A DNA stretch of 64,000 nucleotides from positions 736,001 to 800,000 of the forward strand of contig CAWANJ010000009.1 of assembly GCA_963783385.1 (NCBI GenBank), given 5' to 3'. The DNA is from an uncultured Gemmatimonadales bacterium. GTDB lineage: Bacteria; Gemmatimonadota; Gemmatimonadetes; Palauibacterales; Palauibacteraceae. The notes below the pieces were generated by a model. It ran no database searches. It was not told the origin of the DNA and saw only the letters and a list, made by a program, of their open reading frames with translations. The position numbers were made by a program, and so were the translations under genes. Shown in pieces: positions 1 to 64,000 of the stretch; the first letter of the stretch is position 1, and each line of letters begins with the position of its first letter.

Positions 1-430
1 TCGAGTGCCCCCCGGCCACCGGGATGCCCGCCTCGGAGCACGCCTCGGCCGCGCCTACCAGGATGGCGGCCACCACCTCCTCGGGTAGCTCTTCGGCGGG
101 GATCGCGAGGATGTTGAGCGCGAACAGGGGCCTCGCATGCATGGCATACAGGTCGCTGAGCGCGTTGGCGGCCGCGATGGCGCCGAAGTCGGCCGGGTCG
201 TCGACCACGGGCGTGAAGAAGTCCAGGCTCGCGACCACGGCGCGGTCGGCGCCGAGGGCGTACACGACCGCGTCGTCCGGCGCCTCGAGACCCACGAGGA
301 GACTCGGGACCGACCCGATGGGAACGTGCTTAAGCAGGGTTTCCAGGTCCTCCGGACCCAGCTTGCACGCTCACCCGGCGCCGTGGGAATATTGCGTGAG
401 CCGCACCCGGGCCGCGGCCGGTGTGTTCAT
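1..430 (-). CDS. selD: Selenide, water dikinase (selenoprotein form; in-frame UGA at 373-371), runs off window start
   Basis: Manual translation from ATG 430: MNTPAAARVRLTQYSHGAG-U-ACKLGPEDL...DDAVVY...DFFTPVVDDPADFGAIAAANALSDLYAM...GGHS. These are canonical SelD motifs, with TGA at the catalytic Cys/Sec position. The ORF track stops at the TGA. Confidence 0.95.
343..361 (-). promoter_or_regulatory. Candidate bacterial SECIS hairpin
   Basis: CTGGGTCC-GGA-GGACCTGG stem-loop beginning 9 nt after the selD UGA; apical loop starts with G, 17 nt from the UGA. Confidence 0.7.
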
Positions 431-579
431 GTGGGACCCTCGCGTGCGGGGCTCGAGTCTCGCCTGGCGTCCCGGCGGTCCTTCCGCCGTGACCGTGGAC
501 CCGGCGAAGGTAGGGGCGGCGCGGGCCTTGCGGCAACGAGCGACGCACCCCGGGGGCCCACCCAATGCATGGGGCGATC

Positions 580-1266
580 ATGGGATGGTTCCACCGACCC
601 GACCACCGATCCGAGCCCGACGACCCGGACGCGCTGCGTGCGCGCATGGTGGACCGCCAGATCCGCGCGCGGGGTGTCCGGGACCGGCGCGTCCTCGAGG
701 CCATGACGCGCATCCCCCGGCACCTGTTCGTGCCCGCCGCGCGCCGGTCCGACGCCTACGCGGACGCCGCCCTCCCCATCGGGCAAGGCCAGACCATCTC
801 CCAGCCCTACATCGTGGCCTTCATGACCGAGGCCCTCGAGCCCGCGGACGGACTTCGCGTCCTCGAGGTCGGCACGGGCTCGGGCTACCAGGCGGCAGTC
901 CTGGCGGCCTGCGCAATGGAGGTGTGGAGCGTGGAGCGCCTGCCGGAGCTCCAGCGGAGCGCCGCCGAGGCCCTGCGCGACTCCGGCCTCGGCGACCGGG
1001 TCCACCTTCGACTCGGCGACGGCTCGAAGGGCTGGCCGGAGGAGGCCCCCTTCGACCGCATCGTGGTGACGGCGGCCGCGTCCACCGTGCCGCCCGCCCT
1101 GCTCGATCAGCTCGCCTCCCCGGGGATCCTGGTGGCGCCCGTCGGCGGCCCCGCACTGCAGCGGATCCTCCGCGTTCGCCGGGACGCGCAGGGACGTCTG
1201 AGCGAGCAGCCGCTCGAGGGCGCGCGCTTCGTCCCCCTGGTGGTGGACGAGGAAGGGGACGTCTGA
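580..1266 (+). CDS. pcm: Protein-L-isoaspartate O-methyltransferase
   Basis: PRHLFV, AYADAALPIGQGQTISQPYIVA, VLEVGTGSGYQAA, APFDRIVVTAA, RFVPLV motifs; start may be 565 or 580. Confidence 0.93.
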   Translation: MGWFHRPDHRSEPDDPDALRARMVDRQIRARGVRDRRVLEAMTRIPRHLFVPAARRSDAYADAALPIGQGQTISQPYIVAFMTEALEPADGLRVLEVGTGSGYQAAVLAACAMEVWSVERLPELQRSAAEALRDSGLGDRVHLRLGDGSKGWPEEAPFDRIVVTAAASTVPPALLDQLASPGILVAPVGGPALQRILRVRRDAQGRLSEQPLEGARFVPLVVDEEGDV

Positions 1267-1302
1267 GGGCCGCGCGCGCAGCTCCCGTCGGCCGTCCCCG
1301 GG

Positions 1303-2967
1303 TCAGCGCTTGAGGCGTTGCCCCCCGTCCTCGGTCCGGAACACGTACGCGGCCAGCGCCCCCGGCCGGATCTCACCGCTGCGGCTGCGGACGTCCAGGT
1401 CCGCGACCGAGCCCGCAGCGGCCCCGGGGCCCTCCACCTCCTCCGCGACGAACGCCCGGCAGCGCTCCGCCCAGTCGCTCCACGACCGCACGCGCAGGTC
1501 CACCCAGCCGCGCGCCGCCAGACGGTCCACGTCCACGGGCTCGTCCGGGCCCGGCGAGACCTCCACGTCCGGCCCTCGCAGCAGCCTGGCCCCGTCGGGG
1601 AGGAGCACCGGGATGCCGACGGACAGCATGTCGGAGCGGAGGGTGGCGTCTTCCTCCACGAGCTCGGCGCTCCGCCTCGCCATGCCCTCCGGATCCATGG
1701 CCGCCGCCGCCTCGAGGTCGGGTAGGAGCCGCTGGAGCAGCGAGGCCTCGAACAGCAGCTTGCTGAGCCGCGGCGGCCCCAGCATCTCGAACGCGACCGA
1801 GCGCACCCCGTGCTCCGCCTCGAGCTCCTCCATGCGCCGCAGCGCCGCCTCCCGCAGCACGCCACCCCGGTAGGTCGGGCCCGAGCAGGCACCGTCGAGC
1901 GCGCCGACAATGTCGCGGCCGGTGGGCCGGCCCTCGATCTCGGCCACCACGGTGGCCGCGATCTCCTCGGGAGTGATCACCTCCATCATCCGCAGGGTGG
2001 AGATCGCCTCGAACTCGCCCAGGCTGAAGCGGCCGTTCTCGCCGGCATCCAGGTAGACGGATTCGAGCACGCCCTCCGCGGCTCGATACGCCTCTCCGGC
2101 TCCGTCCCCGGCGAACGCCGAGGCGACAGAGATGGGCCCGGTGGCGTCGAAGCGCTGGATCGGCCGGTTGCCGCGCAGCACCGGACCGTAGCCGATCTCC
2201 TTCCAGGCGATGGCCGCGGTCGGCTTGATCTCCTTGACGGCCGGCGCGCCGTTGGTTCGGGCCATGAGAAAGAGGAGGAGCGAATGGGCCCCCGCGAGGC
2301 TCGACTTGGCCAGCAGGGTGGCCGACGGCCGCTGCTCGGAGTGGGTGAAGGGGATATCGAGGCCCATGCCCCCCGTGCCGGACGTGCCGATCTTCAGGTA
2401 CACGCGGGTGCCGGCCCGGCGGATCCCCTCCAGGAGCAACTGGATGTGGCGGATGAGCTGTGGAAGGTAGAGCGTGCACAGGTGAGCCTCCACCTCGGCC
2501 CTGTCCACGCCCTCCTCGGAGCCCACCAGCCGGCGGAGACGGCGGGCCGAGCCGAACACGTCCTGGTAGGCGATGGCCGTCGCCGTGTTGATGCAGTCGA
2601 CCAGGATGTCCGGTCGATGGCGCTCCAGGAGGGCGACCAGGGCGGAGCGTCCCACGGCGTCCGCATCGAGCGGGCCGTACAGGTCGTCCAGCAGCCGACC
2701 CCTGCCCTCCTCCTCCTCCAGGAGCTCGCGGCGGGAGCGCTCCCGGTCGGCCTCCCGGAGGAAGACGTCTCCCCACTCCGGCACCAGATCCACGCCTCCC
2801 GCGGCCGGATGCGCGGCCAGAGCCTCGACCGCCTCCCGGGCCTCGCCCTCTCGCAGCCCGGCCACCACGACCCGCGCGGGGCCGCGCCCCAGCACCTGTC
2901 GGGCGATCGCCGATCCGACCAGCCCCGTGCCGCCGAGCAGAAGGACCGTCTTTTCCCCGAGCTCCAT
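1303..2967 (-). CDS. Uncharacterised Rossmann-fold (SDR/KR-like) protein, 554 aa
   Basis: N-terminal GGTGLVG dinucleotide-binding motif; start abuts the rluB stop. Confidence 0.7.
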   Translation of the reverse strand: MELGEKTVLLLGGTGLVGSAIARQVLGRGPARVVVAGLREGEAREAVEALAAHPAAGGVDLVPEWGDVFLREADRERSRRELLEEEEGRGRLLDDLYGPLDADAVGRSALVALLERHRPDILVDCINTATAIAYQDVFGSARRLRRLVGSEEGVDRAEVEAHLCTLYLPQLIRHIQLLLEGIRRAGTRVYLKIGTSGTGGMGLDIPFTHSEQRPSATLLAKSSLAGAHSLLLFLMARTNGAPAVKEIKPTAAIAWKEIGYGPVLRGNRPIQRFDATGPISVASAFAGDGAGEAYRAAEGVLESVYLDAGENGRFSLGEFEAISTLRMMEVITPEEIAATVVAEIEGRPTGRDIVGALDGACSGPTYRGGVLREAALRRMEELEAEHGVRSVAFEMLGPPRLSKLLFEASLLQRLLPDLEAAAAMDPEGMARRSAELVEEDATLRSDMLSVGIPVLLPDGARLLRGPDVEVSPGPDEPVDVDRLAARGWVDLRVRSWSDWAERCRAFVAEEVEGPGAAAGSVADLDVRSRSGEIRPGALAAYVFRTEDGGQRLKR

Positions 2968-3705
2968 CTATCCTCCGTGCGTACGAACTCTCGTCTGCAG
3001 GGCCTCCCGCTCCGCCGGGCGCAGCTCGCGCCACGCCCCGGACGGGAGGTCGGCCAGCTCCACCGGGCCGAACGCCACCCTCTTCAGGTAGCGTATCCGG
3101 GCGTCGAGCGCATGCAGCATTCGCCGGATCTCGCGGTTCCGTCCCTCGTGCAACGTCACCAGGAGGACCGGGCCCGGGCCCGCATCCGGCAGAAGGCTCG
3201 ACGCGTCGGCGGCCGCGAGACCGTCCTCGAGCTCCACTCCCTCGAGCAGCCGCCGGGCCAGGCCCGGCGGGGCGGGCGCCACCAGCCCGACCTCGTAACG
3301 CTTCTCGACCTCCGCCGAGGGATGGAGGAGCCCGTGCGCCAGGTCTCCCTCGTTCGTGAGGAGGAGGAGTCCCTCGCTCATGTAGTCCAGCCTTCCGACG
3401 TGGAACAGCTCGCCGAGCCCGGCGGGCAGGCCATCGTACACGGTGGGGCGACCCTGCGGATCGGACCGGGTGCACAGCGTTCCGGGCCGCTTGTGAAGCG
3501 CGATCCACCGCGGCGGGGACAGCTCGACCCGGCGGCCGTCCACGGTCACGTCGCTGCTGGCCGGATCGACGCGCGAGCCCATCTCCGTGACCACTTCGCC
3601 GTCCACCCGGACCCGCCCCTGCCGGATGAGATCCTCGCTGGCCCGCCGCGATGCCACCCCGGCGCGCGCCAGGTACTTCTGAAGTCGCATCGAGCCCGTC
3701 GTCAC
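2968..3705 (-). CDS. rluB: 23S rRNA pseudouridine synthase (RluB/RsuA family)
   Basis: MRLQKYLARAGVASRR S4 domain, VGRLD catalytic motif, EGRNREIRRM; GTGA overlap with scpB stop (alternative start ATG 3690). Confidence 0.9.
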   Translation of the reverse strand: MTTGSMRLQKYLARAGVASRRASEDLIRQGRVRVDGEVVTEMGSRVDPASSDVTVDGRRVELSPPRWIALHKRPGTLCTRSDPQGRPTVYDGLPAGLGELFHVGRLDYMSEGLLLLTNEGDLAHGLLHPSAEVEKRYEVGLVAPAPPGLARRLLEGVELEDGLAAADASSLLPDAGPGPVLLVTLHEGRNREIRRMLHALDARIRYLKRVAFGPVELADLPSGAWRELRPAEREALQTRVRTHGG

Positions 3706-4355
3706 GGCGGTGGGCCTCCGCTGGCGGCCGGCCCCTCCGCCGCCGGATCCTCCCCGCCGGCCGGGTCCGGCTGCGCCGCCGGCTCCAGCGCCGCGAACAG
3801 TCCGGCCTGATCCCCCGCGGTCCCCTCCTCGCCTCCGCCCAGCGTCACGCTCAGGGCCCCGGGCTCGGGCAGGTCGTCGAGACCCTGGAAGCCGAAGTGG
3901 TCCAGGAAACGCTGCGTGGTGCCGTACAGGAGGGGCCGTCCCAGCCCTTCGCCCCGACCCACGACCTCGACCAGATCCCACTCCTGCAGCGTCCTGAGGA
4001 CGGAGCTGGACCCGACCCCGCGGACCTCCTCGATCTCGACGCGCCCGATCGGCTGCCGGTAGGCGATGATGGCCAGGGTCTCGAGGGCGGCCTCGGAGAG
4101 AATCGGCGAGCGCGGGACGGAGTCGAAGCGCTCCAGGTAGGGCGCGTACTCCGGCCGCGTGAGGATCTGGAACCCGTCGCCGAGACGGAAGACCTGGAAG
4201 GCACGATCCGACGCGTCATACGCCTCCCTCAAGGCCTCGAGCGCCTCGCGGACGCGGTCCGGGGTGAGCGCCTCGTCCGCTCGCGCCAGCTCATCGGGCG
4301 TGAGCGGCGTCTGGCTGGCGAACAGCGTCGCCTCGACGATCTGCTCCGGGCTCAC
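3702..4355 (-). CDS. scpB: SMC-Scp complex subunit ScpB
   Basis: IVEATLFAS, LSEAALETLAIIAYRQPI, EIEEVRGV, GRPLLYGTT. Confidence 0.93.
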   Translation of the reverse strand: MSPEQIVEATLFASQTPLTPDELARADEALTPDRVREALEALREAYDASDRAFQVFRLGDGFQILTRPEYAPYLERFDSVPRSPILSEAALETLAIIAYRQPIGRVEIEEVRGVGSSSVLRTLQEWDLVEVVGRGEGLGRPLLYGTTQRFLDHFGFQGLDDLPEPGALSVTLGGGEEGTAGDQAGLFAALEPAAQPDPAGGEDPAAEGPAASGGPPP

Positions 4356-4374
4356 GGGGCCGACCTCCGCGCGC

Positions 4375-5193
4375 TCACGATGCCGCCCCGCCCGAGGCCG
4401 CCTCCGCGACCTCCTCCTCCGGCTGGTCGGCCTCCTCGGCAAGCCGGGGTCGCGGGAAGATCCAGATCGAGCCGAACGGGACCGACTGCTCGATGCGCAC
4501 GAGCTGCTGGCGCGCCATCTCGAGGCAGGCGAGGAGGGCGGCCACGGCGTGCGGCCGCGTGCCCCACGGCTTGACCAGCCGCTCGAAGGCCAGGCGCTGG
4601 ACCGTCCTCAGCAGGCGGCCCAGCAGGGACATCTTCTCGTCGACCGTCACCACGCGCACGGGCGCCCGGTGCGTGGGCTCGGGGCCCGCCTCGGGCATGC
4701 TGCGCACGGCCTCGAGAAAGTCGTCCCGGCTCGTCTCCAGCTCGGGCAGGAGGTTCCCAGGGGACGGCCGCGGCTGCGAGTAGCCGCGCTCGAAGTGGCG
4801 GCTCCGGTCGGCCTCGGCCGCTCCCAGGACGTGGGCCACCTCCAGGAAGTGCTCGTACTCGAGCAGTCGCCGGACCAGGTCGGCGCGCGGGTCCTCGTCC
4901 CAGTCCGGGACCACGTTTCGGGGCAGGAGCAGCTGCGCCTTGATGCGCACCAGGGTCGCCGCCATCTCGAGGAACTCCCCTGCCCGGTCCAGCTCCAGCC
5001 GCTCGAGACCGGCCCCGAGCGCGGCCTGGAACTGGGCCGTGATCGTGGCAATGGGGATGTCGAAGATGTCGATGTCCTGGGAGCGGATCAGGTGGAGGAG
5101 GAGGTCCAGGGGCCCGCGGAAGCGCTCCAGCTCGACGACGAACGGCTCCGGCCCCAGGTAGGAAGCCGGTCCGGAGGCGAGGGCCCGCGCCAT
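4375..5193 (-). CDS. scpA: Segregation/condensation protein A
   Basis: FRGPLDLLLHLIR, DIFDIPIA, AGEFLEMAATLVRIKAQLLLP, EDPRADLVRRLLEY. Confidence 0.93.
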   Translation of the reverse strand: MARALASGPASYLGPEPFVVELERFRGPLDLLLHLIRSQDIDIFDIPIATITAQFQAALGAGLERLELDRAGEFLEMAATLVRIKAQLLLPRNVVPDWDEDPRADLVRRLLEYEHFLEVAHVLGAAEADRSRHFERGYSQPRPSPGNLLPELETSRDDFLEAVRSMPEAGPEPTHRAPVRVVTVDEKMSLLGRLLRTVQRLAFERLVKPWGTRPHAVAALLACLEMARQQLVRIEQSVPFGSIWIFPRPRLAEEADQPEEEVAEAASGGAAS

Positions 5194-5194
5194 C

Positions 5195-5860
5195 TCAGCT
5201 CAGCGCGTAGGCGAGCGCCATGGCCGCCCGGTCCAGGACGGTGACCGGCGAGAGGATCACGCCGAGGATCCCCGGAAAGAAGAACACGATCGCCAGCAGG
5301 ATGATGCTGTACCGGCTCAGCGCCCGGTAGCGCGCACCGAGGGCGGGCGGGAGGAAGTGATACAGCACGTGAGAACCGTCCAGCGGCGGCACCGGAATCA
5401 GGTTGAACACGGCCAGGATCAGGTTGATGAAGATCCCGTATCGGGCCATCACCTGCAGGACGGACGCGGACCGCGCCAGGCTGCCCCCGGTCCATCCGAT
5501 CAGATGACTCAGGAGGGCGAACACCAGCACCCAGCCGATCACCTGGGCGAAGTTGATCGCGATCCCGGCCAGGGAAACGAGGATGTCCCCCTTCCGGTAG
5601 TTCTTGAAGTTCCGGCTGTTGATGGGCACGGGCTTGGCCCAGCCGAACAGGAACGACCCGGGGAGCAGCCACAGGACGATCGGCACGACAATGCTGCCGA
5701 TCGGATCGATGTGCGGAAGCGGGTTCAGGGTCAGACGCCCGAGCATGGCCGGCGTGGGGTCGCCCTGCCACACGGCCACTCGCGCGTGCGCCCACTCGTG
5801 CAGCACCACCGCGAGGAGCAGCACGGGCAAGACCAGGACCAGCGTGCTGATGGAGTTCAT
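5195..5860 (-). CDS. Site-2 protease family (M50) membrane metalloprotease
   Basis: HEWAH zinc motif and NLIPVPPLDG motif; multiple TM segments. Confidence 0.9.
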   Translation of the reverse strand: MNSISTLVLVLPVLLLAVVLHEWAHARVAVWQGDPTPAMLGRLTLNPLPHIDPIGSIVVPIVLWLLPGSFLFGWAKPVPINSRNFKNYRKGDILVSLAGIAINFAQVIGWVLVFALLSHLIGWTGGSLARSASVLQVMARYGIFINLILAVFNLIPVPPLDGSHVLYHFLPPALGARYRALSRYSIILLAIVFFFPGILGVILSPVTVLDRAAMALAYALS

Positions 5861-5909
5861 CCCTTTCCCGTCCCCACACCCGGCGGACGCGCGCTCTTCT
5901 CGCTACACC

Positions 5910-5938
5910 TTGATCGCGCGCGATTCCGCATCTATGTT
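5910..5938 (+). promoter_or_regulatory. Candidate sigma70 promoter of rpsT
   Basis: TTGATC-N17-TATGTT, 45 nt upstream of rpsT. Confidence 0.55.
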
Positions 5939-5983
5939 GAAAGACTCGATTCGTGACCCTGAGAACACCGGAGTCGACGCACC

Positions 5984-6241
5984 GTGCCGAACATCAAGAG
6001 CGCCAAGAAGCGCCTCCGCCAGTCGGAGAACCGCCGTGTCCGCAACAAGTCCGTGCGGTCACACATCCGCACCCGGATCCGGGCCCTGCTGGCCACCACC
6101 TCGGCCGAGGACGCGCAGGCCCTGCTCCCGGACCTGTATGCCCTGCTGGACCGCGCGGCCGGCCGCGGCGTCCTGCATCCGAACACGGCCGCCCGTCAGA
6201 AGTCGAGACTGGCCCGCCACGTGGAGTCGCTCTCCGACTGA
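5984..6241 (+). CDS. rpsT: 30S ribosomal protein S20
   Basis: MPNIKSAKKRLRQSENRRVRNK...HPNTAARQKSRL. Confidence 0.97.
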   Translation: MPNIKSAKKRLRQSENRRVRNKSVRSHIRTRIRALLATTSAEDAQALLPDLYALLDRAAGRGVLHPNTAARQKSRLARHVESLSD

Positions 6242-6260
6242 CGCCGACCGGCGCGGCTCC

Positions 6261-7211
6261 TCAAGCCGCGCCGTCCCCTCCCTCCCGCTCCGCGGTTCCG
6301 TCGTCCTCGTCTTCCTCCTCGCCCTCGTCGAGCACGAGCGAGAGGGTGTCGAGTGAATCGGCGTCGTCCAGGGACAGCGACTCCAGGAAGTCCAGTTCGT
6401 CCTCGTACCCCGACTCTCCGCCGTCCTCTTCACCGGCGGCTTCCCCGTCCCCCGCCGGGACGGCGTCCGACCCCGGCGGCGCCTCCGGGCGCTGCTCGAG
6501 GAACGACAGCACGTCGTCCTCCTCCTCGGCCTCCTGTTCACCGACCTCGTCCGGGCCGGCGGCCGACGCCTCGGACCGCGTGGAGGCCGCCGCGCCTCCA
6601 CCCAGCGCCGGCTCGGGCATGGTGCCCGACATCCAGCCGGGCCTCGTCTGGAGTCCGGAAACCTCCGCGGCTTCGTCCTCCACGGTGGCTTCGTCCTCCA
6701 CGACTTCCTCGGCCTCCATCGCGTCGGCCGCCTCGGCTCCGGACTCCACGGCGCCTGGCACCGGAGCGTCGAGCTCGGCCAGGACCTCCTCCAGTCGATC
6801 CACCGCGGCGGCCTCCTCCTCCAGCCGGCCCTCGAGCTCCCCGAGGGCTCCCTCGTGCTCGGCCCGGTGGGTCTCCCACTCCTCGTCGGAGTACTCGCCC
6901 ACGCGGTGGCGGAGCTCGGCCTCCTCCTTCCGGGCGGCGCGCTCTTCGCGCTGTCCCTCGAGGTCCTCCATGCGCTCCCGGCGCTCCGAGAGCGACGCCT
7001 CGAGCCCGTCGCGGTGGCCCTTGAGCTCGTCCTCGACCTCGCCCAGGCGCTCCAGGTAGTCCTCGCGCACCCGTTCGTACACGGCCCGGCGCACACCGCC
7101 GACCTGACCGTCGAGCCTGGTGAGCCACCCCCGGTAGGTGGAGCGCCGCTCGAGGAGCTCGGAGATCTCCTCGGGTATCGTGGCTGTCCCGGTCCCTTCC
7201 TGGTCCTCCAT
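6261..7211 (-). CDS. Hypothetical acidic coiled-coil protein
   Basis: ATG 7211 (MEDQEG...); E/R-rich helical N-half and acidic low-complexity C-half; downstream of pyrC. Confidence 0.7.
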   Translation of the reverse strand: MEDQEGTGTATIPEEISELLERRSTYRGWLTRLDGQVGGVRRAVYERVREDYLERLGEVEDELKGHRDGLEASLSERRERMEDLEGQREERAARKEEAELRHRVGEYSDEEWETHRAEHEGALGELEGRLEEEAAAVDRLEEVLAELDAPVPGAVESGAEAADAMEAEEVVEDEATVEDEAAEVSGLQTRPGWMSGTMPEPALGGGAAASTRSEASAAGPDEVGEQEAEEEDDVLSFLEQRPEAPPGSDAVPAGDGEAAGEEDGGESGYEDELDFLESLSLDDADSLDTLSLVLDEGEEEDEDDGTAEREGGDGAA

Positions 7212-7252
7212 CCGATCCTCCGACAATGCTCGCGCTGCTCCTCGGTGGCCGC

Positions 7253-8590
7253 TCAGGCGGCCTCGTCCGGCACGCTCCGCCGGTATCGCTCCACACCGCC
7301 CACCAGGGTCACGTGCACCCGCCCGGTGAGCTCCCGTCCCCCGAACGGCGTGTTCCGGCTCCGGGAGAGGAACGCCTCGGGCTCGACGGTCCAGCGCTCC
7401 TCCGGGTCGAAGAGGACGATGTCCGCGGGGCTGCCGGGCCGCAACGTCCCCGCATCGATCCCCATGATCCGCGCCGGCGAGCAGGACATCCGGTCCACCA
7501 GCCCGGCCAGGGGCAGGTGCCCTGGCTCGACCAGCTCGCACATGCCCAGCCCGAGCGCCGTCTCCAGCCCGACGATCCCGAACGGCGCATCGTCGAACTC
7601 CCGCTCCTTCTCCTCGTAATGGTGCGGCGCGTGGTCGGTGGCGATCACATCGATCACGCCGTCCACCAGGCCCTGCCGCACCGCCTCGCGGTCCTCCTCG
7701 GTGCGCAGGGGAGGGTTCATCTTGGAGTCGGTCCTGTACCCGCGCACGGCCGTCTCGGTCAGGGCCAGGTGGTGGGGCGTCACCTCCGAGGTGACGCTCA
7801 GACCACGCTCGCGGGCCATCCGGAGTTGCTCGACCGTCTGCCGCGCGGAGACGTGGCACACGTGCAGGTGCCCGCCGGTGAGCTCGGCGAGCTGGATGTC
7901 GCGCGCCACCATGGCCGCCTCGGCCGCGTTCGGCTGGCCGCGGAGCCCGAGGGCGGTGGACACCTTGCCCTCGTTCATAACTCCGAACCCGGCTAGCTCC
8001 CGCACCTCCGAGTGCTGCAGGACCGGGATCCCGAACGTCTGCGTGTACTCGAGCAGGCGCCGCAGGAGCCCGGCGTTCCAGATCGGATGACCGTCGTCCG
8101 ACACGGCCACGGCCCCCGCGGCCACCATCTCCCCGATCTCGGTCATGCGCTCGCCGGCCAGGTCCAGGGAGGCCGCCCCGATCGGCATCACCCGTGCGCC
8201 GCCTGCGCGCTCACCCTCGGCGCGCACGAAGCCCACCGCGGCCGGGTCGTCGATCGGGGGGTCCGTGTTCGGCATCGTCCACACGGTGGTGAACCCGCCG
8301 GCCGCGGCGGCCCGCGCCCCGGTCAGGATCGTCTCCTTGTGCTCGCCCCCGGGCTCACGCAAGTGGACATGGAGGTCGATGAAGCCGGGCGCCACCACGA
8401 GGCCGTCCGCGTCCAGCGTCTCGCACCCCTCGGGGGGCTCCAGCGTCCCGCCGGCCGCCTCAATGCGGCCATCCACGACCAGGAGGTCGCCGACCCCGTC
8501 CACGTCCCGGGACGGATCGAGCAGCCGCCCCCCCTTGAGGAGGACGGGCCGCCCGCCCGGTCCGCCGGCCGGCCGCGGGCGCGAGCTCAC
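7253..8590 (-). CDS. pyrC: Dihydroorotase
   Basis: [42 protein letters not shown]. Confidence 0.95.
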
Positions 8591-9565
8591 GCCTCTCCCT
8601 GCTTGGCGGCTTCGGCGGCCTCGGGCTTGCCGCCCGCCAGGAGGTAGAGGACCGCCATGCGCACCGCCACGCCGTTGGTGACCTGGGGCAGGATCATCGA
8701 CCGCGGTCCGTCGGCCACGTCGGAGTCGATCTCGACCCCGCGGTTCATCGGTCCGGGGTGGAGCACCACGAGATCCTCCCGCGCGCGCTCGAGGCGCTCG
8801 GCGCTCACCCCGAACACCCGGTTGTACTCACGCACCGAGGGGATGAACCCGGCCTTCATGCGCTCGAGCTGCAGGCGGAGGACGTAGAGGGCGTCGGACC
8901 ACTCGATCGCCTCCTCCACCCGCCCGAACACGCTCACGCCCAGCTCCTCGATCCCCAGCGGGATGAGCGTCCTCGGACCGCACACCGCCACCTCGGCGCC
9001 CACCTTGAGGAGGCCCCAGAATGTTGGATCGGGCGACCCTGGAGTGCAGGATGTCGCCCACGATGCAGACCTTGAGGCCCTCGAGCTCGCCGAACCGGTC
9101 TCGCAGGGTGAGGAGGTCGAGGAGCGCCTGGGTGGGGTGCTCGTGCTGCCCGTCCCCGCCGTTGATCACGTTGGAGGGGATGCGATCGGCCAGGAAGCGG
9201 GCCGCCCCCGAGGAGCCGTGCCGCATCACGACCATGTCGATCCGCATGGCCTCCAGCGTGCGCGCCGTATCCACCAGCGTCTCCCCCTTCTGCACGGACG
9301 AGCCGGTGGCGGAGATGTTGACCGTGTCGGCCGAGAGCCGCTTCTCGGCGAACTCGAAGGAGATGCGGGTCCGGGTGGAGGGCTCGAAGAACAGGTTGAC
9401 GATCGTCTTGCCGCGCAGCACCGGGACCTTCTTGATGCGGCGCTCGCTGATCTCCTTGAAGGGCTCCGCCGTGTCGAGGATGGTGCGGATCTGCTCGCCG
9501 GTGAGCCCCTCGAGGCCGACCAGGTCCTTGCCGAGCCCGGCTCCCGGGGGCGTGCCGTCCCTCAC
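8587..9565 (-). CDS. pyrB: Aspartate carbamoyltransferase catalytic subunit (apparent single-base insertion ~9020)
   Basis: [35 protein letters not shown] in one frame; RLQLER and [11 protein letters not shown] in the next; removing one T restores [13 protein letters not shown]. Confidence 0.92.
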
Positions 9566-10122
9566 CCGGCCTCCGGCGTGTCGACCAGGCACACGCACAG
9601 GTTGCCGTCCAGGTCGGGGACGCTGACCGCCACCTGGCGGCCAGGAGGGACCTCGAGGCGGCGGCCCACGTAGTCGGGCTGGATGGGGAGCTCCCGGCCG
9701 CCCCGGTCGACGAGGACGCACAGCTCGATGCGGCGAGGTCGGCCAAAGTCCGCCAGCTCGTCCAGAGCGGCGCGCACTGTGCGGCCCGTGAACAGGACAT
9801 CGTCCACGAGCACGACCCTGCGGCCGGTGATCTCGCCCGGCAGCTCGGTGGGCCCGATCACCGGTCGGGGGCCGACCTGCTCGAAGTCGTCGCGGTAGAG
9901 CGTGATGTCCAGGGATCCGGTGGCCACGGGTCCAAAGCCGGCCCGTTCCAGGTGTTTGGCGATGCGGTCGGCGAGCTCGACGCCCCGGCGGCGGATTCCC
10001 ACGACCATCAGGTCGCTCGGATCGTCGGTGCGGTCGGCGATGAGCCCGGCCAGCTCGCGGAGGGTCTCCTCCACGGCTTCCCGGTCCATCACCTTGTCGC
10101 GGCCGCCCGTCGTCCCGGGCAT
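9562..10122 (-). CDS. pyrR: Bifunctional pyr operon regulator / uracil phosphoribosyltransferase
   Basis: [45 protein letters not shown]. Confidence 0.95.
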
Positions 10123-10150
10123 GACCCTCCGTGCTCGTGGCGTGGGTGGG

Positions 10151-10252
10151 CCCGCACCCGCCCGGGCGGGCGCGGGACTCGAGGCGCCGGCCCTCTCGGG
10201 CCGACGGACCCGGCGCTGGCCGGAGTATACGGGCCGGGACACCGCCAATCAA
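10151..10252 (-). promoter_or_regulatory. pyrRBC promoter and structured leader
   Basis: TTGATT(10252-10247)-N17-TATACT(10229-10224), then hairpin CGGCCC-GAGA-GGGCCG (10203-10188) and a second GC hairpin (10176-10151). Confidence 0.6.
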
Positions 10253-10334
10253 CGGGGGACGGCGCGGCCTTTACACGCCCTCTGCCCCTCTCTAGGTTGC
10301 GCCGGCCGCGTTGCTGCCCGCGACCCACAGGGAG

Positions 10335-11894
10335 GTGCCTCTGCTCGCCAAGCTGCTTCGACGCAAGCCGATCCCCGAACGGGCGGAAGACGCCCTCGAG
10401 ACCGACCTCAAGCGCACGCTGGGCAAGTGGCAGCTGACCGCGCTCGGCGTGGGCGCCATCATCGGCGCCGGGATCTTCTCGGCCGCCGGCACGGCCGTCG
10501 CGGGAGGGGCCGATCACCTGGGCGCCGGTCCGGCGCTGGTCGTCTCCTACATCGGCGTGGCCATGGCCTGCGGGTTCGCGGCCCTGTGCTACGCCGAGTT
10601 CGCGGCCATGATTCCCGAGTCGGGGAGTGCCTACACCTACGCCTACTCGACCCTGGGCGAGATCGTGGCGTGGATCATCGGCTGGGACCTCATCATCGAG
10701 TACGCGGTCGGCAACATCGCCGTGGCGGTGAGCTGGTCGGGCTACTTCCAGCAGTTCCTGCGCGGCTTCGGCATGGCGCTGCCCGAATGGATGGCCACCG
10801 ACCCGATCACGGCCAACAAGGCGGCGCACACGGTGGCGCAGGCGACGCAGGCGGACACGCTCTCGTCGGTCGCCCCCCACATCGTGCGGGCCGCACAGTC
10901 GCTCTCCGAGGCGCCGCACCTCCTGGGGCTCCCGATCGTGGTCAACGTTCCCGCGGTCATGATCGTGGCGCTCATCACCTGGATCCTGGTCGTCGGGATC
11001 CGGGAGAGCTCGTGGTTCAACGTGGTGATGGTGGTCATCAAGCTCGCCATCCTCGGCTTCTTCATCGTGGCCGGGGCCTTCTACGTCCGACCGGCCAACT
11101 GGACACCCTTCGCCCCCAACGGGCTGCAGGGAATCTGGACCGGCGCGGCGCTCATCTTCTTCGCTTACATCGGCTTCGACGCCGTGTCGACCGCGGCCGA
11201 GGAGACGAAGCACCCGCAGACGGACATGCCGTTCGCGATGATCGCCTCCCTGATCGTCACCTCGATCCTGTACATCGCCGTGACCCTGGTCCTGACGGGA
11301 CTGGTGCCCTGGACCCATCTGGGGACGGCCGAGCCGCTGGCCACGGCGTTCAGCGAGCGCGGCCTCAACATGGCGGCCGGCATCATCTCCGTGGGAGCCC
11401 TCGCCGCCACCACCTCGGTGCTGCTGGTGTTCCAGCTGGGGCAGCCGCGCATCCTGTTTTCCATGGCGCGGGACGGCCTCCTGCCGCCCGTGGTGGCGAA
11501 GGTGCACAAGAAGCACCGTACGCCCTACGTGGCCACGATCATGACCGGGATCTTCGTGGCGTTCTTCGCGGCCTTCATGCCGATCGCCGAGATCATCGAG
11601 CTCACCAACATCGGCACCCTGTTCGCCTTCGTGCTGGTGGCCATCGGGATCATCGTGCTCCGCCGGCTGGAGCCTGACCGGGAGCGACCCTTCAAGACCC
11701 CGTGGGTGCCCTTCGTGCCGCTGGTGGCGATCCTCGCCTGCCTGGGCCTCATGCTGGGGCTGCCGCTCCTGACCTGGATCCGGTTCGGCATCTGGCTCCT
11801 GGTGGGACTGGCGTTCTACTATCTGTACGGGCGCAAGCACAGCGTCCTGCGCCGCCCGGACCGGGAGGCGGCCGCGGCGGGCGGCGGCGAGTAG
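10335..11894 (+). CDS. APC-family amino acid permease
   Basis: GVGAIIGAGIF, LCYAEFAAMIP.SGSAYTY, FFAYIGFDAVSTAAEE, PRILFSMARDGLLP; many TMs. Confidence 0.92.
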   Translation: MPLLAKLLRRKPIPERAEDALETDLKRTLGKWQLTALGVGAIIGAGIFSAAGTAVAGGADHLGAGPALVVSYIGVAMACGFAALCYAEFAAMIPESGSAYTYAYSTLGEIVAWIIGWDLIIEYAVGNIAVAVSWSGYFQQFLRGFGMALPEWMATDPITANKAAHTVAQATQADTLSSVAPHIVRAAQSLSEAPHLLGLPIVVNVPAVMIVALITWILVVGIRESSWFNVVMVVIKLAILGFFIVAGAFYVRPANWTPFAPNGLQGIWTGAALIFFAYIGFDAVSTAAEETKHPQTDMPFAMIASLIVTSILYIAVTLVLTGLVPWTHLGTAEPLATAFSERGLNMAAGIISVGALAATTSVLLVFQLGQPRILFSMARDGLLPPVVAKVHKKHRTPYVATIMTGIFVAFFAAFMPIAEIIELTNIGTLFAFVLVAIGIIVLRRLEPDRERPFKTPWVPFVPLVAILACLGLMLGLPLLTWIRFGIWLLVGLAFYYLYGRKHSVLRRPDREAAAAGGGE

Positions 11895-11915
11895 GGCGAG
11901 CCGCAGCGTGCGCCC

Positions 11916-13075
11916 GTGACGCACGCCCCCGGGTACGACCTCGAGGCGGTGCGGCGGAGGATCCCCCTCCTCCGCCGCCTCGTCCCCATGAACGCCTGCT
12001 CGCACGCGCCCCAGTCCGACGCCACCCGCGCCGCCGCCGAGGCCTACCTGGGCTCGTGGGACCGCGGACGGCATGGACTGGGACCGCTGGATGGAGGAGG
12101 TGGAGCGGGCCCGGGCGACCTTCGCCGCACCTGGTCGGCGCGGAGCCCGCGGACGTGGCCGTGGCCGCCTCGGTCTCCCAGGCCACCTCCAGCGTGGCCA
12201 GCGGTCTGGACTACGCGGGCGAGCGGCGCCGCGTGCTGGTGAGCGGCGCGGAATTCCCCACCGTGGCCCACGTGTGGCTCGCCCAGGAGCGCTTCGGCGC
12301 CGAGGTGGCCCGGGTCCCGGTGCGGGATGGCGTGGTCGCCCTGGAGGACTACGAGGCCGCCCTCGACGAGCGCACGCTGGTCGTGTCGGCCTGCCACGGC
12401 TACTACCAGGACGGGTTCAAGCAGGACGTCCCCGCCATCGCCGCGCTGGCTCACGCGCACGGCGCCCTCCTGTACGTCGACGCCTACCAGACCCTGGGCA
12501 CCGCGCCGTTCGACGCCCCCGCCAGCGGGGCGGACTTCGTGGCCGCCGGCTGCCTCAAGTACCTGATGGGGATCCCCGGCATCGCCTTCGTGTGGGTGCG
12601 GCCCGGGCTGGCGGAGCGGCTGCGGCCCGCGCTCACCGGCTGGTTCGGGCGCCGCGAGCCGTTCGCCTTCGACGCGGAGCGCCTGGACTGGGCCGAGGGC
12701 GCGCGCCGGCTCGACCTCGGTACCCCGCCCGTGCTGGAGGCCTACGTCGCCCGCGCCGGCATGGAGTGGCTGCGCGAGGTCGGGCTCGAGGCCATCGGAG
12801 CGTGGAACCGAGCGCTCGGGGCCAGACTGATCGAGGGAGGCCAGGAGCGCGGCTTCCGGCTCCTCGGAACCGACGACCCGGACCGGAAGACGCCCTCCAC
12901 CGCCTTCGCGTGCGAGGACGGCCACGCCGTGGAGGCCGCCCTGCGGGAACGCGGGGTGCTGGCCTCGGCGCGCGGGCCCGCCATCCGGCTGGCGCCCCAC
13001 TTCTACAGCTCCCTCGAGGACGTGGACCGCGCGCTGGACGCCCTGTCGGAGGTGCTGGGGGGCGGCGAGGCGTGA
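11916..13075 (+). CDS. Class V PLP-dependent enzyme, kynureninase-like (apparent frameshifts ~12066 and ~12130)
   Basis: Three joined frames: MTHAPGYDLEAVRRRIP..., MDWDRWMEEVERARATFA, then EFPT, VDAYQ, GCLKYLMG (PLP Lys), IRLAPHFY. Confidence 0.8.
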
Positions 13076-14410
13076 GCCCGGCCCGCGAGACCTTCGGGTC
13101 CCGGCTCGGGATGCTGGCCACCATGATCGGGGTGGCCGTGGGGCTCGGGAACGTGTGGCGCTTCCCGTACATGGTGGGGCGCTACGGCGGGGCGGCGTTC
13201 GTGCTCCTCTACGTGGTGCTGGCCGCGGCCGTGGGCGTGCCGGGGCTGATGGCCGAGTGGTCGCTGGGGCGGGCCACGCGGCGCGGGCCGCTGGGGGCGT
13301 TCGAGCGGGCCGGACTCCCGGGCGGACGCGTTCGTCGGCTGGCTCCTGTTCCTGGTCGTCCTCACCGCGCTCGGCTACTACACGAACGCCATCGGGTGGG
13401 TGGCCTGCTACGCCCTCGGCCAGCTCCTCGTCCCCCTGGGGCGGCCTCTGGACCCCTCCGCCATTCTCCCGCCCGCTTCCGGCTTCTCCGGCCGGGCCTT
13501 CGCGCTGCAGCTCACCTTCACGGCCCTCCTCCTCCTGGCCCAGGGCGCGGTGATCCGGAAGGGGCTCCGGGCCGGGATCGAGAAGGCGAGCCGGGTGCTG
13601 ACGCCCCTCGTGTTCGTTTCCCTGCTCGTCCTCCTCGTCCGCTCCCTCACCCTGCCGGGCGCGGGGGCCGGCGCTGCGCTGGTACCTGGCCTTCCACCCC
13701 TCGCGACGTGACCCCGTCCGTGCTGGTGGCGGCGCTGGGCCAGGTGGTGTTCTCGCTGGCGCTGGGCGGCACGATGATGGTCGTGTACGGCTCCTACCTG
13801 GCCGAGGGGGAGGCGCTCAAGGGCGACGCCATCCTCACGGTGGTGGGCGACACGGCGGCCGGCTTCCTGGCGGGTCTCGCCATCTTCCCGGCCGTGTTCG
13901 CGTTCGGTCTCGAGCCCGGCAGCGGCCCCGGCCTCCTGTTCGCCACCCTGCCCCGCGTCTTCGCCCACATCCCGGCCGGCTGGGCCTTCGGCGTCCTGTT
14001 CTTCGGGGCCTCGCTGGGCGCCGCCTTCCTGTCGGGCATCGCCGCCTTCGAGGTGCTGGCCGCCGGCCTCGGCGACGCCCTCGGGATGCCGCGGCGGAAG
14101 GCCGTGAACCTCCTCCTGGGGCTGCTGCCTCCTGCTCGCCCTGCCGCCCATGGTGAACCTGAAGGTCTTCGTCCCCTGGGACCTCACCTTCGGCTCGGGC
14201 GGGCAGACGGTGGGCGCGCTGCTCGCGGCCATCACCGTGGGCTGGGCCCTCCGCCGCGGCGCCCTGCTCGAGCAGATCGGCGGCGACCACCCGGGCCGGC
14301 TGGACCGCTTCCTGGTCGCCTGGCTACGCTGGGTGCTGCCCGCGGCCATCCTGACGGCGGGAGCGTGGTGGGTGGCGTCGGACGTGCTGGGGGTGGCGGG
14401 AGGGGCGTAG
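13072..14410 (+). CDS. Sodium-dependent transporter, NSS/SLC6 family (several apparent frameshifts)
   Basis: GVAVGLGNVWRFPY, GQVVFSLALG, VYGSYL, AIFPAVFAFGLEPGSGPGLLF spread across shifted frames. Confidence 0.85.
14294..14397 (+). repeat. Direct repeat copy 1 (3' end of NSS transporter gene)
   Basis: 104 bp matching 18245-18348 with 3 A/G differences; weaker homology extends back to CACCTTCGGCT at 14185. Confidence 0.92.
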
Positions 14411-14456
14411 TCGACCGCGCATCGGCATGGCCTCCGGGTGCGGAGCCGGCACCACG

Positions 14457-15582
14457 CTAGCCACTCGATCCTGGCGTGACGATCCGAGGCTTCAGAATCT
14501 CGGCTCGGGTGTCCCCCGCGCGGGTTTCTGACATGCGGTACAGGAGCAGACCGTCGCCGCAGACGGGAGCGACGACCGCATCGAATCAATGCCGCGCCAT
14601 CACGCGGACTCGGGACCCATGGCTGACGTCCAGGACCTCGACCACCGTGTCGAATGTCCGACGGGTCCAGGCGGGTGAGCTGAAGTGGAGCGAGTCGGGA
14701 CTCCAGTGCGCATCAGGTACCACCGAAAACGTCCAGAGCCGGCGGTCGGTGCCCTCCGTCAGGTGCTCGAGGTACACGAGCGGAGGCAAATCCGTGTACA
14801 TCCTCTCCAGCCGGCCCGGCGTGACCTCCTGACGGTCGGGAAACCAGGCCGCATGGCGTGCGTAGCTTCCCTCGACCTCACCCGCATCGCTCCAGTGGTA
14901 GATCTCGTATCTCCACACGCTGGCGGTCCAGAGGTCACCGTGGCGCCCGCCCGCGACGGTCCACCAGTCGAGATCGCCGAACTGGTGGTTGTGAGTTCCG
15001 AATTGTGCTATCCGGGTCCCGGCATCGTCGAGCACACGGAACAGCGGCCGCTCGTTGTCAGACGCCGCCGGTTCGGTCGTGAGGAGCCATCGACCCCCAC
15101 CGAGACGGCTCCATCCGCTCCCACCGCCGGGCAGTCGAAAGGAACCCAGAAACCGGCCTTCTGCCGTGACTGTGACGGCTCGCTGATTGAACCGGTCGAA
15201 CACTTCGAGCGTATCTCCGTGCATGACCGTGAGGCCGAGCTGATTGCCGAACTCTGTGGGCCCCTGCCCTGGGCGACCCACCGCCCTCAGCCACATACCG
15301 TCGCTGCCGTAGACCGCCAGCTGACCGCCCCCGACAAGATCACCGACCACGAAATCCCCGCTCACCAAATGTGCGATCGAGCACAGAGTTCCGAGGGGCG
15401 CATCAGCGGAGATCGAGGCAGGATCGTTCGCCCCTCCGAGCCGGGCGATCACCTGGATCTCGAGAATGGCATGTTGGACAGTTCGAGTCTGCGGCGATTG
15501 AGCTCTGTGACACATTTTCGTTACTTCGGTGCCGTGGACGCGATCCGGTGGCGGAGCAGGCCGCGAGAACGGCGACCAGCAT
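14457..15582 (-). pseudogene. Beta-propeller-like lipoprotein (frameshift ~15465, in-frame TGA 14588-14586); start uncertain
   Basis: MLVAVLAAC lipobox and CPTC, then after a shift LEIQVIARLG...AVGRPGQGPTEF (GxxGxGPxEF motif of 6-bladed propeller/NHL-like proteins); frame stays open 42 codons past the TGA (FDAVVAPVCGDGLLLY...). Confidence 0.7.
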
Positions 15583-15827
15583 CGTGAGGAGGGGGCCTCC
15601 TCTCGACGGCGTCCAGCGACGGTTTCGTGTAGGAACCTCACGGCGCAAATCAGCACACTCAGTTAGCGCCTGGTGAGACTCATCCTCCATGGCGCAGGCC
15701 ATGAAGCGAGTTACCGTGGACCGGTCTGAACATAGACGCCGGCAGTATCCGAGCACTGCAGTCGCCCGAGATACGGACGGACTGCCCAGAGCCGCTCCCA
15801 GACCGGGCTGCACCGTGCCATGCGGTT

Positions 15828-16508
15828 CTATCCGGCCCCATGCTTCTGAAGAGCCTGGCGAACATCCTCGACCAACATGGACTCCGCGGGCAGTCCCGTC
15901 TCGACAATGCGTCCGATAACGAACGTCGGCGTTCCTCGAACTCCCAACCTTCTGCCCGCCTGCATGTCCCTCTCCACGCGGGGCATCGGCGCTGCATCTC
16001 TTAGGCACTCCATGAACCGTTCCGAGTCGAGCACGCCGGCTCTACGGGACAGTTCCACCCAGTTCAGGAGTCCGAGCGAGTCTTGCTTGGAGTACGCTAC
16101 GTGAAGGAACGCCGCAAATCGGCCCTCGTCTGCAGCGCATTCCGACGCCACAGCCGCTTCGAGTGCCTGCGGGTGAACCTCTGACAGGGGATAGTGCCTG
16201 AATCTCACTGCCACGTGTCCGCCGAACACGGTGGTCACAGAATCCAGGAGCCCTTCGGCCCGCGCACAATACGGGCATTCCATGTCTGCGAACTCCACGA
16301 CGTGAACACGGGCCGTCTTGGATCCGATGACGTGCCCCCCATTATCGAGTTCCACTGCAAGTTTCCGGTCAATCGTACGGACGGGGGAGCGTGAGGTCTC
16401 GATCGGTTGCGTACTCAATTCACGTCGAACTACGAGGGCCGTGACGGTCACTGCGCAGCCTGCAAGAACCCCGAGCGCCGCATTCTGAAAAAGATCGGAT
16501 GCCTTCAC
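15828..16508 (-). CDS. Membrane-anchored DsbA-like thiol:disulfide oxidoreductase
   Basis: N-terminal TM, VVEFADMECPYC, FRHYPL..HPQA, GVRGTPTF cis-Pro motif. Confidence 0.9.
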   Translation of the reverse strand: MKASDLFQNAALGVLAGCAVTVTALVVRRELSTQPIETSRSPVRTIDRKLAVELDNGGHVIGSKTARVHVVEFADMECPYCARAEGLLDSVTTVFGGHVAVRFRHYPLSEVHPQALEAAVASECAADEGRFAAFLHVAYSKQDSLGLLNWVELSRRAGVLDSERFMECLRDAAPMPRVERDMQAGRRLGVRGTPTFVIGRIVETGLPAESMLVEDVRQALQKHGAG

Positions 16509-16636
16509 GATCCAATTTCATCCGGGGGCTCAAGCGTAGTGTCCAGACTTCACCTTCAGATCTGCCAAAGGACCTGATGCCGGATCCCTTTGCACCTTGC
16601 CTGGGGTGCGCCCGCTGCGTTGGAGGTAGCAAGACC

Positions 16637-16855
16637 TCAGAAACACTGACCAGGCATGGGTGACCCGGGGCCAGCTGAGCACTTAGAACACACGGGGTCC
16701 GGACTGCAGTCAGAATTCGAATGGCAGGCCTGGTCGCAGACCAGTGAATTCGTCCTGGTCGAATTCGAATTGGCATACGCCGGTGTTGAAATGTATACCG
16801 CGCCACCGAAGGTCACAATGGCTGCGATCAACCCAGCGATGAGTCGCTTGTTCAT
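16637..16855 (-). CDS. Small secreted six-cysteine peptide (72 aa; putative cystine knot)
   Basis: AGGAG RBS before ATG 16855; signal peptide MNKRLIAGLIAAIVTFGGAVYISTPAYA; mature part ends CDQACHSNSDCSPDPVCSKCSAGPGSPMPGQCF. Confidence 0.8.
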   Translation of the reverse strand: MNKRLIAGLIAAIVTFGGAVYISTPAYANSNSTRTNSLVCDQACHSNSDCSPDPVCSKCSAGPGSPMPGQCF

Positions 16856-16895
16856 GACCTTCTCCTGGCTACGGTGGACTACCACCTCTAGTATT

Positions 16896-16925
16896 ATTTT
16901 AAAAGATCGTTCGACGCCGTGTCAA
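16896..16925 (-). promoter_or_regulatory. Near-consensus sigma70 promoter of the peptide gene
   Basis: TTGACA(16925-16920)-N18-TAAAAT(16901-16896) in an AT-rich patch 40 nt upstream of the ATG. Confidence 0.75.
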
Positions 16926-17132
16926 GAATTCAGGGCCAGGACCTTCCCCAGAGACTCCATCTCAGATTCTGTAACCCGTTGATGATCAGTCGCTTGTAGG
17001 CATCTGCGAGTGAAACGGGCCCGCTCGAGCGGAGAATGGGGAACCTTCGTGCAGATGAAAGCGGGCCCCCACTCGCACAAGTTGTTGGTGTCCATCGGCA
17101 AGGAAGCCGACCACCTGGCGAGGGGGACCCGG

Positions 17133-18192
17133 ATGGAGAGTGCGCGGCTCGCGGGGAAGGTGCAAGGTCAGATCCTGCGATTCTCGGGGAAACTTTCGGC
17201 CGGGCTGCCCAGAGATGGCCCGCCGGGCGGTGGGGGAGATCCTCTACGGGATGCAGGCCCGCGGCTCGGTTCGCCTTTCGGAGATCGGACGGGCCCTGGA
17301 GGAAGAGACGGTCCTGAAGACGGTGATCGAGCGGCTGGGCCGACAGCTCGGATGGCCCGAGCTTCGGCGCCGGGTGCGGGAGAACCTCCTGGCCCTCGGG
17401 ACGCCGAAGGTAGGCGAGCAAACGCTGCTGGTCACCGACCTGACCGACATCAGCAAGGCCTACGCTCAGAAGATGGAGCACCTGGCCAGGGTGTACGACG
17501 GCCGGGCGGACGAGATCACCGACGGCTACGAGTGCGTGGAGGTGCTGGCGGCCGAGGCGGGTTCGCCCGACGTGGTGCCCCTGTATCAGGAGCTCTACAG
17601 TTCGGAGGCGCCGGAGTTTGTGAGCGAGAACCGGAAGGTGCTCAAGGCGGTGCGGGCGGTGAGCCGCGCCACCGAGGGCCGGGGGATCTGGGTGATCGAC
17701 CGGGGCGGAGACCGCCGGAACATCACCCCGCGGCTGGAGCGAGGCCAGGACTTTCTGATCCGGCTCTAGGGCCGGCGGCACCTCGAGTGGAGGCGCTCGG
17801 CTCTGAGCGCCCGGGAGCTGGCGACCCGCACACGCCGCCCTTTCGAGGAGACGGTCGTCAAGGAAGAGGGCGCCGAGGAGAGAGCCTATGTCCTGCGCTT
17901 CGGCTCCACCCCGGTGCGCTTTCCCGGCTCGGCGCGCCGACTCTGGCTGGTCGTCGTGGACGGACGGGGAGCGAAGCCGCTTCTGCTGCTGACCACCCTG
18001 CCCGCCGGCCGGTCCAGGAGGCGCACCTGGCGGATCGTCCAGAGCTACTTGACCCGCTGGCGGGTGGAGGAGACGATCCGCTTCCTCAAGCAGAGCTACG
18101 ACGTGGAGGACATCCGGCGGCTCAAGTACGACCGGCTCCGGGCCATGGCCACGCTCGTGATGGCCGCCGGTCACTTCGCCACCTTCGGCTAG
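17133..18192 (+). pseudogene. IS4-family DDE transposase remnant
   Basis: DLTDISKAYAQKMEHL, WVIDRGGD, YLTRWRVEETIRFLK (Y-2-R-3-E-6-K); frameshift ~17212, in-frame TAG 17767-17769, C-terminus truncated at the repeat. Confidence 0.85.
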
Positions 18193-18358
18193 GGCGGACA
18201 GACCGCCGGCGGCCCTCCTGCGCCAGCTCGGGGGCGGGGCCCCCGGCCGGCTGGACCGCTTCCTGGTCGCCTGGCTGCGCTGGGTGCTGCCCGCGGCCAT
18301 CCTGGCGGCGGGGGCGTGGTGGGTGGCGTCGGACGTGCTGGGGGTGGCCGGCGCCTAG
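18180..18358 (+). repeat. Direct repeat copy 2: decayed 3' fragment of the NSS transporter gene
   Basis: 18245-18348 near-identical to 14294-14397; 18180-18244 is a diverged, internally deleted copy of 14185-14293 with TCG>TAG. Confidence 0.9.
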
Positions 18359-18433
18359 ACTCGACGGGTCCGGCGGCGGAGACTCGCGGCCGCGCCGCTG
18401 GCGACCGGTGGCCAAAATGAAAGGAGACGGACC

Positions 18434-19066
18434 GTGCATCGATCCCTCTACGTCCCGCTGGCGCTCGTCACCCTGGCCTGGGCCCCGGGTACGCCGGGGT
18501 CCGGGAGCGCCGGCGTGAGTCCCTCCTCCGCCCCGCTGGCCGCGGATTCGGTGGTCGTGTTCGTCGTGCGACACGCGGAGAAGGTCGAGGACGGCTCGCA
18601 GGACCCGCCCCTCACCGCGGCCGGCCGCGCCCGCACGGCCCTGCTGGCGCGGATGCTGAGCGACGTCGCCCTGACCGGGGCCTACGCCACCGACTACCGC
18701 CGCGCGCGGGCCACGGCCGAGCCCGCGGCCCGCGCGGCCGGCCTCGAGGTCCGGCTCTACGACCCCGCGAAGCCGGAAGCCCTGGCGGCCCGGCTCCGAG
18801 CCCGCGCCGGGCGCTACCTCGTGGTCGGGCACAGCAACACGGTGCCGGGCCTGGTGCGCGCCCTGGGCGGGGATCCCGGACCGGACCTGTCCGAGGCCGC
18901 GTACGACCGGCTCTACGTCGTGCTGATCGGACCCGGGGGCGTCACCACGCTGCGGCTGCGCTACGGGGCGGAGTCGGGAGGAGGCACCATGGGGGCAGCC
19001 AATGCGTCCGGCAGCGGGCCCGGACAGGAGGCAGAGTCGGACGGCGTGAAGGCCGTCACCCTTTGA
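18434..19066 (+). CDS. Secreted histidine phosphatase (phosphoglycerate mutase/SixA-like)
   Basis: Signal peptide, VVRHAEK, LTAAGRAR, VVGHSNT. Confidence 0.85.
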   Translation: MHRSLYVPLALVTLAWAPGTPGSGSAGVSPSSAPLAADSVVVFVVRHAEKVEDGSQDPPLTAAGRARTALLARMLSDVALTGAYATDYRRARATAEPAARAAGLEVRLYDPAKPEALAARLRARAGRYLVVGHSNTVPGLVRALGGDPGPDLSEAAYDRLYVVLIGPGGVTTLRLRYGAESGGGTMGAANASGSGPGQEAESDGVKAVTL

Positions 19067-19172
19067 CGATCGAGCGCATCCTCGGTCCGGCCCACGATCC
19101 GGTCCGCTCCAATGGCCACGTGCCCGAGGGTGGTACCGGATCCCTCGACCCAGCCCGCGTCCGAGCCGTCTT

Positions 19173-20222
19173 CTAGCCTCTCCCCACCGGCGTCAGCGGC
19201 GGGCGCCCCTTGAGCACCCGGCGCACGTTGGCGGCGGCCACCTCCCACATGGCCCGCCTCGCCTCCCGGGTGGCGCTCCCCAGGTGCGGGAGGACGAAAG
19301 CGTTGGGGAGCTCGCGGAGCGCCGCCGGGACCTCGGGCTCCTCCGGGTAGACGTCGATCCCGGCGGCCGCCAGCCGCCCCGCTCGCAGCGCCTCCACCAG
19401 CGCCCCGGTGTCCACGATCTCCCCGCGCGCCGTGTTCACGAGCACCGCGCCCTCGGGGAGCCGGCTCAGGGCCTCCGCGCCCAGGAGCCCTTCCGTGTCG
19501 TCCGTGAGCGGCAGGTGGATGGAGAGGATGTCGGAGGCCGCGAGCGCCTCCTCGAGGCTCGCGGCCCGGCGCGCGCCGACCTCGTGCTCCAACGCCTCGT
19601 TCCGGGAGCGGCTCCAGTACACGACGTGCATCCCGAAGCCGGGGGCCCGCCGCGCCACGGCCGAGCCAATGCGGCCGGCCCCCAGGATCCCGAGCGTCTT
19701 CTCTCCGAGGCCCATGCCGAGGAGCTGGTCGGGCTCCCACCCCTCCCAGGCACCCGACCTCGCCAGCTCCAGCCCCTCGCGGAGACGCCGGGCCGCGGCC
19801 AGGAGCAGCGCCCATGTCAGGTCGGCGGTGGCGTCGGTGAGGACGTCGGGCGTGTTGGTGACGACCACCCCGCGCTCCGCGGCCGCCTCGACGTCCACGT
19901 TGTCGTGGCCCACCGCGTAGTTGGCGACGATCCGCAGGTTGGGCAGGCCGTCCATCTCCCCGGCGCCCACCGGCCGCGACAGGAGCGGCACCAGCGCCTC
20001 GACGGCGTCCGCCTCCGGGCCGGACGACGGCAGGGGCTGGTCGGCCGCCACGAAGCGGGACTCGCGGCCGCCCGGCCACGCGGGGCTCTCGCCGCACAGC
20101 GGGACGAGCTCGCGGGCCACGAGCACGATGCCCCGCGGGTCGCCGCCGTGCGCGCCGCCTCCGGTCCGCGCCTCGCCGCCCGATCTCGAGCGGCGTCCGG
20201 CGTCCGTGCGCGCGTCCACCAC
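19173..20222 (-). CDS. D-2-hydroxyacid (glycerate/glyoxylate) dehydrogenase; start uncertain
   Basis: AVGHDNVD, NTPDVLTDATADL, GAGRIG, NTARG, LPHLGSAT. Confidence 0.9.
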   Translation of the reverse strand: MVDARTDAGRRSRSGGEARTGGGAHGGDPRGIVLVARELVPLCGESPAWPGGRESRFVAADQPLPSSGPEADAVEALVPLLSRPVGAGEMDGLPNLRIVANYAVGHDNVDVEAAAERGVVVTNTPDVLTDATADLTWALLLAAARRLREGLELARSGAWEGWEPDQLLGMGLGEKTLGILGAGRIGSAVARRAPGFGMHVVYWSRSRNEALEHEVGARRAASLEEALAASDILSIHLPLTDDTEGLLGAEALSRLPEGAVLVNTARGEIVDTGALVEALRAGRLAAAGIDVYPEEPEVPAALRELPNAFVLPHLGSATREARRAMWEVAAANVRRVLKGRPPLTPVGRG

Positions 20223-20226
20223 GCTC

Positions 20227-20703
20227 CTAGCGCCTCTCCCGGAAGAAGGCGCGCAGGAGCTCGGCGGCCTCTTCGGCCAGCACGCCCTCGGTCACCTCGA
20301 CCCGGTGGTTGAGGCGTGGGTCCTGGACCAGGTTCTCGAGCGACCCGCACATGCCCGCCTTGGGATCCCGGGTAGCGAACACGAGGCGGGGCACCCGGGC
20401 GAGCACGATGGCGCCGGCGCACATGGCGCACGGCTCCAGGGTCACGTACAGGGTGTGGTCCAGGAGGCGCCAGTCGCCCAGCGTCCGGGCGCCCTCGCGC
20501 AGGACGGTCATCTCGGCGTGCGCGGTAGGGTCGGCCGCCTCGCGGGTGCGGTTGTGCGCCTCGGCCACCAGCCCCTCCGGGCCGACCAGGACGGCCCCGA
20601 CGGGGACCTCCTCGCGCCCGGCCGCGAGCCGCGCCTGCGCCAGGGCGCGCTCCATCCAGCGCTCGTCAGCCGCACCCGTCGGAGCCCCCTCGCCCGCCGT
20701 CAC
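20227..20703 (-). CDS. tadA: tRNA adenosine(34) deaminase
   Basis: EVPVGAV, DPTAHAEM, TLEPCAMCAGA, DPKAG; GTGA overlap with gltX stop. Confidence 0.93.
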   Translation of the reverse strand: MTAGEGAPTGAADERWMERALAQARLAAGREEVPVGAVLVGPEGLVAEAHNRTREAADPTAHAEMTVLREGARTLGDWRLLDHTLYVTLEPCAMCAGAIVLARVPRLVFATRDPKAGMCGSLENLVQDPRLNHRVEVTEGVLAEEAAELLRAFFRERR

Positions 20704-22166
20704 GCGGTCCCCCTCACCCCGCCGCCGCCCGCCTCCGCGCGCAGGTAGTCGAGCGCGGCGTCGACGCGGGCCAGCGCGCGCTCCCGGCCCATGAGGGCGA
20801 GGGTGATGAAGATGCCGGGCCCGACGCCGACCCCCATGAGCGCCACCCGCAGCGGGTGGATGACCTTGCCGGCCCCCTCCCCGCGCGCCTCGGCCAGGCC
20901 GCGGACGGTCTCCTCGAGCGGCTCGGGCTCGAACGCGTCCGCATCCATCCCTTCGAACAGGCCCCGTACCGCCTCCAGACGCTCGGCCGAAGCGGCCGGG
21001 TCCTTCCAGAAGCGCTTCACCGCCGCCTCGTCGTAGGTCAGCTCGGAGGCGAAGAAGGGCGCCGCCTGGCGGGCCAGCTCCCCCAGGGTCCGGGCCCGGT
21101 CGCGCACCACCGCGAGCACGGCGAGGAACCGCTCCCCGTCCTCCGCCAGCTCCGCGGCCGGGATCCCCGCCTCCTCGAGCCGCGGCTCCACCAGCTGGGC
21201 CAGCCGCTCCGGCGCGGCCCGCGTCATGTGCTGGCCGTTCAGCCACAGGAGCTTGTCGGGGTCGAACACGCCGCTCTTCCGAAGGATGCGGTCCAGGGAG
21301 AAGGCCTCGACCAACTCCTCCCGGGTCATGACCTCGCGGTCGTCCCCGGGCGACCAGCCCAGGAGGGCCAGGAAGTTCACCATCGCCTCGGGCAGGATGC
21401 CCTCGTCCCGGTAGGCCTCCACGGACGTGGCCCCGTGGCGCTTGGAGAGCCGCTTCCCGTCCGGGCCCAGGATCATGGGGACGTGCGCGAAGGCGGGCAG
21501 CTCGGCCCCCAGCGCCCGGTACAGGAGGATCTGCTTGGGGGTGTTGGACAGGTGGTCGTCGCCGCGGATGACGTGCGTGACGCGCATGTCGATGTCGTCG
21601 GAGACCACGGCCATGTTGTACACGGGCGTGCCGTCCCGGCGCAGGAGGATGAAGTCCTCCAGGCTGTCGTTCGGGAAGGCGGTGTGGCCGTGGACCGCGT
21701 CCTCCCAGGCGGTCTCGCCGGCGGGCACGCGGAAGCGGACCGCGTACGCCTCGCCCTCCTCCGCTCGCCGGGCGGCCTCGTCGGGGTCCAGCTCCCGGCA
21801 GCGCCCCGGACAGCCGCCCACGGCGTGGGCGCTCTTCCCGCCCTCGGCCGGCTCGCAGAAACAGCGGTAGGCCGCACCCGACCCGAGGATCCGCTCCACG
21901 TCGGCGCGGTGCCGCTCCAGCCCGTCGGCCTGGTGGAAGGGCCCCTCGTCCAGGTCGAGCTCCAGCCACGCCATCGCCGCCAGGATGGCCTCCGTCATCG
22001 CGTCGCTGGAGCGCTCGCGGTCGGTGTCCTCGATCCTGAGGATGAAGGCACCGCCCTCGCGGCGGGCGAACAGCCAGTTGAAGAGCGCCGTGCGCGCTCC
22101 CCCCACGTGCAGGTAGCCGGTGGGGCTCGGGGCGAAGCGGACGCGCGGAGTGGAGCTTTCGGTCAT
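20700..22166 (-). CDS. gltX: Glutamate--tRNA ligase
   Basis: RFAPSPTGYLHVGG, LRIEDTD, IRGDDHLSNT, KRLSKR. Confidence 0.96.
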   Translation of the reverse strand: MTESSTPRVRFAPSPTGYLHVGGARTALFNWLFARREGGAFILRIEDTDRERSSDAMTEAILAAMAWLELDLDEGPFHQADGLERHRADVERILGSGAAYRCFCEPAEGGKSAHAVGGCPGRCRELDPDEAARRAEEGEAYAVRFRVPAGETAWEDAVHGHTAFPNDSLEDFILLRRDGTPVYNMAVVSDDIDMRVTHVIRGDDHLSNTPKQILLYRALGAELPAFAHVPMILGPDGKRLSKRHGATSVEAYRDEGILPEAMVNFLALLGWSPGDDREVMTREELVEAFSLDRILRKSGVFDPDKLLWLNGQHMTRAAPERLAQLVEPRLEEAGIPAAELAEDGERFLAVLAVVRDRARTLGELARQAAPFFASELTYDEAAVKRFWKDPAASAERLEAVRGLFEGMDADAFEPEPLEETVRGLAEARGEGAGKVIHPLRVALMGVGVGPGIFITLALMGRERALARVDAALDYLRAEAGGGGVRGTA

Positions 22167-22344
22167 GGAGACTCGGTCCTCCCGTGAGAATGACTGGTCA
22201 GGGGATCGGCGTCCGGGCGATACGCACGATCCGTGCGGCTCTCATCTTGCGCGTCTCGCCGGCGGCTCGCCACCATGCGTCGGGCCGTCCCGTCCGTCCG
22301 CCGGCCGCGCGGACGGGAAAGTGCGCAGAGCCAGGGAGGACCGC

Positions 22345-23637
22345 ATGACGTCGCAGGGACCCGAGATCTTCGTCGCGCCCGGGCTCAGGAGCCCGTTCGC
22401 GCGCATCGACCGCGAGCTGGCCGACCTCGACGGGCTGCGTCTGTCGACGCCGGTCGTCCAGCAGAGCGTCATGGGTCCGCGCGGGCCGGGGAAGGCGGAC
22501 GCCGTGGACCTGGTGCTGTGGGGCTCGGTGATCCCGAGCCTCGAGGTGAGCAACTGGGGCCGCGAGGTGTGGCTGGAGTCGGGGCTCGACCCGCACGTGC
22601 CGTCCCAGGGCATCGTGCAGGCATGCGCCACCAGCCTCGCCGCCGCCACCCACGCCGCCGGTCAGGCACGCTCGGGACGACTGGAGCTGGCCCTGTGCGG
22701 AGGCGTCGAATCGATGTCCTTCACCCAGATCGGCCTGCCCCTCCACCTGAGCCGCACCCTGCGGCGCACGGTGCAGGCCGGCAGCCCGGTACGCGCGGTA
22801 CGCACCCTGGCGCAGCTCCGTCTCAAGGACATCCGGGTGCGCATCCCGACGGCCACCGAGCGCACCACCGGCCTCACCATGGGCGAGCACGCCGAGCAGA
22901 TGGCGAAGACGTGGTCCATCGGGCGGGAGGCGCAGGACCGGCTCGCGTTCGAGAGCCACATGCGGGCCGTGTCCGCCACCGAGCGCGGCTTCTTCCGTCC
23001 CCTCCTGGTCACGCCGGGGACCTTCCCCGCCGACGTCGACACGGTGCCGCGCCCTGACACGTCCCCCGACAAGCTGGCTCGCCTGCGTCCCTCCTTCGAC
23101 CGCGAATCCGGGACGCTGACCGCCGGCAACTCGACGCCGCTCACCGATGGGGCCGCGGCCGCATGGGTGGGGACCGCCGAGGGGATGGCCCGGCTGCCGG
23201 ACGACCTGCCGCGCGTCCGCCTCCTGGACTGGGAGCAGGCCGCCGTCGACCTGCGCCGGCAGGGGCTTCTCATGGCGCCGACCCTGGCCATCCCGCGCCT
23301 CCTGGCCCGGCACGACATGGGCTACGGGGACGTGGCCCTGTGGGAGATCCACGAGGCGTTCGCCGTGCAGGTGCTGTGCACGATCGCGGCGCTCGAGGAC
23401 CGGGATTGGCTTCGGGAGCAGGCGGGGGTGGACCGGGATCTGGGGACCTTCCCGCGCGACCGCCTCAACCCGAACGGCGGCAGCGTGGCCCTCGGTCACC
23501 CGTTCGGCGCCACCGGCGCGAGGATCCTGTCGCAGGCGGCCGCCGAGCTGGCGGAGAGGGAGTCGGGCAGCCGCGCCGTGGTCAGCATCTGCGCGGCCGG
23601 CGGGCTGGGGCACGTGGCGCTGCTGGAGGCGGTGTAG
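22345..23637 (+). CDS. Acetyl-CoA C-acyltransferase (FadI-like thiolase)
   Basis: QACATSL, NSTPLTDGAAA, HEAFA, GHPFGATG, CAAGG. Confidence 0.9.
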   Translation: MTSQGPEIFVAPGLRSPFARIDRELADLDGLRLSTPVVQQSVMGPRGPGKADAVDLVLWGSVIPSLEVSNWGREVWLESGLDPHVPSQGIVQACATSLAAATHAAGQARSGRLELALCGGVESMSFTQIGLPLHLSRTLRRTVQAGSPVRAVRTLAQLRLKDIRVRIPTATERTTGLTMGEHAEQMAKTWSIGREAQDRLAFESHMRAVSATERGFFRPLLVTPGTFPADVDTVPRPDTSPDKLARLRPSFDRESGTLTAGNSTPLTDGAAAAWVGTAEGMARLPDDLPRVRLLDWEQAAVDLRRQGLLMAPTLAIPRLLARHDMGYGDVALWEIHEAFAVQVLCTIAALEDRDWLREQAGVDRDLGTFPRDRLNPNGGSVALGHPFGATGARILSQAAAELAERESGSRAVVSICAAGGLGHVALLEAV

Positions 23638-23724
23638 AGGTGCCGGAGGCCGGCGCGCAGGCGTAGAGGTCTCGCCGCCGGCCGGAGCTACGAGCGCCGC
23701 CGAGCTTCGCCCGCGGCGCCCCGC

Positions 23725-23742
23725 ACGTTTCAGCTGAAACGT
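23725..23742. promoter_or_regulatory. Perfect 18-bp palindrome, parS-like
   Basis: ACGTTTCAGCTGAAACGT between convergent genes. Confidence 0.45.
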
Positions 23743-23749
23743 CGGATTG

Positions 23750-23780
23750 CGCGAATCAGCTTCGATTGTAGCGATTCGCG
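23750..23780. terminator. Hairpin between convergent thiolase and cydB
   Basis: CGCGAATC...GATTCGCG stem; no clear U-tract. Confidence 0.35.
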
Positions 23781-23805
23781 TCGCGCCCTTTCTCGCGCTG
23801 CCGCC

Positions 23806-24846
23806 TCAGTACCCCTCGCCCTCCAGCGACACGCGGCCGGCGAAGCGCCGGTACATGAAGGTCACGTAACCCAGCGCCAGCAGCATCCCGGGAATCCACC
23901 AGGCCAGACCGATCACCAGGCCCGAGTGCCCCGCGGCGGCGTTGTGCACCGTGAGGCCCGCGCCCGGGTCGCCGACGGCCGGGAGCACGTACGGGTACAG
24001 TCCGACCGCCACGCTGCCCAGCATCCCGGCCAGGTAGGCGCAGGACGAGAGAAACGCGCTGCGGTCCGAGCCGCGGCCCAGGCCCACGCGGATCCCGACG
24101 AGCGACCCCACGGCCAGGACGGGGAACAGCCAGCCCCACGGCCGGGCGCGGAGGTGAGCGGCCACCAGGGGCTGCACGAGCCAGGTGAAAGGCGTGACGA
24201 GGACGGTCCCCGCCACTACCAGCCACCAGGCGCGCCGCGCCAGCGCCAGGGAACGCTCCCGCAGCGAGCCCTCCGTGCGCAGGCCCACCCACAGCGCGCC
24301 GTGCATCGAGAGCGCGACCAGCGCTGCGAGCCCCACGGAGAGCGTGTACCAGTCCAGCACGCCCACGTCCGGCCCCACCCGCCAGTCGGTCCACAGCGCC
24401 TCGAAGAACCACCCGTGCGCGTCGAGGGGCACGCCCCGGACGACGTTCCCGAGCGCGGCGCCGAAGAACAGGGCCAGCAGCAGGCTGGCGCCCGCGAACA
24501 CCACGTCCCAGAACGGTGCCCACACTCCGCCGCGCAGGTGGCTCCGGAACTCGACCGCGATCCCTCGCAAGACCAGGAGCCACAGGACGATCATCAGCGG
24601 CAGGTAGAAGCCGCTGAAGCTGGAAGCGTACAGGACCGGGAAGGCGAAGTACAGCGTCCCGCCGCCCGCGATGAGCCACACCTCATTCCCGTCCCACACG
24701 GGCCCGATCGAGCGGAGGACGGCGCGCCGCTCGGCACCTGGCTCCGCCACCAGGAGGTGGACGGCCCCGGCCCCGAGGTCGAAGCCGTCCAGGACGACGT
24801 ACATGACGATCATGAACGCCACGAGCCAGAACCATACGGTCTCCAT
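23806..24846 (-). CDS. cydB: Cytochrome bd ubiquinol oxidase subunit II
   Basis: YVVLDGFDLGAG, GPVWDGNEVWL, LRGIAVEFR. Confidence 0.95.
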   Translation of the reverse strand: METVWFWLVAFMIVMYVVLDGFDLGAGAVHLLVAEPGAERRAVLRSIGPVWDGNEVWLIAGGGTLYFAFPVLYASSFSGFYLPLMIVLWLLVLRGIAVEFRSHLRGGVWAPFWDVVFAGASLLLALFFGAALGNVVRGVPLDAHGWFFEALWTDWRVGPDVGVLDWYTLSVGLAALVALSMHGALWVGLRTEGSLRERSLALARRAWWLVVAGTVLVTPFTWLVQPLVAAHLRARPWGWLFPVLAVGSLVGIRVGLGRGSDRSAFLSSCAYLAGMLGSVAVGLYPYVLPAVGDPGAGLTVHNAAAGHSGLVIGLAWWIPGMLLALGYVTFMYRRFAGRVSLEGEGY

Positions 24847-24859
24847 GCTCGCCCCCCCC

Positions 24860-26251
24860 TCAGCCGGCCAGCGCGGCCTGGCCCGGCGCGGCGCCGGCGC
24901 CGCCCTCGCCACCCGCCCCCGGACCCTCGTCCCCACCTGCACCCGGGCCGTGCGCGATCTCCCGGCCCACCAGGAACAGGAAGAGGAAGCCCAGCACCAT
25001 GTACAGGCCCATGAAGCCGAGCAGCGTGAACGTCCCGTTCCCGGAGGAGACGCCCGGCGAGGCCCCGGCCGAGGTCCGCATCAGCCGATAGATCACCCAC
25101 GGCTGCCGCCCCAGCTCGGCGGTCATCCACCCCGCCGTGTTGGCGATGTACGGGAAGGGCAGGCTCAGCATGAGAACCCACAGGGCGGCCTTCGAGTCGA
25201 ACAGAGTCCCGCGCCACAGCTTCCAGGCCGAGACCAGCATGATGGCGATGAAGAGGGTCCCGAGCCCCACCATGATGTGGTAGCTGTAGTAGAGGAGCGG
25301 GATGTTGTCGGGCCAGTCCTGCTCCGGGAACGCCTCGAGCCCCTGCACCTCCGCCTCCCAGCGACGGTAGGTGAGGAAGCTCAGCGCCCGCGGCACGTCC
25401 AGCCGGTTGTCGAGCTTCCGCCGGGCCACGTCGGGCTGGCCGAGGATGGCCAGCGGTGCGCCCCGCTCGCTGTGGAACAGGCCCTCCATGGCGGCCAGGG
25501 TGGGCGGCTGGTGCTCGGCCACCATGCGCCCCTGGACGTCCCCGAGCGGAAACAGCTGGACGACGCTCGCCACCACGCCCACCATCACGCCCAGCTTCAC
25601 GAACAGGCGCCCGTAGGTCCGGTCCCGGCCCTGGAGGAGGTAGTAGGCCCCGATGGCCGCCATGACGAAGCAGCCGGTGATGACGGCGCCCACCATGGTG
25701 TGCAGGTACTGCCACACGCCCCACGGGTTGAACAGGAGGGCCCGCAAGCTCTGCAGCGACAGCGCCCCTCCCGGCCCGACCGCGTAGCCGACCGGGTGCT
25801 GCATCCAGGCGTCGGTCGCCACAATGAAGTAGCCCGACAACCACGATCCCAGGAACAGGAGAAGCGCCGTCGCCCAGTGGGCCCGGCGGCTCAGGCGCTT
25901 CCTTCCGAACAGGAAGAGGCCGAGGAAGGAGGACTCCAGGAAGAAGGCGAACACGCCCTCCATGGCGAGCGTCTGGCCGATCACCCCACCCGCCGACCGG
26001 GAGAACGCCGCCCAGTTGGTCCCGAACTGGAACTCCATGGGGATCCCGGTCACCACGCCGATGGCGAAGTTGATGCCGAAGATGCGCGCCCAGAACTGCG
26101 CGGCCCGCTCGTAGCGCTCCTCCCCCGTGCGCAGCGCGACCGTTTCGAGAATCACGATCAGGAGCGCCAGCCCCATGGTGAGCTGGGGAAACAGGTAGTG
26201 GTAGGTGACGGTGAAGGCGAACTGGAGTCGATCGACGGTGAGAGCCTGCAT
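24860..26251 (-). CDS. cydA: Cytochrome bd ubiquinol oxidase subunit I
   Basis: RLQFAFTVTYHYLFP, GIPMEFQFGTNW, FFLESSF, YHIMVG, ELGRQPW. Confidence 0.96.
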   Translation of the reverse strand: MQALTVDRLQFAFTVTYHYLFPQLTMGLALLIVILETVALRTGEERYERAAQFWARIFGINFAIGVVTGIPMEFQFGTNWAAFSRSAGGVIGQTLAMEGVFAFFLESSFLGLFLFGRKRLSRRAHWATALLLFLGSWLSGYFIVATDAWMQHPVGYAVGPGGALSLQSLRALLFNPWGVWQYLHTMVGAVITGCFVMAAIGAYYLLQGRDRTYGRLFVKLGVMVGVVASVVQLFPLGDVQGRMVAEHQPPTLAAMEGLFHSERGAPLAILGQPDVARRKLDNRLDVPRALSFLTYRRWEAEVQGLEAFPEQDWPDNIPLLYYSYHIMVGLGTLFIAIMLVSAWKLWRGTLFDSKAALWVLMLSLPFPYIANTAGWMTAELGRQPWVIYRLMRTSAGASPGVSSGNGTFTLLGFMGLYMVLGFLFLFLVGREIAHGPGAGGDEGPGAGGEGGAGAAPGQAALAG

Positions 26252-26291
26252 CGGGACCCCCGGTCTGGACTATCCCCCTCCCGGAGCGCGC

Positions 26292-28361
26292 TCAGCGCGG
26301 CGCCGGCGGATCCTCCCGCGGCCCGCGCGGCGAGGACCGCACCAGGTCCACCGGCACGATCCGGACCGCGACCGCGGCCGGCCCGACCCCGGACGCCGCG
26401 CCCTCCAGCGCCACGGTCGGGACCGAGCTCGGGACGACCGGCACCGGCACCAACTGGTCGACCAGCATGGCGCCGAACAGCAGGGCCAGGTAGAGGAGCG
26501 AGTAGCGGTACAGGCGCCACGCCTTGCCGGTGCGCTCCCGCTCGCGCAGGAGCTCCACCATCAGCCACAGGAACCGGCCCCCGAGCAGGATCGCCAGGCA
26601 TCCGTATACGAGGCCGAACGACCCGGTGAGCACCGGCATCACGCTGAGCGGCACGAGCACGAGGCTGTACAGCAGCATCTGCCGCTTGGTCTCGCGCTCG
26701 CCCCACACCACCGGCGCCATCGGGACGCGGGCGTCGGCGTAGTCCCGCTCCTTCATCAGGGCCAGAGCCCAGAAGTGGGGGGGCGTCCAGTAGAACACGA
26801 TGAAGAACAGGAACAGGGCCGGAAGGCCGACGTGGCCCGACACGGCGGCCCACCCAACCAGCGGAGGGAACGCGCCGGCGGCCCCCCCGATCACGATGTT
26901 CTGGGGCGTCGAGCGCTTGAGCCACCGCGTGTACACGAACACGTAGAACAGGAGGCCGGAGAGGGCGAGCACGGCGGCCAGGAGATTGGCCGCCAGCGCG
27001 AACACGGCGAACGCGACCGCGGCGAGCGCCACCCCGAACAGGAGGACGCGCACCGCCGGCACCCGGCCGCTCGGGATGGGGCGCCGCCGCGTGCGGCGCA
27101 TCGTCCCGTCAATGTCACGGTCCAGGTACATATTGAGCGCGTTCGCCCCGCCCGCCATCAGGTAGCCGCCCACCACGGTCCACAGCACGAGCCACGCGGT
27201 CGGGTGACCGGCCACGAACATTGGCACGACCGTGGTCACCAGGAGGAGCGAGATGATGCGCGGCTTGGTGAGCGCCACGTAGTCGAGCATGGCGCGGCGG
27301 ACCCCGCCCCCGCCCCCTTCCAGCGAGCGCACGGGGCACCTGAGGGCGGCCCCCTCCACGCCGGAGCCCATCGTCACGGGTGCGGGCGCGGGATCGGCGT
27401 CTCGGTCGGCCGGCCGCCGCTCGCCCGGACCGGCCGGCGAGGCGGCGGCCCGCGGCCGCGACACCAGGGTCGCCGCCCACACCAGGGAGGCGAACACCGC
27501 GGCCCCGCCGGCCACGTGCAAGGCGCGCAGGAGGGCCGGCAGGTTGCCCAGCATCATGCCGGCCCCGATACCGATCTGGATCAGCACGACGGCCGTCACG
27601 GTGGCGGCTGCTCGCTGCGCGGCCCGGTCCCCCGGCCGGTGTCGGCGCACGTGGAACGGGAGCCACACGGCCAGCCCGGCGAGCCCGTACGCGAACAGCC
27701 GGTGCGTCCAGTGCAGGTGCGTCCGCCACCCTCCCGCCGGCAGGACGCTCCCGTTGCACAGCGGGAACCCGCGGCACGCCGTCGAGGCCCCCAGGTTGGC
27801 GACCAGCGCTCCGAGGAGCACGACGACGAACGCCAGCCCGGCCATGCCGGCCGTGGCGCGGGCCGCCCGGTCCCAGCGCGGCGCGCGGCGTCCGGTCAGG
27901 GCTCGCGTCGTTCCCACCACCAGGAGTGCCAGGAGGAGCATGGCCGTGCCCAGGTGGATCACGATGGTGGCGGGCGGGAGCTCGAGCCACACCGTGACGG
28001 CGCCGAGCAGGGCCTGCACCACGACAAGCGCCAGAGCGACCACACTGAGCCGGAGCGGACGCCGCATGACGTCCGTGCGGCGCGCCGCCCACAGGGCGTA
28101 CACGACGAGGAGGGTCACCAGGGTCACCACGCTGGCCGCGGCCAGGCGATGGCCGTACTCGATGAGAGTCGGGACGTCCATCGGTGGGATCAGCCGGCCC
28201 TGGCACAGCGGCCAGTCGGGCCCACAGCCCAGGCCGCTTCCCGTGATCCGGACAATGCCGCCGAGCACGACGAGACCATAGGTGGCCGCGAGGGTGAGAG
28301 CCGCCAGGCCGCCCCAGCGCCGGAGTGAGCGTCCGCTCGGGTTCTCGGGTCCGGATTCCAT
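26292..28361 (-). CDS. Heme A synthase (CtaA/COX15) fused to heme O synthase (CtaB/CyoE)
   Basis: From ATG 28361: GLGCGPDWPLC, EYGHR, HWTHR (CtaA), then LTKPRII, DRDIDGTMRRTRRRPIP, WTPPHFWAL (CtaB), all in one frame. Confidence 0.92.
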   Translation of the reverse strand: MESGPENPSGRSLRRWGGLAALTLAATYGLVVLGGIVRITGSGLGCGPDWPLCQGRLIPPMDVPTLIEYGHRLAAASVVTLVTLLVVYALWAARRTDVMRRPLRLSVVALALVVVQALLGAVTVWLELPPATIVIHLGTAMLLLALLVVGTTRALTGRRAPRWDRAARATAGMAGLAFVVVLLGALVANLGASTACRGFPLCNGSVLPAGGWRTHLHWTHRLFAYGLAGLAVWLPFHVRRHRPGDRAAQRAAATVTAVVLIQIGIGAGMMLGNLPALLRALHVAGGAAVFASLVWAATLVSRPRAAASPAGPGERRPADRDADPAPAPVTMGSGVEGAALRCPVRSLEGGGGGVRRAMLDYVALTKPRIISLLLVTTVVPMFVAGHPTAWLVLWTVVGGYLMAGGANALNMYLDRDIDGTMRRTRRRPIPSGRVPAVRVLLFGVALAAVAFAVFALAANLLAAVLALSGLLFYVFVYTRWLKRSTPQNIVIGGAAGAFPPLVGWAAVSGHVGLPALFLFFIVFYWTPPHFWALALMKERDYADARVPMAPVVWGERETKRQMLLYSLVLVPLSVMPVLTGSFGLVYGCLAILLGGRFLWLMVELLRERERTGKAWRLYRYSLLYLALLFGAMLVDQLVPVPVVPSSVPTVALEGAASGVGPAAVAVRIVPVDLVRSSPRGPREDPPAPR

Positions 28362-28583
28362 GTCGTTGCTCGAGAGGAGGTGCTCCTCCGGGCACGGGCC
28401 GTAACGGGCCGGCGTGCCGAATCGTTTGCGTCGCGTTCGGGGATCGTGCGAAGTTCCCCGCGCCCGATCCGGGCGCGAACATAGGGATCGACCGGCCGCG
28501 GCGCCACGCGGGGCCTCCGGAGGATATCGAAGCATGCCAATCGAACAGGACCGGGCCCCCCTGCGGGTGTCGCCCGAAGCAAG

Positions 28584-30443
<1,860 letters not shown>

Positions 30444-30448
30444 CCCGG

Positions 30449-32515
30449 GTGCATCTCGCGGCGCTCCTCCTCACCCTGTCGGTCGCGGCTCCCGCGGCCC
30501 GCGACACGACCCCGCCCGACACGTCGGCCGCGTCCGACACCACTCCGCCCCGGTCCGCCCCGCCCCTCCGGGTGACCGTCACCCGCGCCCCGGAGACGCT
30601 CCGGGAGGTAGCCGGAGCCGTCACGGTGGTGGACGCCGCCGCCCGCCAGAGCGCCGGCCGGCGCGTGTCGCTCCGCGACGCCCTGGAGAGTTTGCCGGGG
30701 GTATTCGTGGCGGACCGCCACAACTTCTCCCTCGGCGACCGCATCGTGCTCCGGGGCGCAGGGGCGCGGGCGCAGTTCGGTGTGCGTGGCGTCCAGGTCC
30801 TGGCCGACGGCATCCCGCTCACCCTCCCGGACGGCCAGGCGGCGCTCGGCAACCTGGACCTCGGCTCGGCCGGACGGATCGAGGTGCTGCGCGGTCCGGC
30901 CTCGTCCCTGTACGGAAACGCGGCCGGGGGCGTCATCCAGGTCGAGTCCGGGCCCTTCCCCGAAGCACCGCTGTCCCCCTGGGCCCGGATCACGGCGGGT
31001 GCCTTCGGCTTCCGCCAGGAGGAGCTGGGAGGGGGTGGGCGCGACGGGTCCGTGGCATGGCTGTTCCACGGGACGCATCTGCTCACCGACGGCTTCCGCC
31101 GACACGCGGCCGCGGAGCTGTGGCGGGCCAACCTGGTGGCCCGCGGCGCGCTCGGGGGTGGCGGCGAGCTGCGCGCCGTCCTCGACCTGTTCCAGCTACC
31201 CCTGGCGCAGAACCCCGGAGCGCTGGACCACGCGGCCTCGATCTCCGACCCGCGCTCGGTCCGCCCGCTGCAGGTCGCGCAGGGGACGGGGGAGCGCTCC
31301 GGTCAGATCCAGGGCGGTCTCAGCCTCACGACGCCCTTCGCCTCGGGCTCCACGCTCCGGGCGTCCGCGTGGGTCCTGGGACGGAGCGTGTGGAACCCGA
31401 TTCCGGACCGCGTCATCCGGCTTGGACGGAGCGCGGGCGGCGTCCGGGGGCTGGTGTCGAGCCGGACCGGACCGCTCCAATGGACGGCGGGCCTGGATGC
31501 GGGCCTTCAGGTCGACGACCGGAGGGAATTCGTGAACCTCGGGATCGGAGCGGGGGATCGGGCCCGCGAGGGAGCGCGCCTCCAGGACCAGACGGAACGC
31601 GTCCTCCAGGTGGGTCCCTTCGTACGTCTCGAAGCGCGGCCGGCAGCCAGCGTGAATGTATCCGCGGGCCTTCGTGTGGACGGCTACCGGTTCTCCGTTC
31701 GTGACCGGATCCTGGCGGATGGCAACGACTCCGGCACCCGCTGGATGCGCCACCTGAGCCCCTCGGCCGGCCTCACCTGGAACCCCCTTCCCTGGCTCGG
31801 CGGCTGGGCGCGCCTCGGCACGTCGTTCGAGACCCCGACCACCAGCGAGCTCTCGAACCGCGCCGACGGCCGCGGCGGCTTCGATCCGAAGCTGGGGCCC
31901 GAGAGCACGGTCGAGGGCGAGGTCGGCGCGCGCGGACAGCTGCCGGGCGGGCACCTGGTCTGGGAGCTGACCGCCTTCGACGCCCGGGTCTCCAACGCCC
32001 TGGTGCCCTCCGAAGGCGCCGGGGGCGAGGTCTACTACCGGAACGCGGGGCGACTGTCGCGCCGGGGCCTCGAGCTGCGGCTGGTCGCGCATCCGTTACC
32101 GATCGCTCGGTTCGAGGCGGCCTATTCGCTCCAGGACCACCGCTACCTGGCGTTCGCCACACCCTCGGGCGACTTCGCCGGCGACCGCGAGCCCGGCGTT
32201 CCGGGCCAGCGAGCCTACCTGTCCGCGAGCGCGGACCTTCCGGCCGGGGTCCGGCTGGAGGCGCGCGGCACCTGGGTGGACGCGTACTTCGTCGACGACG
32301 CCAACGTCGCGCGCACGGACGCCTACCGGGTGGTGGAGCTCAGGGCCGAGGCGAACGAGATCCTAGGGAGATGGAGAGTCCACCCCTTCCTGGGAGTGGA
32401 CAACCTTTTCGACGAGCGCTACGCCGGCTCGGTCGTGCCGAACGGCTTCGGCGGCCGGTACTACGAGCCCGCGCCGGGCCGCTCCGTCTATCTGGGACTC
32501 GAGCTGGGGGGCTGA
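30449..32515 (+). CDS. TonB-dependent outer membrane receptor
   Basis: Signal peptide, plug motif IEVLRGPASSLYGNAAGGVI, C-terminal NLFDERY...PGRSVYLG. Confidence 0.9.
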   Translation: MHLAALLLTLSVAAPAARDTTPPDTSAASDTTPPRSAPPLRVTVTRAPETLREVAGAVTVVDAAARQSAGRRVSLRDALESLPGVFVADRHNFSLGDRIVLRGAGARAQFGVRGVQVLADGIPLTLPDGQAALGNLDLGSAGRIEVLRGPASSLYGNAAGGVIQVESGPFPEAPLSPWARITAGAFGFRQEELGGGGRDGSVAWLFHGTHLLTDGFRRHAAAELWRANLVARGALGGGGELRAVLDLFQLPLAQNPGALDHAASISDPRSVRPLQVAQGTGERSGQIQGGLSLTTPFASGSTLRASAWVLGRSVWNPIPDRVIRLGRSAGGVRGLVSSRTGPLQWTAGLDAGLQVDDRREFVNLGIGAGDRAREGARLQDQTERVLQVGPFVRLEARPAASVNVSAGLRVDGYRFSVRDRILADGNDSGTRWMRHLSPSAGLTWNPLPWLGGWARLGTSFETPTTSELSNRADGRGGFDPKLGPESTVEGEVGARGQLPGGHLVWELTAFDARVSNALVPSEGAGGEVYYRNAGRLSRRGLELRLVAHPLPIARFEAAYSLQDHRYLAFATPSGDFAGDREPGVPGQRAYLSASADLPAGVRLEARGTWVDAYFVDDANVARTDAYRVVELRAEANEILGRWRVHPFLGVDNLFDERYAGSVVPNGFGGRYYEPAPGRSVYLGLELGG

Positions 32516-33186
32516 TCGCCGCCCGGGGACTCCGCGGCGGCCGCGGGCCCCGAGGCCGCCGCCTCCGGCACGTCCACGCCCAGCCGGCGGAGGTCGCCCA
32601 GCAGGTGCTCCTCGGTCTGGGGCCCCAGGTAGCGGCGGCGGATGACGCCGTCGGCGTCCACGAGCAGCGTGGTCGGAAAGCCCATGGTCTGGTAGTACCG
32701 GACCGCGGTGCCCGTGTCGCCGAGCCAGATCGGATAGGTCATGCCGTGCGCCCGCGTCCAGGCTCGCACGCGCGCCGGCGTCCCCGAGTCAATGGCGAGC
32801 CCGACCACCGTGGCGCCGTGCCCCTCGATTCGCCGCTGCAGCGCCTCCAGCCCCGGGATCTCCCGCCGGCAGGGCGGGCACCAGGTCCCCCAGAAGTTCA
32901 GGACCACCACCCGGCCCCGGTAGTCGGCCAGGGACACCGTGTCCCCTCCCAGGGACCGGAAGGGCACGACCGGAGCGGGGATCTCCAGCCACGCGGACGA
33001 GGACGCCTCGCCGCGGCGGGCCGCGGGCGTGCGCGCCTCGGGCGGCAGCCCCGCCATGGCGCTGGTGTCGGCCGGCGCCGCGGACCCCGGGCCGTTGCGT
33101 GTCGTGAGCAGACCCCAGGCCACCGCCGCCCCGGCCAGCAGCACGACCGCCGTCCCGCCCAGCGCGGCGCGCGACGGGCGCCTCAC
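32488..33186 (-). CDS. TlpA-family disulfide reductase
   Basis: N-terminal TM, VVVLNFWGTWCPPCRREIP, GFPTT. Confidence 0.88.
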   Translation of the reverse strand: MRRPSRAALGGTAVVLLAGAAVAWGLLTTRNGPGSAAPADTSAMAGLPPEARTPAARRGEASSSAWLEIPAPVVPFRSLGGDTVSLADYRGRVVVLNFWGTWCPPCRREIPGLEALQRRIEGHGATVVGLAIDSGTPARVRAWTRAHGMTYPIWLGDTGTAVRYYQTMGFPTTLLVDADGVIRRRYLGPQTEEHLLGDLRRLGVDVPEAAASGPAAAAESPGGDQPPSSSPR

Positions 33187-34756
33187 GTCTCCTCCTCCTC
33201 GCCCCAGCCTCCGCCCCCGGGCGTCTCGAGCCGCACGCGGTCTCCGGTTTGCACGTCCAGGGACACCTTGCCCGGGAGCTCTTCCTCGCGGCCGTCCCGG
33301 ACCAGGAGGTTGCGGCCCGCCGCGCCGGGGCCGCCCCCGGCCAGCCCGTAGGGCCGCAGCCGGCGGCGTTCTGTCAGCAGGGTCAGGCGGGCGGGCGCCC
33401 CGAGCTCGACCTCTCGCACCACCCCCTCACCGCCCGGCCAGCGGCCGCGACCGCCCGAGCCGCGCCGGACCTCGTAGCGCGTCACCCGGAACGGGTAGGC
33501 GTACTCCAGAGCTTCCACGGGCGTGTTCAGCGTATTCGTCATGTGCGTGTGCAGCGCGCTCGCTCCCGGGACGGACGCTCCCGCTCCCGCCCCGCCGGCC
33601 ACCGTCTCGTAGTAGGTAAACGGGAGGCCCGTCGCGGGGTCCCGGCCGCCCAGCACCAGGTTGTTCATGGTGCCCTGGCTGGCCGCCGGGATCCGGTCCG
33701 GGCACGCCCCTGCCAGTGCGCCCAGCAGCACGTCCACGATGCGCTGGGAGGTCTCGACGTTGCCCCCCGCCACCGGCGCCGGACGGCGCGCGTCCACCAG
33801 GGAGCCAGGCCGGGTGACGAGCTCGATCGGGGCCAGGCAGCCGCTGTTCGACGGCAGGTCGAGCCCGACCAGCGAACGGAACACGTAGTAGACGGCCGAG
33901 AGCGTGATGGCGCGCACCGCGTTGATGCCCGCCTCGCGCTGGTCGTCGGTGCCGGTGAAGTCCACCCGCACGGCGTCCCCCCGACCGTGATGGCCACCTC
34001 GATCCCCGCCGCGCCGCCGCCCCGTCCATCGTCCTCCATCTCATCCCGGAAGCGATAGATCCCGTCGGGAATCGAGGAGAGCAGCCGGCGGGTGGTACGC
34101 TCGGCGTAGGCGAGGAGCGCCTCCATGGCCTCGCCCACCGCGTCCGCCCCGTAGCGGTCGGCCAGGCCTCCCAGACGGTCGGCGCCGCGCTGCACGGCCG
34201 CCAGCTGCGCGTCCAGGTCCCCGGCGCGCTCCTCGGGCGTGCGCACGTTGGCCAGGATCAGGTCCCGGATCCCGGACAGGATCTTTCCGCCCGCCACCAG
34301 CCGGATCGGCGGGATCACGAGACCCTCCTGGTAGAGCTCCGTGGCCAGCGGCATCGAGCCCGGCGTCATCCCCCCCACGTCTGCGTGGTGCGCTCGGGCC
34401 GCGACGAAGCCGATCCGGGCTCCGCCGGGTCCGGTGAACACGGGGGCGACCAGGGTGATGTCCGGCAGGTGCGTGCCGCCCCGGAACGGGTCGTTGAGGA
34501 TGGCCACGTCCCCCGGTCCCAGCTCCAGCTCCTCGAGGCACGCCCGCACCGACAGGGGCATGGAGCCCAGGTGGACAGGGATGTGCTCCGCCTGAGCCAC
34601 CATGTCTCCCGCAGCACTGAAGATCGCGCAGGAGAAATCCTTGCGCTCCTTGATGTTGGGAGAGTACGACGAGCGCCTGAGCACGCCGCCCATCTCCTCC
34701 GCCACCGAGGCGAACAGGTGCTTGAAGATCTCGAGACGGACCGGGTCCACGCTCAC
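33183..34756 (-). CDS. Hydantoinase B / 5-oxoprolinase subunit (apparent frameshift ~33980)
   Basis: SPNIKERKDFSCA, HIPVHLGSM, NDPFRGGTHLPD; then GGNVETSQRI, YYETVAGG, HMTNTLNTPVE, TPGGGG. Confidence 0.9.
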
Positions 34757-36849
34757 CTCTCGCCCTCCGTGCCAGTCACCTCCAAGACGATGTCCAGCCG
34801 AGCCGTCACCCTCGCCCCGTCTCCCCGGGCGAGGAACAGGGTGGTGTCGTCGCGGACGATCACGGCGGGACCCGTCAGCCAATGCCCGGGCCGGAGCGCC
34901 GACGCCCGGTAGAAGGGCACGGGCTCGACCCGGGCGCCGGCGGCGGCGACCAGGACGACCGGCCGCTCCCCGTCCAGCGCCGCGCCCGGATCGGGACCCG
35001 CCTGCTCCGCTTCCGGGAGCTCCGGCGGGCGCACCGGGAGGACGGCCCGCAGCCTGAGACCCACGATCTCGGTGGCCGCGCCGGCGTCCGCGTGCCCGTA
35101 CGCGTCGCGGTGCGCGGCGTGGAACGCGCCGGGAGGATCGTCGTCCAGCGGCACGTCGAGCTCCCAGGACTGGCCCCGATACCGCATCGCCAGGCTTGGC
35201 TCCAGACGCAGCCCGGAGGCGGGGCCCTCGCCCTCCATCTCCTCGCGCGCCCGGCGCTCGAGGGGAGCGAAGCCTTCCCGGAGTCGGTCGGCGCCCGTCG
35301 TGCCCGGGAGCATGACCGTGAGGCCGTAGTCCCGGGTGACGTCGGCGGCGAGCATGCCGTGCGCGGACAGCACGGAGGCCGTCCGGGGCACCAGGACGCG
35401 GCCGATCCCCAGCGCCCGGGCGAGAGCCGACGCGTGCAGCCCCCCCGCACCGCCGAAGGCGACGAGCGTGAAGTCGGCGGGATCGTGGCCGCGCTGCACC
35501 GAGATGACGCGGAGCGCCCGCTCCATGTGCGCGTTCGCCACGCGGACCACGCCCAGTGCCGCGGCCTGCTCGGGCGACAGGCCCGGGGGTGGCTCGAGGC
35601 CCGCCTGCTCCGCCAGCTCGCGGAGCGCGGCGCGGGCCGCCTCCTCGTCCAGCCGCATGGTCCCCCCCAGGAAGCCTTCCGGATCCATGCGCCCCAGGAC
35701 CAGGTTGGCGTCGGTGACCGTGGGCCGGTCGCCGCCCCGACCGTAGCACGCCGGTCCCGGGTCGGCCCCCGCGCTCTCGGGTCCCACGCGCAGCGCGCCC
35801 CCCACGTCCACGCGCGCGACCGACCCACCGCCCGAGCCGACCGAGTGGAGGTCCACCACCGCGACCCCGATCGGGAGACCGTCGATCGTCCCCTCCCGGG
35901 TCACGCGTGGACGTCCCTCGGCCAGGCAGACGTCGGTCGACGTCCCGCCCATGTCGAACCCAATGATCCGGTCCCAGCCGCAGGCCCCGGCGGCGTGCAG
36001 GGCGCCGACCACGCCGCCGGCGGGCCCCGAGAGCACGGCCCGCACGCCCTCGCGCCCGGCCGCTTCCAGCCCCACGCTCCCGCCGTTCGACTGCATCACC
36101 CGCCAGGCCGCTCGCGGCCCTTCCCGGGCCAGGCGTCCCAGGTAGCGGCCCAGCACCGGGGAGACGTAGGCGTTGATCGCGGTGGCGCTGGCGCGCTCGT
36201 ATTCCCGGAACTCCGGCAGCACATCGCACGACAGCGACACGGCGAGGCCCTCCTGCCGCAGCCGCTCGCCCAGGCGGCGCTCGTGCTCGGGGCGCAGGAA
36301 GGAGAACAGCAGGCACACCGCCACCGACTCGGCGCCCAATGCGTGGACCTCGGCCACCACCCGGTCGACCTCCGCATCCTCCAGCGGCCGGAGCACGCGC
36401 CCCCGGTGATCGACCCGCTCCTCCACCTCGAACGCCAGATCGGCCGGAACCAGAGGCCGCGGCTTGCGGGGCGTGAGATCGTAGAGCTCCGGGCGGGCCT
36501 GCCGCCCGATGGCCAGGAGGTCCCGGAAGCCGGCGGTGGCCACGAGCGCCGTCCGGGCCCCCTTGCGCTCGAGCACGGCGTTGGTGGCCACCGTGGACCC
36601 GTGCACGATCGACGGAAAGGGTCTGGCCTCGCTCGCCCCGGCCAGCACACGCCCCAGGCCCGCGAGCACCGCCCTGGCCGGGTCGTCCGGCGTGGACAGC
36701 ACCTTGAAGGTACGGAGGCCCGCGGCGCCGGGGACCGAGACCACGAAGTCCGTGAAAGTGCCGCCAATGTCGACGGCGACCCGCGTCGCGGGCGCCTCGG
36801 GGCGTCCTGCCTCCCGCGGCGCCGCCCCCTCCCCCGGCCGTCGCTTCAC
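34753..36849 (-). CDS. Hydantoinase A / 5-oxoprolinase subunit
   Basis: VDIGGTFTD, HGSTVATN, SGPAGG, DMGGTSTDV, SAGADPGPACY, AFGGAG. Confidence 0.92.
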   Translation of the reverse strand: MKRRPGEGAAPREAGRPEAPATRVAVDIGGTFTDFVVSVPGAAGLRTFKVLSTPDDPARAVLAGLGRVLAGASEARPFPSIVHGSTVATNAVLERKGARTALVATAGFRDLLAIGRQARPELYDLTPRKPRPLVPADLAFEVEERVDHRGRVLRPLEDAEVDRVVAEVHALGAESVAVCLLFSFLRPEHERRLGERLRQEGLAVSLSCDVLPEFREYERASATAINAYVSPVLGRYLGRLAREGPRAAWRVMQSNGGSVGLEAAGREGVRAVLSGPAGGVVGALHAAGACGWDRIIGFDMGGTSTDVCLAEGRPRVTREGTIDGLPIGVAVVDLHSVGSGGGSVARVDVGGALRVGPESAGADPGPACYGRGGDRPTVTDANLVLGRMDPEGFLGGTMRLDEEAARAALRELAEQAGLEPPPGLSPEQAAALGVVRVANAHMERALRVISVQRGHDPADFTLVAFGGAGGLHASALARALGIGRVLVPRTASVLSAHGMLAADVTRDYGLTVMLPGTTGADRLREGFAPLERRAREEMEGEGPASGLRLEPSLAMRYRGQSWELDVPLDDDPPGAFHAAHRDAYGHADAGAATEIVGLRLRAVLPVRPPELPEAEQAGPDPGAALDGERPVVLVAAAGARVEPVPFYRASALRPGHWLTGPAVIVRDDTTLFLARGDGARVTARLDIVLEVTGTEGER

Positions 36850-36862
36850 GCTCCCGCTCCCC

Positions 36863-38104
36863 CTACAACGCCGACAGGAGGGCGCGCAGTCCCAGGAGCG
36901 CCGCCACGCCGACCACGAGCCCGCCCGCCAGGTTGAGCCACGGTCCGTTTCGCCACCGTCCCATGCGCTTCCCGTCGTTGACGACGAGCAGGAGGAAGAG
37001 GGCCACCCCGGGCAGCAGGATCCCGTTGGCCACCTGCGCAAACAGGATGGCGGGAACCGGACGCACTCCGACTGCGGTGCACAGGGCGCCGGCCAGCAGC
37101 ACCGCCCCCCACACCATGCGGAAGCGGGGCGAGCGCAGGTCGGCCTTCCAGCCCAGGACGCCGCAGGCGGCCCACGCCGCCGCGAGGGGCGCCGTGATGG
37201 CCGAGGTGAGGCCGGCCGCCAGCAGCCCCGCGCCGAAGAAGGCTCGCGCCCACCCGCCCAGCAGCGGCTGGAGCTGGCGCGCCATGTCGGCGGCGTTCCG
37301 CACCTCGCCTCCCCCGGCCCCGGCCGCGGTGACTACGACGGCCATGCTCACCAGCCCCCCGAGGATGATCGCCACGGCCGAGTCGCGCCGGGCGGCCGGG
37401 AGGTCGGCCGCGCCGGACCAGCGCTGGCGCACCGCCGAGGCGTGCAGGAAGAGGTTGTAGGGGACGACCGTGGTGCCCACGAGCCCCACGGCCAGGAGCA
37501 GCGAGGCATTCGGCAGCGAGGGGACCACGAGCCCGCGCAGCAGCTCGGGAAGCGCGGGGAGGAACAGCGCCGCGGTGGCGAAGAACACCAGCCCCATGAC
37601 CGCCACCAGCACCGTGAGCCAGCGCTCCATGGCCCGGTAGCGCCCGGCCCACAGCAGAGCGCCGGCCGCGGCGGCGAGCCCCAGGCCCCAGGCACGCGCC
37701 GAGCCGCCGCCGAGCGCCTGCGCGCCCAGTGCGCCTCCCAGGAGGTTGCCCGTCTCGTAGGCGGCGTTGCCGATCACGATGGCCGAGAGGACGAGGCCGG
37801 CCGCCAGAACTCGCCCCGCGCCCGCGGCGAAGCGGGCGCGGACGGCCTCACCGAGTCCCTGCCCGGTGACGAGGCCCAGACGGGCCGCCATCTCCTGAAG
37901 GGCCAGCGTGGCCAGCACGGAGAACCCGAGCGCCCACAGGAGGCTCACCCCGGTACGCACCCCGGCGAGCGTGGCCGTGGTGACCGTGCCCGGCCCCAGG
38001 AAGGCGGCGGCGACCATGGCGCCCGGACCGCCACGCGAGCGGCGGCCGGAGGCGCGCCCGTCGCGCTCCGGTCCGGTAGGGCCTGCGATCGCCTCTCCCG
38101 GCAT
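36863..38104 (-). CDS. NRAMP-like transporter
   Basis: GPGAMVAAAFLGPGTVTT, QEMAARLG, GTTVVPYNLFLH; ~11 TMs. Confidence 0.85.
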   Translation of the reverse strand: MPGEAIAGPTGPERDGRASGRRSRGGPGAMVAAAFLGPGTVTTATLAGVRTGVSLLWALGFSVLATLALQEMAARLGLVTGQGLGEAVRARFAAGAGRVLAAGLVLSAIVIGNAAYETGNLLGGALGAQALGGGSARAWGLGLAAAAGALLWAGRYRAMERWLTVLVAVMGLVFFATAALFLPALPELLRGLVVPSLPNASLLLAVGLVGTTVVPYNLFLHASAVRQRWSGAADLPAARRDSAVAIILGGLVSMAVVVTAAGAGGGEVRNAADMARQLQPLLGGWARAFFGAGLLAAGLTSAITAPLAAAWAACGVLGWKADLRSPRFRMVWGAVLLAGALCTAVGVRPVPAILFAQVANGILLPGVALFLLLVVNDGKRMGRWRNGPWLNLAGGLVVGVAALLGLRALLSAL

Positions 38105-38338
38105 GCCGACCCCTCTCTCCGGCGGACCGACGACTTCCCTCCCCGGCCCCGCGCCCGCGCCGCCGGAAGCGGGCCGGGGTGGGCTTCACGACCCCGAAGA
38201 TGCCCGCGTCGCGAGGGATCCGCCACCGGCGGATCCCGGGCTCCCGCCCGGGACGGGGACCCGGCCGCCGCCGGGTCTTCGTGCATCGGCGGCTTGCCCC
38301 GGCCCGGGCTCCACCGTATCTCTCGTGCCGAAGACAGG

Positions 38339-38512
38339 CGGATGGAGTCTACCGGAAGCCGGTGTGAATCCGGCACGGCCCCGCCACTGTGAGAGGCCCG
38401 ACGCTCCCCCCGGGGGACGCGGAACGGCGCGCTCGACGAGCCACTGGGAGCTTCGAGAGGCTACCGGGAAGGCGAGCGCGACCGCCTCGAGTCAGGAGAC
38501 CGACTCCATCCG
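38339..38512 (+). ncRNA. Cobalamin riboswitch
   Basis: GGAAGCCGGTGTGAATCCGGCACGGCCCCGCCACTGT, GCCACTGG...CCGGGAAGGC, AGTCAGGAGACC; closing stem CGGATGGAGTC/GACTCCATCCG; directly upstream of btu genes. Confidence 0.93.
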
Positions 38513-38596
38513 TGCCCGAGGACTGCCCTTCGCGGGAAGGGTCGGGCGTGGCGCGTCGCGCTGCACCTCCCCCTCCCCGCCGGGCGCGACGCCTCC

Positions 38597-39671
38597 GTGG
38601 GGAGGACCTCCGATTCGAGACACGACGTCAGCACGGCCGCGGCGCGAGGACACCCCACGGGGCGTCGCCGCGGGTCTCCGTCTCCTGGCCCTGTTCCTGG
38701 CGCTCCTGGCGTGCGTGGCCCTGGCCACGGCGATCGGAGCGGCCCCGCTCTCCCCGGATCGCGTGCTGGCCGCGCTGACCGGGGGCGGCGACGCCACGAC
38801 CCGCGGGATCGTGCTCGACCTCCGACTGCCGCGGGCCATCCAGGCCAGCCTCGTCGGGGGCGGCCTGGCCGTGGCCGGCGCCTCGTTCCAGGCCCTGCTG
38901 CGGAACCCGCTCGCCGAGCCCTACGTCCTCGGCGTGTCGGGGGGAGCCGCTCTCGGGGCCGTGGCCGCCCTCTCCCTGGGCTTCGCCGCCGCCGGCCCGT
39001 GGTCCCTGCCCCTGGCGGCGTTCGCGGGTGCCCTGCTCGCCGTCGGGGTCGTGCTCGTGGTGGCGGCGCGCACGAGACCCGCCCTGGACACGCGTGTGCT
39101 CCTCCTGGCCGGCGTGGTGGCCGGCGCCTTCTTCAACGCGCTCATCATGCTGTTCCTGAGCCTGGGCCGAACCGAGACCTTCCGCTCGGCGATCTTCTGG
39201 ATGATGGGGAGCCTGTCCGGGGCCGGCTGGGCCGACACCGGCCTGCTGGCGCTGTACGTGCTACCCGCCTGCGCCCTGCTGATGGCGCTGGCCCGCCCCC
39301 TCAACCTGCTGGCCGTGGGCGAGGAGACCGCCCTCTACCTGGGCACGCGGGTCGAGTGGACCAAGCGCGCCGTGTACCTGTCGACCTCCCTCCTGGTGGC
39401 GGCCACCGTCGCGGTCGCCGGTGCCATCGGATTCGTGGGGCTGATCGTACCCCACGCCATCCGTCTGGCCTGGGGGAGCGACCACCGCTTCGTGCTGCCG
39501 GCCTCGCTCCTGGCCGGAGGCGCGTTCCTGGTGCTCGCCGACGCGGCGGCTCGCACCGCGCTCGCCCCCAACGAGCTCCCGGTCGGCGTGGTCACGGCCA
39601 TCGTCGGAGTCCCGCTGTTCGTGGTCCTGCTGGTGCGCGACTCCGGCGGCGGCTCGGAGCGGATCGAGTGA
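38597..39671 (+). CDS. btuC: Cobalamin ABC permease (FecCD/BtuC); start uncertain, possible frameshift ~38672
   Basis: LRLPRAI, LLRNPLAEPYVLGVSGGA, GAIGFVGLIVPH, ELPVGVVTA. Confidence 0.85.
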
Positions 39672-40519
39672 GCGGGGACGCGGTGTTCGAGGTGGAGGGC
39701 CTCGGCTTCCGCTACGGCGGCGCGAGACGCGAGGCCGTCTCGGGAGTCGGCTTCCGGGTGCATCCGGGCGAGCTGTTCGGGATCCTGGGGCCCAACGGGT
39801 CCGGCAAGTCGACCCTCCTCCGCCTGCTTCTCGGGATCCTGCCTTCCCGCTCGGGCGCCGTCCGGGTCCTCGGTCGGCCGCTGGCCTCGTGGAGCCGGCG
39901 GGAGCTGGCTCGCCGCGTGGGCGTCGTGCCCCAGCACGAGGAGGTGGCCTTCCCGCTCAGCGTGCGGGAGTTGGTCGCCATGGGGCGCTACCCCCATCTG
40001 GGTCCGTGGCGGTCCGAGACCTCCGAAGACAGGGAAGCGATCCGCCGCGCGCTGGGGCGCTGCGACCTGGAGGATGTCGCGGGGCGCCCCCTCTCCACCC
40101 TGTCGGGAGGGGAGCTCCAGCTGGCCCGGCTGGCCCGGGCCCTGGCCCAGGTGCCCGAGCTCCTGGTGCTCGACGAGCCCACCGCTTCGCTGGACCTCCG
40201 CCACGGGATGGAGATCTTCGGTCTGCTGCGCGATCTGGCGGGGCCGGACGGCACCACCGTGGTGCTCGTCACCCACGACCTCAACGCCGCGTCGCGCTTT
40301 GCCGACCGGCTGCTCCTGCTGGAGCGCGGCCGGCCGGCCGCCTGTGGGACGCCGCGTGAGGTGCTGGTCCGGGAGACGGTGGAGCGGGTGTACGGCTGGC
40401 CCGTCCGGGTGACACGGCACCCGGGACCCGGTCCGGACGAGGGCGCTCCCCAGGTCGTCCCTTTGGCTCCAGCCGCCGTGCACGCGGCCCACCCCTCACC
40501 TCGAGGCAGGCACGCATGA
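39668..40519 (+). CDS. btuD: Cobalamin ABC ATPase
   Basis: GPNGSGKST, MGRYPH, LSGGE, LDEPTASLD. Confidence 0.85.
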   Translation: MSGDAVFEVEGLGFRYGGARREAVSGVGFRVHPGELFGILGPNGSGKSTLLRLLLGILPSRSGAVRVLGRPLASWSRRELARRVGVVPQHEEVAFPLSVRELVAMGRYPHLGPWRSETSEDREAIRRALGRCDLEDVAGRPLSTLSGGELQLARLARALAQVPELLVLDEPTASLDLRHGMEIFGLLRDLAGPDGTTVVLVTHDLNAASRFADRLLLLERGRPAACGTPREVLVRETVERVYGWPVRVTRHPGPGPDEGAPQVVPLAPAAVHAAHPSPRGRHA

Positions 40520-42597
40520 CCCGTCGTCCGGACGCAGCCATCCCGCGATCGTTCCCGGCCGCCGGTCTCCTCCTGGCCGCCGGTCTCCTACTGGCCTTCG
40601 CGCTCCTGGTGGGCGTGGCGCGGCCTGCCGCGGCGGCCGGACGCGGCGCGGCCCGGTTCCGGCGCGCCGACACCACGTCGGCCGACACGGCCTCGAGCCG
40701 GTCGGACACGGTCCATCTCCCCGGGCTCGTGGTGACGGCCTACCGGCTGCCTGTGCCGCGGGACGCCGTGGTGAGTGATGTCACGGTCCTCGACTCGGCC
40801 GCCATCCGCCGCAGCGGCGCCATCCACGTGCTCGACCTCCTGCGGCGGGTGCCGGCGGCCACCGTGGTGCAGGGCGGCTCCTGGGGCAGCCCCGCGTCCC
40901 TGTTCCTGCGGGGAGGGGAGAGCAACTACGTCAAGGTCCTGGTGGACGGCGTGCCGGTGAACCAGGCGGGGGGAGACTTCGACTTCTCCACCCTGACCAC
41001 GGCCGGAGTGCGGCGGATCGAGGTCGTCCGCGGGCCCACCAGCGTCCTGTACGGCTCGGACGCCGTGACCGGGGTGATCCAGATCTTCACGAAACGGGGG
41101 GAGGGTCCACCGCGGCTCACGGCGCGGGCGGGGGCGGGGACGTTCGGGAGTCTGGATGGCTCGGTGCACGTCGGGGGCGGGACGCGCGTCGTTCACTACG
41201 GCGCCTCGGTGAGCCGGTTCTCGACGGACGGCACCCTCCCCTTCAACGACGGTTACGGCAACACCACCGCCGCCGGCAGCATTCGCCTGCAGCCCGACTC
41301 CGGGACCCGGGCCACCCTCACCGGCCGCTACGAGGCGTTCACGGCCCACTTCCCGACCGACGGATCGGGACGGATCGTGGACCGGAACCAGTACCGCGAC
41401 GGCCGCAGCTTCGTGCTCGGCCTGTCGGCGACCCGCAGCCTGAGCGGGAAGGTGACCGCGCACCTCCAGGCTGGCACCCACGAGTCCTGGTCGGGGCTGC
41501 ACGACGCGCCCGACGGCCCGGCCGACACCTCGGGCTACTACGCGACGGCGAGCGCGGGCCGGCAGACCCGGCGGGACCTGGATGTTCGGGTGGATGTCCG
41601 GCCCGCGGAAGGGACTACGGTCACGGTCGGCGGCGCATGGGAGCACGAAGCCGGCCTGGACTCCAGCGTCTCCCGGTCCTCCTTCGGACCCTACGAGAGC
41701 CGGCTCGACGCGGGCCGGCACGACCTGGCCGGCTACCTCCAGGTGGTGAGTCGCCCCGTCGCCGGCCTGGCGCTCACGGCCGGCACACGCCTCGACGACG
41801 ACGCGACCTTCGGGCGTTTTGCCACGTGGCGCGCCGGCGCCGCGTATCGGTTCGCGACCGGGACACGGCTCCGGGTAGCGGCCGGCACGGGGTTCAAGGA
41901 GCCCACCTTCCTGGAGAACTTCGGAGGGGGCGGCATCCGCGGGAATCCGGCCCTTGCCCCCGAGCACAGCCGCAGCTGGGAGGTGGGCGTCCGTCAGCCG
42001 CTGGCCTCGGGCCGCCTCACGCTGCACGCCACCTGGTTCGACCAGCGCTTTCGCGACATCATCCAGTTCACCTTCTCGACGCCGACCCCCGACGCCGCCA
42101 ACTACCTCAACGTCCCGAGTGCGGTGGCGCGCGGGCTGGAGACGGGGTTCGAGCTGAGGCCGCTCCCGGACCTCGCCCTCCAGGGGAGCTACACCTACCT
42201 GGACACGAGGGCGCTCGACACCGGCTTCGACACCGGGCCCGAGGCGACCTTCGTGAGGGGTCGCCCCCTGCTCCGCCGACCGACGCATTCCGGGGCGCTG
42301 TCGGCGACCTGGTCGCCGAACGGGCGCGGATCCCTGACCCTGGGCCTCACGGGGGTGGGACCCCGGTGGGATCGCGACTTCTCGGCCGTTCCCGCGGCCC
42401 GGCTCGAGCTTTCCGGCTACCTGCGAACGGACCTGGCGGGGAGCTGGACCCTGGTGCGGACCGGACCGGGACGGCCGGGTCTCCAGGCCACGCTGCGGAT
42501 CGACAACCTGCTGGACCGCCGCTACCTGGAGGCCGTCGGGTATCCCGCCCGCGGTCGGACGATCTTCCTCGGGGCCCGGGCCGGCGTGGCCTTCTGA
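40516..42597 (+). CDS. btuB: TonB-dependent cobalamin receptor
   Basis: Plug motif IEVVRGPTSVLYGSDAVTGVI, C-terminal Phe; under riboswitch control. Confidence 0.85.
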   Translation: MTRRPDAAIPRSFPAAGLLLAAGLLLAFALLVGVARPAAAAGRGAARFRRADTTSADTASSRSDTVHLPGLVVTAYRLPVPRDAVVSDVTVLDSAAIRRSGAIHVLDLLRRVPAATVVQGGSWGSPASLFLRGGESNYVKVLVDGVPVNQAGGDFDFSTLTTAGVRRIEVVRGPTSVLYGSDAVTGVIQIFTKRGEGPPRLTARAGAGTFGSLDGSVHVGGGTRVVHYGASVSRFSTDGTLPFNDGYGNTTAAGSIRLQPDSGTRATLTGRYEAFTAHFPTDGSGRIVDRNQYRDGRSFVLGLSATRSLSGKVTAHLQAGTHESWSGLHDAPDGPADTSGYYATASAGRQTRRDLDVRVDVRPAEGTTVTVGGAWEHEAGLDSSVSRSSFGPYESRLDAGRHDLAGYLQVVSRPVAGLALTAGTRLDDDATFGRFATWRAGAAYRFATGTRLRVAAGTGFKEPTFLENFGGGGIRGNPALAPEHSRSWEVGVRQPLASGRLTLHATWFDQRFRDIIQFTFSTPTPDAANYLNVPSAVARGLETGFELRPLPDLALQGSYTYLDTRALDTGFDTGPEATFVRGRPLLRRPTHSGALSATWSPNGRGSLTLGLTGVGPRWDRDFSAVPAARLELSGYLRTDLAGSWTLVRTGPGRPGLQATLRIDNLLDRRYLEAVGYPARGRTIFLGARAGVAF

Positions 42598-42607
42598 GCG
42601 GCCCCGA

Positions 42608-43888
42608 TCAGCCGGAGACGCGCTCCAGGCAGGCGCGGGCGCTGCGGGCCGGCTCCGAGTCCGGACCGAGGGCCTCCTCGAAGATGGTCACGGCGCGGTC
42701 GTAGGCGTCGATCGCCTCCGGGATCTGACCGAGGTCCTCGAGGTGCAGGCCGAGCCCGAGCAGCTTCTGGCCCACGCCGGGATGGCCGGCCCCGTAGCGA
42801 CGGATATCGGCCTCCAGGCTGTGCCGGTAAAGATCCGTCGCCTCCTCCGTCGAGCCCGTCTCCCGAAGCGCGTCGGCCAGGATCCAGGCCGCGCGGCTCA
42901 CGAGCTCGGGCTCGTCGCGCTCGTAGATCTCCTCGAGCGCCGCGGCGGCTCGGCTCACGGCCTCGTCGGCCTCTCCCTCGCCGAGGGCGAGCTCGGCCAG
43001 GGCCAGCCTGGCCTCTACGAGGAGGGGACGCGCGGCGGGTGACTCGGCCAATTTGGCGAGCTCCAGCGCGCGCACGAGCGCTTCGCGGGACCCGTCGGCA
43101 TCGCCGGCCTGGCGGAGAGTGCGGCCCACGTTGAGGAGAAAGACGGGGATCTGGGGTGCGCCCTCGGGGAGAGCCTCCTCGGCCAGCCTCAGCGCGCGCC
43201 GCGCCTCCTCCCGCGCGTCCTCCAGCCGGTCGAGCTCGACGAGGACCGCGGCATGCTCGTCAGCCAGCACGGCACGGATCGGTCCGTCCAGCAGCCCCCC
43301 TCCAGCCCCGCCTTCGGCGAGCGCGATGGCCCGCGCCAGGGCCCTGCGGGCCTGTTCCGGATCTCCCGAGAGGCCATGGAACGACCCGACGCGGCCGAGG
43401 AGATGCGCCGCGCGGGCCGTGGAGCTCCCGCCCCCCGTCACGTGCCCGGCGGCCGCCTCGATGGCGGGCGCCAGGGCTTCGCTTCGGCCCGTGTCCTCCG
43501 GCTGGCCGATTCGCTCCGGAAAGCCGCGGTCCAGGACGGACAGCGCCAGCCCCGCGAACCGGCTGCGCTCGACTCCGGTCATCGACTCCCGAACGGCGGA
43601 GCCGACCTCCGGCGGCACCCGCACCTCCGCGGCCTCGACCAGGACGAGATGCCGTCCGGCCAGCCTTCGAGCCGGGGCGTCGAGCGCCTCGGCGCCGGCC
43701 GCGGCCACGGCCGCGAGGGGCGGTGGCAGCAGGTCGTGACCCTCCGCGAACAGCCACAGCGGGACCGGACCGGCACCCATGAACGCCAGGATGGCCAGCA
43801 GCTGGCCGTCCTCGTCGGCAGCCTCGCTTCCGCCGGCCGGAGCCGTTCCCGCTCCGCCGCCCGGAGCATCCATCTCCGCGTCGCTCAT
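42608..43888 (-). CDS. Tetratricopeptide-repeat protein
   Basis: Kinesin-light-chain-like TPRs (YGAGHPGVG...AVTIFEEALGPD). Confidence 0.75.
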   Translation of the reverse strand: MSDAEMDAPGGGAGTAPAGGSEAADEDGQLLAILAFMGAGPVPLWLFAEGHDLLPPPLAAVAAAGAEALDAPARRLAGRHLVLVEAAEVRVPPEVGSAVRESMTGVERSRFAGLALSVLDRGFPERIGQPEDTGRSEALAPAIEAAAGHVTGGGSSTARAAHLLGRVGSFHGLSGDPEQARRALARAIALAEGGAGGGLLDGPIRAVLADEHAAVLVELDRLEDAREEARRALRLAEEALPEGAPQIPVFLLNVGRTLRQAGDADGSREALVRALELAKLAESPAARPLLVEARLALAELALGEGEADEAVSRAAAALEEIYERDEPELVSRAAWILADALRETGSTEEATDLYRHSLEADIRRYGAGHPGVGQKLLGLGLHLEDLGQIPEAIDAYDRAVTIFEEALGPDSEPARSARACLERVSG

Positions 43889-44004
43889 GCGCCTCCCTCG
43901 TGTTCGATTCCCCGCCGGGTTCATCCTCGCACGGCGCGCCTTCGGCCGCTAGCTTCCCGCCCGCCCGACCGCACGTCACGCCGCCGGTACCCCGACGAGG
44001 AAAC

Positions 44005-45042
44005 ATGAACGATCGACTGCTCCGGGCCCTCCGTCGCGAGCCCGTCGACCGGACGCCCGTTTGGTTCATGAGACAGGCCGGCCGCTCCCTACCGCGCTAC
44101 CGGCAGATCCGTGGAGAGCGCAGCATGGCGGACATCCTCCGCGACCCGCCCACCGCCGCCGACGTCACGGCTCTGCCGCTCGAGTACTACCCGGTGGACG
44201 CGGCGGTCCTGTTCGCCGACCTGTCCACGCCGTTCGAGGCGGCCGGGCTCCGGGTCCGTATGGTGGAGGGCGTGGGGCCGGTGGTGGACGACCCGATCGA
44301 GTCGCCCTCGGACATCGACCGCCTGCACGCGTTCGACGCCCGGGACGAGCTTGGCCACATCCTCGAGCAGATCCGCATCCTGGTGCCGAGGCTGGACGTC
44401 CCCGTGATCGGGTTCGTCGGAGCCCCGCTCACGCTGTGCTCCTACCTGATCCGCGGTCCGCGGTCGCGCAACCTCGAGGAGACGAAGGCCTTCCTGTGGA
44501 GCGAGCCGGCCGCCGCCGATCGCCTGCTCGCGTTCTGGGCCGAGCAGCTGGCCGGCTTCGCGGTGGCGCAGCACGAGGCAGGCGCCGCGGCCATCCAGGT
44601 GTTCGACTCCTGGGCCGGGGCGCTGGAGCCCGACCTGTACGCGTCCCGCGTCCTGCCCCATTCGCGGGCCCTGCTGGAGCGCCTTCGGGAGGCCGGGGTC
44701 CCCTCCATCCATTTCGCCACCGGCAACCCCCGTCTGCTGCCGCTCGTGGCCGCCGCGGGCGGCGACGCCCTCGGGGTGGACTGGCGTCTCCCGATCGACG
44801 AGGCGTGGGCCGTCGCCGGTCCCGCGCGGGCCGTGCAGGGCAACCTGGACCCGGCCGCCCTGCTGGCCGGGGAGGGCGTGGCCCGGGAGCGGACGCGCGA
44901 CGTGATGGAGCGCGTCGGCCGGCGTCCGGGACACATCTTCAACCTGGGGCATGGCATGCTGCCGGACACCGACCCGGCCGTCGCCCGGGCCGTCGTGGAC
45001 GAAGTCCACGCCTTCGAACCCGCGCCGCGCCCCCAAGTCTGA
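44005..45042 (+). CDS. hemE: Uroporphyrinogen decarboxylase
   Basis: PVWFMRQAGR, QVFDSWAG, QGNLDP, HIFNLGHG. Confidence 0.96.
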   Translation: MNDRLLRALRREPVDRTPVWFMRQAGRSLPRYRQIRGERSMADILRDPPTAADVTALPLEYYPVDAAVLFADLSTPFEAAGLRVRMVEGVGPVVDDPIESPSDIDRLHAFDARDELGHILEQIRILVPRLDVPVIGFVGAPLTLCSYLIRGPRSRNLEETKAFLWSEPAAADRLLAFWAEQLAGFAVAQHEAGAAAIQVFDSWAGALEPDLYASRVLPHSRALLERLREAGVPSIHFATGNPRLLPLVAAAGGDALGVDWRLPIDEAWAVAGPARAVQGNLDPAALLAGEGVARERTRDVMERVGRRPGHIFNLGHGMLPDTDPAVARAVVDEVHAFEPAPRPQV

Positions 45043-45069
45043 ACACTTCATAATAAACTGGAGATTGGC

Positions 45070-46137
45070 ATGCGTATCGGTGTGCTGCTGCTGAACTTCG
45101 GTGAGCCATCCACGGTGGAGGAGCAGGAGGTGCTCCCTTACCTCGAACGCATCTTCCTCGCCAACGCTTCCCTCGAGGCGGACGAGCGCGAGGTTCGCCG
45201 TCGCAGTCGAGAGCTGGCGGAGCGGAGGACGCCCGGGCTGATCGCCGAGTACCGGGCCATCGGAGGCTCGCCGCTGCGAGCCCAGGCGGAGGCGCAGGCC
45301 GAGGCGCTCGGGGAGGAGCTCCGGCGACGCGGCCACGACGCCGTGTCGCTGGTCGGCATGCAGTTCACCTCGCCCTCGATCGCCGACGCGGTGCAGCAAG
45401 CCATGGCGGCTGGCGCCGACCGGCTCGTGGGACTCCCCGTCTACCCGCTGTGCGGACGCTCGACCACGATCGCGGCGCTGGAGAGCCTGGCGGCCGCGGC
45501 CGGCAGGCTCGGCTGGGACGGCCCTCGGCTCGAGATCACCGGCTGGCACCGGCATCCCGACTACCTGGCGCTGCGAGCCGAGGCGATCAGGCGCTGCGCG
45601 CGCTCGGGCGGGATCGACCTGGCCGATCCCTCGGTACGGCTCGTGTTCTCGGCGCATGGCACCCCGCTCCGCTACCTAAATGACGGGACGCGCTACGACC
45701 TGTACGTGCGCGACTACTGCCGCGCGGTGGCCCGGCTCGCGGGAGCCAGCGACTGGCTACTCGGGTTCCAGAACCACGGAAACCGCTCCATTCCATGGAC
45801 GGAGCCCGAGATCGACCAGGTCGTGCGTGGTGTGGAGGCGGACACCATCGTGGTGGACGCTCCGAGCTTCATGCACGAGCAATCCGAGACGCTCTCGGAG
45901 CTCGACATCGAGTTGCGGGAGGTGGCCGAGACGGCGGGCGTGGCGTTCCACCGCGTGCCGGTCCCCCACGCCGACCCCCGCTTCCCCTCCCTGCTCTCCG
46001 ACCTGGTCGAGGCCGTCCTGGCGGACGGCGAGCTGCCCGCCGAGCTCGAAGCTCCGCGCCTCGGAGCGTGCCGCTGCCGGGGGGCGGACGGGGCGCGCTG
46101 CCTGAACGCCGACCTGGAGCGCGACACCGCCGCCTGA
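45070..46137 (+). CDS. hemH: Ferrochelatase
   Basis: GVLLLNFGEP, YRAIGGSPL, FSAHG, W.EP, SETLSELD. Confidence 0.92.
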   Translation: MRIGVLLLNFGEPSTVEEQEVLPYLERIFLANASLEADEREVRRRSRELAERRTPGLIAEYRAIGGSPLRAQAEAQAEALGEELRRRGHDAVSLVGMQFTSPSIADAVQQAMAAGADRLVGLPVYPLCGRSTTIAALESLAAAAGRLGWDGPRLEITGWHRHPDYLALRAEAIRRCARSGGIDLADPSVRLVFSAHGTPLRYLNDGTRYDLYVRDYCRAVARLAGASDWLLGFQNHGNRSIPWTEPEIDQVVRGVEADTIVVDAPSFMHEQSETLSELDIELREVAETAGVAFHRVPVPHADPRFPSLLSDLVEAVLADGELPAELEAPRLGACRCRGADGARCLNADLERDTAA

Positions 46138-46146
46138 GCCGAGCCG

Positions 46147-47490
46147 CTACGAGGCGGCGGGCGCGAGCCGCTCGGCCAGGCGCGCGGCCTGGGAGAGCCG
46201 ACCGGGGATCCCGGGGCGCTCCGACCAGGCCGCACACACCGTGAGCCCCCGCGGAAGGTCGAGCGCGCCCGCGCCCTTCCACGTCCGGTCCCACGCGGGC
46301 ATCCACACCCGGCTGACCAGCATGGGCCGTGCCGGCTCGCCCGTGATGCGCGCGAACTCGTCCGCCGCCAGCGCGGCCGCCGCCTCCTCCTCCAGGTCGG
46401 CCACCTCCTCCCGTCCGGCCCCTCCCAGGAAGGCGGTGTACACCCCTTCCCGAGCCGCCCGCGCTTCCCGCTCGCGGGCCGGCGCCTCCGGGTCGGGCCC
46501 GAACGCCGGCGCGTTCCAGGTCAGGCCCCGCGTCGCCAGGTCCCGCTCGGCCAGGGACACCTGGCAGCCCAGCCCCGGCAGGACACGGTCGGCGAGCAGG
46601 TGGACGACGACCAGGCGGTTGTAGGTCAGGGCCCCAATGCGCCGCGCCGCCGCCGGCGCCACCTCCCGCAGCAGGGGCGCCGCCTCGGGCGCCGGCACGG
46701 TGATGGCGACGCGGTCCGCCCGCACCGCCCACGCGGAGGCGCCGCTCCCCCCGATCGTCACCCGCCAGCCTCCGTTCTCCCGCGCCAGGGCGGTCACGCG
46801 GGCCTGGAGCTTCACCCGGTCGCCGAGCGAGCGGGCCATGGCGCGCGGCAGCGCGGCCATCCCCTCCCGGAAGGTCGCCGGGGGCGGCACCTCGCCCCTT
46901 CGACGCGCCAGTCCGAGGACGGCCAGCCCCAGGCTCCGACCCACCCCGAACCGCCGGAGGACGTGACCGAGGGAGGCCTCCACGAGCATCTCGGCCGGGT
47001 TCGAGCCGTACAGGCCGCCATACAGGGGCCCGACCAGGTTCTCGTACGCCTCGCGGCCCAGCTTGCGGGTGAGGTAGTGGGCCACCGTCTCGCCGGGCCG
47101 GGCGCCCCCGGTGAGGGGCTCCGCCAGCAGCCGGAGCTTTCCGGCCGTGGACAGGAGGTCGGTGCGCAGCAGCCCCCGGGCGGAGAACGGGACCTCGCCG
47201 AGGCGTCCGTCCCGGTACACGAACAGCGGAAGCTCGCCGGGTGACAGGAGAAGCTCGTCTCCCAGCCCCAGCTCCTCGACCAGCTCGCCCACGGCGCCCG
47301 AGGGCCGGATACGCTGGGGTCCGAGCTCCAGGAGACGGCCCTCCCGCGCCTCGGTCCACGTGACCCCTCCGGGGCGGTCCGACGCTTCCAGGACGAGCAC
47401 GTCGGTACCGCGAGCGCCGAGGTCCCGGCCCAGGGCCAGGCCGCTGATGCCTCCTCCCACGATCGCGACGTCGGTCCGCACATCAGGCAT
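46147..47490 (-). CDS. hemY: Proto/coproporphyrinogen oxidase (HemY-type FAD enzyme)
   Basis: VAIVGGGISGL, LEASDRPGG, ELGP, F.EGM..L motifs; next to hemEH. Confidence 0.88.
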   Translation of the reverse strand: MPDVRTDVAIVGGGISGLALGRDLGARGTDVLVLEASDRPGGVTWTEAREGRLLELGPQRIRPSGAVGELVEELGLGDELLLSPGELPLFVYRDGRLGEVPFSARGLLRTDLLSTAGKLRLLAEPLTGGARPGETVAHYLTRKLGREAYENLVGPLYGGLYGSNPAEMLVEASLGHVLRRFGVGRSLGLAVLGLARRRGEVPPPATFREGMAALPRAMARSLGDRVKLQARVTALARENGGWRVTIGGSGASAWAVRADRVAITVPAPEAAPLLREVAPAAARRIGALTYNRLVVVHLLADRVLPGLGCQVSLAERDLATRGLTWNAPAFGPDPEAPAREREARAAREGVYTAFLGGAGREEVADLEEEAAAALAADEFARITGEPARPMLVSRVWMPAWDRTWKGAGALDLPRGLTVCAAWSERPGIPGRLSQAARLAERLAPAAS

Positions 47491-48745
47491 CGGCTCGATC
47501 ACCCCTCGTCTCCGGTGCGTATCGGTACACGATCCAGGCCGCGAGCAGCGCGAGGGCCGCTCCCAACAGGAAGGGCGACTCGAAGCTGACCAGGGCCAGC
47601 AGGCCCGCCAGCAGAGGGCCGAGCGCGATGCCGAGCCCGAAGCCCATGGTGAGGACGCTGAGCTGCCTCCCCTCGCCCCCCGCCGTGGACAGGTCTCCGG
47701 CCAGCGCGAAGGCCGGCGCCGCCACGGCCGCCGAGGCGAGCCCCTGGGCCAGCCGCACGCCGGTGAGCTGCAGGGTCGAGGCGGCCACGCCGAGGAGGGC
47801 CGTGGTCGGGGCCAGGAACAGGAGACCGATGATGATCAGGGGACGGCGCCCCAGTCGGTCCGAGAGCGATCCGAGGGGCACCTGGGAGAGGAGACGGCTC
47901 ACGGTGAGGGCGCTGAACGCCACGCCGAAGCCGACCGCGGACTGGTGCAGCCGCTGGTTGAAGGCGTTCTCGAGGGTCGACATCATCGCGATCGTGGCGG
48001 CCATCACGAACATGGCGCCTCCCAGCGACAGCAGGCCGGGGGACAGGAGCGCCGGGTCGAACACGCGGAACTCGCCTCCGGCCGCCTCGTCGCGCTCGGC
48101 CGGCGGGTCCTCCACCCACGCCTGGACCGCCACCAGCCCGGCCACGATGAACGCGGTACCTGTCAGGAAGGCGGCCGAGAATCCGAAGTGCACTTCGATG
48201 AGGCCGCCGATGAGCGGCCCGACGGCGAAGCCGACCATTCGAAACGTCGTGAACACGCCCATGGCGCCGCCGCGGGTCTTCGGCTCGGTGACCGCCGTCA
48301 TGATCGCCATCGAAGCGGGTATGGTCAGGGCGAAGCCGATCCCCTGGAAGGCGCGGATGATCAGGAGATCGCGGTAGCGTGTGGCCAGAACGAAGGCCGC
48401 GGTCGCGCAGGCCATCACCGCCAGCCCGATCTGGATGAACAGCTTGCGTCGGCCCGTCCGATCGCTGAGGGCGCCGGTGAGCGGCTGAGCGGCCGCGTTC
48501 ACCAGGCCGTAGAGCGCGATGAGGATCCCGACCAGGACCGACCGGGGCAACCGGAACCAGGGCGCCGGGAGCCGTGCCACGTACAGCGGGATGACGATGA
48601 TCAGGATGCTGTTCCCGATCCCGTCGCCCAGCCGGGCGACCGACAGGGCCAGGACGGCCCGGTTCGCCCCCAGCCGTATCCTCAGCCGCTCCAGCGCCCT
48701 CCTCGCGTCCGACACGGGCCCCGCGAAGCGCAAGGACTCTGCCAC
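47483..48745 (-). CDS. MFS transporter
   Basis: GALSDRTGRR and GSLSDRLGRR motif A; ~12 TMs. Confidence 0.9.
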   Translation of the reverse strand: MAESLRFAGPVSDARRALERLRIRLGANRAVLALSVARLGDGIGNSILIIVIPLYVARLPAPWFRLPRSVLVGILIALYGLVNAAAQPLTGALSDRTGRRKLFIQIGLAVMACATAAFVLATRYRDLLIIRAFQGIGFALTIPASMAIMTAVTEPKTRGGAMGVFTTFRMVGFAVGPLIGGLIEVHFGFSAAFLTGTAFIVAGLVAVQAWVEDPPAERDEAAGGEFRVFDPALLSPGLLSLGGAMFVMAATIAMMSTLENAFNQRLHQSAVGFGVAFSALTVSRLLSQVPLGSLSDRLGRRPLIIIGLLFLAPTTALLGVAASTLQLTGVRLAQGLASAAVAAPAFALAGDLSTAGGEGRQLSVLTMGFGLGIALGPLLAGLLALVSFESPFLLGAALALLAAWIVYRYAPETRGDRADA

Positions 48746-48837
48746 GTTCGGGGGGACGCTGCCGGGCCCCGTGCGCGGCCGGGAGCCCGCGCGCCGGGGT
48801 CCCGACCGGGCCCGCGGACGAAGCGATCAGCCGCCGC

Positions 48838-49866
48838 TCACGTGCCGGACTCACCATCGACGTCCGGCTCGTCTTCGGCCACGCGGCGGCGGGCCCGACG
48901 GGCGAGCGCCTCCTTGTCCAGGTGGCGCTCGATCTCCTCGGCCGACCCGGCTCCCTCCCCCGCTGCACGGGACGGCTCCACGGCCCCCGCCGGCAGCTCC
49001 GGCGTGCTTCCCTCGGCCAGAGCCTTCGGGGAGGCCGCCTCCACCTGTCCCGGCGCGTCCGCGGCGCCGCCCTTCTCCGCCGACGTGCCGGCGGCCCCGG
49101 TCCGCTTCCCGAACAGGCCCTGCAGCGGTCCGGAGAACAGGTCGATCGGCAGCGGGAACAGCGTGGTGGAGTTGTTCTCCGCCGCGATCTCCGAGGCCGT
49201 CTGGAGGAAGCGCAGCTGAAGCGAAGCGGGCTCCTGGCTGAGCAGGCCCGCGGCGTCCCGGAGCTTGATGGCGGCCTGGAACTCGCCCTCGGCGCTGATG
49301 ACCTTGGCCCGCCGCTCCCGCTCGGCCTCCGCCTGCCGGGCCATGGCGCGCTTCATCTCCTGCGGCAGGTCCACGTCCTTGACCTCCACGCCGGTCACGT
49401 CGATGCCCCACGGATCCGTGCCCTCGTCGATGATGTCGCGCAGGATCTCGTTGAACCTCTCGCGCTCGGCCAGCAGGTGGTCGAGGTCCGCCTGACCGAT
49501 GACCGAGCGCAGCGTGGTCTGGGCCAGCTGCGAGGTCGCGAACAGGTAGTCCTCGATCTCGAGCACCGCCTTGAGCGGGTCCGCGACCTTGAAGTACAGG
49601 ACGGCGTTCACCTTGACGGACACGTTGTCCCGCGTGATCACGTCCTGCGGAGGGATGTCCATGGCGATGACGCGCAGGCTCACGCGCTCCATGCGCTCCA
49701 CCGCGAAGGGCACCATGAAGATCAGGCCGGGACCGCGCAGCGGTCGCACGCGTCCCAGGCGAAACACGACGGCTCGCTCGTACTCCTTGAGGACGCGCAG
49801 GCTCGTGGACACGGCCAGCGCGCCGCCGAAGGCGATGATCGCGTAGAGGATCTCCATGGAGTCCAT
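48838..49866 (-). CDS. SPFH/stomatin (slipin) family protein
   Basis: [44 protein letters not shown]. Confidence 0.93.
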
Positions 49867-50032
49867 CACCGGAGGTTGGGGGGCGCAGAGGCTCCTCGAC
49901 TCACCAACAGTAGCACGGGCGGGGATCGCTCCACAAAGAGGCGGCGCGGTGGCGGGGACGGCGGCGGTTCGACAAGCTACGTTCCGTTGCGACCGAAGCC
50001 CCTCACTTCGCACTCCCCGGAGGACGGACAGC

Positions 50033-52642
50033 TTGATCGGGCCAAGCGACGAGCGGAAGGAGCCGCGCGCCGAGCCGGAGGCCGGGCCCAAGGCCCAGCG
50101 GCGGCTCCTTCACCGCCTGCAGCCCGTCTTCGGACTTGCGCTCTTCTCCCTGGCCCTGTGGGTGCTGTACCGGGAGCTGCGTCACTACCGGCCCGGGGAC
50201 ATCGCCCGCAGCCTGGAGGCGCTGCCGTCGCTGCGCGTCATCATGGCCCTGGTGTTCACGGCCCTCAACTTCGTCCTGCTCAGCGTCTACGACTTCCTGG
50301 GAATACGATACGCCGGGAGGAAGCTGGCCTACCGGCGCGCCGCGGTGGCCTCCTTCATCGGCTTCGCGTTCAGCCAGAGCCTGGGGTTCCCCCTGCTCAC
50401 GGGCGCGCCGGCGCGCTACCGGCTGTACTCGTCGTGGGGACTGTCGGCCGTGGAGATCTCGCAGGTGATCGCGTTCTACTCGGTCACCTTCTGGCTCGGC
50501 GTCGGTATCATCGGCGGAGCCCTCCTGGTGGCCGGCCCCGGACTCCTCCCGCCTCCGCTCGGCGGCATGCTCGGCCCCGTCATCGGCGCGGTGGTGCTGC
50601 TGGTGGTCGCCGCCTACTTCGCCTGGACGGTGCGCGGGCGCCCGGTCCTGTCGGTGCGCGACTGGGAGTTCCCCCCGCCGTCGGCACGCCTGTCCGTGGC
50701 GCAGCTCCTCGTCTCCCCGCTGGACTGGTCGCTGGCCGCCGCCGTGCTGTGGGTCCTCCTGCCTGCGGGCCTCGGCCTATCGTACCCGGCGTTCCTGACC
50801 ATCTTCGTGGCGGCCCAGGTGGTGGGGCTGGTCAGCCACGTCCCCGGGGGGCTGGGCGTGTTCGAGGCCACCCTGATCCTCCTGCTCCCCGGTCACGGGC
50901 TCCACGCCTCGGTGCTGGGGGCGCTGGTGGCGTTTCGGGGCGTCTACTACCTCCTGCCCCTGCTGGTGGCGGCGGTGGTGTACGGCGGCCTCGAGCTGCG
51001 GACGCACCGGGCGTACGTCGCCCGCCTCGGGGGCATGGTGGGCCGCTGGACGCTCTCGTTGGCGCCCTACGTCCTGGCCGTCGCCACCTTCCTGGCCGGC
51101 ACGGTGCTCCTCCTGTCGGGGGCCACCCCCTCGGTCGTGGAGAGGATCGCCCGGCTCAGCCGGCTCCTCCCCCTGCCGCTGATCGAGGCCTCGCACTTCC
51201 TGGCCAGCGTGGCGGGGGCCGCGCTCCTCGTTCTCGGCTGGGGGCTGTGGCGGCGGCTCGACTCGGCCTGGCACCTCACCGTGCCCCTGCTGGTCGCCGG
51301 GATCGTGTTCTCCCTGCTCAAGGGGCTCGACTGGGAGGAAGCCAGCTTCCTGTTCGTGCTCCTGGCCGTCCTCGTTCCGGCCCGTGGCCGCTTTTACCGG
51401 GAGGGCTCGCTCCTCGGCGAGGCCTTCTCGCCCGGATGGATCGCGGCCGTCGGCATCGTCCTCCTCACATCGGTATGGTTGGGACTGTTCTCCTACCGGC
51501 ACCTGGAGTTCAGCGAGAGCCTATGGTGGCGATTCGCCCTGCGTGGCGACGCGCCCCGCTTCCTGCGCGCCACGGTGGGGGCGGTCGGCATCACCTTGAT
51601 CGTGGCCATCCTGAGGCTCGTGCGGCCGGCGAGCGCGCGACCGAGGCTACCCGACGCCGTGGAAATGGAGCGGGCCGCGGAGATCGTCGCCGCTTCGCCG
51701 GTCGCCGCCGCGAACCTGGCCTTTCTGGGGGACAAGGCGTTCCTGTTCAGCGAAACCGGAGACGCCTTCATCATGCACGGGGCCGAGGGCCGCAGCCGCG
51801 TCGCCCTCGGGGACCCGGTCGGTCCCGTGGAGCGATGGCCGGAGCTCGTGTGGCGATTTCGGGAGATGGCCGACCGCTTCGACGATTGGCCGGTGTTCTA
51901 CCAGATATCGGCCCGCCGACTGCCGCTCTACCTGGACATGGGCCTCACCCTCCTCAAGCTGGGCGAGGAGGCCCGCGTGCCGCTGGAGGACTTCTCCCTG
52001 GAGGGCGGCTCGCGGCGCGGCCTGCGGCGGACGATCGGCAAGGCGGAGAAGGAAGGCTGTTCCTTCGAGGTTCGGCCGGCGGCGGACGTTCCGGCGCTGC
52101 TCCCGGAGCTGCGCGAGGTCTCGGACGCATGGCTCGAGGGCAAGGCGACCCGGGAGAAGCGCTTCTCGATGGGACGTTTCGACGACGCGTACCTGACCCG
52201 TTTCCCGGCCGGTCTCGTCCGGCGCGAGGGACGCATCGTGGCGTTCTCGAACCTGTGGACATCGGCGGAGCGGTCCGAGATCTCGCCCGATCTCATGCGG
52301 CAGCTCCCCGACGCCCCGGCGAGCGTCATGGAGTACCTGTTCGTGGAGCTCATGCTGTGGAGCCGCGAAGAGGGCTATCGGTGGTTCGACCTGGGCATGG
52401 CGCCGCTCTCGGGCCTGGAGAATCGGCCGCTGGCTTCCGCCTGGAGCCGGATCGGCTCGCTCGTCTACCGGTTCGGCGACCATTTCTACAGCTTCCAGGG
52501 CCTCCGGCAGTACAAGGAGAAGTTCGGCCCGGTGTGGGAGCCGCGCTACCTGGCGTCCCCGGGCGGGTTCGCCCTGCCCCGGATCCTCACCAACGTCTCG
52601 AGCCTCGTGTCCGGAGGCCTGTCGGGGGCGTTCACCCGCTAG
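50033..52642 (+). CDS. mprF: Lysylphosphatidylglycerol flippase/synthetase
   Basis: GGAGG plus TTG start; [50 protein letters not shown]. Confidence 0.93.
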
Positions 52643-52652
52643 GCTCGCCCCG

Positions 52653-54324
52653 TCACTTCTTCAGGACGTCCAGCAGGCCGCTCCTCAGCGACTTCCACAC
52701 ATACGCGAAGAAGGTCTCGTCCGGCGCCCTCGTGTGGTCCACCTCTCCCACGCGCGGATCGTGGTCCTCCGGTTCCGGGTTCGCGTGCCACACCCGGCGG
52801 TTGAGCACCGCGGTGCCGATCCGCTCGAGGAGGTCCGGCGAGCCCTCGCCCGGGCTGGCCTTCCGGAGCGACAGCTTCCGGTACAGCGCCCACACCCGGC
52901 CGGACGCTCGCCGACCGTCCAGTCGGACGTCGAAGCCGATCGTGTCGATCGTGCCATCCGTGACGCGGATCCCCGCCAGCGGGGTGGTGGTAGAGTCCAC
53001 AGCGGAGGCCGGCATGGAGCCCACGCCTCCGGTGAGCCGCGCCGCGAGGGAGTCGGCGGAGAGATCCGCTGCCAGCTCGGCGCGCACACGTCCCTTCCCG
53101 AGGAGCTCCGCCTGCATCCGCAGCACGGCCTGCCCGGAGCCGTTTCCGGCGGCTTCGGACCGAGCCCGGCGGAGGAGCCCGGCCTTCGCGTTGGACAGCC
53201 CCATCAGGCGGGCGCCGACCCGGTCGAAGCGTACGGACCCGCGAGGCTCCCCCGCCCGGCGGCGTCTCCGCGTAGATGACGGTCGCGCCCCGCACCATGC
53301 CGGTGTCGAGCGCCAGCGGCACCCCGACGCTCTCCACCCAGTTCCTCGGCGTGCCCGCGGGCGCCGAGTCCGCGGCGGCGGGCACGCTCTTGTCGTCCCA
53401 CACGAACAACCGCGCGGAATCGACGCCGAGGTAGCCGGCCATGAAGCCGTGTTTCGCCACCAGCCGGCCGAAGTCCACGTGCCGCAGGTGCAACCCTCCC
53501 GCCGCCAGGTCGACGTAGTCGCGACGGTGGCTGAGGCGAGCCCTGAATTCGGCGGGCTCGGCGGTGGGGTGCCAGTGGAGTTCGACGAGACTCAGGACCG
53601 AATCCCGGGTCGACAGGGCGAAGCTGTCCATCTCCAGAAGGTACAGCCCGTCCCGGGTCACGTGCCGGTAGCGCGGGAGCTCCACCCGTACGTCCCGGCT
53701 GAACAGCACTCGATCGCCCCCGGCCGGGCGGCCGGGCCCCGTGCGGAGATCCTCCAGGGTCACGCTCAGCCCCGGCACCGAGTCGGCGGTCGAGCCGTCG
53801 TCCTCGGCCAGCACGAGATCCGCGTGCGTCACCCGCACCCGACCGGCCTCGAGGGTCGGGAGCGCGTTCGCCAGGCGCTCCTCGGGCGGGACCTTCGAGC
53901 CGGCCCGCGACTCGGCGCGGGTGAGCGCGTGGGTGCGGACCCGCACGCTCGCGCTGTCGATGGCGAGCCCCGACATGGACAGAGATCGCCCCCGGAGCAG
54001 CGACAGGCGGTCCAGGCCCCGCATGCGGAGTCGAGCCACACGCACGTCCGGTCCCACGCCGCCCGGCTTCGACCCCGCCGTCACGCAATGCACCCGCAGG
54101 CCGTCGACCTCCAGCGAGCCACGCAGGAGGCTGAAGCCCACCTTTAGGATCCGGACCTCGAAGTGCGGGCCCAGGCGATGGCCCAGCCGGCCGGCGACGA
54201 ATTCCGCATCCACCACGTGGTGGGCCACCAGCTCGCCAGCGATCAGCGCCGACACCGCGGCCACCAGGGCCCAGGTGAGGGGCTTGCGCCACGATTCCGA
54301 GCCACTCCGCCGCTTCATCCTCAT
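52653..54324 (-). CDS. AsmA/DUF748-like beta-rich envelope protein (apparent frameshift ~53255)
   Basis: N-terminal TM anchor, repetitive amphipathic beta strands, C-terminal FFAYVWKSLRSGL helix in the second frame. Confidence 0.6.
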
Positions 54325-54449
54325 CCCGCCCGTCCCCCTTGCCAGATCCGCACCGGCACGACCACGACCCGACCGGCCTCGACGCGCACGACTCCGAGGT
54401 CCAGCGAGCGTGGACGCGATCGTCCGGGCTCGAGGACCTCCAGACGGAG

Positions 54450-55822
54450 TCAATGTCCGCCCGCCGGCACCCGGACCCGCACGAGGCGCACCCGGGCGGG
54501 GAGGAGATCGAGCCCGCGCGTGTCCGCCTGCTCGAGGAGCGCGCTGGTCACGTTCGCCGCCAGGCCGACGACCTCGCCCAGTGTCTCGTCCTTCTTGGAG
54601 ACCGTCTTCTTCACGGCCTCCACCGCCACGCGCTTGGCCACGGCCCTCACCAGGGTGCGGGCGAGGATGCCGGGAGCCTGTCGGGCGAAGTCGCTGCGCA
54701 CCGCGGCCGACACGTCGGCCACTTCGTGCTCCGTCGTGATCAGAGAGTCCGAACCGAGGTCGGGAGCCAGGACGCGGATCCGTGCGTCGGGGACGCGGCC
54801 CGCCGCGTAGGTGGGCCAGGCCACCCGCAGGAGGTAGGGGTCCCCCCCTTCCCGTGTCCCGGGGCGAGCCCGTCCGAGACCGGCGCCAGGCCCAGGGACC
54901 GACGCGCCACCGCGTCGGCCACCGTCTCGCCGTGGCGGCGGTCGGAGACATCTCCGGAGGCCGCGCTGCGCAGCGCGGTCAGCTCGCCCGGCCACAGGAG
55001 GAGCGTCAGGGAGCGCTCGACGCGGTGCGCCACGAAGCCGCGCTCCACCAGCACGACCACGGTGCCCTCCCCGTCTCCCGGCCGCGCGCCCTCGCCCACG
55101 CCGGCCGACCTCGCCTCCGCGGCCGGTCCGGGCGCGGAGTCCCCGGCCCCGGCCGAATCCCCGGCCGCTCGCCGCGCCAGTCGATAGGAGACCGCCGCCT
55201 CCCCGGGCCGGCCGGCCGCCTCGAACACGCTGCCCGCGAAGGCGTGCATGGCCGCCGCCAGGCCCCGTTCCGCGGCATCCGGGCCCTCGTCCCCGGCCAG
55301 CGCCAGCCGCTGCTCGAGCCGGCGGGCCTCGACCGCCGCGTCCTCGTCGTCGCCCGTGGCCAGGTAGTCCAGAGCCCCGTAGTAGTGGAGGAAAAGGCGG
55401 TCCACGAACGGCGGATCGTAGGCGCGCGTCCTGTCCCCGGTGAAGAAGGAGAGCAGCGTCCGGCTCAGGCTGCGCGTGTAGCGGTCCTCGGCGAGCTGGC
55501 TCGCGGCGCCGAGCGCCACCCGGCTCCGGTCCGGCTGACCCGCATAGTGCGCCAGGATCCCCTCGTACTCCATGCGCAGGAGGTCGTCGCCGGCGTCGGC
55601 CCGTTCCGGGGTCGTCAACGCCAGGGCCGAATCGACGCGACCCGCCACCAGCTGGTCGCGGACGCTCTGGTCCCACCTCGACAGGCCGGAGGGAGCACGG
55701 TCGAAGGGGCGCAGCAGGGCCGCGCACCCGGACAGGACCAGGCAGGCGAGGAGGACCGGGAGCGCCACGCCGCCCCGGGCCCTCGCGGCGCGCCGGGGGC
55801 GGGGGCCGGGCCCGCCCGTCAC
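54450..55822 (-). CDS. COG3014-like helical lipoprotein (apparent frameshift ~54845)
   Basis: Lipobox LSGC; YY.ALDYL...A.VEARR, VVVLVERGFV; second frame EQADTR...LLP. Confidence 0.7.
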
Positions 55823-55829
55823 GGCCGGA

Positions 55830-56670
55830 CTACGGCGTCCGCTTCTCGAGGACGATGATCCGCTCGCGCGCCCGGGCGATGGCGTCGGCCATCTTCGCCG
55901 CCGCGTCGCCGCGCGCCTCGATCTTCTCGAGCTCGAGCTGGTGCAGGAAGAGCTTGTACTGGATCAGCGCCTCGATGGGGCGGAGCTGCTTGTCGAGCAC
56001 CGTGGCGATCCGGTAGTCGATCATCGGATCGTCGGGTCGGAGCACGTCGGCCCGGTCGTAGCGATTGAGGGCGCCGTCCAGGTCGCCGCTGGCCGCCAGG
56101 TCGTCCCCCTCGCGCAGGAGCTGCTCGGCCAGGGCATCGGCCCGACCGGCCGTGGTCGCGTCCGACGGGCTTGCTGACCAGCCGCACGCCGGTGGTCTCG
56201 TCGTAGGCGTAGCCGGCCACCCGGCCCCCGTCCAGCCGCACCATGGCCACGTCGGCCACGGCGTCGGAAGGGCCGTGGTCCAGCGAGCGCGGCATCAGCA
56301 CCACCGCCGGGCCCGAGCGCCGGATGCGCCAGGCGGCCGCGTCGGTGCGCGTTGCCGCCAGCACCTGGGCTTCGGACATGCCCAGCGCCAGCTCTCCGCG
56401 CACGAGAGCGTCACACACGTCGCCGGAGCAGGTGGCCAGCGCTTCGGCCCGGATCGAGTCAGCGCTCTCCCGCTCGGCCGCCATCCGCGCGCCCGCCTCC
56501 GGATCGGCCGCCTCCCGGCCCGACGGAACCTCGACCCGGTCCCCGTTCTCCATGATCGGCTGCTCGTGGACACGGTGCGTGGCGCACCCGGCCATCCACA
56601 GGGAGAACGCCACCCCGCCGGCGAGCGCGGCACGGGCGGCCCGCGACCCGGCTCGTCGCTGCACGGCCAC
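55830..56670 (-). CDS. Hypothetical lipoprotein with C-terminal TPR-like helices (apparent frameshift ~56165)
   Basis: Lipobox MAGC; LALGMSEAQV (SmpA/BamE-like); second frame YDRADVLRPDDPMIDYRIA. Confidence 0.6.
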
Positions 56671-56711
56671 CCTGGATCGATCGGCTCTCCACGTTCATGG
56701 CGTCCCCCGCG

Positions 56712-57359
56712 TCAGAACCCGAACCGCTTGCGCTCAATGTACTTCTTGATGCGGTGTTGGCCCGTCCACACCTTCACGTTGGACTGCACGTCGATGAGGG
56801 TGGCGTCGACCTGGTAGTACACGATCTTCTCGCCGCCCTCCTCGTCCTCGATCGACTGGATCTGCCCCTGGAGCATGTAGTTGGCACCGAGCTCCTGGGC
56901 CATGCGCGCGCGCGTGTCGGCGCGGGCGTTGTCCTGCTGGTCCTTGCGCTCCGCGCGGACCTCCTGCCGCTCCTCGGGACTGGCGACGACCCGCACCTGG
57001 CCCGAGGAGACGAACGCCCGCTCGAGGTCGTTCACGAACGTCGAGACGGGAATGTGCTCGTAGCTGTCGTTGCGGAAGCCGCCCACGATGACGGTGGGCG
57101 GATTCCCGCCATGGTCGCTGGCGTAGCGCTCGGCCCATCCGTCGCCGAGGCTCTGCTCGATGAGCGCCTTCGCCACCAGGCGCGAGTCGGTGTCGTTCCA
57201 GCTTCCCGACAGGTCCGTCACCGAGTTCGGGTCAATGCGCGACACGTGCTTGGGGGCGCACCCGGGCAGGATGCCGATCAGCCCCGCCACCGCGAGGACG
57301 GTCATTCGACCGGCGATACTCCTCCGGTCGCCCACTCGAACCCGGTCCTGTCCGACCAT
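56712..57359 (-). CDS. LpoB-like (COG3417) lipoprotein
   Basis: Lipobox LPGC; DLSGSWNDTDSRLVA, NDSYEHI, GANYMLQGQI, VYYQV, HRIKK. Confidence 0.75.
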   Translation of the reverse strand: MVGQDRVRVGDRRSIAGRMTVLAVAGLIGILPGCAPKHVSRIDPNSVTDLSGSWNDTDSRLVAKALIEQSLGDGWAERYASDHGGNPPTVIVGGFRNDSYEHIPVSTFVNDLERAFVSSGQVRVVASPEERQEVRAERKDQQDNARADTRARMAQELGANYMLQGQIQSIEDEEGGEKIVYYQVDATLIDVQSNVKVWTGQHRIKKYIERKRFGF

Positions 57360-57417
57360 GGCTCCCCTCCCGTTACAGGTTCGACCCATCCGTAAGACGA
57401 TCGTGGCGCGCGCGATG

Positions 57418-58071
57418 TCACCGCCGCTCGATCGCGAAGTCCGCCACCCGGACGTCCAGGTGGTGGTTGATGCGAAGTCCGACGATGCCGTCCGTCCGCA
57501 TCCCGTGCCCGCGGGCGAGGCCGGCCACCCGTGTCCCGTTCACGAGGAAGTGCACCGAGTCCGCGTCGGCGCGAACCTCGAGCGTGTTCGTGGCCGTCCC
57601 GTCCGCGTCCGCCGCCCGCACGGCCTCCGACGCCTGCCAGCCGCCCAGGAGGTCGTGCGTCTCGCCGCCCGCCCGGTGCTTGACCAGGAAGCGGCCGTCG
57701 CCCCGGACCAGGAAGTAGAGATAGTCCTGGTCGGCGCCGCCCAGGTCCCGTCCTCCCACGAGGAGGCCGTAGCCCTCCGGGTGGGAAGGCGCCCGGAGCT
57801 GGGCGAAGGTCGCCCGGGCGGCGAAGGATCCCGAAGCCGAGTCGGCCGGCCGCCAGAAGATGGCCGCGATCCGGGTGGTGACGTGCGCGCCCTCGCCCGA
57901 GGGTTCGAAACGGACGCCCTGGATGGAGGCGGACGGATCGTCGAGCCTGGCGCGCCACGCGGTGGACTCGGAGGCGTCGGGGGGCACGGGGACGGCCGCG
58001 GGCTGCTGGGCCAGGACGGCGACGGGCAGCGCCGACAGGAGCCATACGGCCGAAAGGGCACGCATCAGCAT
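57418..58071 (-). CDS. Secreted beta-sandwich protein (DUF1080/LamG-like)
   Basis: Signal peptide; HPEGYGL, YLYFLVRGDG, NTLEV, FLVNG, GIVGLRINH. Confidence 0.6.
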   Translation of the reverse strand: MLMRALSAVWLLSALPVAVLAQQPAAVPVPPDASESTAWRARLDDPSASIQGVRFEPSGEGAHVTTRIAAIFWRPADSASGSFAARATFAQLRAPSHPEGYGLLVGGRDLGGADQDYLYFLVRGDGRFLVKHRAGGETHDLLGGWQASEAVRAADADGTATNTLEVRADADSVHFLVNGTRVAGLARGHGMRTDGIVGLRINHHLDVRVADFAIERR

Positions 58072-58284
58072 GGAAGCCTCCGGGAGCCGCGCAGGACTGG
58101 GGCGGGACGCACGCGTCACGGTCTGGACCGCGGGCCACCGTCACCCGCACGGCGGCAAGATAACGATTCGGGACCACGATCACACGCGGCGCTGGACCGC
58201 CGGCGCTCGCGCTCCGAGATTGAGCCTTCGACCGCAGGGGAGCTCGCGGCCGCACGGCCGCTCGATCTACCGGGAGGAAGTAGC

Positions 58285-59058
58285 ATGGGCCGTCTGGAAG
58301 GCAGCACGGTGCTCGTCACGGGAGCCAGTTCGGGGATCGGAGCGGCCTGCGCGCGCCGCTTCGCGGCGTCGGGAGCCCGGCTCGTCCTGTGGGCACGGCG
58401 GGAGGACCGGCTGCGGGAGCTCGCGTCCGAGCTCGAGGAGGCGTCCGGCTCGGCAGTCCGCCTGGCCGGCGTCGACGTGCGGGACCGCGACGCGGTCGAG
58501 GCGCGCGCCGAGGGACTCGCCCGGGACGGGGTGGTGCCTAGCGTCCTCGTCAACAACGCCGGGCTGGCGGCCGGGCTGGACCTCCTCCAGGAGGGCGATC
58601 CGGAGGACTGGGACCGGATGATCGACACCAACCTCAAGGGTCTGCTGTACGTGAGCCGCGCCCTCCTACCCGCGATGCTGGAGGCCGGCCGCGGACACGT
58701 GATCAACGTGGGCAGCACGGCCGGCCACCAGGTCTATCCGCGGGGCAACGTCTACAACGCGACCAAGTTCGGCGTCGGTGCCCTGACGGAGGGCCTCAAC
58801 CTGGACCTGGCGGGTACCCCCTTGCGGGCTTCGAGCGTCGACCCGGGCTTCGTCGAAACGGAGTTCTCCGTGGTGCGCTTCCACGGGGACCGTGAGCGGG
58901 CGGACTCCGTATACGAGGGCTTCCACCCGCTGTCGCCCGACGACGTGGCGGACGCCATCCACTACGTGGCCTCGGCCCCCGAGCACGTGAACGTGTTCCA
59001 GGTCATCCTCCTCCCCGCCGCCCAGCGCAACGCCTACGTGGTGGACCGGGAGGGCTGA
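58285..59058 (+). CDS. SDR oxidoreductase (YdfG-like)
   Basis: TGASSGIG, NNAGLA.G, YNATK, PGFVETEFS.VRF. Confidence 0.92.
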   Translation: MGRLEGSTVLVTGASSGIGAACARRFAASGARLVLWARREDRLRELASELEEASGSAVRLAGVDVRDRDAVEARAEGLARDGVVPSVLVNNAGLAAGLDLLQEGDPEDWDRMIDTNLKGLLYVSRALLPAMLEAGRGHVINVGSTAGHQVYPRGNVYNATKFGVGALTEGLNLDLAGTPLRASSVDPGFVETEFSVVRFHGDRERADSVYEGFHPLSPDDVADAIHYVASAPEHVNVFQVILLPAAQRNAYVVDREG

Positions 59059-59065
59059 GCCCGAC

Positions 59066-60572
59066 CTAGTTCGCCGGCACCGTTCGGCCGCGCGCCCAGC
59101 TCCGGAGGCTCTCCACCTTCTCGGCCATCACCCGGGACAGCGGACGCGTGCGGCGCACCTCCTCCAGGACCCGCGCGGTGGTGAGCGCGCCCCCTTCCGA
59201 GAAGGACGCGTACAGTCCCGCGACGATGGCCTGCTCGAGCTCGGAGCCGCTGAAGCCCTCGGTGGCTTCGGCGAGGGCGTCCAGGTCGAACGCCTCCGGG
59301 TCCCGATCCCGCCTGGCGAGGTGAAGGGCGAGGACCGCCCGCCGCGCCTCGCGGTCGGGGAGGTCCACGAAGAAGATCTCGTCGAACCGCCCCTTGCGGA
59401 GGAGCTCCGGCGGGAGCCGGGACACGTCGTTGGCGGTCGCCACCACGAACACGTCCCCCTGGCGATCCTGGAGCCACGCGAGAAAGCTCCCCAGCACGCG
59501 CATCGAGACCCCCCCGTCCCCCTCGCCAGCGGCGGAGAACGCCTTCTCGATCTCGTCGATCCACAGGACCACCGGAGCCAGCCGCTCGGCCATTTCGGTG
59601 GCGCGCCGGAAATTGCGCTCGGTCTCACCCACGAACTTGTTGTACAGTCGCGAGGGATCGAGCTTGAGGAGCGGCAGCGTCCACGAGCCCGCCACGGCTT
59701 TGGCGCTGAGGCTCTTGCCACAGCCCGGCACCCCGAGCAGGAGGATGCCGCGCGGGGCCGGGAGCCCGAAGGACCGCGCCCGGGCGGGATCGCGGAAGAA
59801 GGCCTTTCGCTCCTCGAGCCATGCCCGGAGAGCCGCGAGGTCCGCCACCTCGTCCAGCCCGGCGCCCGAGGGCCGATACTCGAGCAGCCCGTCCCGTTCG
59901 ACCAGGTCGCGCTTCGCCTCCAGCACCTCGTCCAGGTCGTCGGCGCCGAGGCGTCCGTCCTCGACCATCACCCGCGTGAGCACCTTCTCGGCTTCGAGCA
60001 GCGTGAGGCCGTGCAGTCGCTCCAGCAGCCGCCGTCCGGTCCTGGTCGCCGAGCTCGACCCGCACCCTCCCTCGCTCCCGAAGGTCGCGCACCAGCCGGT
60101 CCAGGAGGTCGGCGTACTCGGCCACCCCGGGCTCCGGGAGCCTCAGCCGGGCGGCCAGCGCCTTCACGGACTCCGGCAGCGCCAGGTTCCCGCCGGTCAG
60201 TACGAGGGCGCCCGCCAGATCCGCGTAGGAACGGGCGGCGTCGGCCAGCCTCTGCGCGACCACGTCGTCGTCCAGGTAGGAGGCCAGGCCGCGGAAGTGG
60301 TAGATGGCCGGGAAGCCCGAGGCCTCCACGTGGGCGAGGGCCCTGGAGGGGTCGGTCGACCCGTACACGGCGCCGTCCAGCCCGTCGCGGCGGAGGCCCT
60401 TGGTACGGGTCCACGTGAACAACGGCAGCTCCAGCGCGTCGGCCAGGTGACGGAGGAGCGAGCCGGCGCGGTCTTCCTCCTCCGTCTCGAGGACCACCAG
60501 GCCGTAGCGCGCCTTGAGCAAGAGCTCCAGGTCGGCCAGCGGATGCCCGGCGCCTCCGCTCGGGCCCGTCAC
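59066..60572 (-). CDS. Ycf46-like AAA+ ATPase (apparent frameshift ~60030)
   Basis: N-domain LETEEEDR...WT; GVPGCGKS, WIDEIEK, LLRKGRFDEIFFVDLP, PLS...E....LR.WA. Confidence 0.88.
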
Positions 60573-60700
60573 GGACGCGGCCCCGGCGCGAGGTGATCCC
60601 GGGTGGAGTCCTTCTTGCACCCGGCCCCTCGCGGGAGCGGAGGGCTCACGACGCCCCTTTGCCGCGATCCGGGACTCCTGCGCAGCGCGAGGCCGCCGTC

Positions 60701-61237
60701 ATGAACCTGCATGACATCTCTCCGGGTGAACGGGCTCCCGAGGTCGTCAACGTGATCGTCGAGATTCCGCGGGGCAGCCGCAACAAGGTGGAGTACGATC
60801 CCGACCTCGAGGCCTTCCGCCTCGACCGGGTCCTGTACGCGTCGGTCTATTACCCGGGAGACTACGGCTTCATCCCGGGGACCCTCGCTCCCGACGGGGA
60901 CCCCCTCGACGTGCTCGTCCTGGTCAGCGAGCCCACGTTCCCCGGCTGCGTGCTCCCCGCCCGCCCGCTCGGCGTGCTGGAGATGCGGGACGAGAAGGGC
61001 TCCGACGAGAAGGTGCTGGCCGTGCCCGTCCGCGATCCACGCTTCCGGGAAGCGGACGACCTGGCGGACCTGCCCGGCCATCTGCTCGAGGAGGTCGAGT
61101 ATTTCTTCGACATCTACAAGGAGCTCGAGGGCAAGGAGACGGTCACCGGGGGCTGGCTGGACGCCGGGCGGGCGCGCGACATCATCGCCCGCGACATGGC
61201 CACGTACCGGGAGCGCCACGCAGGCCGCGCCGGCTAG
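60701..61237 (+). CDS. ppa: Inorganic pyrophosphatase (family I)
   Basis: EIPRGSRNKVEYD, YPGDYGFIP, DGDPLD, DEKGSDEK, YKELEGK. Confidence 0.95.
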   Translation: MNLHDISPGERAPEVVNVIVEIPRGSRNKVEYDPDLEAFRLDRVLYASVYYPGDYGFIPGTLAPDGDPLDVLVLVSEPTFPGCVLPARPLGVLEMRDEKGSDEKVLAVPVRDPRFREADDLADLPGHLLEEVEYFFDIYKELEGKETVTGGWLDAGRARDIIARDMATYRERHAGRAG

Positions 61238-61240
61238 CCG

Positions 61241-62920
61241 TCAGCGCAGCGACCGCCGCGCCACGCGCGGCGCCTCGAGCGCACGCACCACGGGCAGCTC
61301 CACCACCCGGCCCGACCCGTACACCAGGCCCGAGAGCGCGCCCTCCTCGGTTCCGAGGAGCCGGTCGAAGGCGTTCCACCGGAACAGGCCGTAGCCCTCC
61401 GGCTCCAGCAGGGCGAACGCCAGCCGGCCCAGGGGCTGCGCGGTGCTCACGTAGTAGGCGCCGGCGGGCAGCGTGCGCAGCCGGCGCTCGTAGCGGCCCT
61501 CCACGTCCAGGAGCGCGTGGCCCTGGAAGCGACGATCCGCCCACCGCAGGCTGTCGGCCACGAAAACCTCGACCGTATCCGTCCATGGGGCCCGGAGCTC
61601 GGACACCGCCAGGCCGTGCAGCCTCAGGAGCCGCGCGGTCGCTCTCTCGGAGGCGGGGAGGAAGTAGCCGGCGGGCAGGCGCCGGGTGCGGGTGAACCCG
61701 AACCGGTCCAGGATCGGGAGCCGGACCGTCCGGAAGGAGCCGGTCGGCTCGAGCACGGGCCGGCCCCGCGCCGAGTCTCCCGTGGGGCGCATGACCTCCA
61801 GCCGCACCGGCTCCTCGCCCCGGCTGACGGGCTCGAACCGAACCCCGAGCTCGGGCCGTGACCGCGCGCCGGCTCCCTCGAGCGTCGTCTCCCGGTCCGC
61901 TTCGCGCTCGAGTCGCCGAATCTCCGTCGCGTGCTCGGCCGCGTAGCGGAGGATCTCCACGAGGAAGTCGTGGGAGACCCGCACGCGCGTGCGGAAGTCG
62001 GCGTGCGAGTAGGCCTCGCTGAGAATGGCCATGCGCCCGCGGAGCCCCACGTAGTTGGTACCGTACCAGGCCAGGGGCGCGTAGGTCGTCCACGCCTCGG
62101 GATGCAGGGGGTCGCGCACGTTGCCGTACACGAAGATGGGCTCGCCATGGTCCCGTCCCATGGCCCGGCGCACCGCGGGGAGGAGGGAGTCGCGCACGAA
62201 GCCCAGCGGCCCCGGAGGCGCGTCGGGCTGGAGCGGGGGCGAGTAGGTCAGCAGGTAGCCGTGGTGCGTCCCGTCGGTCGTGTGCAGGTCGACCATCAGC
62301 GCCGGATCCCAGCGGTCGTACACCCGGGCCAGGGAGGCCCGCGTCTCGGGAGCCTCCGCCTTGAGGTAGTCACGATTGAGATCGAGGTTGAGACCATCGG
62401 GCCTGAGTCCAACGCTGTCAGGGCCTTGCTGCTCCTGGCGATGGAGGGCTCCGGGTCCGAGCGCGTCGTTCCCGTCCGGGTTGTAGACCGGCGCCACCAG
62501 CACGACGAGCCGCTCCAGGAGCGCGCGGCGCGGGCCGGCCAGCTCCCGCAGGAGCTGCTGCACCGCCTCCTTCCCCTCGACCTCCCCACCGTGGATGTTC
62601 GCCTGCAGGTAGACCACGAGCTTGCCGGATGCCGCCGCCTCGGCCGGGGAGGTGACGGTCGGCTCGGAGGCCACGATGAACAGGATCGGCTTGCCGAGGG
62701 CGGACCGCCCCATGGTCTGGAGCTGGATGGGCGCCCCCTGCGCCTGGAGGCTGTCCAGGAAGGCCGCCACTTCGGCCGTGGTCGACGTGGCGGCGTAGGC
62801 GGTGCGCTCCGGCACCGTGGCGGGTGACGGCGCTCCCTGGGCACCGAGCGGCCCGGCGAGCGACGAGAGCAGCGCGGCCGCGAGCGCCGCGACGGCGCCG
62901 AGACGGGGTCCTCCGGGCAT
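61241..62920 (-). CDS. Secreted M14-family zinc carboxypeptidase
   Basis: Signal peptide; NIHGGEVEG (HxxE), YNPDG, LNRD, DLHT. Confidence 0.88.
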   Translation of the reverse strand: MPGGPRLGAVAALAAALLSSLAGPLGAQGAPSPATVPERTAYAATSTTAEVAAFLDSLQAQGAPIQLQTMGRSALGKPILFIVASEPTVTSPAEAAASGKLVVYLQANIHGGEVEGKEAVQQLLRELAGPRRALLERLVVLVAPVYNPDGNDALGPGALHRQEQQGPDSVGLRPDGLNLDLNRDYLKAEAPETRASLARVYDRWDPALMVDLHTTDGTHHGYLLTYSPPLQPDAPPGPLGFVRDSLLPAVRRAMGRDHGEPIFVYGNVRDPLHPEAWTTYAPLAWYGTNYVGLRGRMAILSEAYSHADFRTRVRVSHDFLVEILRYAAEHATEIRRLEREADRETTLEGAGARSRPELGVRFEPVSRGEEPVRLEVMRPTGDSARGRPVLEPTGSFRTVRLPILDRFGFTRTRRLPAGYFLPASERATARLLRLHGLAVSELRAPWTDTVEVFVADSLRWADRRFQGHALLDVEGRYERRLRTLPAGAYYVSTAQPLGRLAFALLEPEGYGLFRWNAFDRLLGTEEGALSGLVYGSGRVVELPVVRALEAPRVARRSLR

Positions 62921-63086
62921 GTGTCCCTCCCTCTCCGAGGACGGATCGCTCTCCCATGGACGGCGCCTCGCGCGCCCGACCCCAAAGGAGCGGCTCCCTG
63001 TCGGGCCGGCAAGCCGCCGGAACGTCCTATGCATGATTCTGCCACCGAGGCATCGCAGGACCGCAGTACAGTGGCAAGGAGGAATC

Positions 63087-63413
63087 ATGGCTAACGGTTG
63101 GATCATAGGAATCCTGGGAATCTGGCTGGTCATCACGCCCTTCCTCGGCTTCGCGAGCCTGGCGAACTCCTGGATCGATTGGGTCGTCGGCGTCGTCGTG
63201 GCGATCTTCGCCTTCACGATGACCCGCGAGAAGCCGGGCCAGGGCTGGTCGGCCGGCATCGTGTCCATCTGGCTGTTCATCGCGGGCTTCATCGGAGGTC
63301 TGGTGTCCGGCGCAGGGACATGGTGGAACGACATCCTGGTCGGCCTCGTGTTCATGGTGACCGGTTTCACGGCCCTGCCGGACGGTCACACCCGGCACCC
63401 GCAGACCGCGTGA
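63087..63413 (+). CDS. Small 4-TM SPW-repeat-like membrane protein
   Basis: GGAGG RBS; duplicated GIWL..TPF / SIWLFIAGF helical hairpins. Confidence 0.7.
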   Translation: MANGWIIGILGIWLVITPFLGFASLANSWIDWVVGVVVAIFAFTMTREKPGQGWSAGIVSIWLFIAGFIGGLVSGAGTWWNDILVGLVFMVTGFTALPDGHTRHPQTA

Positions 63414-63420
63414 GCATCGC

Positions 63421-64000
63421 GTGAGAGGCGGACGGACGAGAGTCGCCGCCTTCGTGCTCCCGCTGCTCGCACTGGCGGGAGTCACCGCCGCGGGCGGCCC
63501 CGACTCCGAGCCGGGGCCGCCCGTCGTGCACCCGACCGGTAGGGTGGACGCCCGCCTCGAATCCTCAGCGCTTTCGGAGAACGCCATGAGCCTCGACGTC
63601 GAGAGCCCCGCGTTCGGGCGGGGCGATCCGATTCCGACGCGCTACACGTGCGACGGCCAGGACGTGTCACCGCCGCTGCGCTGGTCCGGGGTCCCCGACT
63701 CCGCCGTCACGCTCGCCGTGCTGGCGGAGGATCCCGACGCGCCCCACGGACTCTGGGTCCACTGGGTGCTGTACGGTCTCGAGGCCAGCCGGAGCGGCCT
63801 CCCCGAGGGCGTGCCCACCCGCGAGGCCGTCCTGGACGGGGCCCTCCAGGGTCGGAACGACTTCCGGAAGATCGGCTACGGGGGACCGTGTCCGCCGGCC
63901 GGTCAACGTCATCGCTACTTCTTCCGGATCTACGCCCTGGATGCCCGGCCCGATCTCGGAGCCGCGGCGACCCGGTCGGAGCTCCTCGCCGCCATCGAGG
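63421..64000 (+). CDS. YbhB/YbcL (PEBP) family protein, runs off window end
   Basis: Manual translation: SPAF...IPTRYTCDGQDVSPPLRW, EDPDAP, HWVLY, GYGGPCPP...HRYFF.IYALD. Confidence 0.9.
   Translation, partial: MRGGRTRVAAFVLPLLALAGVTAAGGPDSEPGPPVVHPTGRVDARLESSALSENAMSLDVESPAFGRGDPIPTRYTCDGQDVSPPLRWSGVPDSAVTLAVLAEDPDAPHGLWVHWVLYGLEASRSGLPEGVPTREAVLDGALQGRNDFRKIGYGGPCPPAGQRHRYFFRIYALDARPDLGAAATRSELLAAIE

Follow-up and report, generated by a model that had tools for sequence, protein, structure and literature searches.

A recurrent three-gene set in Gemmatimonadota encodes a six-cysteine mini-protein precursor, a DsbA-like protein and an NHL-type propeller lipoprotein

Three genes lie on the minus strand at positions 14457–16925 of the window, the whole 64,000-nucleotide stretch of DNA analyzed here. 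They encode a peptide, a DsbA-like protein and a propeller lipoprotein. GC content is 0.55–0.66 across 14400–17200, compared with 0.73–0.78 on both flanks. A preliminary description had placed three co-oriented minus-strand genes in a lower-GC islet behind one promoter, and all were located as stated, the promoter by consensus match. The features of the locus are as follows.

14185–14400, plus strand: direct repeat, left copy; 3′ end of an SNF-type transporter gene, at the islet boundary
14457–15648, minus strand: NHL/DUF5128-like beta-propeller lipoprotein; probable TTG start at 15648–15646, lipobox VLAAC, motif GRPGQGPTEF
15828–16508, minus strand: membrane-anchored DsbA-like thiol:disulfide oxidoreductase, 226 aa, with ECPYC; GTG start at 16508, stop at 15828–15830
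16637–16855, minus strand: six-Cys mini-protein precursor, 72 aa plus stop; ATG start at 16855, stop at 16637–16639
16896–16925, minus strand: putative sigma-70-like promoter by consensus match only, TTGACA-18 nt-TAAAAT, upstream of the peptide gene; 11 of 12 hexamer positions agree
17140–18192, plus strand: IS4/IS701-type DDE transposase remnants, between the cassette and the right repeat
18180–18351, plus strand: direct repeat, right copy; displaced duplicate of the SNF-type transporter 3′ end

The promoter-like site is the sole one in 14300–17200, and shuffled sequences average 0.6 sites per whole 2.9-kb region. The flanking repeats match at 84% (D6, 14185–14216 against 18180–18211) and 89% (D1, 14261–14400 against 18212–18351). 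The transposase remnant at 17914–18192 matches DDE_Tnp_1 (6.9e-6) and the IS4 family (5.1e-8), and 17140–17769 gives weak IS4/IS701 matches. Contigs from public sequencing runs bridge 14370–17303 (X1) and 16293–18274 (X3), and the islet layout is therefore no assembly chimera. Those runs omit one base, at 17212, in the transposase remnant. The cassette contains no exporter gene, and PADLOC finds no match for it.

The peptide gene carries AGGAGA 7 nt upstream of its ATG. The precursor begins with MNKRLIAGLIAAIVTFGGAVYISTPAYA, after which come 44 residues containing six cysteines. The signal peptide covers approximately residues 1–28 (16772–16855) and the 44-aa mature part occupies 16640–16771, with cleavage after AYA read by eye from the sequence and not by a predictor. 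The N-terminal part is a Sec-type signal, not a leader. The remaining genes of the cassette are the DsbA-like and propeller genes only, with no RiPP-type modifying enzyme among them, which bears out the earlier remark that no classic RiPP enzyme is used. Cysteines in the mature peptide are spaced C-x3-C-x5-C-x5-C-x2-C-x11-C, and all six are conserved in the peptide family alignment. This spacing resembles that of plant cystine-knot mini-proteins.

The peptide is conserved, as the preliminary description had expected of a real gene. A paralog (peptide B, below) retains 55% amino-acid identity to the peptide of the window (peptide A). Between the source genome (G000) and a second genome of the genus (G003), the mature part of peptide B shows three synonymous changes and no non-synonymous change, and its signal peptide shows four non-synonymous changes. 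The mature part is under purifying selection. Given the identity kept in the paralog and this pattern of substitution, the peptide ORF is more than a chance reading frame.

Family searches place the peptide near, but below the threshold for, known cystine-knot proteins. Pfam CarbpepA_inh (PF02977) matches peptide B at 19.9 bits (E 6.4e-4) and peptide A at 13.9 bits (E 0.048), all below the 25-bit cut-off; a third paralog, peptide C, has no PF02977 match. The precomputed Pfam label of one related protein, P0001, is also CarbpepA_inh. The best PDB match of the peptide is the tomato "fruit-specific protein" 2hlg (E 0.13), with five cysteines and SNSDC in register. A PDB profile search with the mature peptides did not recover the PCI family; its only match, a retroviral nucleocapsid zinc knuckle (E 0.55), is at chance level. 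The best ESM Atlas score for the peptide, 0.81, is uninformative, and no NCBIfam model matches any of the 16 peptides tested. Three further proteins, P0003, P0004 and P0006, are members of the peptide family; P0005 (503 aa, with a repeated CxxxCxSDSDC motif) was excluded as a repeat protein of another kind. The knottin likeness stays below threshold, and a knotted fold with disulfides I-IV, II-V and III-VI is putative.

The second gene product has a hydrophobic segment at its N-terminus and matches Pfam Thioredoxin_4 (PF13462; 78.9 bits, 6.5e-22, cut-off 23.2) and DSBA (PF01323; 50.7 bits, 2.5e-13, cut-off 25.6). Its paralogs B and C also score above DsbA-family Pfam cut-offs. Across seven cassette DsbAs, the CxxC (C78, C81), a second cysteine pair and a Thr-Pro loop (T193, P194) are invariant; we take the proline of this loop to be cis by family membership. 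Among solved structures, those closest to it are DsbA-like proteins and oxidoreductases (4pwp, 7unn, ScsC and BdbD). Next to a separate DsbA-like gene, the source genome encodes a VKOR homologue (88.8 bits), and a search of this genome, 92% complete, gave no match to DsbB. The cassette DsbAs are therefore extra copies. The cassette DsbA presumably works in the oxidizing direction.

As read in the window, the propeller ORF is broken twice, by an extra base at 15465 that shifts the frame and by an in-frame TGA at 14586–14588. Contigs from four of four public DNA runs (two studies) lack the base at 15465, and at 14588 all four runs have G in place of A, so that the stop codon TGA becomes CGA (Arg), the residue that the paralog B propeller also carries there. 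The corrected ORF is unbroken from the lipoprotein signal to the stop at 14457–14459, which rules out a pseudogene, and both defects are assembly errors. The preliminary description had called for a repaired propeller in protection tests. With the gene intact in the public runs, no repair is needed. In the DsbA gene, the public runs differ from the window at 15906 (silent) and 16343 (N56D). Each of the four substitutions, like the extra base at 15465, falls at an A directly before ATG. This shared position points to a systematic error, and "pseudogenes" in this long-read assembly therefore need read checks.

The remaining parts of the preliminary gene assignment were confirmed: a 72-aa precursor with a Sec signal and six cysteines, a membrane-anchored CPYC thioredoxin-fold protein, and a propeller lipoprotein with GRPGQGPTEF. 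The lipobox, whose consensus is [LVI][ASTVI][GAS]C, was read by eye as LLTMLVAVLAAC in module A (the window), FFLLLTGLAAC in module B and LSLLSTAC in module C. No ATG, GTG or TTG lies upstream of the signal in the module B propeller of G000 or G003. The propeller ORF of the window matches no Pfam family at E up to 0.1. Against PF17170 (cut-off 22.9 bits), paralogs B and C score below the line (17.1 and 12.8 bits), and the cassette propellers of loci L110 (23.2 bits) and L089 (24.6 bits) pass it. A profile of 25 propellers matches the TRIM71 NHL domain in the PDB (5.5e-48, in five stretches), the NHL domains of Thin, TRIM2/3 and Brat, and the PAM lyase domain (3fvz, 1.5e-7). The nearest Atlas clusters carry DUF5128/NHL (scores 0.93–0.95). 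The invariant columns are confined to Gly, Pro, Asp and Arg residues of the NHL repeat and include no catalytic set. The propeller was also considered as a PAL-like lyase, glutaminyl cyclase or sulfotransferase; these were rejected, with no conserved His, Tyr or metal set and a variable interface. Each propeller has two to four cysteines and could therefore itself be a DsbA client. A and B, along with that of G295, have an N-terminal CxxC, and A, B and C share a conserved cysteine pair near the first and last strands. The family is much expanded, with matches in 55 of 61 related genomes, and most copies have no DsbA neighbor.

The cassette is not unique to this locus. The source genome contains a second module (B), in which the three genes keep their order, at 55, 50 and 54% identity for peptide, DsbA and propeller, respectively. 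Two genomes of the genus, G002 and G003, carry a third module type (C), with identities to A and B of approximately 31% for the peptide, 28–33% for DsbA and 37–40% for the propeller. The three proteins diverge at similar rates. Decayed copies of the module are present as well (G000 C2 and G002 C16).

In the order-level search, the peptide profile matched 67 of 145 genomes at E up to 1, convincingly only in G000, G002 and G003. At the phylum level, 15 of 401 genomes matched at E up to 0.01, of which G000, G295, G424, G460 and G281 were accepted. Two others, G269 and G455, were discarded as neither signal-like nor followed by partner genes, and the other eight (E 0.002–0.009, most with internal stops) have no six-Cys signal-peptide ORF. 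The real matches are thus those in G000, G002, G003, G295 (three loci), G424, G460, G281 and a Palauibacter record. Wherever downstream DNA is readable (four genera, three families), a peptide-family gene is always followed by a DsbA-like gene and a propeller gene. The searches for related loci and in metagenomes used narrower alignments (A6, A8). Three of three metagenome contigs are near-identical to module C and therefore add no new lineage.

Linkage was also assessed from the DsbA side, at 80 DsbA-like loci (16 from Gemmatimonadota and 64 from other phyla). A small secreted ORF with an even number of cysteines lies near DsbA at 12 of the 16 Gemmatimonadota loci, compared with 3 of the 64 loci from other phyla. 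Ten of the 12 came from the ORF scan and two, L110 and L089, were found by eye or HMM. These Gemmatimonadota ORFs have a signal peptide and 6, 8 or 10 cysteines, lie within approximately 1 kb of DsbA and often belong to unrelated families. The cysteine count past residue 25 is even in all 16 scanned peptide ORFs. A propeller is also present at eight of the 16 Gemmatimonadota loci, in variable gene order, compared with none of the 64 others, as counted with an HMM built without these loci. At L068 and also at L080, the peptide gene is present as three paralogs in tandem, accompanied by a single DsbA and a single propeller. At L067, L069, L085 and L113, four of the 12 loci with DsbA and peptide, there is no propeller within the DNA examined, and the propeller may therefore be dispensable. 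Among the DsbA-like loci scanned, none clearly pairs DsbA and propeller with no peptide. The preliminary description had staked its case on DsbA and propeller genes being recurrently linked to small Cys-rich secreted ORFs, and this linkage is strong. The three-gene set is real and recurrent in Gemmatimonadota.

In all modules seen, the DsbA-like protein and the propeller are separate genes, and none of 49 longer DsbA homologues is a DsbA-propeller fusion. Long ORFs at L085 and L101 were considered as fusions and rejected, being an over-extended frame and a protein with another N-terminal domain, respectively.

A co-fold of peptide and propeller, which the preliminary description had suggested, predicts a complex. 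The ipSAE is 0.65 (runs 0.61–0.70) and the best of three controls reaches 0.01. The pair was propeller B with peptide A, a non-cognate combination (cognates are 54 and 63% identical), and the score, obtained with shallow alignments, expresses model confidence only. Of 157 solved complexes, 116 attain this ipSAE mark, as do 2 of 215 mismatched pairs. Partner pLDDT is 66–70, and runs agree in at least 77% of contacts. The predicted interface involves peptide residues 15–21 and 31–40 and propeller residues spread over 82–332; interface residues differ among paralogs. The model supports peptide-propeller binding.

Several known systems share parts of this arrangement. NHLRC2 of animals and SOQ1 of plants fuse a thioredoxin-like domain to a six-bladed NHL propeller. 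The cassette likewise sets a thioredoxin-fold redox module beside a propeller whose profile matches NHL domains, but as two separate genes. Its redox protein is of the DsbA type (CPxC, helical insert, membrane anchor) and not a CCINC Trx-like domain, and its candidate client is encoded next door. In uropathogenic E. coli, DsbL/DsbI is an extra DsbA paralog system encoded beside its client, a beta-propeller arylsulfate sulfotransferase. The cassette also pairs a DsbA paralog with a beta-propeller protein; unlike DsbL/DsbI, it has no DsbB-like partner (VKOR is elsewhere in G000). Its propeller is NHL/DUF5128-like, with no sulfotransferase family among the Pfam matches listed at E up to 1, and a Cys-rich peptide gene is its constant third member.

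The sublancin operon of phage SPbeta (sunA, sunT, bdbA, sunS, bdbB) encodes a disulfide-bonded peptide with its own thiol-disulfide oxidoreductases, and the cassette likewise encodes a Cys-rich, predicted secreted peptide with one. The sublancin system is Gram-positive and includes a leader-cleaving ABC exporter, a glycosyltransferase and a small membrane immunity protein. In contrast, the cassette peptide has a plain Sec signal; exporter and modifying enzyme are both absent, and a propeller lipoprotein is the product of the third gene. Methylamine dehydrogenase combines a propeller heavy chain (mauB), a Cys-rich light chain (mauA) and a thioredoxin-like factor (mauD), and thus resembles the cassette in joining a propeller, a small multi-Cys partner and a thioredoxin-fold factor. 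MauA has approximately 12 cysteines and two tryptophans that form the TTQ cofactor, whereas cassette peptides have 33–44 residues, six cysteines and no conserved Trp in the mature part; the propeller is NHL-type, and the cassette has no MauG, MauE or amicyanin genes. Finally, the PCI-family cystine-knot mini-proteins (PF02977, 2hlg) share the spacing of the first five cysteines and SNSDC in register. The cassette peptide differs in its longer last loop (x11–12) and very short C-terminal tail, in being bacterial with dedicated partners, and in scoring below the Pfam cut-off.

In the preliminary description, the three genes were put forward as a compact peptide system: a precursor, its folding catalyst, and a protein acting as receptor or in immunity. 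Linkage, conservation and the co-fold support such a system, with the individual roles assigned by inference. The explanation we tentatively prefer, at close to an even chance, is an envelope cassette whose product is the mini-protein, with DsbA and propeller as a split, client-specific machine for folding and handling it. The 72-aa precursor would pass through Sec and lose its signal peptide. The cassette's membrane-anchored DsbA paralog would then oxidize this peptide, putting three disulfides into the 44-residue mature part, and would itself be re-oxidized by the genome's VKOR homologue. The cognate NHL-propeller lipoprotein would bind the mini-protein on the face over the propeller's central channel, taking up two loops of the mini-protein, the HSNSD loop and the Pro-rich, conserved final one (GPGSPMP). 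DsbA and propeller would work on the principle seen in NHLRC2 and SOQ1, in which thioredoxin and NHL parts are fused, and would do so for between one and three precursor genes. Several points weigh against this reading: the co-fold used a non-cognate pair, four loci have DsbA and peptide with no propeller detected, most copies in the expanded propeller family stand apart from any DsbA gene, the propellers could themselves be DsbA clients, the 49 longer DsbA homologues include no propeller fusion, the cassette encodes no exporter, and the knottin likeness is sub-threshold. The propeller is a candidate receptor, immunity protein or folding scaffold, and the mini-protein may act in antagonism, signaling or inhibition.

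An unlikely but serious alternative is that the peptide is an antagonistic toxin or bacteriocin, merely folded by DsbA and sequestered in the periplasm by the propeller as its immunity protein. The predicted binding face is variable among paralogs, and genomes hold several diverged copies (three module types in genus g1, three loci in G295). Lower-GC islets with IS remnants and duplicated flanks, the decayed copies G000 C2 and G002 C16, and a conserved signal (MKRAIW...) before a more variable core also suit a toxin. However, the three tandem peptide paralogs at L068 and L080 share one propeller, whereas each toxin usually has an immunity protein of its own. Neither an exporter nor a lysis function is encoded in the cassette, a Sec signal alone would take the peptide no farther than the periplasm in a cell with two membranes, the peptide evolves no faster than its neighbors, and PADLOC has no match. 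We consider it improbable that the mini-protein is instead the small subunit of the propeller in a stable two-subunit envelope protein, with the thioredoxin-fold protein as assembly factor, as in methylamine dehydrogenase. The spread of predicted contacts over propeller residues 82–332, strict co-occurrence and co-divergence, and the analogy with the mau cluster would fit such a protein. Against it, the peptides conserve neither Trp nor any other residue that could form a cofactor, the invariant propeller columns are NHL-repeat residues with no catalytic set, and unrelated peptide families and tandem copies are found in the same slot.

Two further alternatives deny any peptide-propeller partnership. 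That the mini-protein is a PCI-type metallocarboxypeptidase inhibitor or other protease inhibitor guarding the envelope is quite improbable. The sub-threshold CarbpepA_inh matches of peptides B and A, the concurring P0001 label and the 2hlg match (E 0.13) suggest it, but these scores are below the 25-bit cut-off, peptide C has no match and the PDB profile search misses the PCI family. Moreover, just one to three residues follow the last cysteine, whereas PCI acts through a longer C-terminal tail, and the constant propeller neighbor is left unexplained. The chance is smaller still that the DsbA paralog serves the propeller, as DsbL serves arylsulfate sulfotransferase in E. coli, and that the peptide is an unrelated passenger. 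The DsbL precedent by analogy, the conserved propeller cysteines (the strand pair of A, B and C; the CxxC of A, B and G295) and the propeller at eight of 16 Gemmatimonadota DsbA loci are compatible with this. Against it, four loci have DsbA and a Cys-rich peptide with no detected propeller and the converse was not seen, peptide cysteine counts are always even, every real peptide-family match has both neighbors, and the co-fold favors direct peptide-propeller contact.

Dedicated disulfide oxidases for single clients (DsbL, BdbA/B, MauD) and disulfide-rich peptides with no other modification are already known. A three-part cassette that adds a client-binding NHL propeller is not described in the literature searched, Pfam, NCBIfam or PADLOC. 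The cassette is small, self-contained and readily tested by co-expression. If its parts cooperate as in our preferred reading, a small even-Cys signal-peptide ORF beside a DsbA paralog and a propeller becomes a mining rule for hidden stable mini-proteins. The cassette would also be a possible tool for producing disulfide-rich peptides and a handle on the unexplained Trx-NHL architecture.

A broader and more speculative proposal, which we rate as unlikely though far from negligible, is that Gemmatimonadota are a large unrecognized reservoir of ribosomal, purely disulfide-stabilized mini-proteins. These would comprise several unrelated families with 6, 8 or 10 cysteines, some knottin-like, each made by a split NHLRC2-type machine in which a dedicated DsbA paralog acts alongside an NHL propeller that is specific to its client and holds the peptide through a single loop. 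In that case, the phylum would have its own bacterial version of the way venoms and plants supply cystine-knot peptides, one that present genome-mining tools overlook, and the cassette would offer a simple bacterial model for how NHLRC2 and SOQ1 use their propellers.

The ORFs read in the window confirm the three co-oriented minus-strand genes between 14457 and 16925 reported in the preliminary description, together with the lower-GC islet behind a promoter. The features are as follows.

16925-16896, minus strand: promoter-like site TTGACA-18-TAAAAT, a consensus match.
16855 (ATG) to 16637 (stop), minus strand: peptide precursor, a 72-codon ORF with AGGAGA 7 nt upstream.
16508-15828, minus strand: DsbA-like protein, 226 aa, with one N-terminal hydrophobic segment and CPYC.
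~15648-14457, minus strand: propeller lipoprotein, with a lipoprotein-type signal (VLAAC) at its start and the motif GRPGQGPTEF.
Within the islet 14400-18350: IS4/IS701 transposase remnants, from sequence matches.
14185-14400 and 18180-18351: direct repeat, 84-89% identical, bounding the islet; it is the duplicated 3' end of the neighboring SNF-type transporter gene.

The peptide precursor has a Sec-type N-terminus (MNKRLIAGLIAAIVTFGGAVYISTPAYA), then a 44-residue tail with six cysteines, as described. The second gene is a membrane-anchored CPYC thioredoxin-fold protein, matching Pfam Thioredoxin_4 (6.5e-22) and DSBA (2.5e-13), and the third carries both a lipoprotein signal and the GxxGxGPxEF motif ascribed to it. 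GC is 0.55-0.66 in the cassette region and 0.73-0.78 in its surroundings. No integrase was found in the repeat-bounded islet. Its insertion brought or kept a second transporter gene end, as in islands gained via recombination between related strains.

One difference from the preliminary description is the state of the propeller, which had been taken as needing repair. In the window, signal and body are out of frame with each other, and the last 42 codons are interrupted by a TGA. The window was compared with four public soil and sediment metagenome runs (DNA, two studies). The contigs of all four lack the extra base at 15465 and have G where the window has A at 14588, which turns the TGA into CGA (Arg), the residue at the same place in the paralog propeller. 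Once both readings are applied the ORF is uninterrupted. The broken propeller was rejected as an artefact, since the continuous frame is found in all four runs. Window and covering contigs differ at 14588, 15368, 15465, 15906, 16343 and 17212; each of the four substitutions, like the extra base at 15465, falls at an A immediately 5' of ATG. This pattern points to a systematic base-calling error in the long-read-like window assembly, yielding false frameshifts and a false stop. The public-run contigs span 14370-17303 and 16293-18274, and because they bridge these stretches the islet layout is real. The SNF-type transporter gene (13050-14410, plus strand) shows about three apparent reading-frame changes; the public-run comparison starts at 14200, and only one A-ATG-type site lies inside this gene.

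The window's own genome (G000) holds a second copy of the window cassette (module A). This copy, module B, is on contig C2, flanked by recX and a carbonic anhydrase gene; it keeps the order of the three genes and likewise lies within a lower-GC patch. Modules A and B are 55% identical in the peptide, 50% in the DsbA and 54% in the propeller. A third type, module C, shares about 31% (peptide), 28-33% (DsbA) and 37-40% (propeller) with A and B. It is intact in two genomes of the same genus, G002 and G003, and only decayed pieces are left in G000 (locus L002, G000:C2:62000-74000, at about 3650-3900 and 5500-6950). One piece has the peptide N-terminus fused straight onto a frameshifted propeller, the DsbA gene being gone; the other is a peptide fragment adjoining the duplicated end of an upstream BNR-type gene. 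G002 in turn has a decayed module A copy at the syntenic position. The peptide ORF is thus conserved, with a paralog at 55% identity and a mature part of peptide B free of replacements between G000 and G003. The two module-B peptides have four amino-acid differences, which all fall within the signal; in the mature part there are three synonymous changes and zero replacements.

Two further observations concern modules B and C. The lipoprotein signal of propeller B is clear (FFLLLTGLAAC; L001, 6950-7104; L004 in G003), and no in-frame ATG, GTG or TTG lies upstream of it in DNA identical in the two genomes; its start codon may be CTG or another rare start. In module C (L015, 7469-8296) and in another Gemmatimonadota genome, G281 (L148, 6232-7065), the propeller is followed by a protein of ~276 aa that combines a CarboxypepD_reg domain with a plug-like tail; its gene overlaps the propeller stop by 4 nt in L015, and it may be an optional fourth cassette member.

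We searched more widely with the peptide profile. Across 145 genomes of the order, strong matches are confined to the window's genus, where three of four genomes have them; weaker matches were discarded on inspection. Among 1.84 billion representative proteins, six matched at E 1e-3; five of these are family members of 60-112 aa, each with six cysteines, and four of the five share a MKRAIW-type signal. The search of 401 phylum genomes added real members in three further genera from two other families: G295 (three loci), G424 and G460, and G281. All of these loci have the peptide gene, then a membrane-anchored DsbA-like gene (CAYC, CPYC or CGAC), then a propeller with the motif GxGPGEF/DY, and a Palauibacter record has the same arrangement. 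In the assemblies of G460 and of the Palauibacter record the peptide gene has a disrupted reading frame. Linkage of the DsbA and propeller genes to small Cys-rich secreted ORFs therefore recurs, in paralog modules and in other genera.

Several cassettes, in G295, G424, Palauibacter and L085, have an ECF-type sigma factor gene immediately upstream (L049, 2-328; L147, 5544-6242, minus; L110, 1-1197, minus; L085, 3230-4000, in frame with an over-long ORF). The G424 surroundings also contain a two-component pair and two IS110 transposases. Unrelated small secreted Cys-rich ORFs were seen in other genera of the order (L046, 1387-2079, minus; L045, 254-646, minus).

The association was also counted from the DsbA side, in the best 80 DsbA-like loci, one genome per species, from all phyla (16 Gemmatimonadota, 64 other). 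A small same-strand signal-peptide ORF with 6, 8 or 10 cysteines lies within about 1 kb of the DsbA-like gene in 12 of 16 Gemmatimonadota loci (ten by automatic scan, two by inspection or HMM) versus 3 of 64 others. These peptides form several unrelated families; L068, L080 and L113 each have three tandem paralogs, and the Cys count past residue 25 is even in 16/16 scanned ORFs. A propeller, detected with an HMM built without these loci, is present in 8/16 versus 0/64. Gene orders among the eight are peptide-DsbA-propeller, DsbA-peptide-propeller and propeller-DsbA-peptide; four loci pair DsbA and peptide with no visible propeller. Propeller-family matches occur in 55 of 61 related genomes, a single genome having as many as 27, and most copies have no DsbA neighbor; by a rough estimate, a propeller at half of the Gemmatimonadota DsbA loci far exceeds chance from family abundance. 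The three peptide-bearing loci outside the phylum represent one myxobacterial 8-Cys protein of 112-115 aa with a signal peptide, 518-707 nt from the DsbA-like gene (L084, L091, L131; Archangium / Myxococcales), the only comparable pairing seen there.

The CxxC, a second Cys pair and a Thr-Pro loop are common to the cassette DsbA-like proteins, whose closest solved relatives are DsbA-like proteins, ScsC and BdbD. G000 has a separate, housekeeping-looking DsbA-like gene (L153, G000:C1:692862-693805) directly upstream of a VKOR homologue. The genome thus has a re-oxidant, and the cassette DsbAs come on top of this gene as further paralogs; a search of the same genome, 92% complete, gave no DsbB match. 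The propeller profile matches solved NHL domains (TRIM71, 5.5e-48; Brat) and the PAM lyase domain (1.5e-7), and in the ESM Atlas the family adjoins DUF5128/NHL clusters, most members falling below the Pfam cut-off. Its invariant columns are only Gly, Pro, Asp and Arg of the repeat, among which no catalytic residue set was seen.

The co-fold of peptide and propeller proposed earlier was run on a non-cognate pair, propeller B residues 40-401 (25-row alignment) and mature peptide A (3-row alignment), and as a model only it gave an ipSAE of 0.65 (three runs: 0.61, 0.65, 0.70) against 0.01 for the best of three controls. This mark is reached by 116/157 solved complexes and 2/215 mismatched pairs, counts that are only rough with custom alignments. 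Partner pLDDT was 66-70 and between-run contact agreement at least 77%. The model supports peptide-propeller binding. On the peptide, the predicted interface covers residues 15-21 (ACHSNSD) and 31-40, which include GPGSPMP; this second stretch is a Pro-rich loop that contains the family's invariant Pro and lies just N-terminal to the invariant Gly. Predicted propeller contacts are scattered over residues 82-332, as expected of a face over the central channel. Contact positions differ among paralogs, a pattern more in keeping with client-specific binding than with a shared active site.

The compact three-part system that had been proposed is supported by the recurrent linkage and the co-fold. 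On the most parsimonious reading, the cassette's product is the mini-protein, and the DsbA paralog and propeller handle it. The DsbA paralog would install three disulfides, and the lipoprotein propeller would grip its client by the last loop. One DsbA and one propeller per up to three tandem precursors fits such a maturation machine, as does the fused thioredoxin-NHL architecture of NHLRC2, whose two domains are reported to form a putative partner-binding cleft (PMC6107167). No fusion of DsbA and propeller turned up among 49 longer DsbA homologues.

A serious rival is that the mini-protein is a toxin and the propeller its immunity protein. In its favor are the several diverged and decaying cassettes found in one genome, islets that carry IS remnants, and a predicted binding face that varies. 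The mini-protein and propeller could also form a two-subunit complex, or the DsbA could serve the propeller alone. As a further rival, the mini-protein could be a free protease inhibitor. Sub-threshold matches to the plant carboxypeptidase-inhibitor knottin family (peptide B, E 6.4e-4; peptide A, E 0.048) and the best PDB match, tomato mini-protein 2hlg (E 0.13; five Cys and SNSDC in register), make a knottin likeness a lead at the sequence level, with no family membership.

In the full-text literature on Gemmatimonadota disulfide-rich peptides and DsbA, DUF5128 and bacterial knottins, as covered by a collection with few subscription journals, we found no paper on such a cassette and nothing on DUF5128. 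The cassette takes up a known theme, in which a secreted client with disulfide bonds has an oxidase of its own, and adds a propeller partner and a distribution across a phylum.

What the first reader, a model, noticed from the sequence alone, without database searches (positions are those of the whole stretch)
16637..16855. Bacterial peptide with the Cys spacing of plant carboxypeptidase-inhibitor knottins
Seen: the mature region has C-x3-C-x5-C-x5-C-x2-C-x11-C (CDQAC-HSNSDC-SPDPVC-SKC-SAGPGSPMPGQC-F). Recalled from knowledge: potato carboxypeptidase inhibitor, CNKPCKTHDDCSGAWFCQACWNSARTC, has C-x3-C-x5-C-x5-C-x2-C-x6-C. The first four intervals are identical and both carry DCS at Cys3. Inferred: an inhibitor cystine knot (C1-C4, C2-C5, C3-C6), a fold mostly described from eukaryotes. 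Only one residue follows Cys6, so the canonical C-terminal inhibitory tail is missing and the target may differ.
Basis: partly seen in the sequence, partly recalled or inferred. Interest (0 to 1): 0.75.

Follow-up and report, generated by a model that had tools for sequence, protein, structure and literature searches.

The report
Bacterial knottin-like peptide with DsbA partner
A bacterial gene encodes a small, probably exported six-cysteine peptide patterned like the knotted mini-proteins of potato and tomato, and it sits beside a likely disulfide-folding enzyme, but its knot and its target are still unproven.

Summary
Window 16855-16637 (minus strand) encodes a 72-residue precursor with a signal-like N-terminus and Cys spacing 3-5-5-2-11. 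It is a real gene: it has a promoter-like site and a ribosome-binding site, and an orthologue in another genome (L001, 53% identical, all six Cys kept, dN/dS about 0.08 over Cys1-Cys5). In both genomes the next gene is the same membrane-anchored DsbA-like protein, although the cassette sits at different chromosomal sites. In the window a broken beta-propeller lipoprotein gene follows, inside a lower-GC island. The host is probably Gemmatimonadota.

The best Pfam hit of all three family members is the carboxypeptidase A inhibitor family (E 0.036 to 0.0002), always below the curated cut-off. A knot is likely (about 0.75), but only from sequence: both AlphaFold models were poor and matched no structure. 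The hydrophobic C-terminal tail that plant inhibitors use is missing, so carboxypeptidase inhibition is unlikely (about 0.12). Predicted bacterial knottins are already in print. My searches found no report of this potato-inhibitor-type spacing in bacteria, or of a linked DsbA. Verdict: new variant of a known kind.

The parts
16896..16925 (-). Sigma-70-type promoter-like site (TTGACA-18 nt-TAAAAT) upstream of the peptide gene
   Evidence: 11 of 12 consensus matches; the only site in 14300-17300, against a shuffle mean of 0.5. L001 also has TTGACA upstream, but the scan found no full site there.
16858..16866 (-). Shine-Dalgarno-like site (AGGAGAAGG) before the ATG
   Evidence: Read from sequence; L001 has GGGAGGAG at the same place.
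16637..16855 (-). Precursor gene, 72 aa (P0001)
   Evidence: Orthologues: P0002 (55% identity) and P0006 in L001 (53%).
16772..16855 (-). Inferred Sec signal peptide, residues 1-28 (basic N-terminus, hydrophobic core, Ala-Tyr-Ala cleavage-type site)
   Evidence: Hydropathy peak 2.69 over 11 residues; same architecture in P0006. No signal-peptide predictor was run; the cleavage site is inferred.
16643..16738 (-). Six-cysteine core, residues 40-71, spacing 3-5-5-2-11; candidate inhibitor cystine knot
   Evidence: PF02977 E 0.012 for the mature part, below cut-off. dN 0.09 and dS 1.13 over Cys1-Cys5 against L001.
15828..16508 (-). Membrane-anchored DsbA-like thiol-disulfide oxidoreductase (CPYC active site, Thr-Pro loop, second conserved Cys pair 124/168)
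   Evidence: Thioredoxin_4 E 6.5e-22; PDB DsbA/ScsC-type hits; conserved columns. Its homologue starts 82 nt after the peptide gene in L001 (tblastn E 4e-11).
14457..15690 (-). NHL-type beta-propeller lipoprotein gene, broken by one frameshift near the 5' end and one in-frame TGA at 14586-14588
   Evidence: Frames and the lipobox-like LAAC; NHL-repeat PDB hits, best E 4.9e-10; DUF5128 E 0.1. Start codon uncertain. Not seen in L001, whose contig ends inside the DsbA gene.
14261..14400 (+). Left copy of a 140-nt direct repeat (3' end of the SNF transporter gene); left border of the island
   Evidence: 89% identical to 18212-18351, with a further 32-nt match at 14185-14216 and 18180-18211; SNF family.
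18212..18351 (+). Right copy of the repeat: an orphan 3' end of the SNF transporter gene; right border of the island
17130..18192 (+). Broken IS4-like transposase inside the island, upstream of the peptide promoter
   Evidence: NCBIfam IS4 E 5.1e-8 and Pfam DDE_Tnp_1 E 6.9e-6 for the 3' piece; in-frame stop at 17767-17769; no terminal inverted repeats found.

Best explanation
A small mobile cassette in a probable Gemmatimonadota bacterium makes an exported cystine-knot mini-protein. (1) A promoter upstream of the peptide drives peptide, DsbA-like and propeller genes; the order is shown, co-transcription is inferred. (2) The 72-aa precursor goes through Sec and loses about 28 residues (inferred). 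(3) The neighbouring membrane-anchored DsbA-like enzyme oxidises and reshuffles the six Cys into the non-consecutive pattern I-IV, II-V, III-VI; the linkage is shown in two genomes, while catalysis and connectivity are inferred. (4) The roughly 4.5 kDa acidic peptide works as a stable protein-binding ligand in the periplasm or outside the cell, most likely an inhibitor of an extracellular hydrolase other than an M14A carboxypeptidase. It would bind through the conserved Cys1-Cys5 loops and not through a C-terminal tail (inferred from conservation). (5) The propeller lipoprotein may be its anchor, receptor or self-protection partner (weakest step). The likeness to plant inhibitors is more probably scaffold convergence than shared descent.
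For: Real gene under selection: dN/dS about 0.08 over Cys1-Cys5, against about 0.5 for the last loop and 0.4 for the signal region. All six Cys and the Gly two residues before Cys6 are kept. PF02977 is the top hit for 3 of 3 members, best E 0.00016 for the mature L001 peptide. The published motif CXXXCXXXXDCXXXXXCXXC is matched exactly. KNOTTIN lists Cys IV at position 77 (two residues before Cys V) for three families: carboxypeptidase inhibitors, Conotoxin3 and Fungi1, so this spacing is a recurring knottin subtype. The DsbA-like gene follows the peptide at two unrelated sites, after an SNF transporter in the window and after recA-recX in L001. The island has GC3 0.63-0.73 against 0.91-0.97 in five host genes and is bordered by a direct repeat. 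The mature peptide has pI 5.3 and net charge about -1, unlike cationic membrane-lytic peptides.
Against: No structural support: pLDDT 58.0 and 53.9, and the second model is helical where the first is not. Four structure searches gave no match. All Pfam scores are below the 25-bit cut-off, and Cys-rich peptides score easily. The family has only three sequences, two of them 68 of 72 identical, so the conservation figures rest on one independent pair. The DsbA belongs to a large family (274 hits at E 1e-10 or better), so it need not be dedicated to this peptide. The propeller is broken in the window and unseen in L001. No target, expression or export data exist.
Confidence: 0.6

Rival explanations
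1. It is a true bacterial metallocarboxypeptidase inhibitor, a functional member of the potato inhibitor family (MEROPS I37), gained by horizontal transfer or shared descent.
For: PF02977 is the top hit for all three members. Over Cys1-Cys5 the window peptide shares 9 of 20 residues with tomato 2HLG and P0006 shares 10 of 20, including the SNSD run of loop 2 (counted). The window encodes an M14 peptidase, but 44 kb away.
Against: Plant inhibitors bind through a hydrophobic C-terminal tail (PMC10687636). The bacterial tails are Phe alone or Gly-Gly-Thr and are not conserved. Loop 3 is hydrophobic in plants but has Asp-Pro here. I37 was described only in Solanales (PMC4189545). Fungal Avr9 resembles the inhibitor in structure, yet its function is given as unknown.
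Confidence: 0.12
2. It is an exported three-disulfide peptide with a non-knotted connectivity; the spacing match is a coincidence among many small Cys frameworks.
For: No model or fold search supports a knot. Scores are below the Pfam cut-off. The nearest ESM Atlas cluster in both searches was an unnamed 70-aa bacterial cluster at 0.81 and 0.76, within the range of shuffled controls.
Against: Four exact intervals plus the Asp arise in 18 of 2,000,000 shuffles. Of 24,736 Pfam families, only PF02977 is hit by all three members at E below 0.05.
Confidence: 0.13
3. It is a periplasmic metal-binding or redox-buffering peptide (Cu, Zn, Cd) that the DsbA-like protein keeps reduced or isomerised, as ScsC-type proteins do under copper stress.
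For: It has six Cys with a CxxC and a conserved His. The neighbour's PDB hits include copper-resistance ScsC-type proteins.
Against: The Pfam scan of 51 window ORFs found no radical-SAM or DUF692-type modifying enzyme, and no metal transporter lies in the island. An even, fixed Cys count with family-like spacing and export to an oxidising compartment fits three disulfides better (inference).
Confidence: 0.1
4. It is a knotted signalling or antagonistic peptide (pheromone or bacteriocin-like) whose cognate receptor or immunity protein is the propeller lipoprotein.
For: The peptide, oxidoreductase and lipoprotein layout recalls bacteriocin loci with their own thiol-disulfide oxidoreductases, such as sublancin (recalled, not checked). 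The cassette is mobile.
Against: There is no exporter, protease or regulator in the island. The peptide is acidic. The propeller is broken as assembled.
Confidence: 0.2

Closest known systems
Potato carboxypeptidase inhibitor family (Pfam PF02977, MEROPS I37; PDB 1H20, tomato TCMP-2 2HLG)
   Same: Cys spacing 3-5-5-2, Asp before Cys3, last loop length inside the plant range (6 to 13), small size, secreted precursor; SNSD loop shared with 2HLG.
   Different: Bacterial host; no hydrophobic C-terminal tail; polar loop 3; score below the Pfam cut-off; linked to a DsbA-like gene; knot and activity untested.
Predicted bacterial knottins: KrICK (Ktedonobacter racemifer), HoHP-ICKD (Haliangium ochraceum), and the 'bacterial knottins' family of the KNOTTIN database
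   Same: Bacterial; KrICK is also a signal peptide plus one predicted knottin. Both were homology models, and KNOTTIN said in 2017 that no experimental structure existed for the family.
   Different: Those were found by likeness to scorpion ICK toxins, not to plant carboxypeptidase inhibitors. The passages read mention no linked folding enzyme. Their sequences were not compared here.
Fungal Avr9 (KNOTTIN family Fungi1, by my recall)
   Same: A microbial secreted cystine knot that resembles a carboxypeptidase inhibitor in structure but has no assigned function; Fungi1 also has Cys IV at position 77.
   Different: Eukaryotic plant-pathogen effector; no sequence comparison was made here.
Bacterial disulfide peptides folded by Dsb/Bdb proteins (sublancin with BdbA/BdbB, heat-stable enterotoxin with DsbA); recalled
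   Same: A secreted Cys-rich peptide that depends on a thiol-disulfide oxidoreductase; in sublancin the enzymes are encoded in the cluster.
   Different: Those are not potato-inhibitor-type knottins, and this island has no glycosyltransferase or peptide ABC exporter.

Membership tests
Knottin / inhibitor cystine knot | Six Cys in a 30-50 residue domain with loop lengths seen in knottins | tested here: met
   Six Cys in 32 residues, spacing 3-5-5-2-11; the Cys IV = 77 subtype exists in KNOTTIN.
Knottin / inhibitor cystine knot | Disulfides I-IV, II-V, III-VI, with III-VI threading the ring | not testable with these tools
   The prediction tool returns no coordinates or S-S distances; needs disulfide mapping or NMR.
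Knottin / inhibitor cystine knot | Cystine-stabilised beta-sheet that superposes on a solved knottin | tested here: inconclusive
   Models at pLDDT 58.0 and 53.9 disagree; no match in PDB Foldseek, two VIA wide searches or BFVD.
Potato carboxypeptidase inhibitor family (PF02977 / I37) | Motif CXXXCXXXXDCXXXXXCXXC (90% of 42 plant sequences) | tested here: met
   Exact match in the window peptide and in L001.
Potato carboxypeptidase inhibitor family (PF02977 / I37) | Pfam gathering score of 25 bits | tested here: not met
   14.3, 21.3 and 19.9 bits for the full proteins; 15.8 and 21.8 for the mature parts.
Potato carboxypeptidase inhibitor family (PF02977 / I37) | Hydrophobic C-terminal tail of about four residues that enters the enzyme active site | tested here: not met
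   Tails of 1 (Phe), 3 and 3 (Gly-Gly-Thr) residues; feature described in PMC10687636.
Potato carboxypeptidase inhibitor family (PF02977 / I37) | Inhibition of M14A metallocarboxypeptidases | not testable with these tools
   Needs an assay; no complex prediction was obtained.
DsbA-like thiol-disulfide oxidoreductase (neighbour) | Thioredoxin fold with CXXC and an X-Pro loop, exported or membrane-anchored | tested here: met
   Above cut-off for PF13462 and PF01323. C78, C81, T193 and P194 are invariant in 41 of 41 aligned sequences (the window protein and hits P0008-P0047). N-terminal hydrophobic anchor read from sequence.

The most novel reading that the evidence does not exclude
This is a genuine bacterial cystine knot of the potato-inhibitor subtype, made by a dedicated, mobile peptide-DsbA-propeller cassette. 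The many related Gemmatimonadota DsbA genes mark an unexplored set of bacterial disulfide-rich peptides with their own knot-folding enzyme. It could give the first solved bacterial knottin (none existed as of the 2017 KNOTTIN paper) and a folding catalyst for making knottins in bacteria.
Probability: 0.35. Interest if true: 0.78.

Novelty: new variant of a known kind. Interest (0 to 1): 0.55.

Why it matters
Knottins are prized drug scaffolds known almost wholly from eukaryotes, and the bacterial examples I found in print are predictions. A 44-residue bacterial candidate that can be made by synthesis lets one test cheaply whether bacteria make true knottins, and whether the plant inhibitor scaffold arose more than once. 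A DsbA-like enzyme kept beside the peptide in two genomes is a candidate catalyst for knot folding, a known bottleneck in bacterial expression. Limits: three sequences, no structure, no activity.

Tried and rejected
AlphaFold2 on the mature peptide alone (45 aa, pLDDT 58.0) and with a two-row alignment (37 aa, pLDDT 53.9): too poor to decide the fold. Foldseek against PDB and BFVD and two VIA wide searches: no match, which is uninformative for such models. A complex prediction with a bacterial carboxypeptidase T never ran because the queue was full, so there is no result either way. ESM Atlas: top scores 0.81 and 0.76, leads only. NCBIfam, PADLOC and PHROGs: nothing meaningful for the peptide. 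tblastn of the peptide: 5 plasmid hits at E 3 to 10, taken as chance, and no phage hit. The propeller had no plasmid hit; the DsbA had 7 distant ones. L002 was rejected: the match is an off-frame stretch antisense to a dehydrogenase-like ORF and lacks the Cys frame. Of the 4 hits of the representative search, P0002 is a true relative. P0004 is a tandem Cys repeat with 0 matches to the 3-5-5-2 frame. P0003 and P0005 matched the signal or extension region and were not read. An assembly error as the cause of the short tail was considered, since the contig has frameshifts in the SNF, pyrB and aminotransferase genes; it is unlikely, because the orthologue stops two codons later. The intergenic regions after the peptide gene have no clear structure (z 1.18 and -1.47). 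The window's Rfam and tRNA scans found nothing in the island. Unchecked: cluster members and sources of P0002, metagenome and viral contigs, the gene neighbourhoods of the 274 DsbA relatives, and all paper supplements.

Full report
Observation. The finding's coordinates hold a 72-codon ORF on the minus strand. It has a basic N-terminus, a hydrophobic stretch (peak 2.69 over 11 residues), an Ala-Tyr-Ala site at 26-28, a short Asn/Ser/Thr linker and six Cys spaced 3-5-5-2-11, with one residue after the last. Upstream lie AGGAGAAGG and a promoter-like site with 11 of 12 consensus matches, the only one in 14300-17300 (shuffle mean 0.5). A scan of the window for small Cys-rich ORFs with a hydrophobic start and a ribosome-binding site returned only this one.

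It is a real gene. The protein search returned 1 relative among 1 candidate: P0002, 55% identical, whose database entry carries a 40-residue extension from an upstream start. A profile search returned the same 1 among 5 candidates. The HMMER scan of 1.84 billion representatives gave 4 hits, of which only P0002 is a relative. The genome scan gave 2 loci from 20 pattern matches. L001 (CANPVD010000073.1, titled 'uncultured bacterium') encodes P0006, 72 aa, 53% identical to the window peptide and 68 of 72 identical to P0002; L002 is a chance off-frame match. Between the window and L001, dN and dS are 0.09 and 1.13 over Cys1-Cys5, 0.56 and 1.14 over the last loop, and 0.59 and 1.40 over the signal region. 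Selection therefore holds the part that resembles the plant family. This rests on one pair and 20 codons.

Context. In the window the order on the minus strand is promoter, peptide, DsbA-like gene (16508-15828) and a beta-propeller lipoprotein gene (about 15690-14457). The DsbA-like protein scores above cut-off for Thioredoxin_4 and DSBA and has an N-terminal hydrophobic anchor, CPYC, a Thr-Pro loop and a second invariant Cys pair. The propeller resembles NHL repeats (best E 4.9e-10) and is broken by a frameshift and an in-frame TGA. The contig has frameshifts in housekeeping genes too, so the break may be an assembly error or real decay. In L001 the peptide gene follows recA-recX and is followed by the same DsbA (42% identity over 66 residues, E 4e-11), where the contig ends. 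The pair has thus been kept together at two unrelated sites. In the window the three genes have GC3 of 0.63-0.73, against 0.91-0.97 in five flanking genes. They lie with a broken IS4-like transposase between two 89% identical copies of the 3' end of an SNF transporter gene, which reads as an insertion that duplicated or replaced that gene end; no integrase was found. The DsbA has 274 relatives at E 1e-10 or better. Of the 120 listed, the 4 with a taxon in their name are Gemmatimonadota, which makes that phylum the probable host (inference).

Fold. PF02977 is the best Pfam hit for the window peptide (E 0.036; mature part 0.012), P0002 (0.00023) and P0006 (0.00064; mature part 0.00016), always under the 25-bit cut-off. 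Tomato 2HLG is the best PDB sequence hit in three searches, at E 1.3, 0.13 and 0.18; these are not significant alone. PMC10687636 (passages and section 3.1 read) defines the plant family by CXXXCXXXXDCXXXXXCXXC, which both bacterial peptides match; shuffles reach it 18 and 15 times in 2,000,000. The same paper gives Cys positions that make the last loop 6 residues in potato 1H20 and 13 in 2HLG, so 11 is within range. The 2007 KNOTTIN paper (PMC2238874, parts 1 and 2 of 3 read) lists three families with Cys IV two residues before Cys V, so this subtype recurs. Against this, structure prediction failed to decide. The two models scored pLDDT 58.0 and 53.9, differed in secondary structure, and matched nothing in four searches. 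I put the knot at about 0.75, on sequence and context alone.

Function. Plant inhibitors insert a hydrophobic C-terminal tail into the carboxypeptidase. The bacterial tails are one Phe or Gly-Gly-Thr, so the peptide fails that membership feature and I do not file it under I37. PMC4189545 (passages) describes I37 only in Solanales. PMC7648202 (passages) identifies 2HLG as TCMP-2 and reports a non-protease partner for it. PMC5398718 (passages) notes that fungal Avr9 resembles the inhibitor but has no known function. The scaffold therefore does not fix the target. The mature peptide is acidic (pI 5.3), and the island has no exporter or modifying enzyme. The best reading is an exported, DsbA-folded knot that binds a protein, probably a hydrolase, through its conserved N-terminal loops (0.6 for the whole account). 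Rivals are a signalling or antagonistic peptide paired with the propeller (0.2; it overlaps the main reading), a non-knotted peptide (0.13), a true carboxypeptidase inhibitor (0.12) and a metal or redox peptide (0.1). Shown: gene, conservation, linkage, island. Inferred: export, co-transcription, catalysis, connectivity, target.

Prior art. Bacterial knottins are not new as a prediction. PMC5753296 (passages) names 'bacterial knottins' as a family with no experimental structure. PMC3694633 (passages) models two, KrICK and HoHP-ICKD, on a scorpion toxin. Ten paper searches were run. The search for six phrasings of 'bacterial knottin' returned only those 2 papers, the search for disulfide-rich peptide clusters with oxidoreductases returned 0, and none of the listings showed a bacterial potato-inhibitor-type peptide or a Gemmatimonadota peptide-DsbA cassette. 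The library lacks most subscription papers, and no supplements were read, so absence is weak evidence. Passages of PMC13418204, PMC6262176, PMC6889267, PMC9885460 and PMC5877539 added no bacterial case; the first assigns its sponge knottins to the animal host. The sublancin and enterotoxin parallels are recalled, not checked.

Verdict. A real, rare bacterial gene for a probable knottin of the plant carboxypeptidase-inhibitor subtype, travelling with a DsbA-like partner. It is a new variant of a known kind and cheap to test, but structure and activity are unproven. Interest 0.55. Left open: metagenome and viral contigs, the sources of P0002, the neighbourhoods of the DsbA relatives, and any complex prediction.

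Noticed in passing
window 14185-14400 and 18180-18351: The 3' end of the SNF transporter gene is present twice (89% over 140 nt), bracketing a 3.8-kb lower-GC island with no integrase. The IS remnant ends where the right copy begins.
   Followed up: partly
window 8590-10252, 11678-13075, 13078-14410: The pyrB, class V aminotransferase and SNF genes read across frame changes (at least three in SNF), which suggests an indel-prone long-read assembly; the contig is 996,241 bases.
   Followed up: partly
L001 4814-7264: recA carries an intein with LAGLIDADG domains.
   Followed up: no
window 61244-63385 (-): M14 zinc carboxypeptidase (E 1.6e-13), 44 kb from the peptide gene; no evidence of a link.
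   Followed up: no
window 38354-38500 (+): Cobalamin riboswitch (53.7 bits) upstream of FecCD and TonB-receptor genes.
   Followed up: no
window 15828-16508 relatives: A large DsbA subfamily with varied active sites among 119 hits examined (CPFC 39, CPAC 30, CPYC 27, CPVC 8, others 15) and a conserved Cys in the N-terminal anchor (90% of 41 aligned). Their gene neighbours were not seen.
   Followed up: partly
ESM Atlas: The same-sized unnamed cluster (70 aa, 63 members, bacteria, commonest Acidobacteriota among the 5 with a phylum) ranked first for both peptides at 0.81 and 0.76; a weak lead to more bacterial Cys-rich peptides.
   Followed up: no
protein P0004: A 436-aa protein of unknown origin with a signal-like start and tandem Cys-rich repeats that no Pfam family explains; not a relative of this peptide.
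   Followed up: partly
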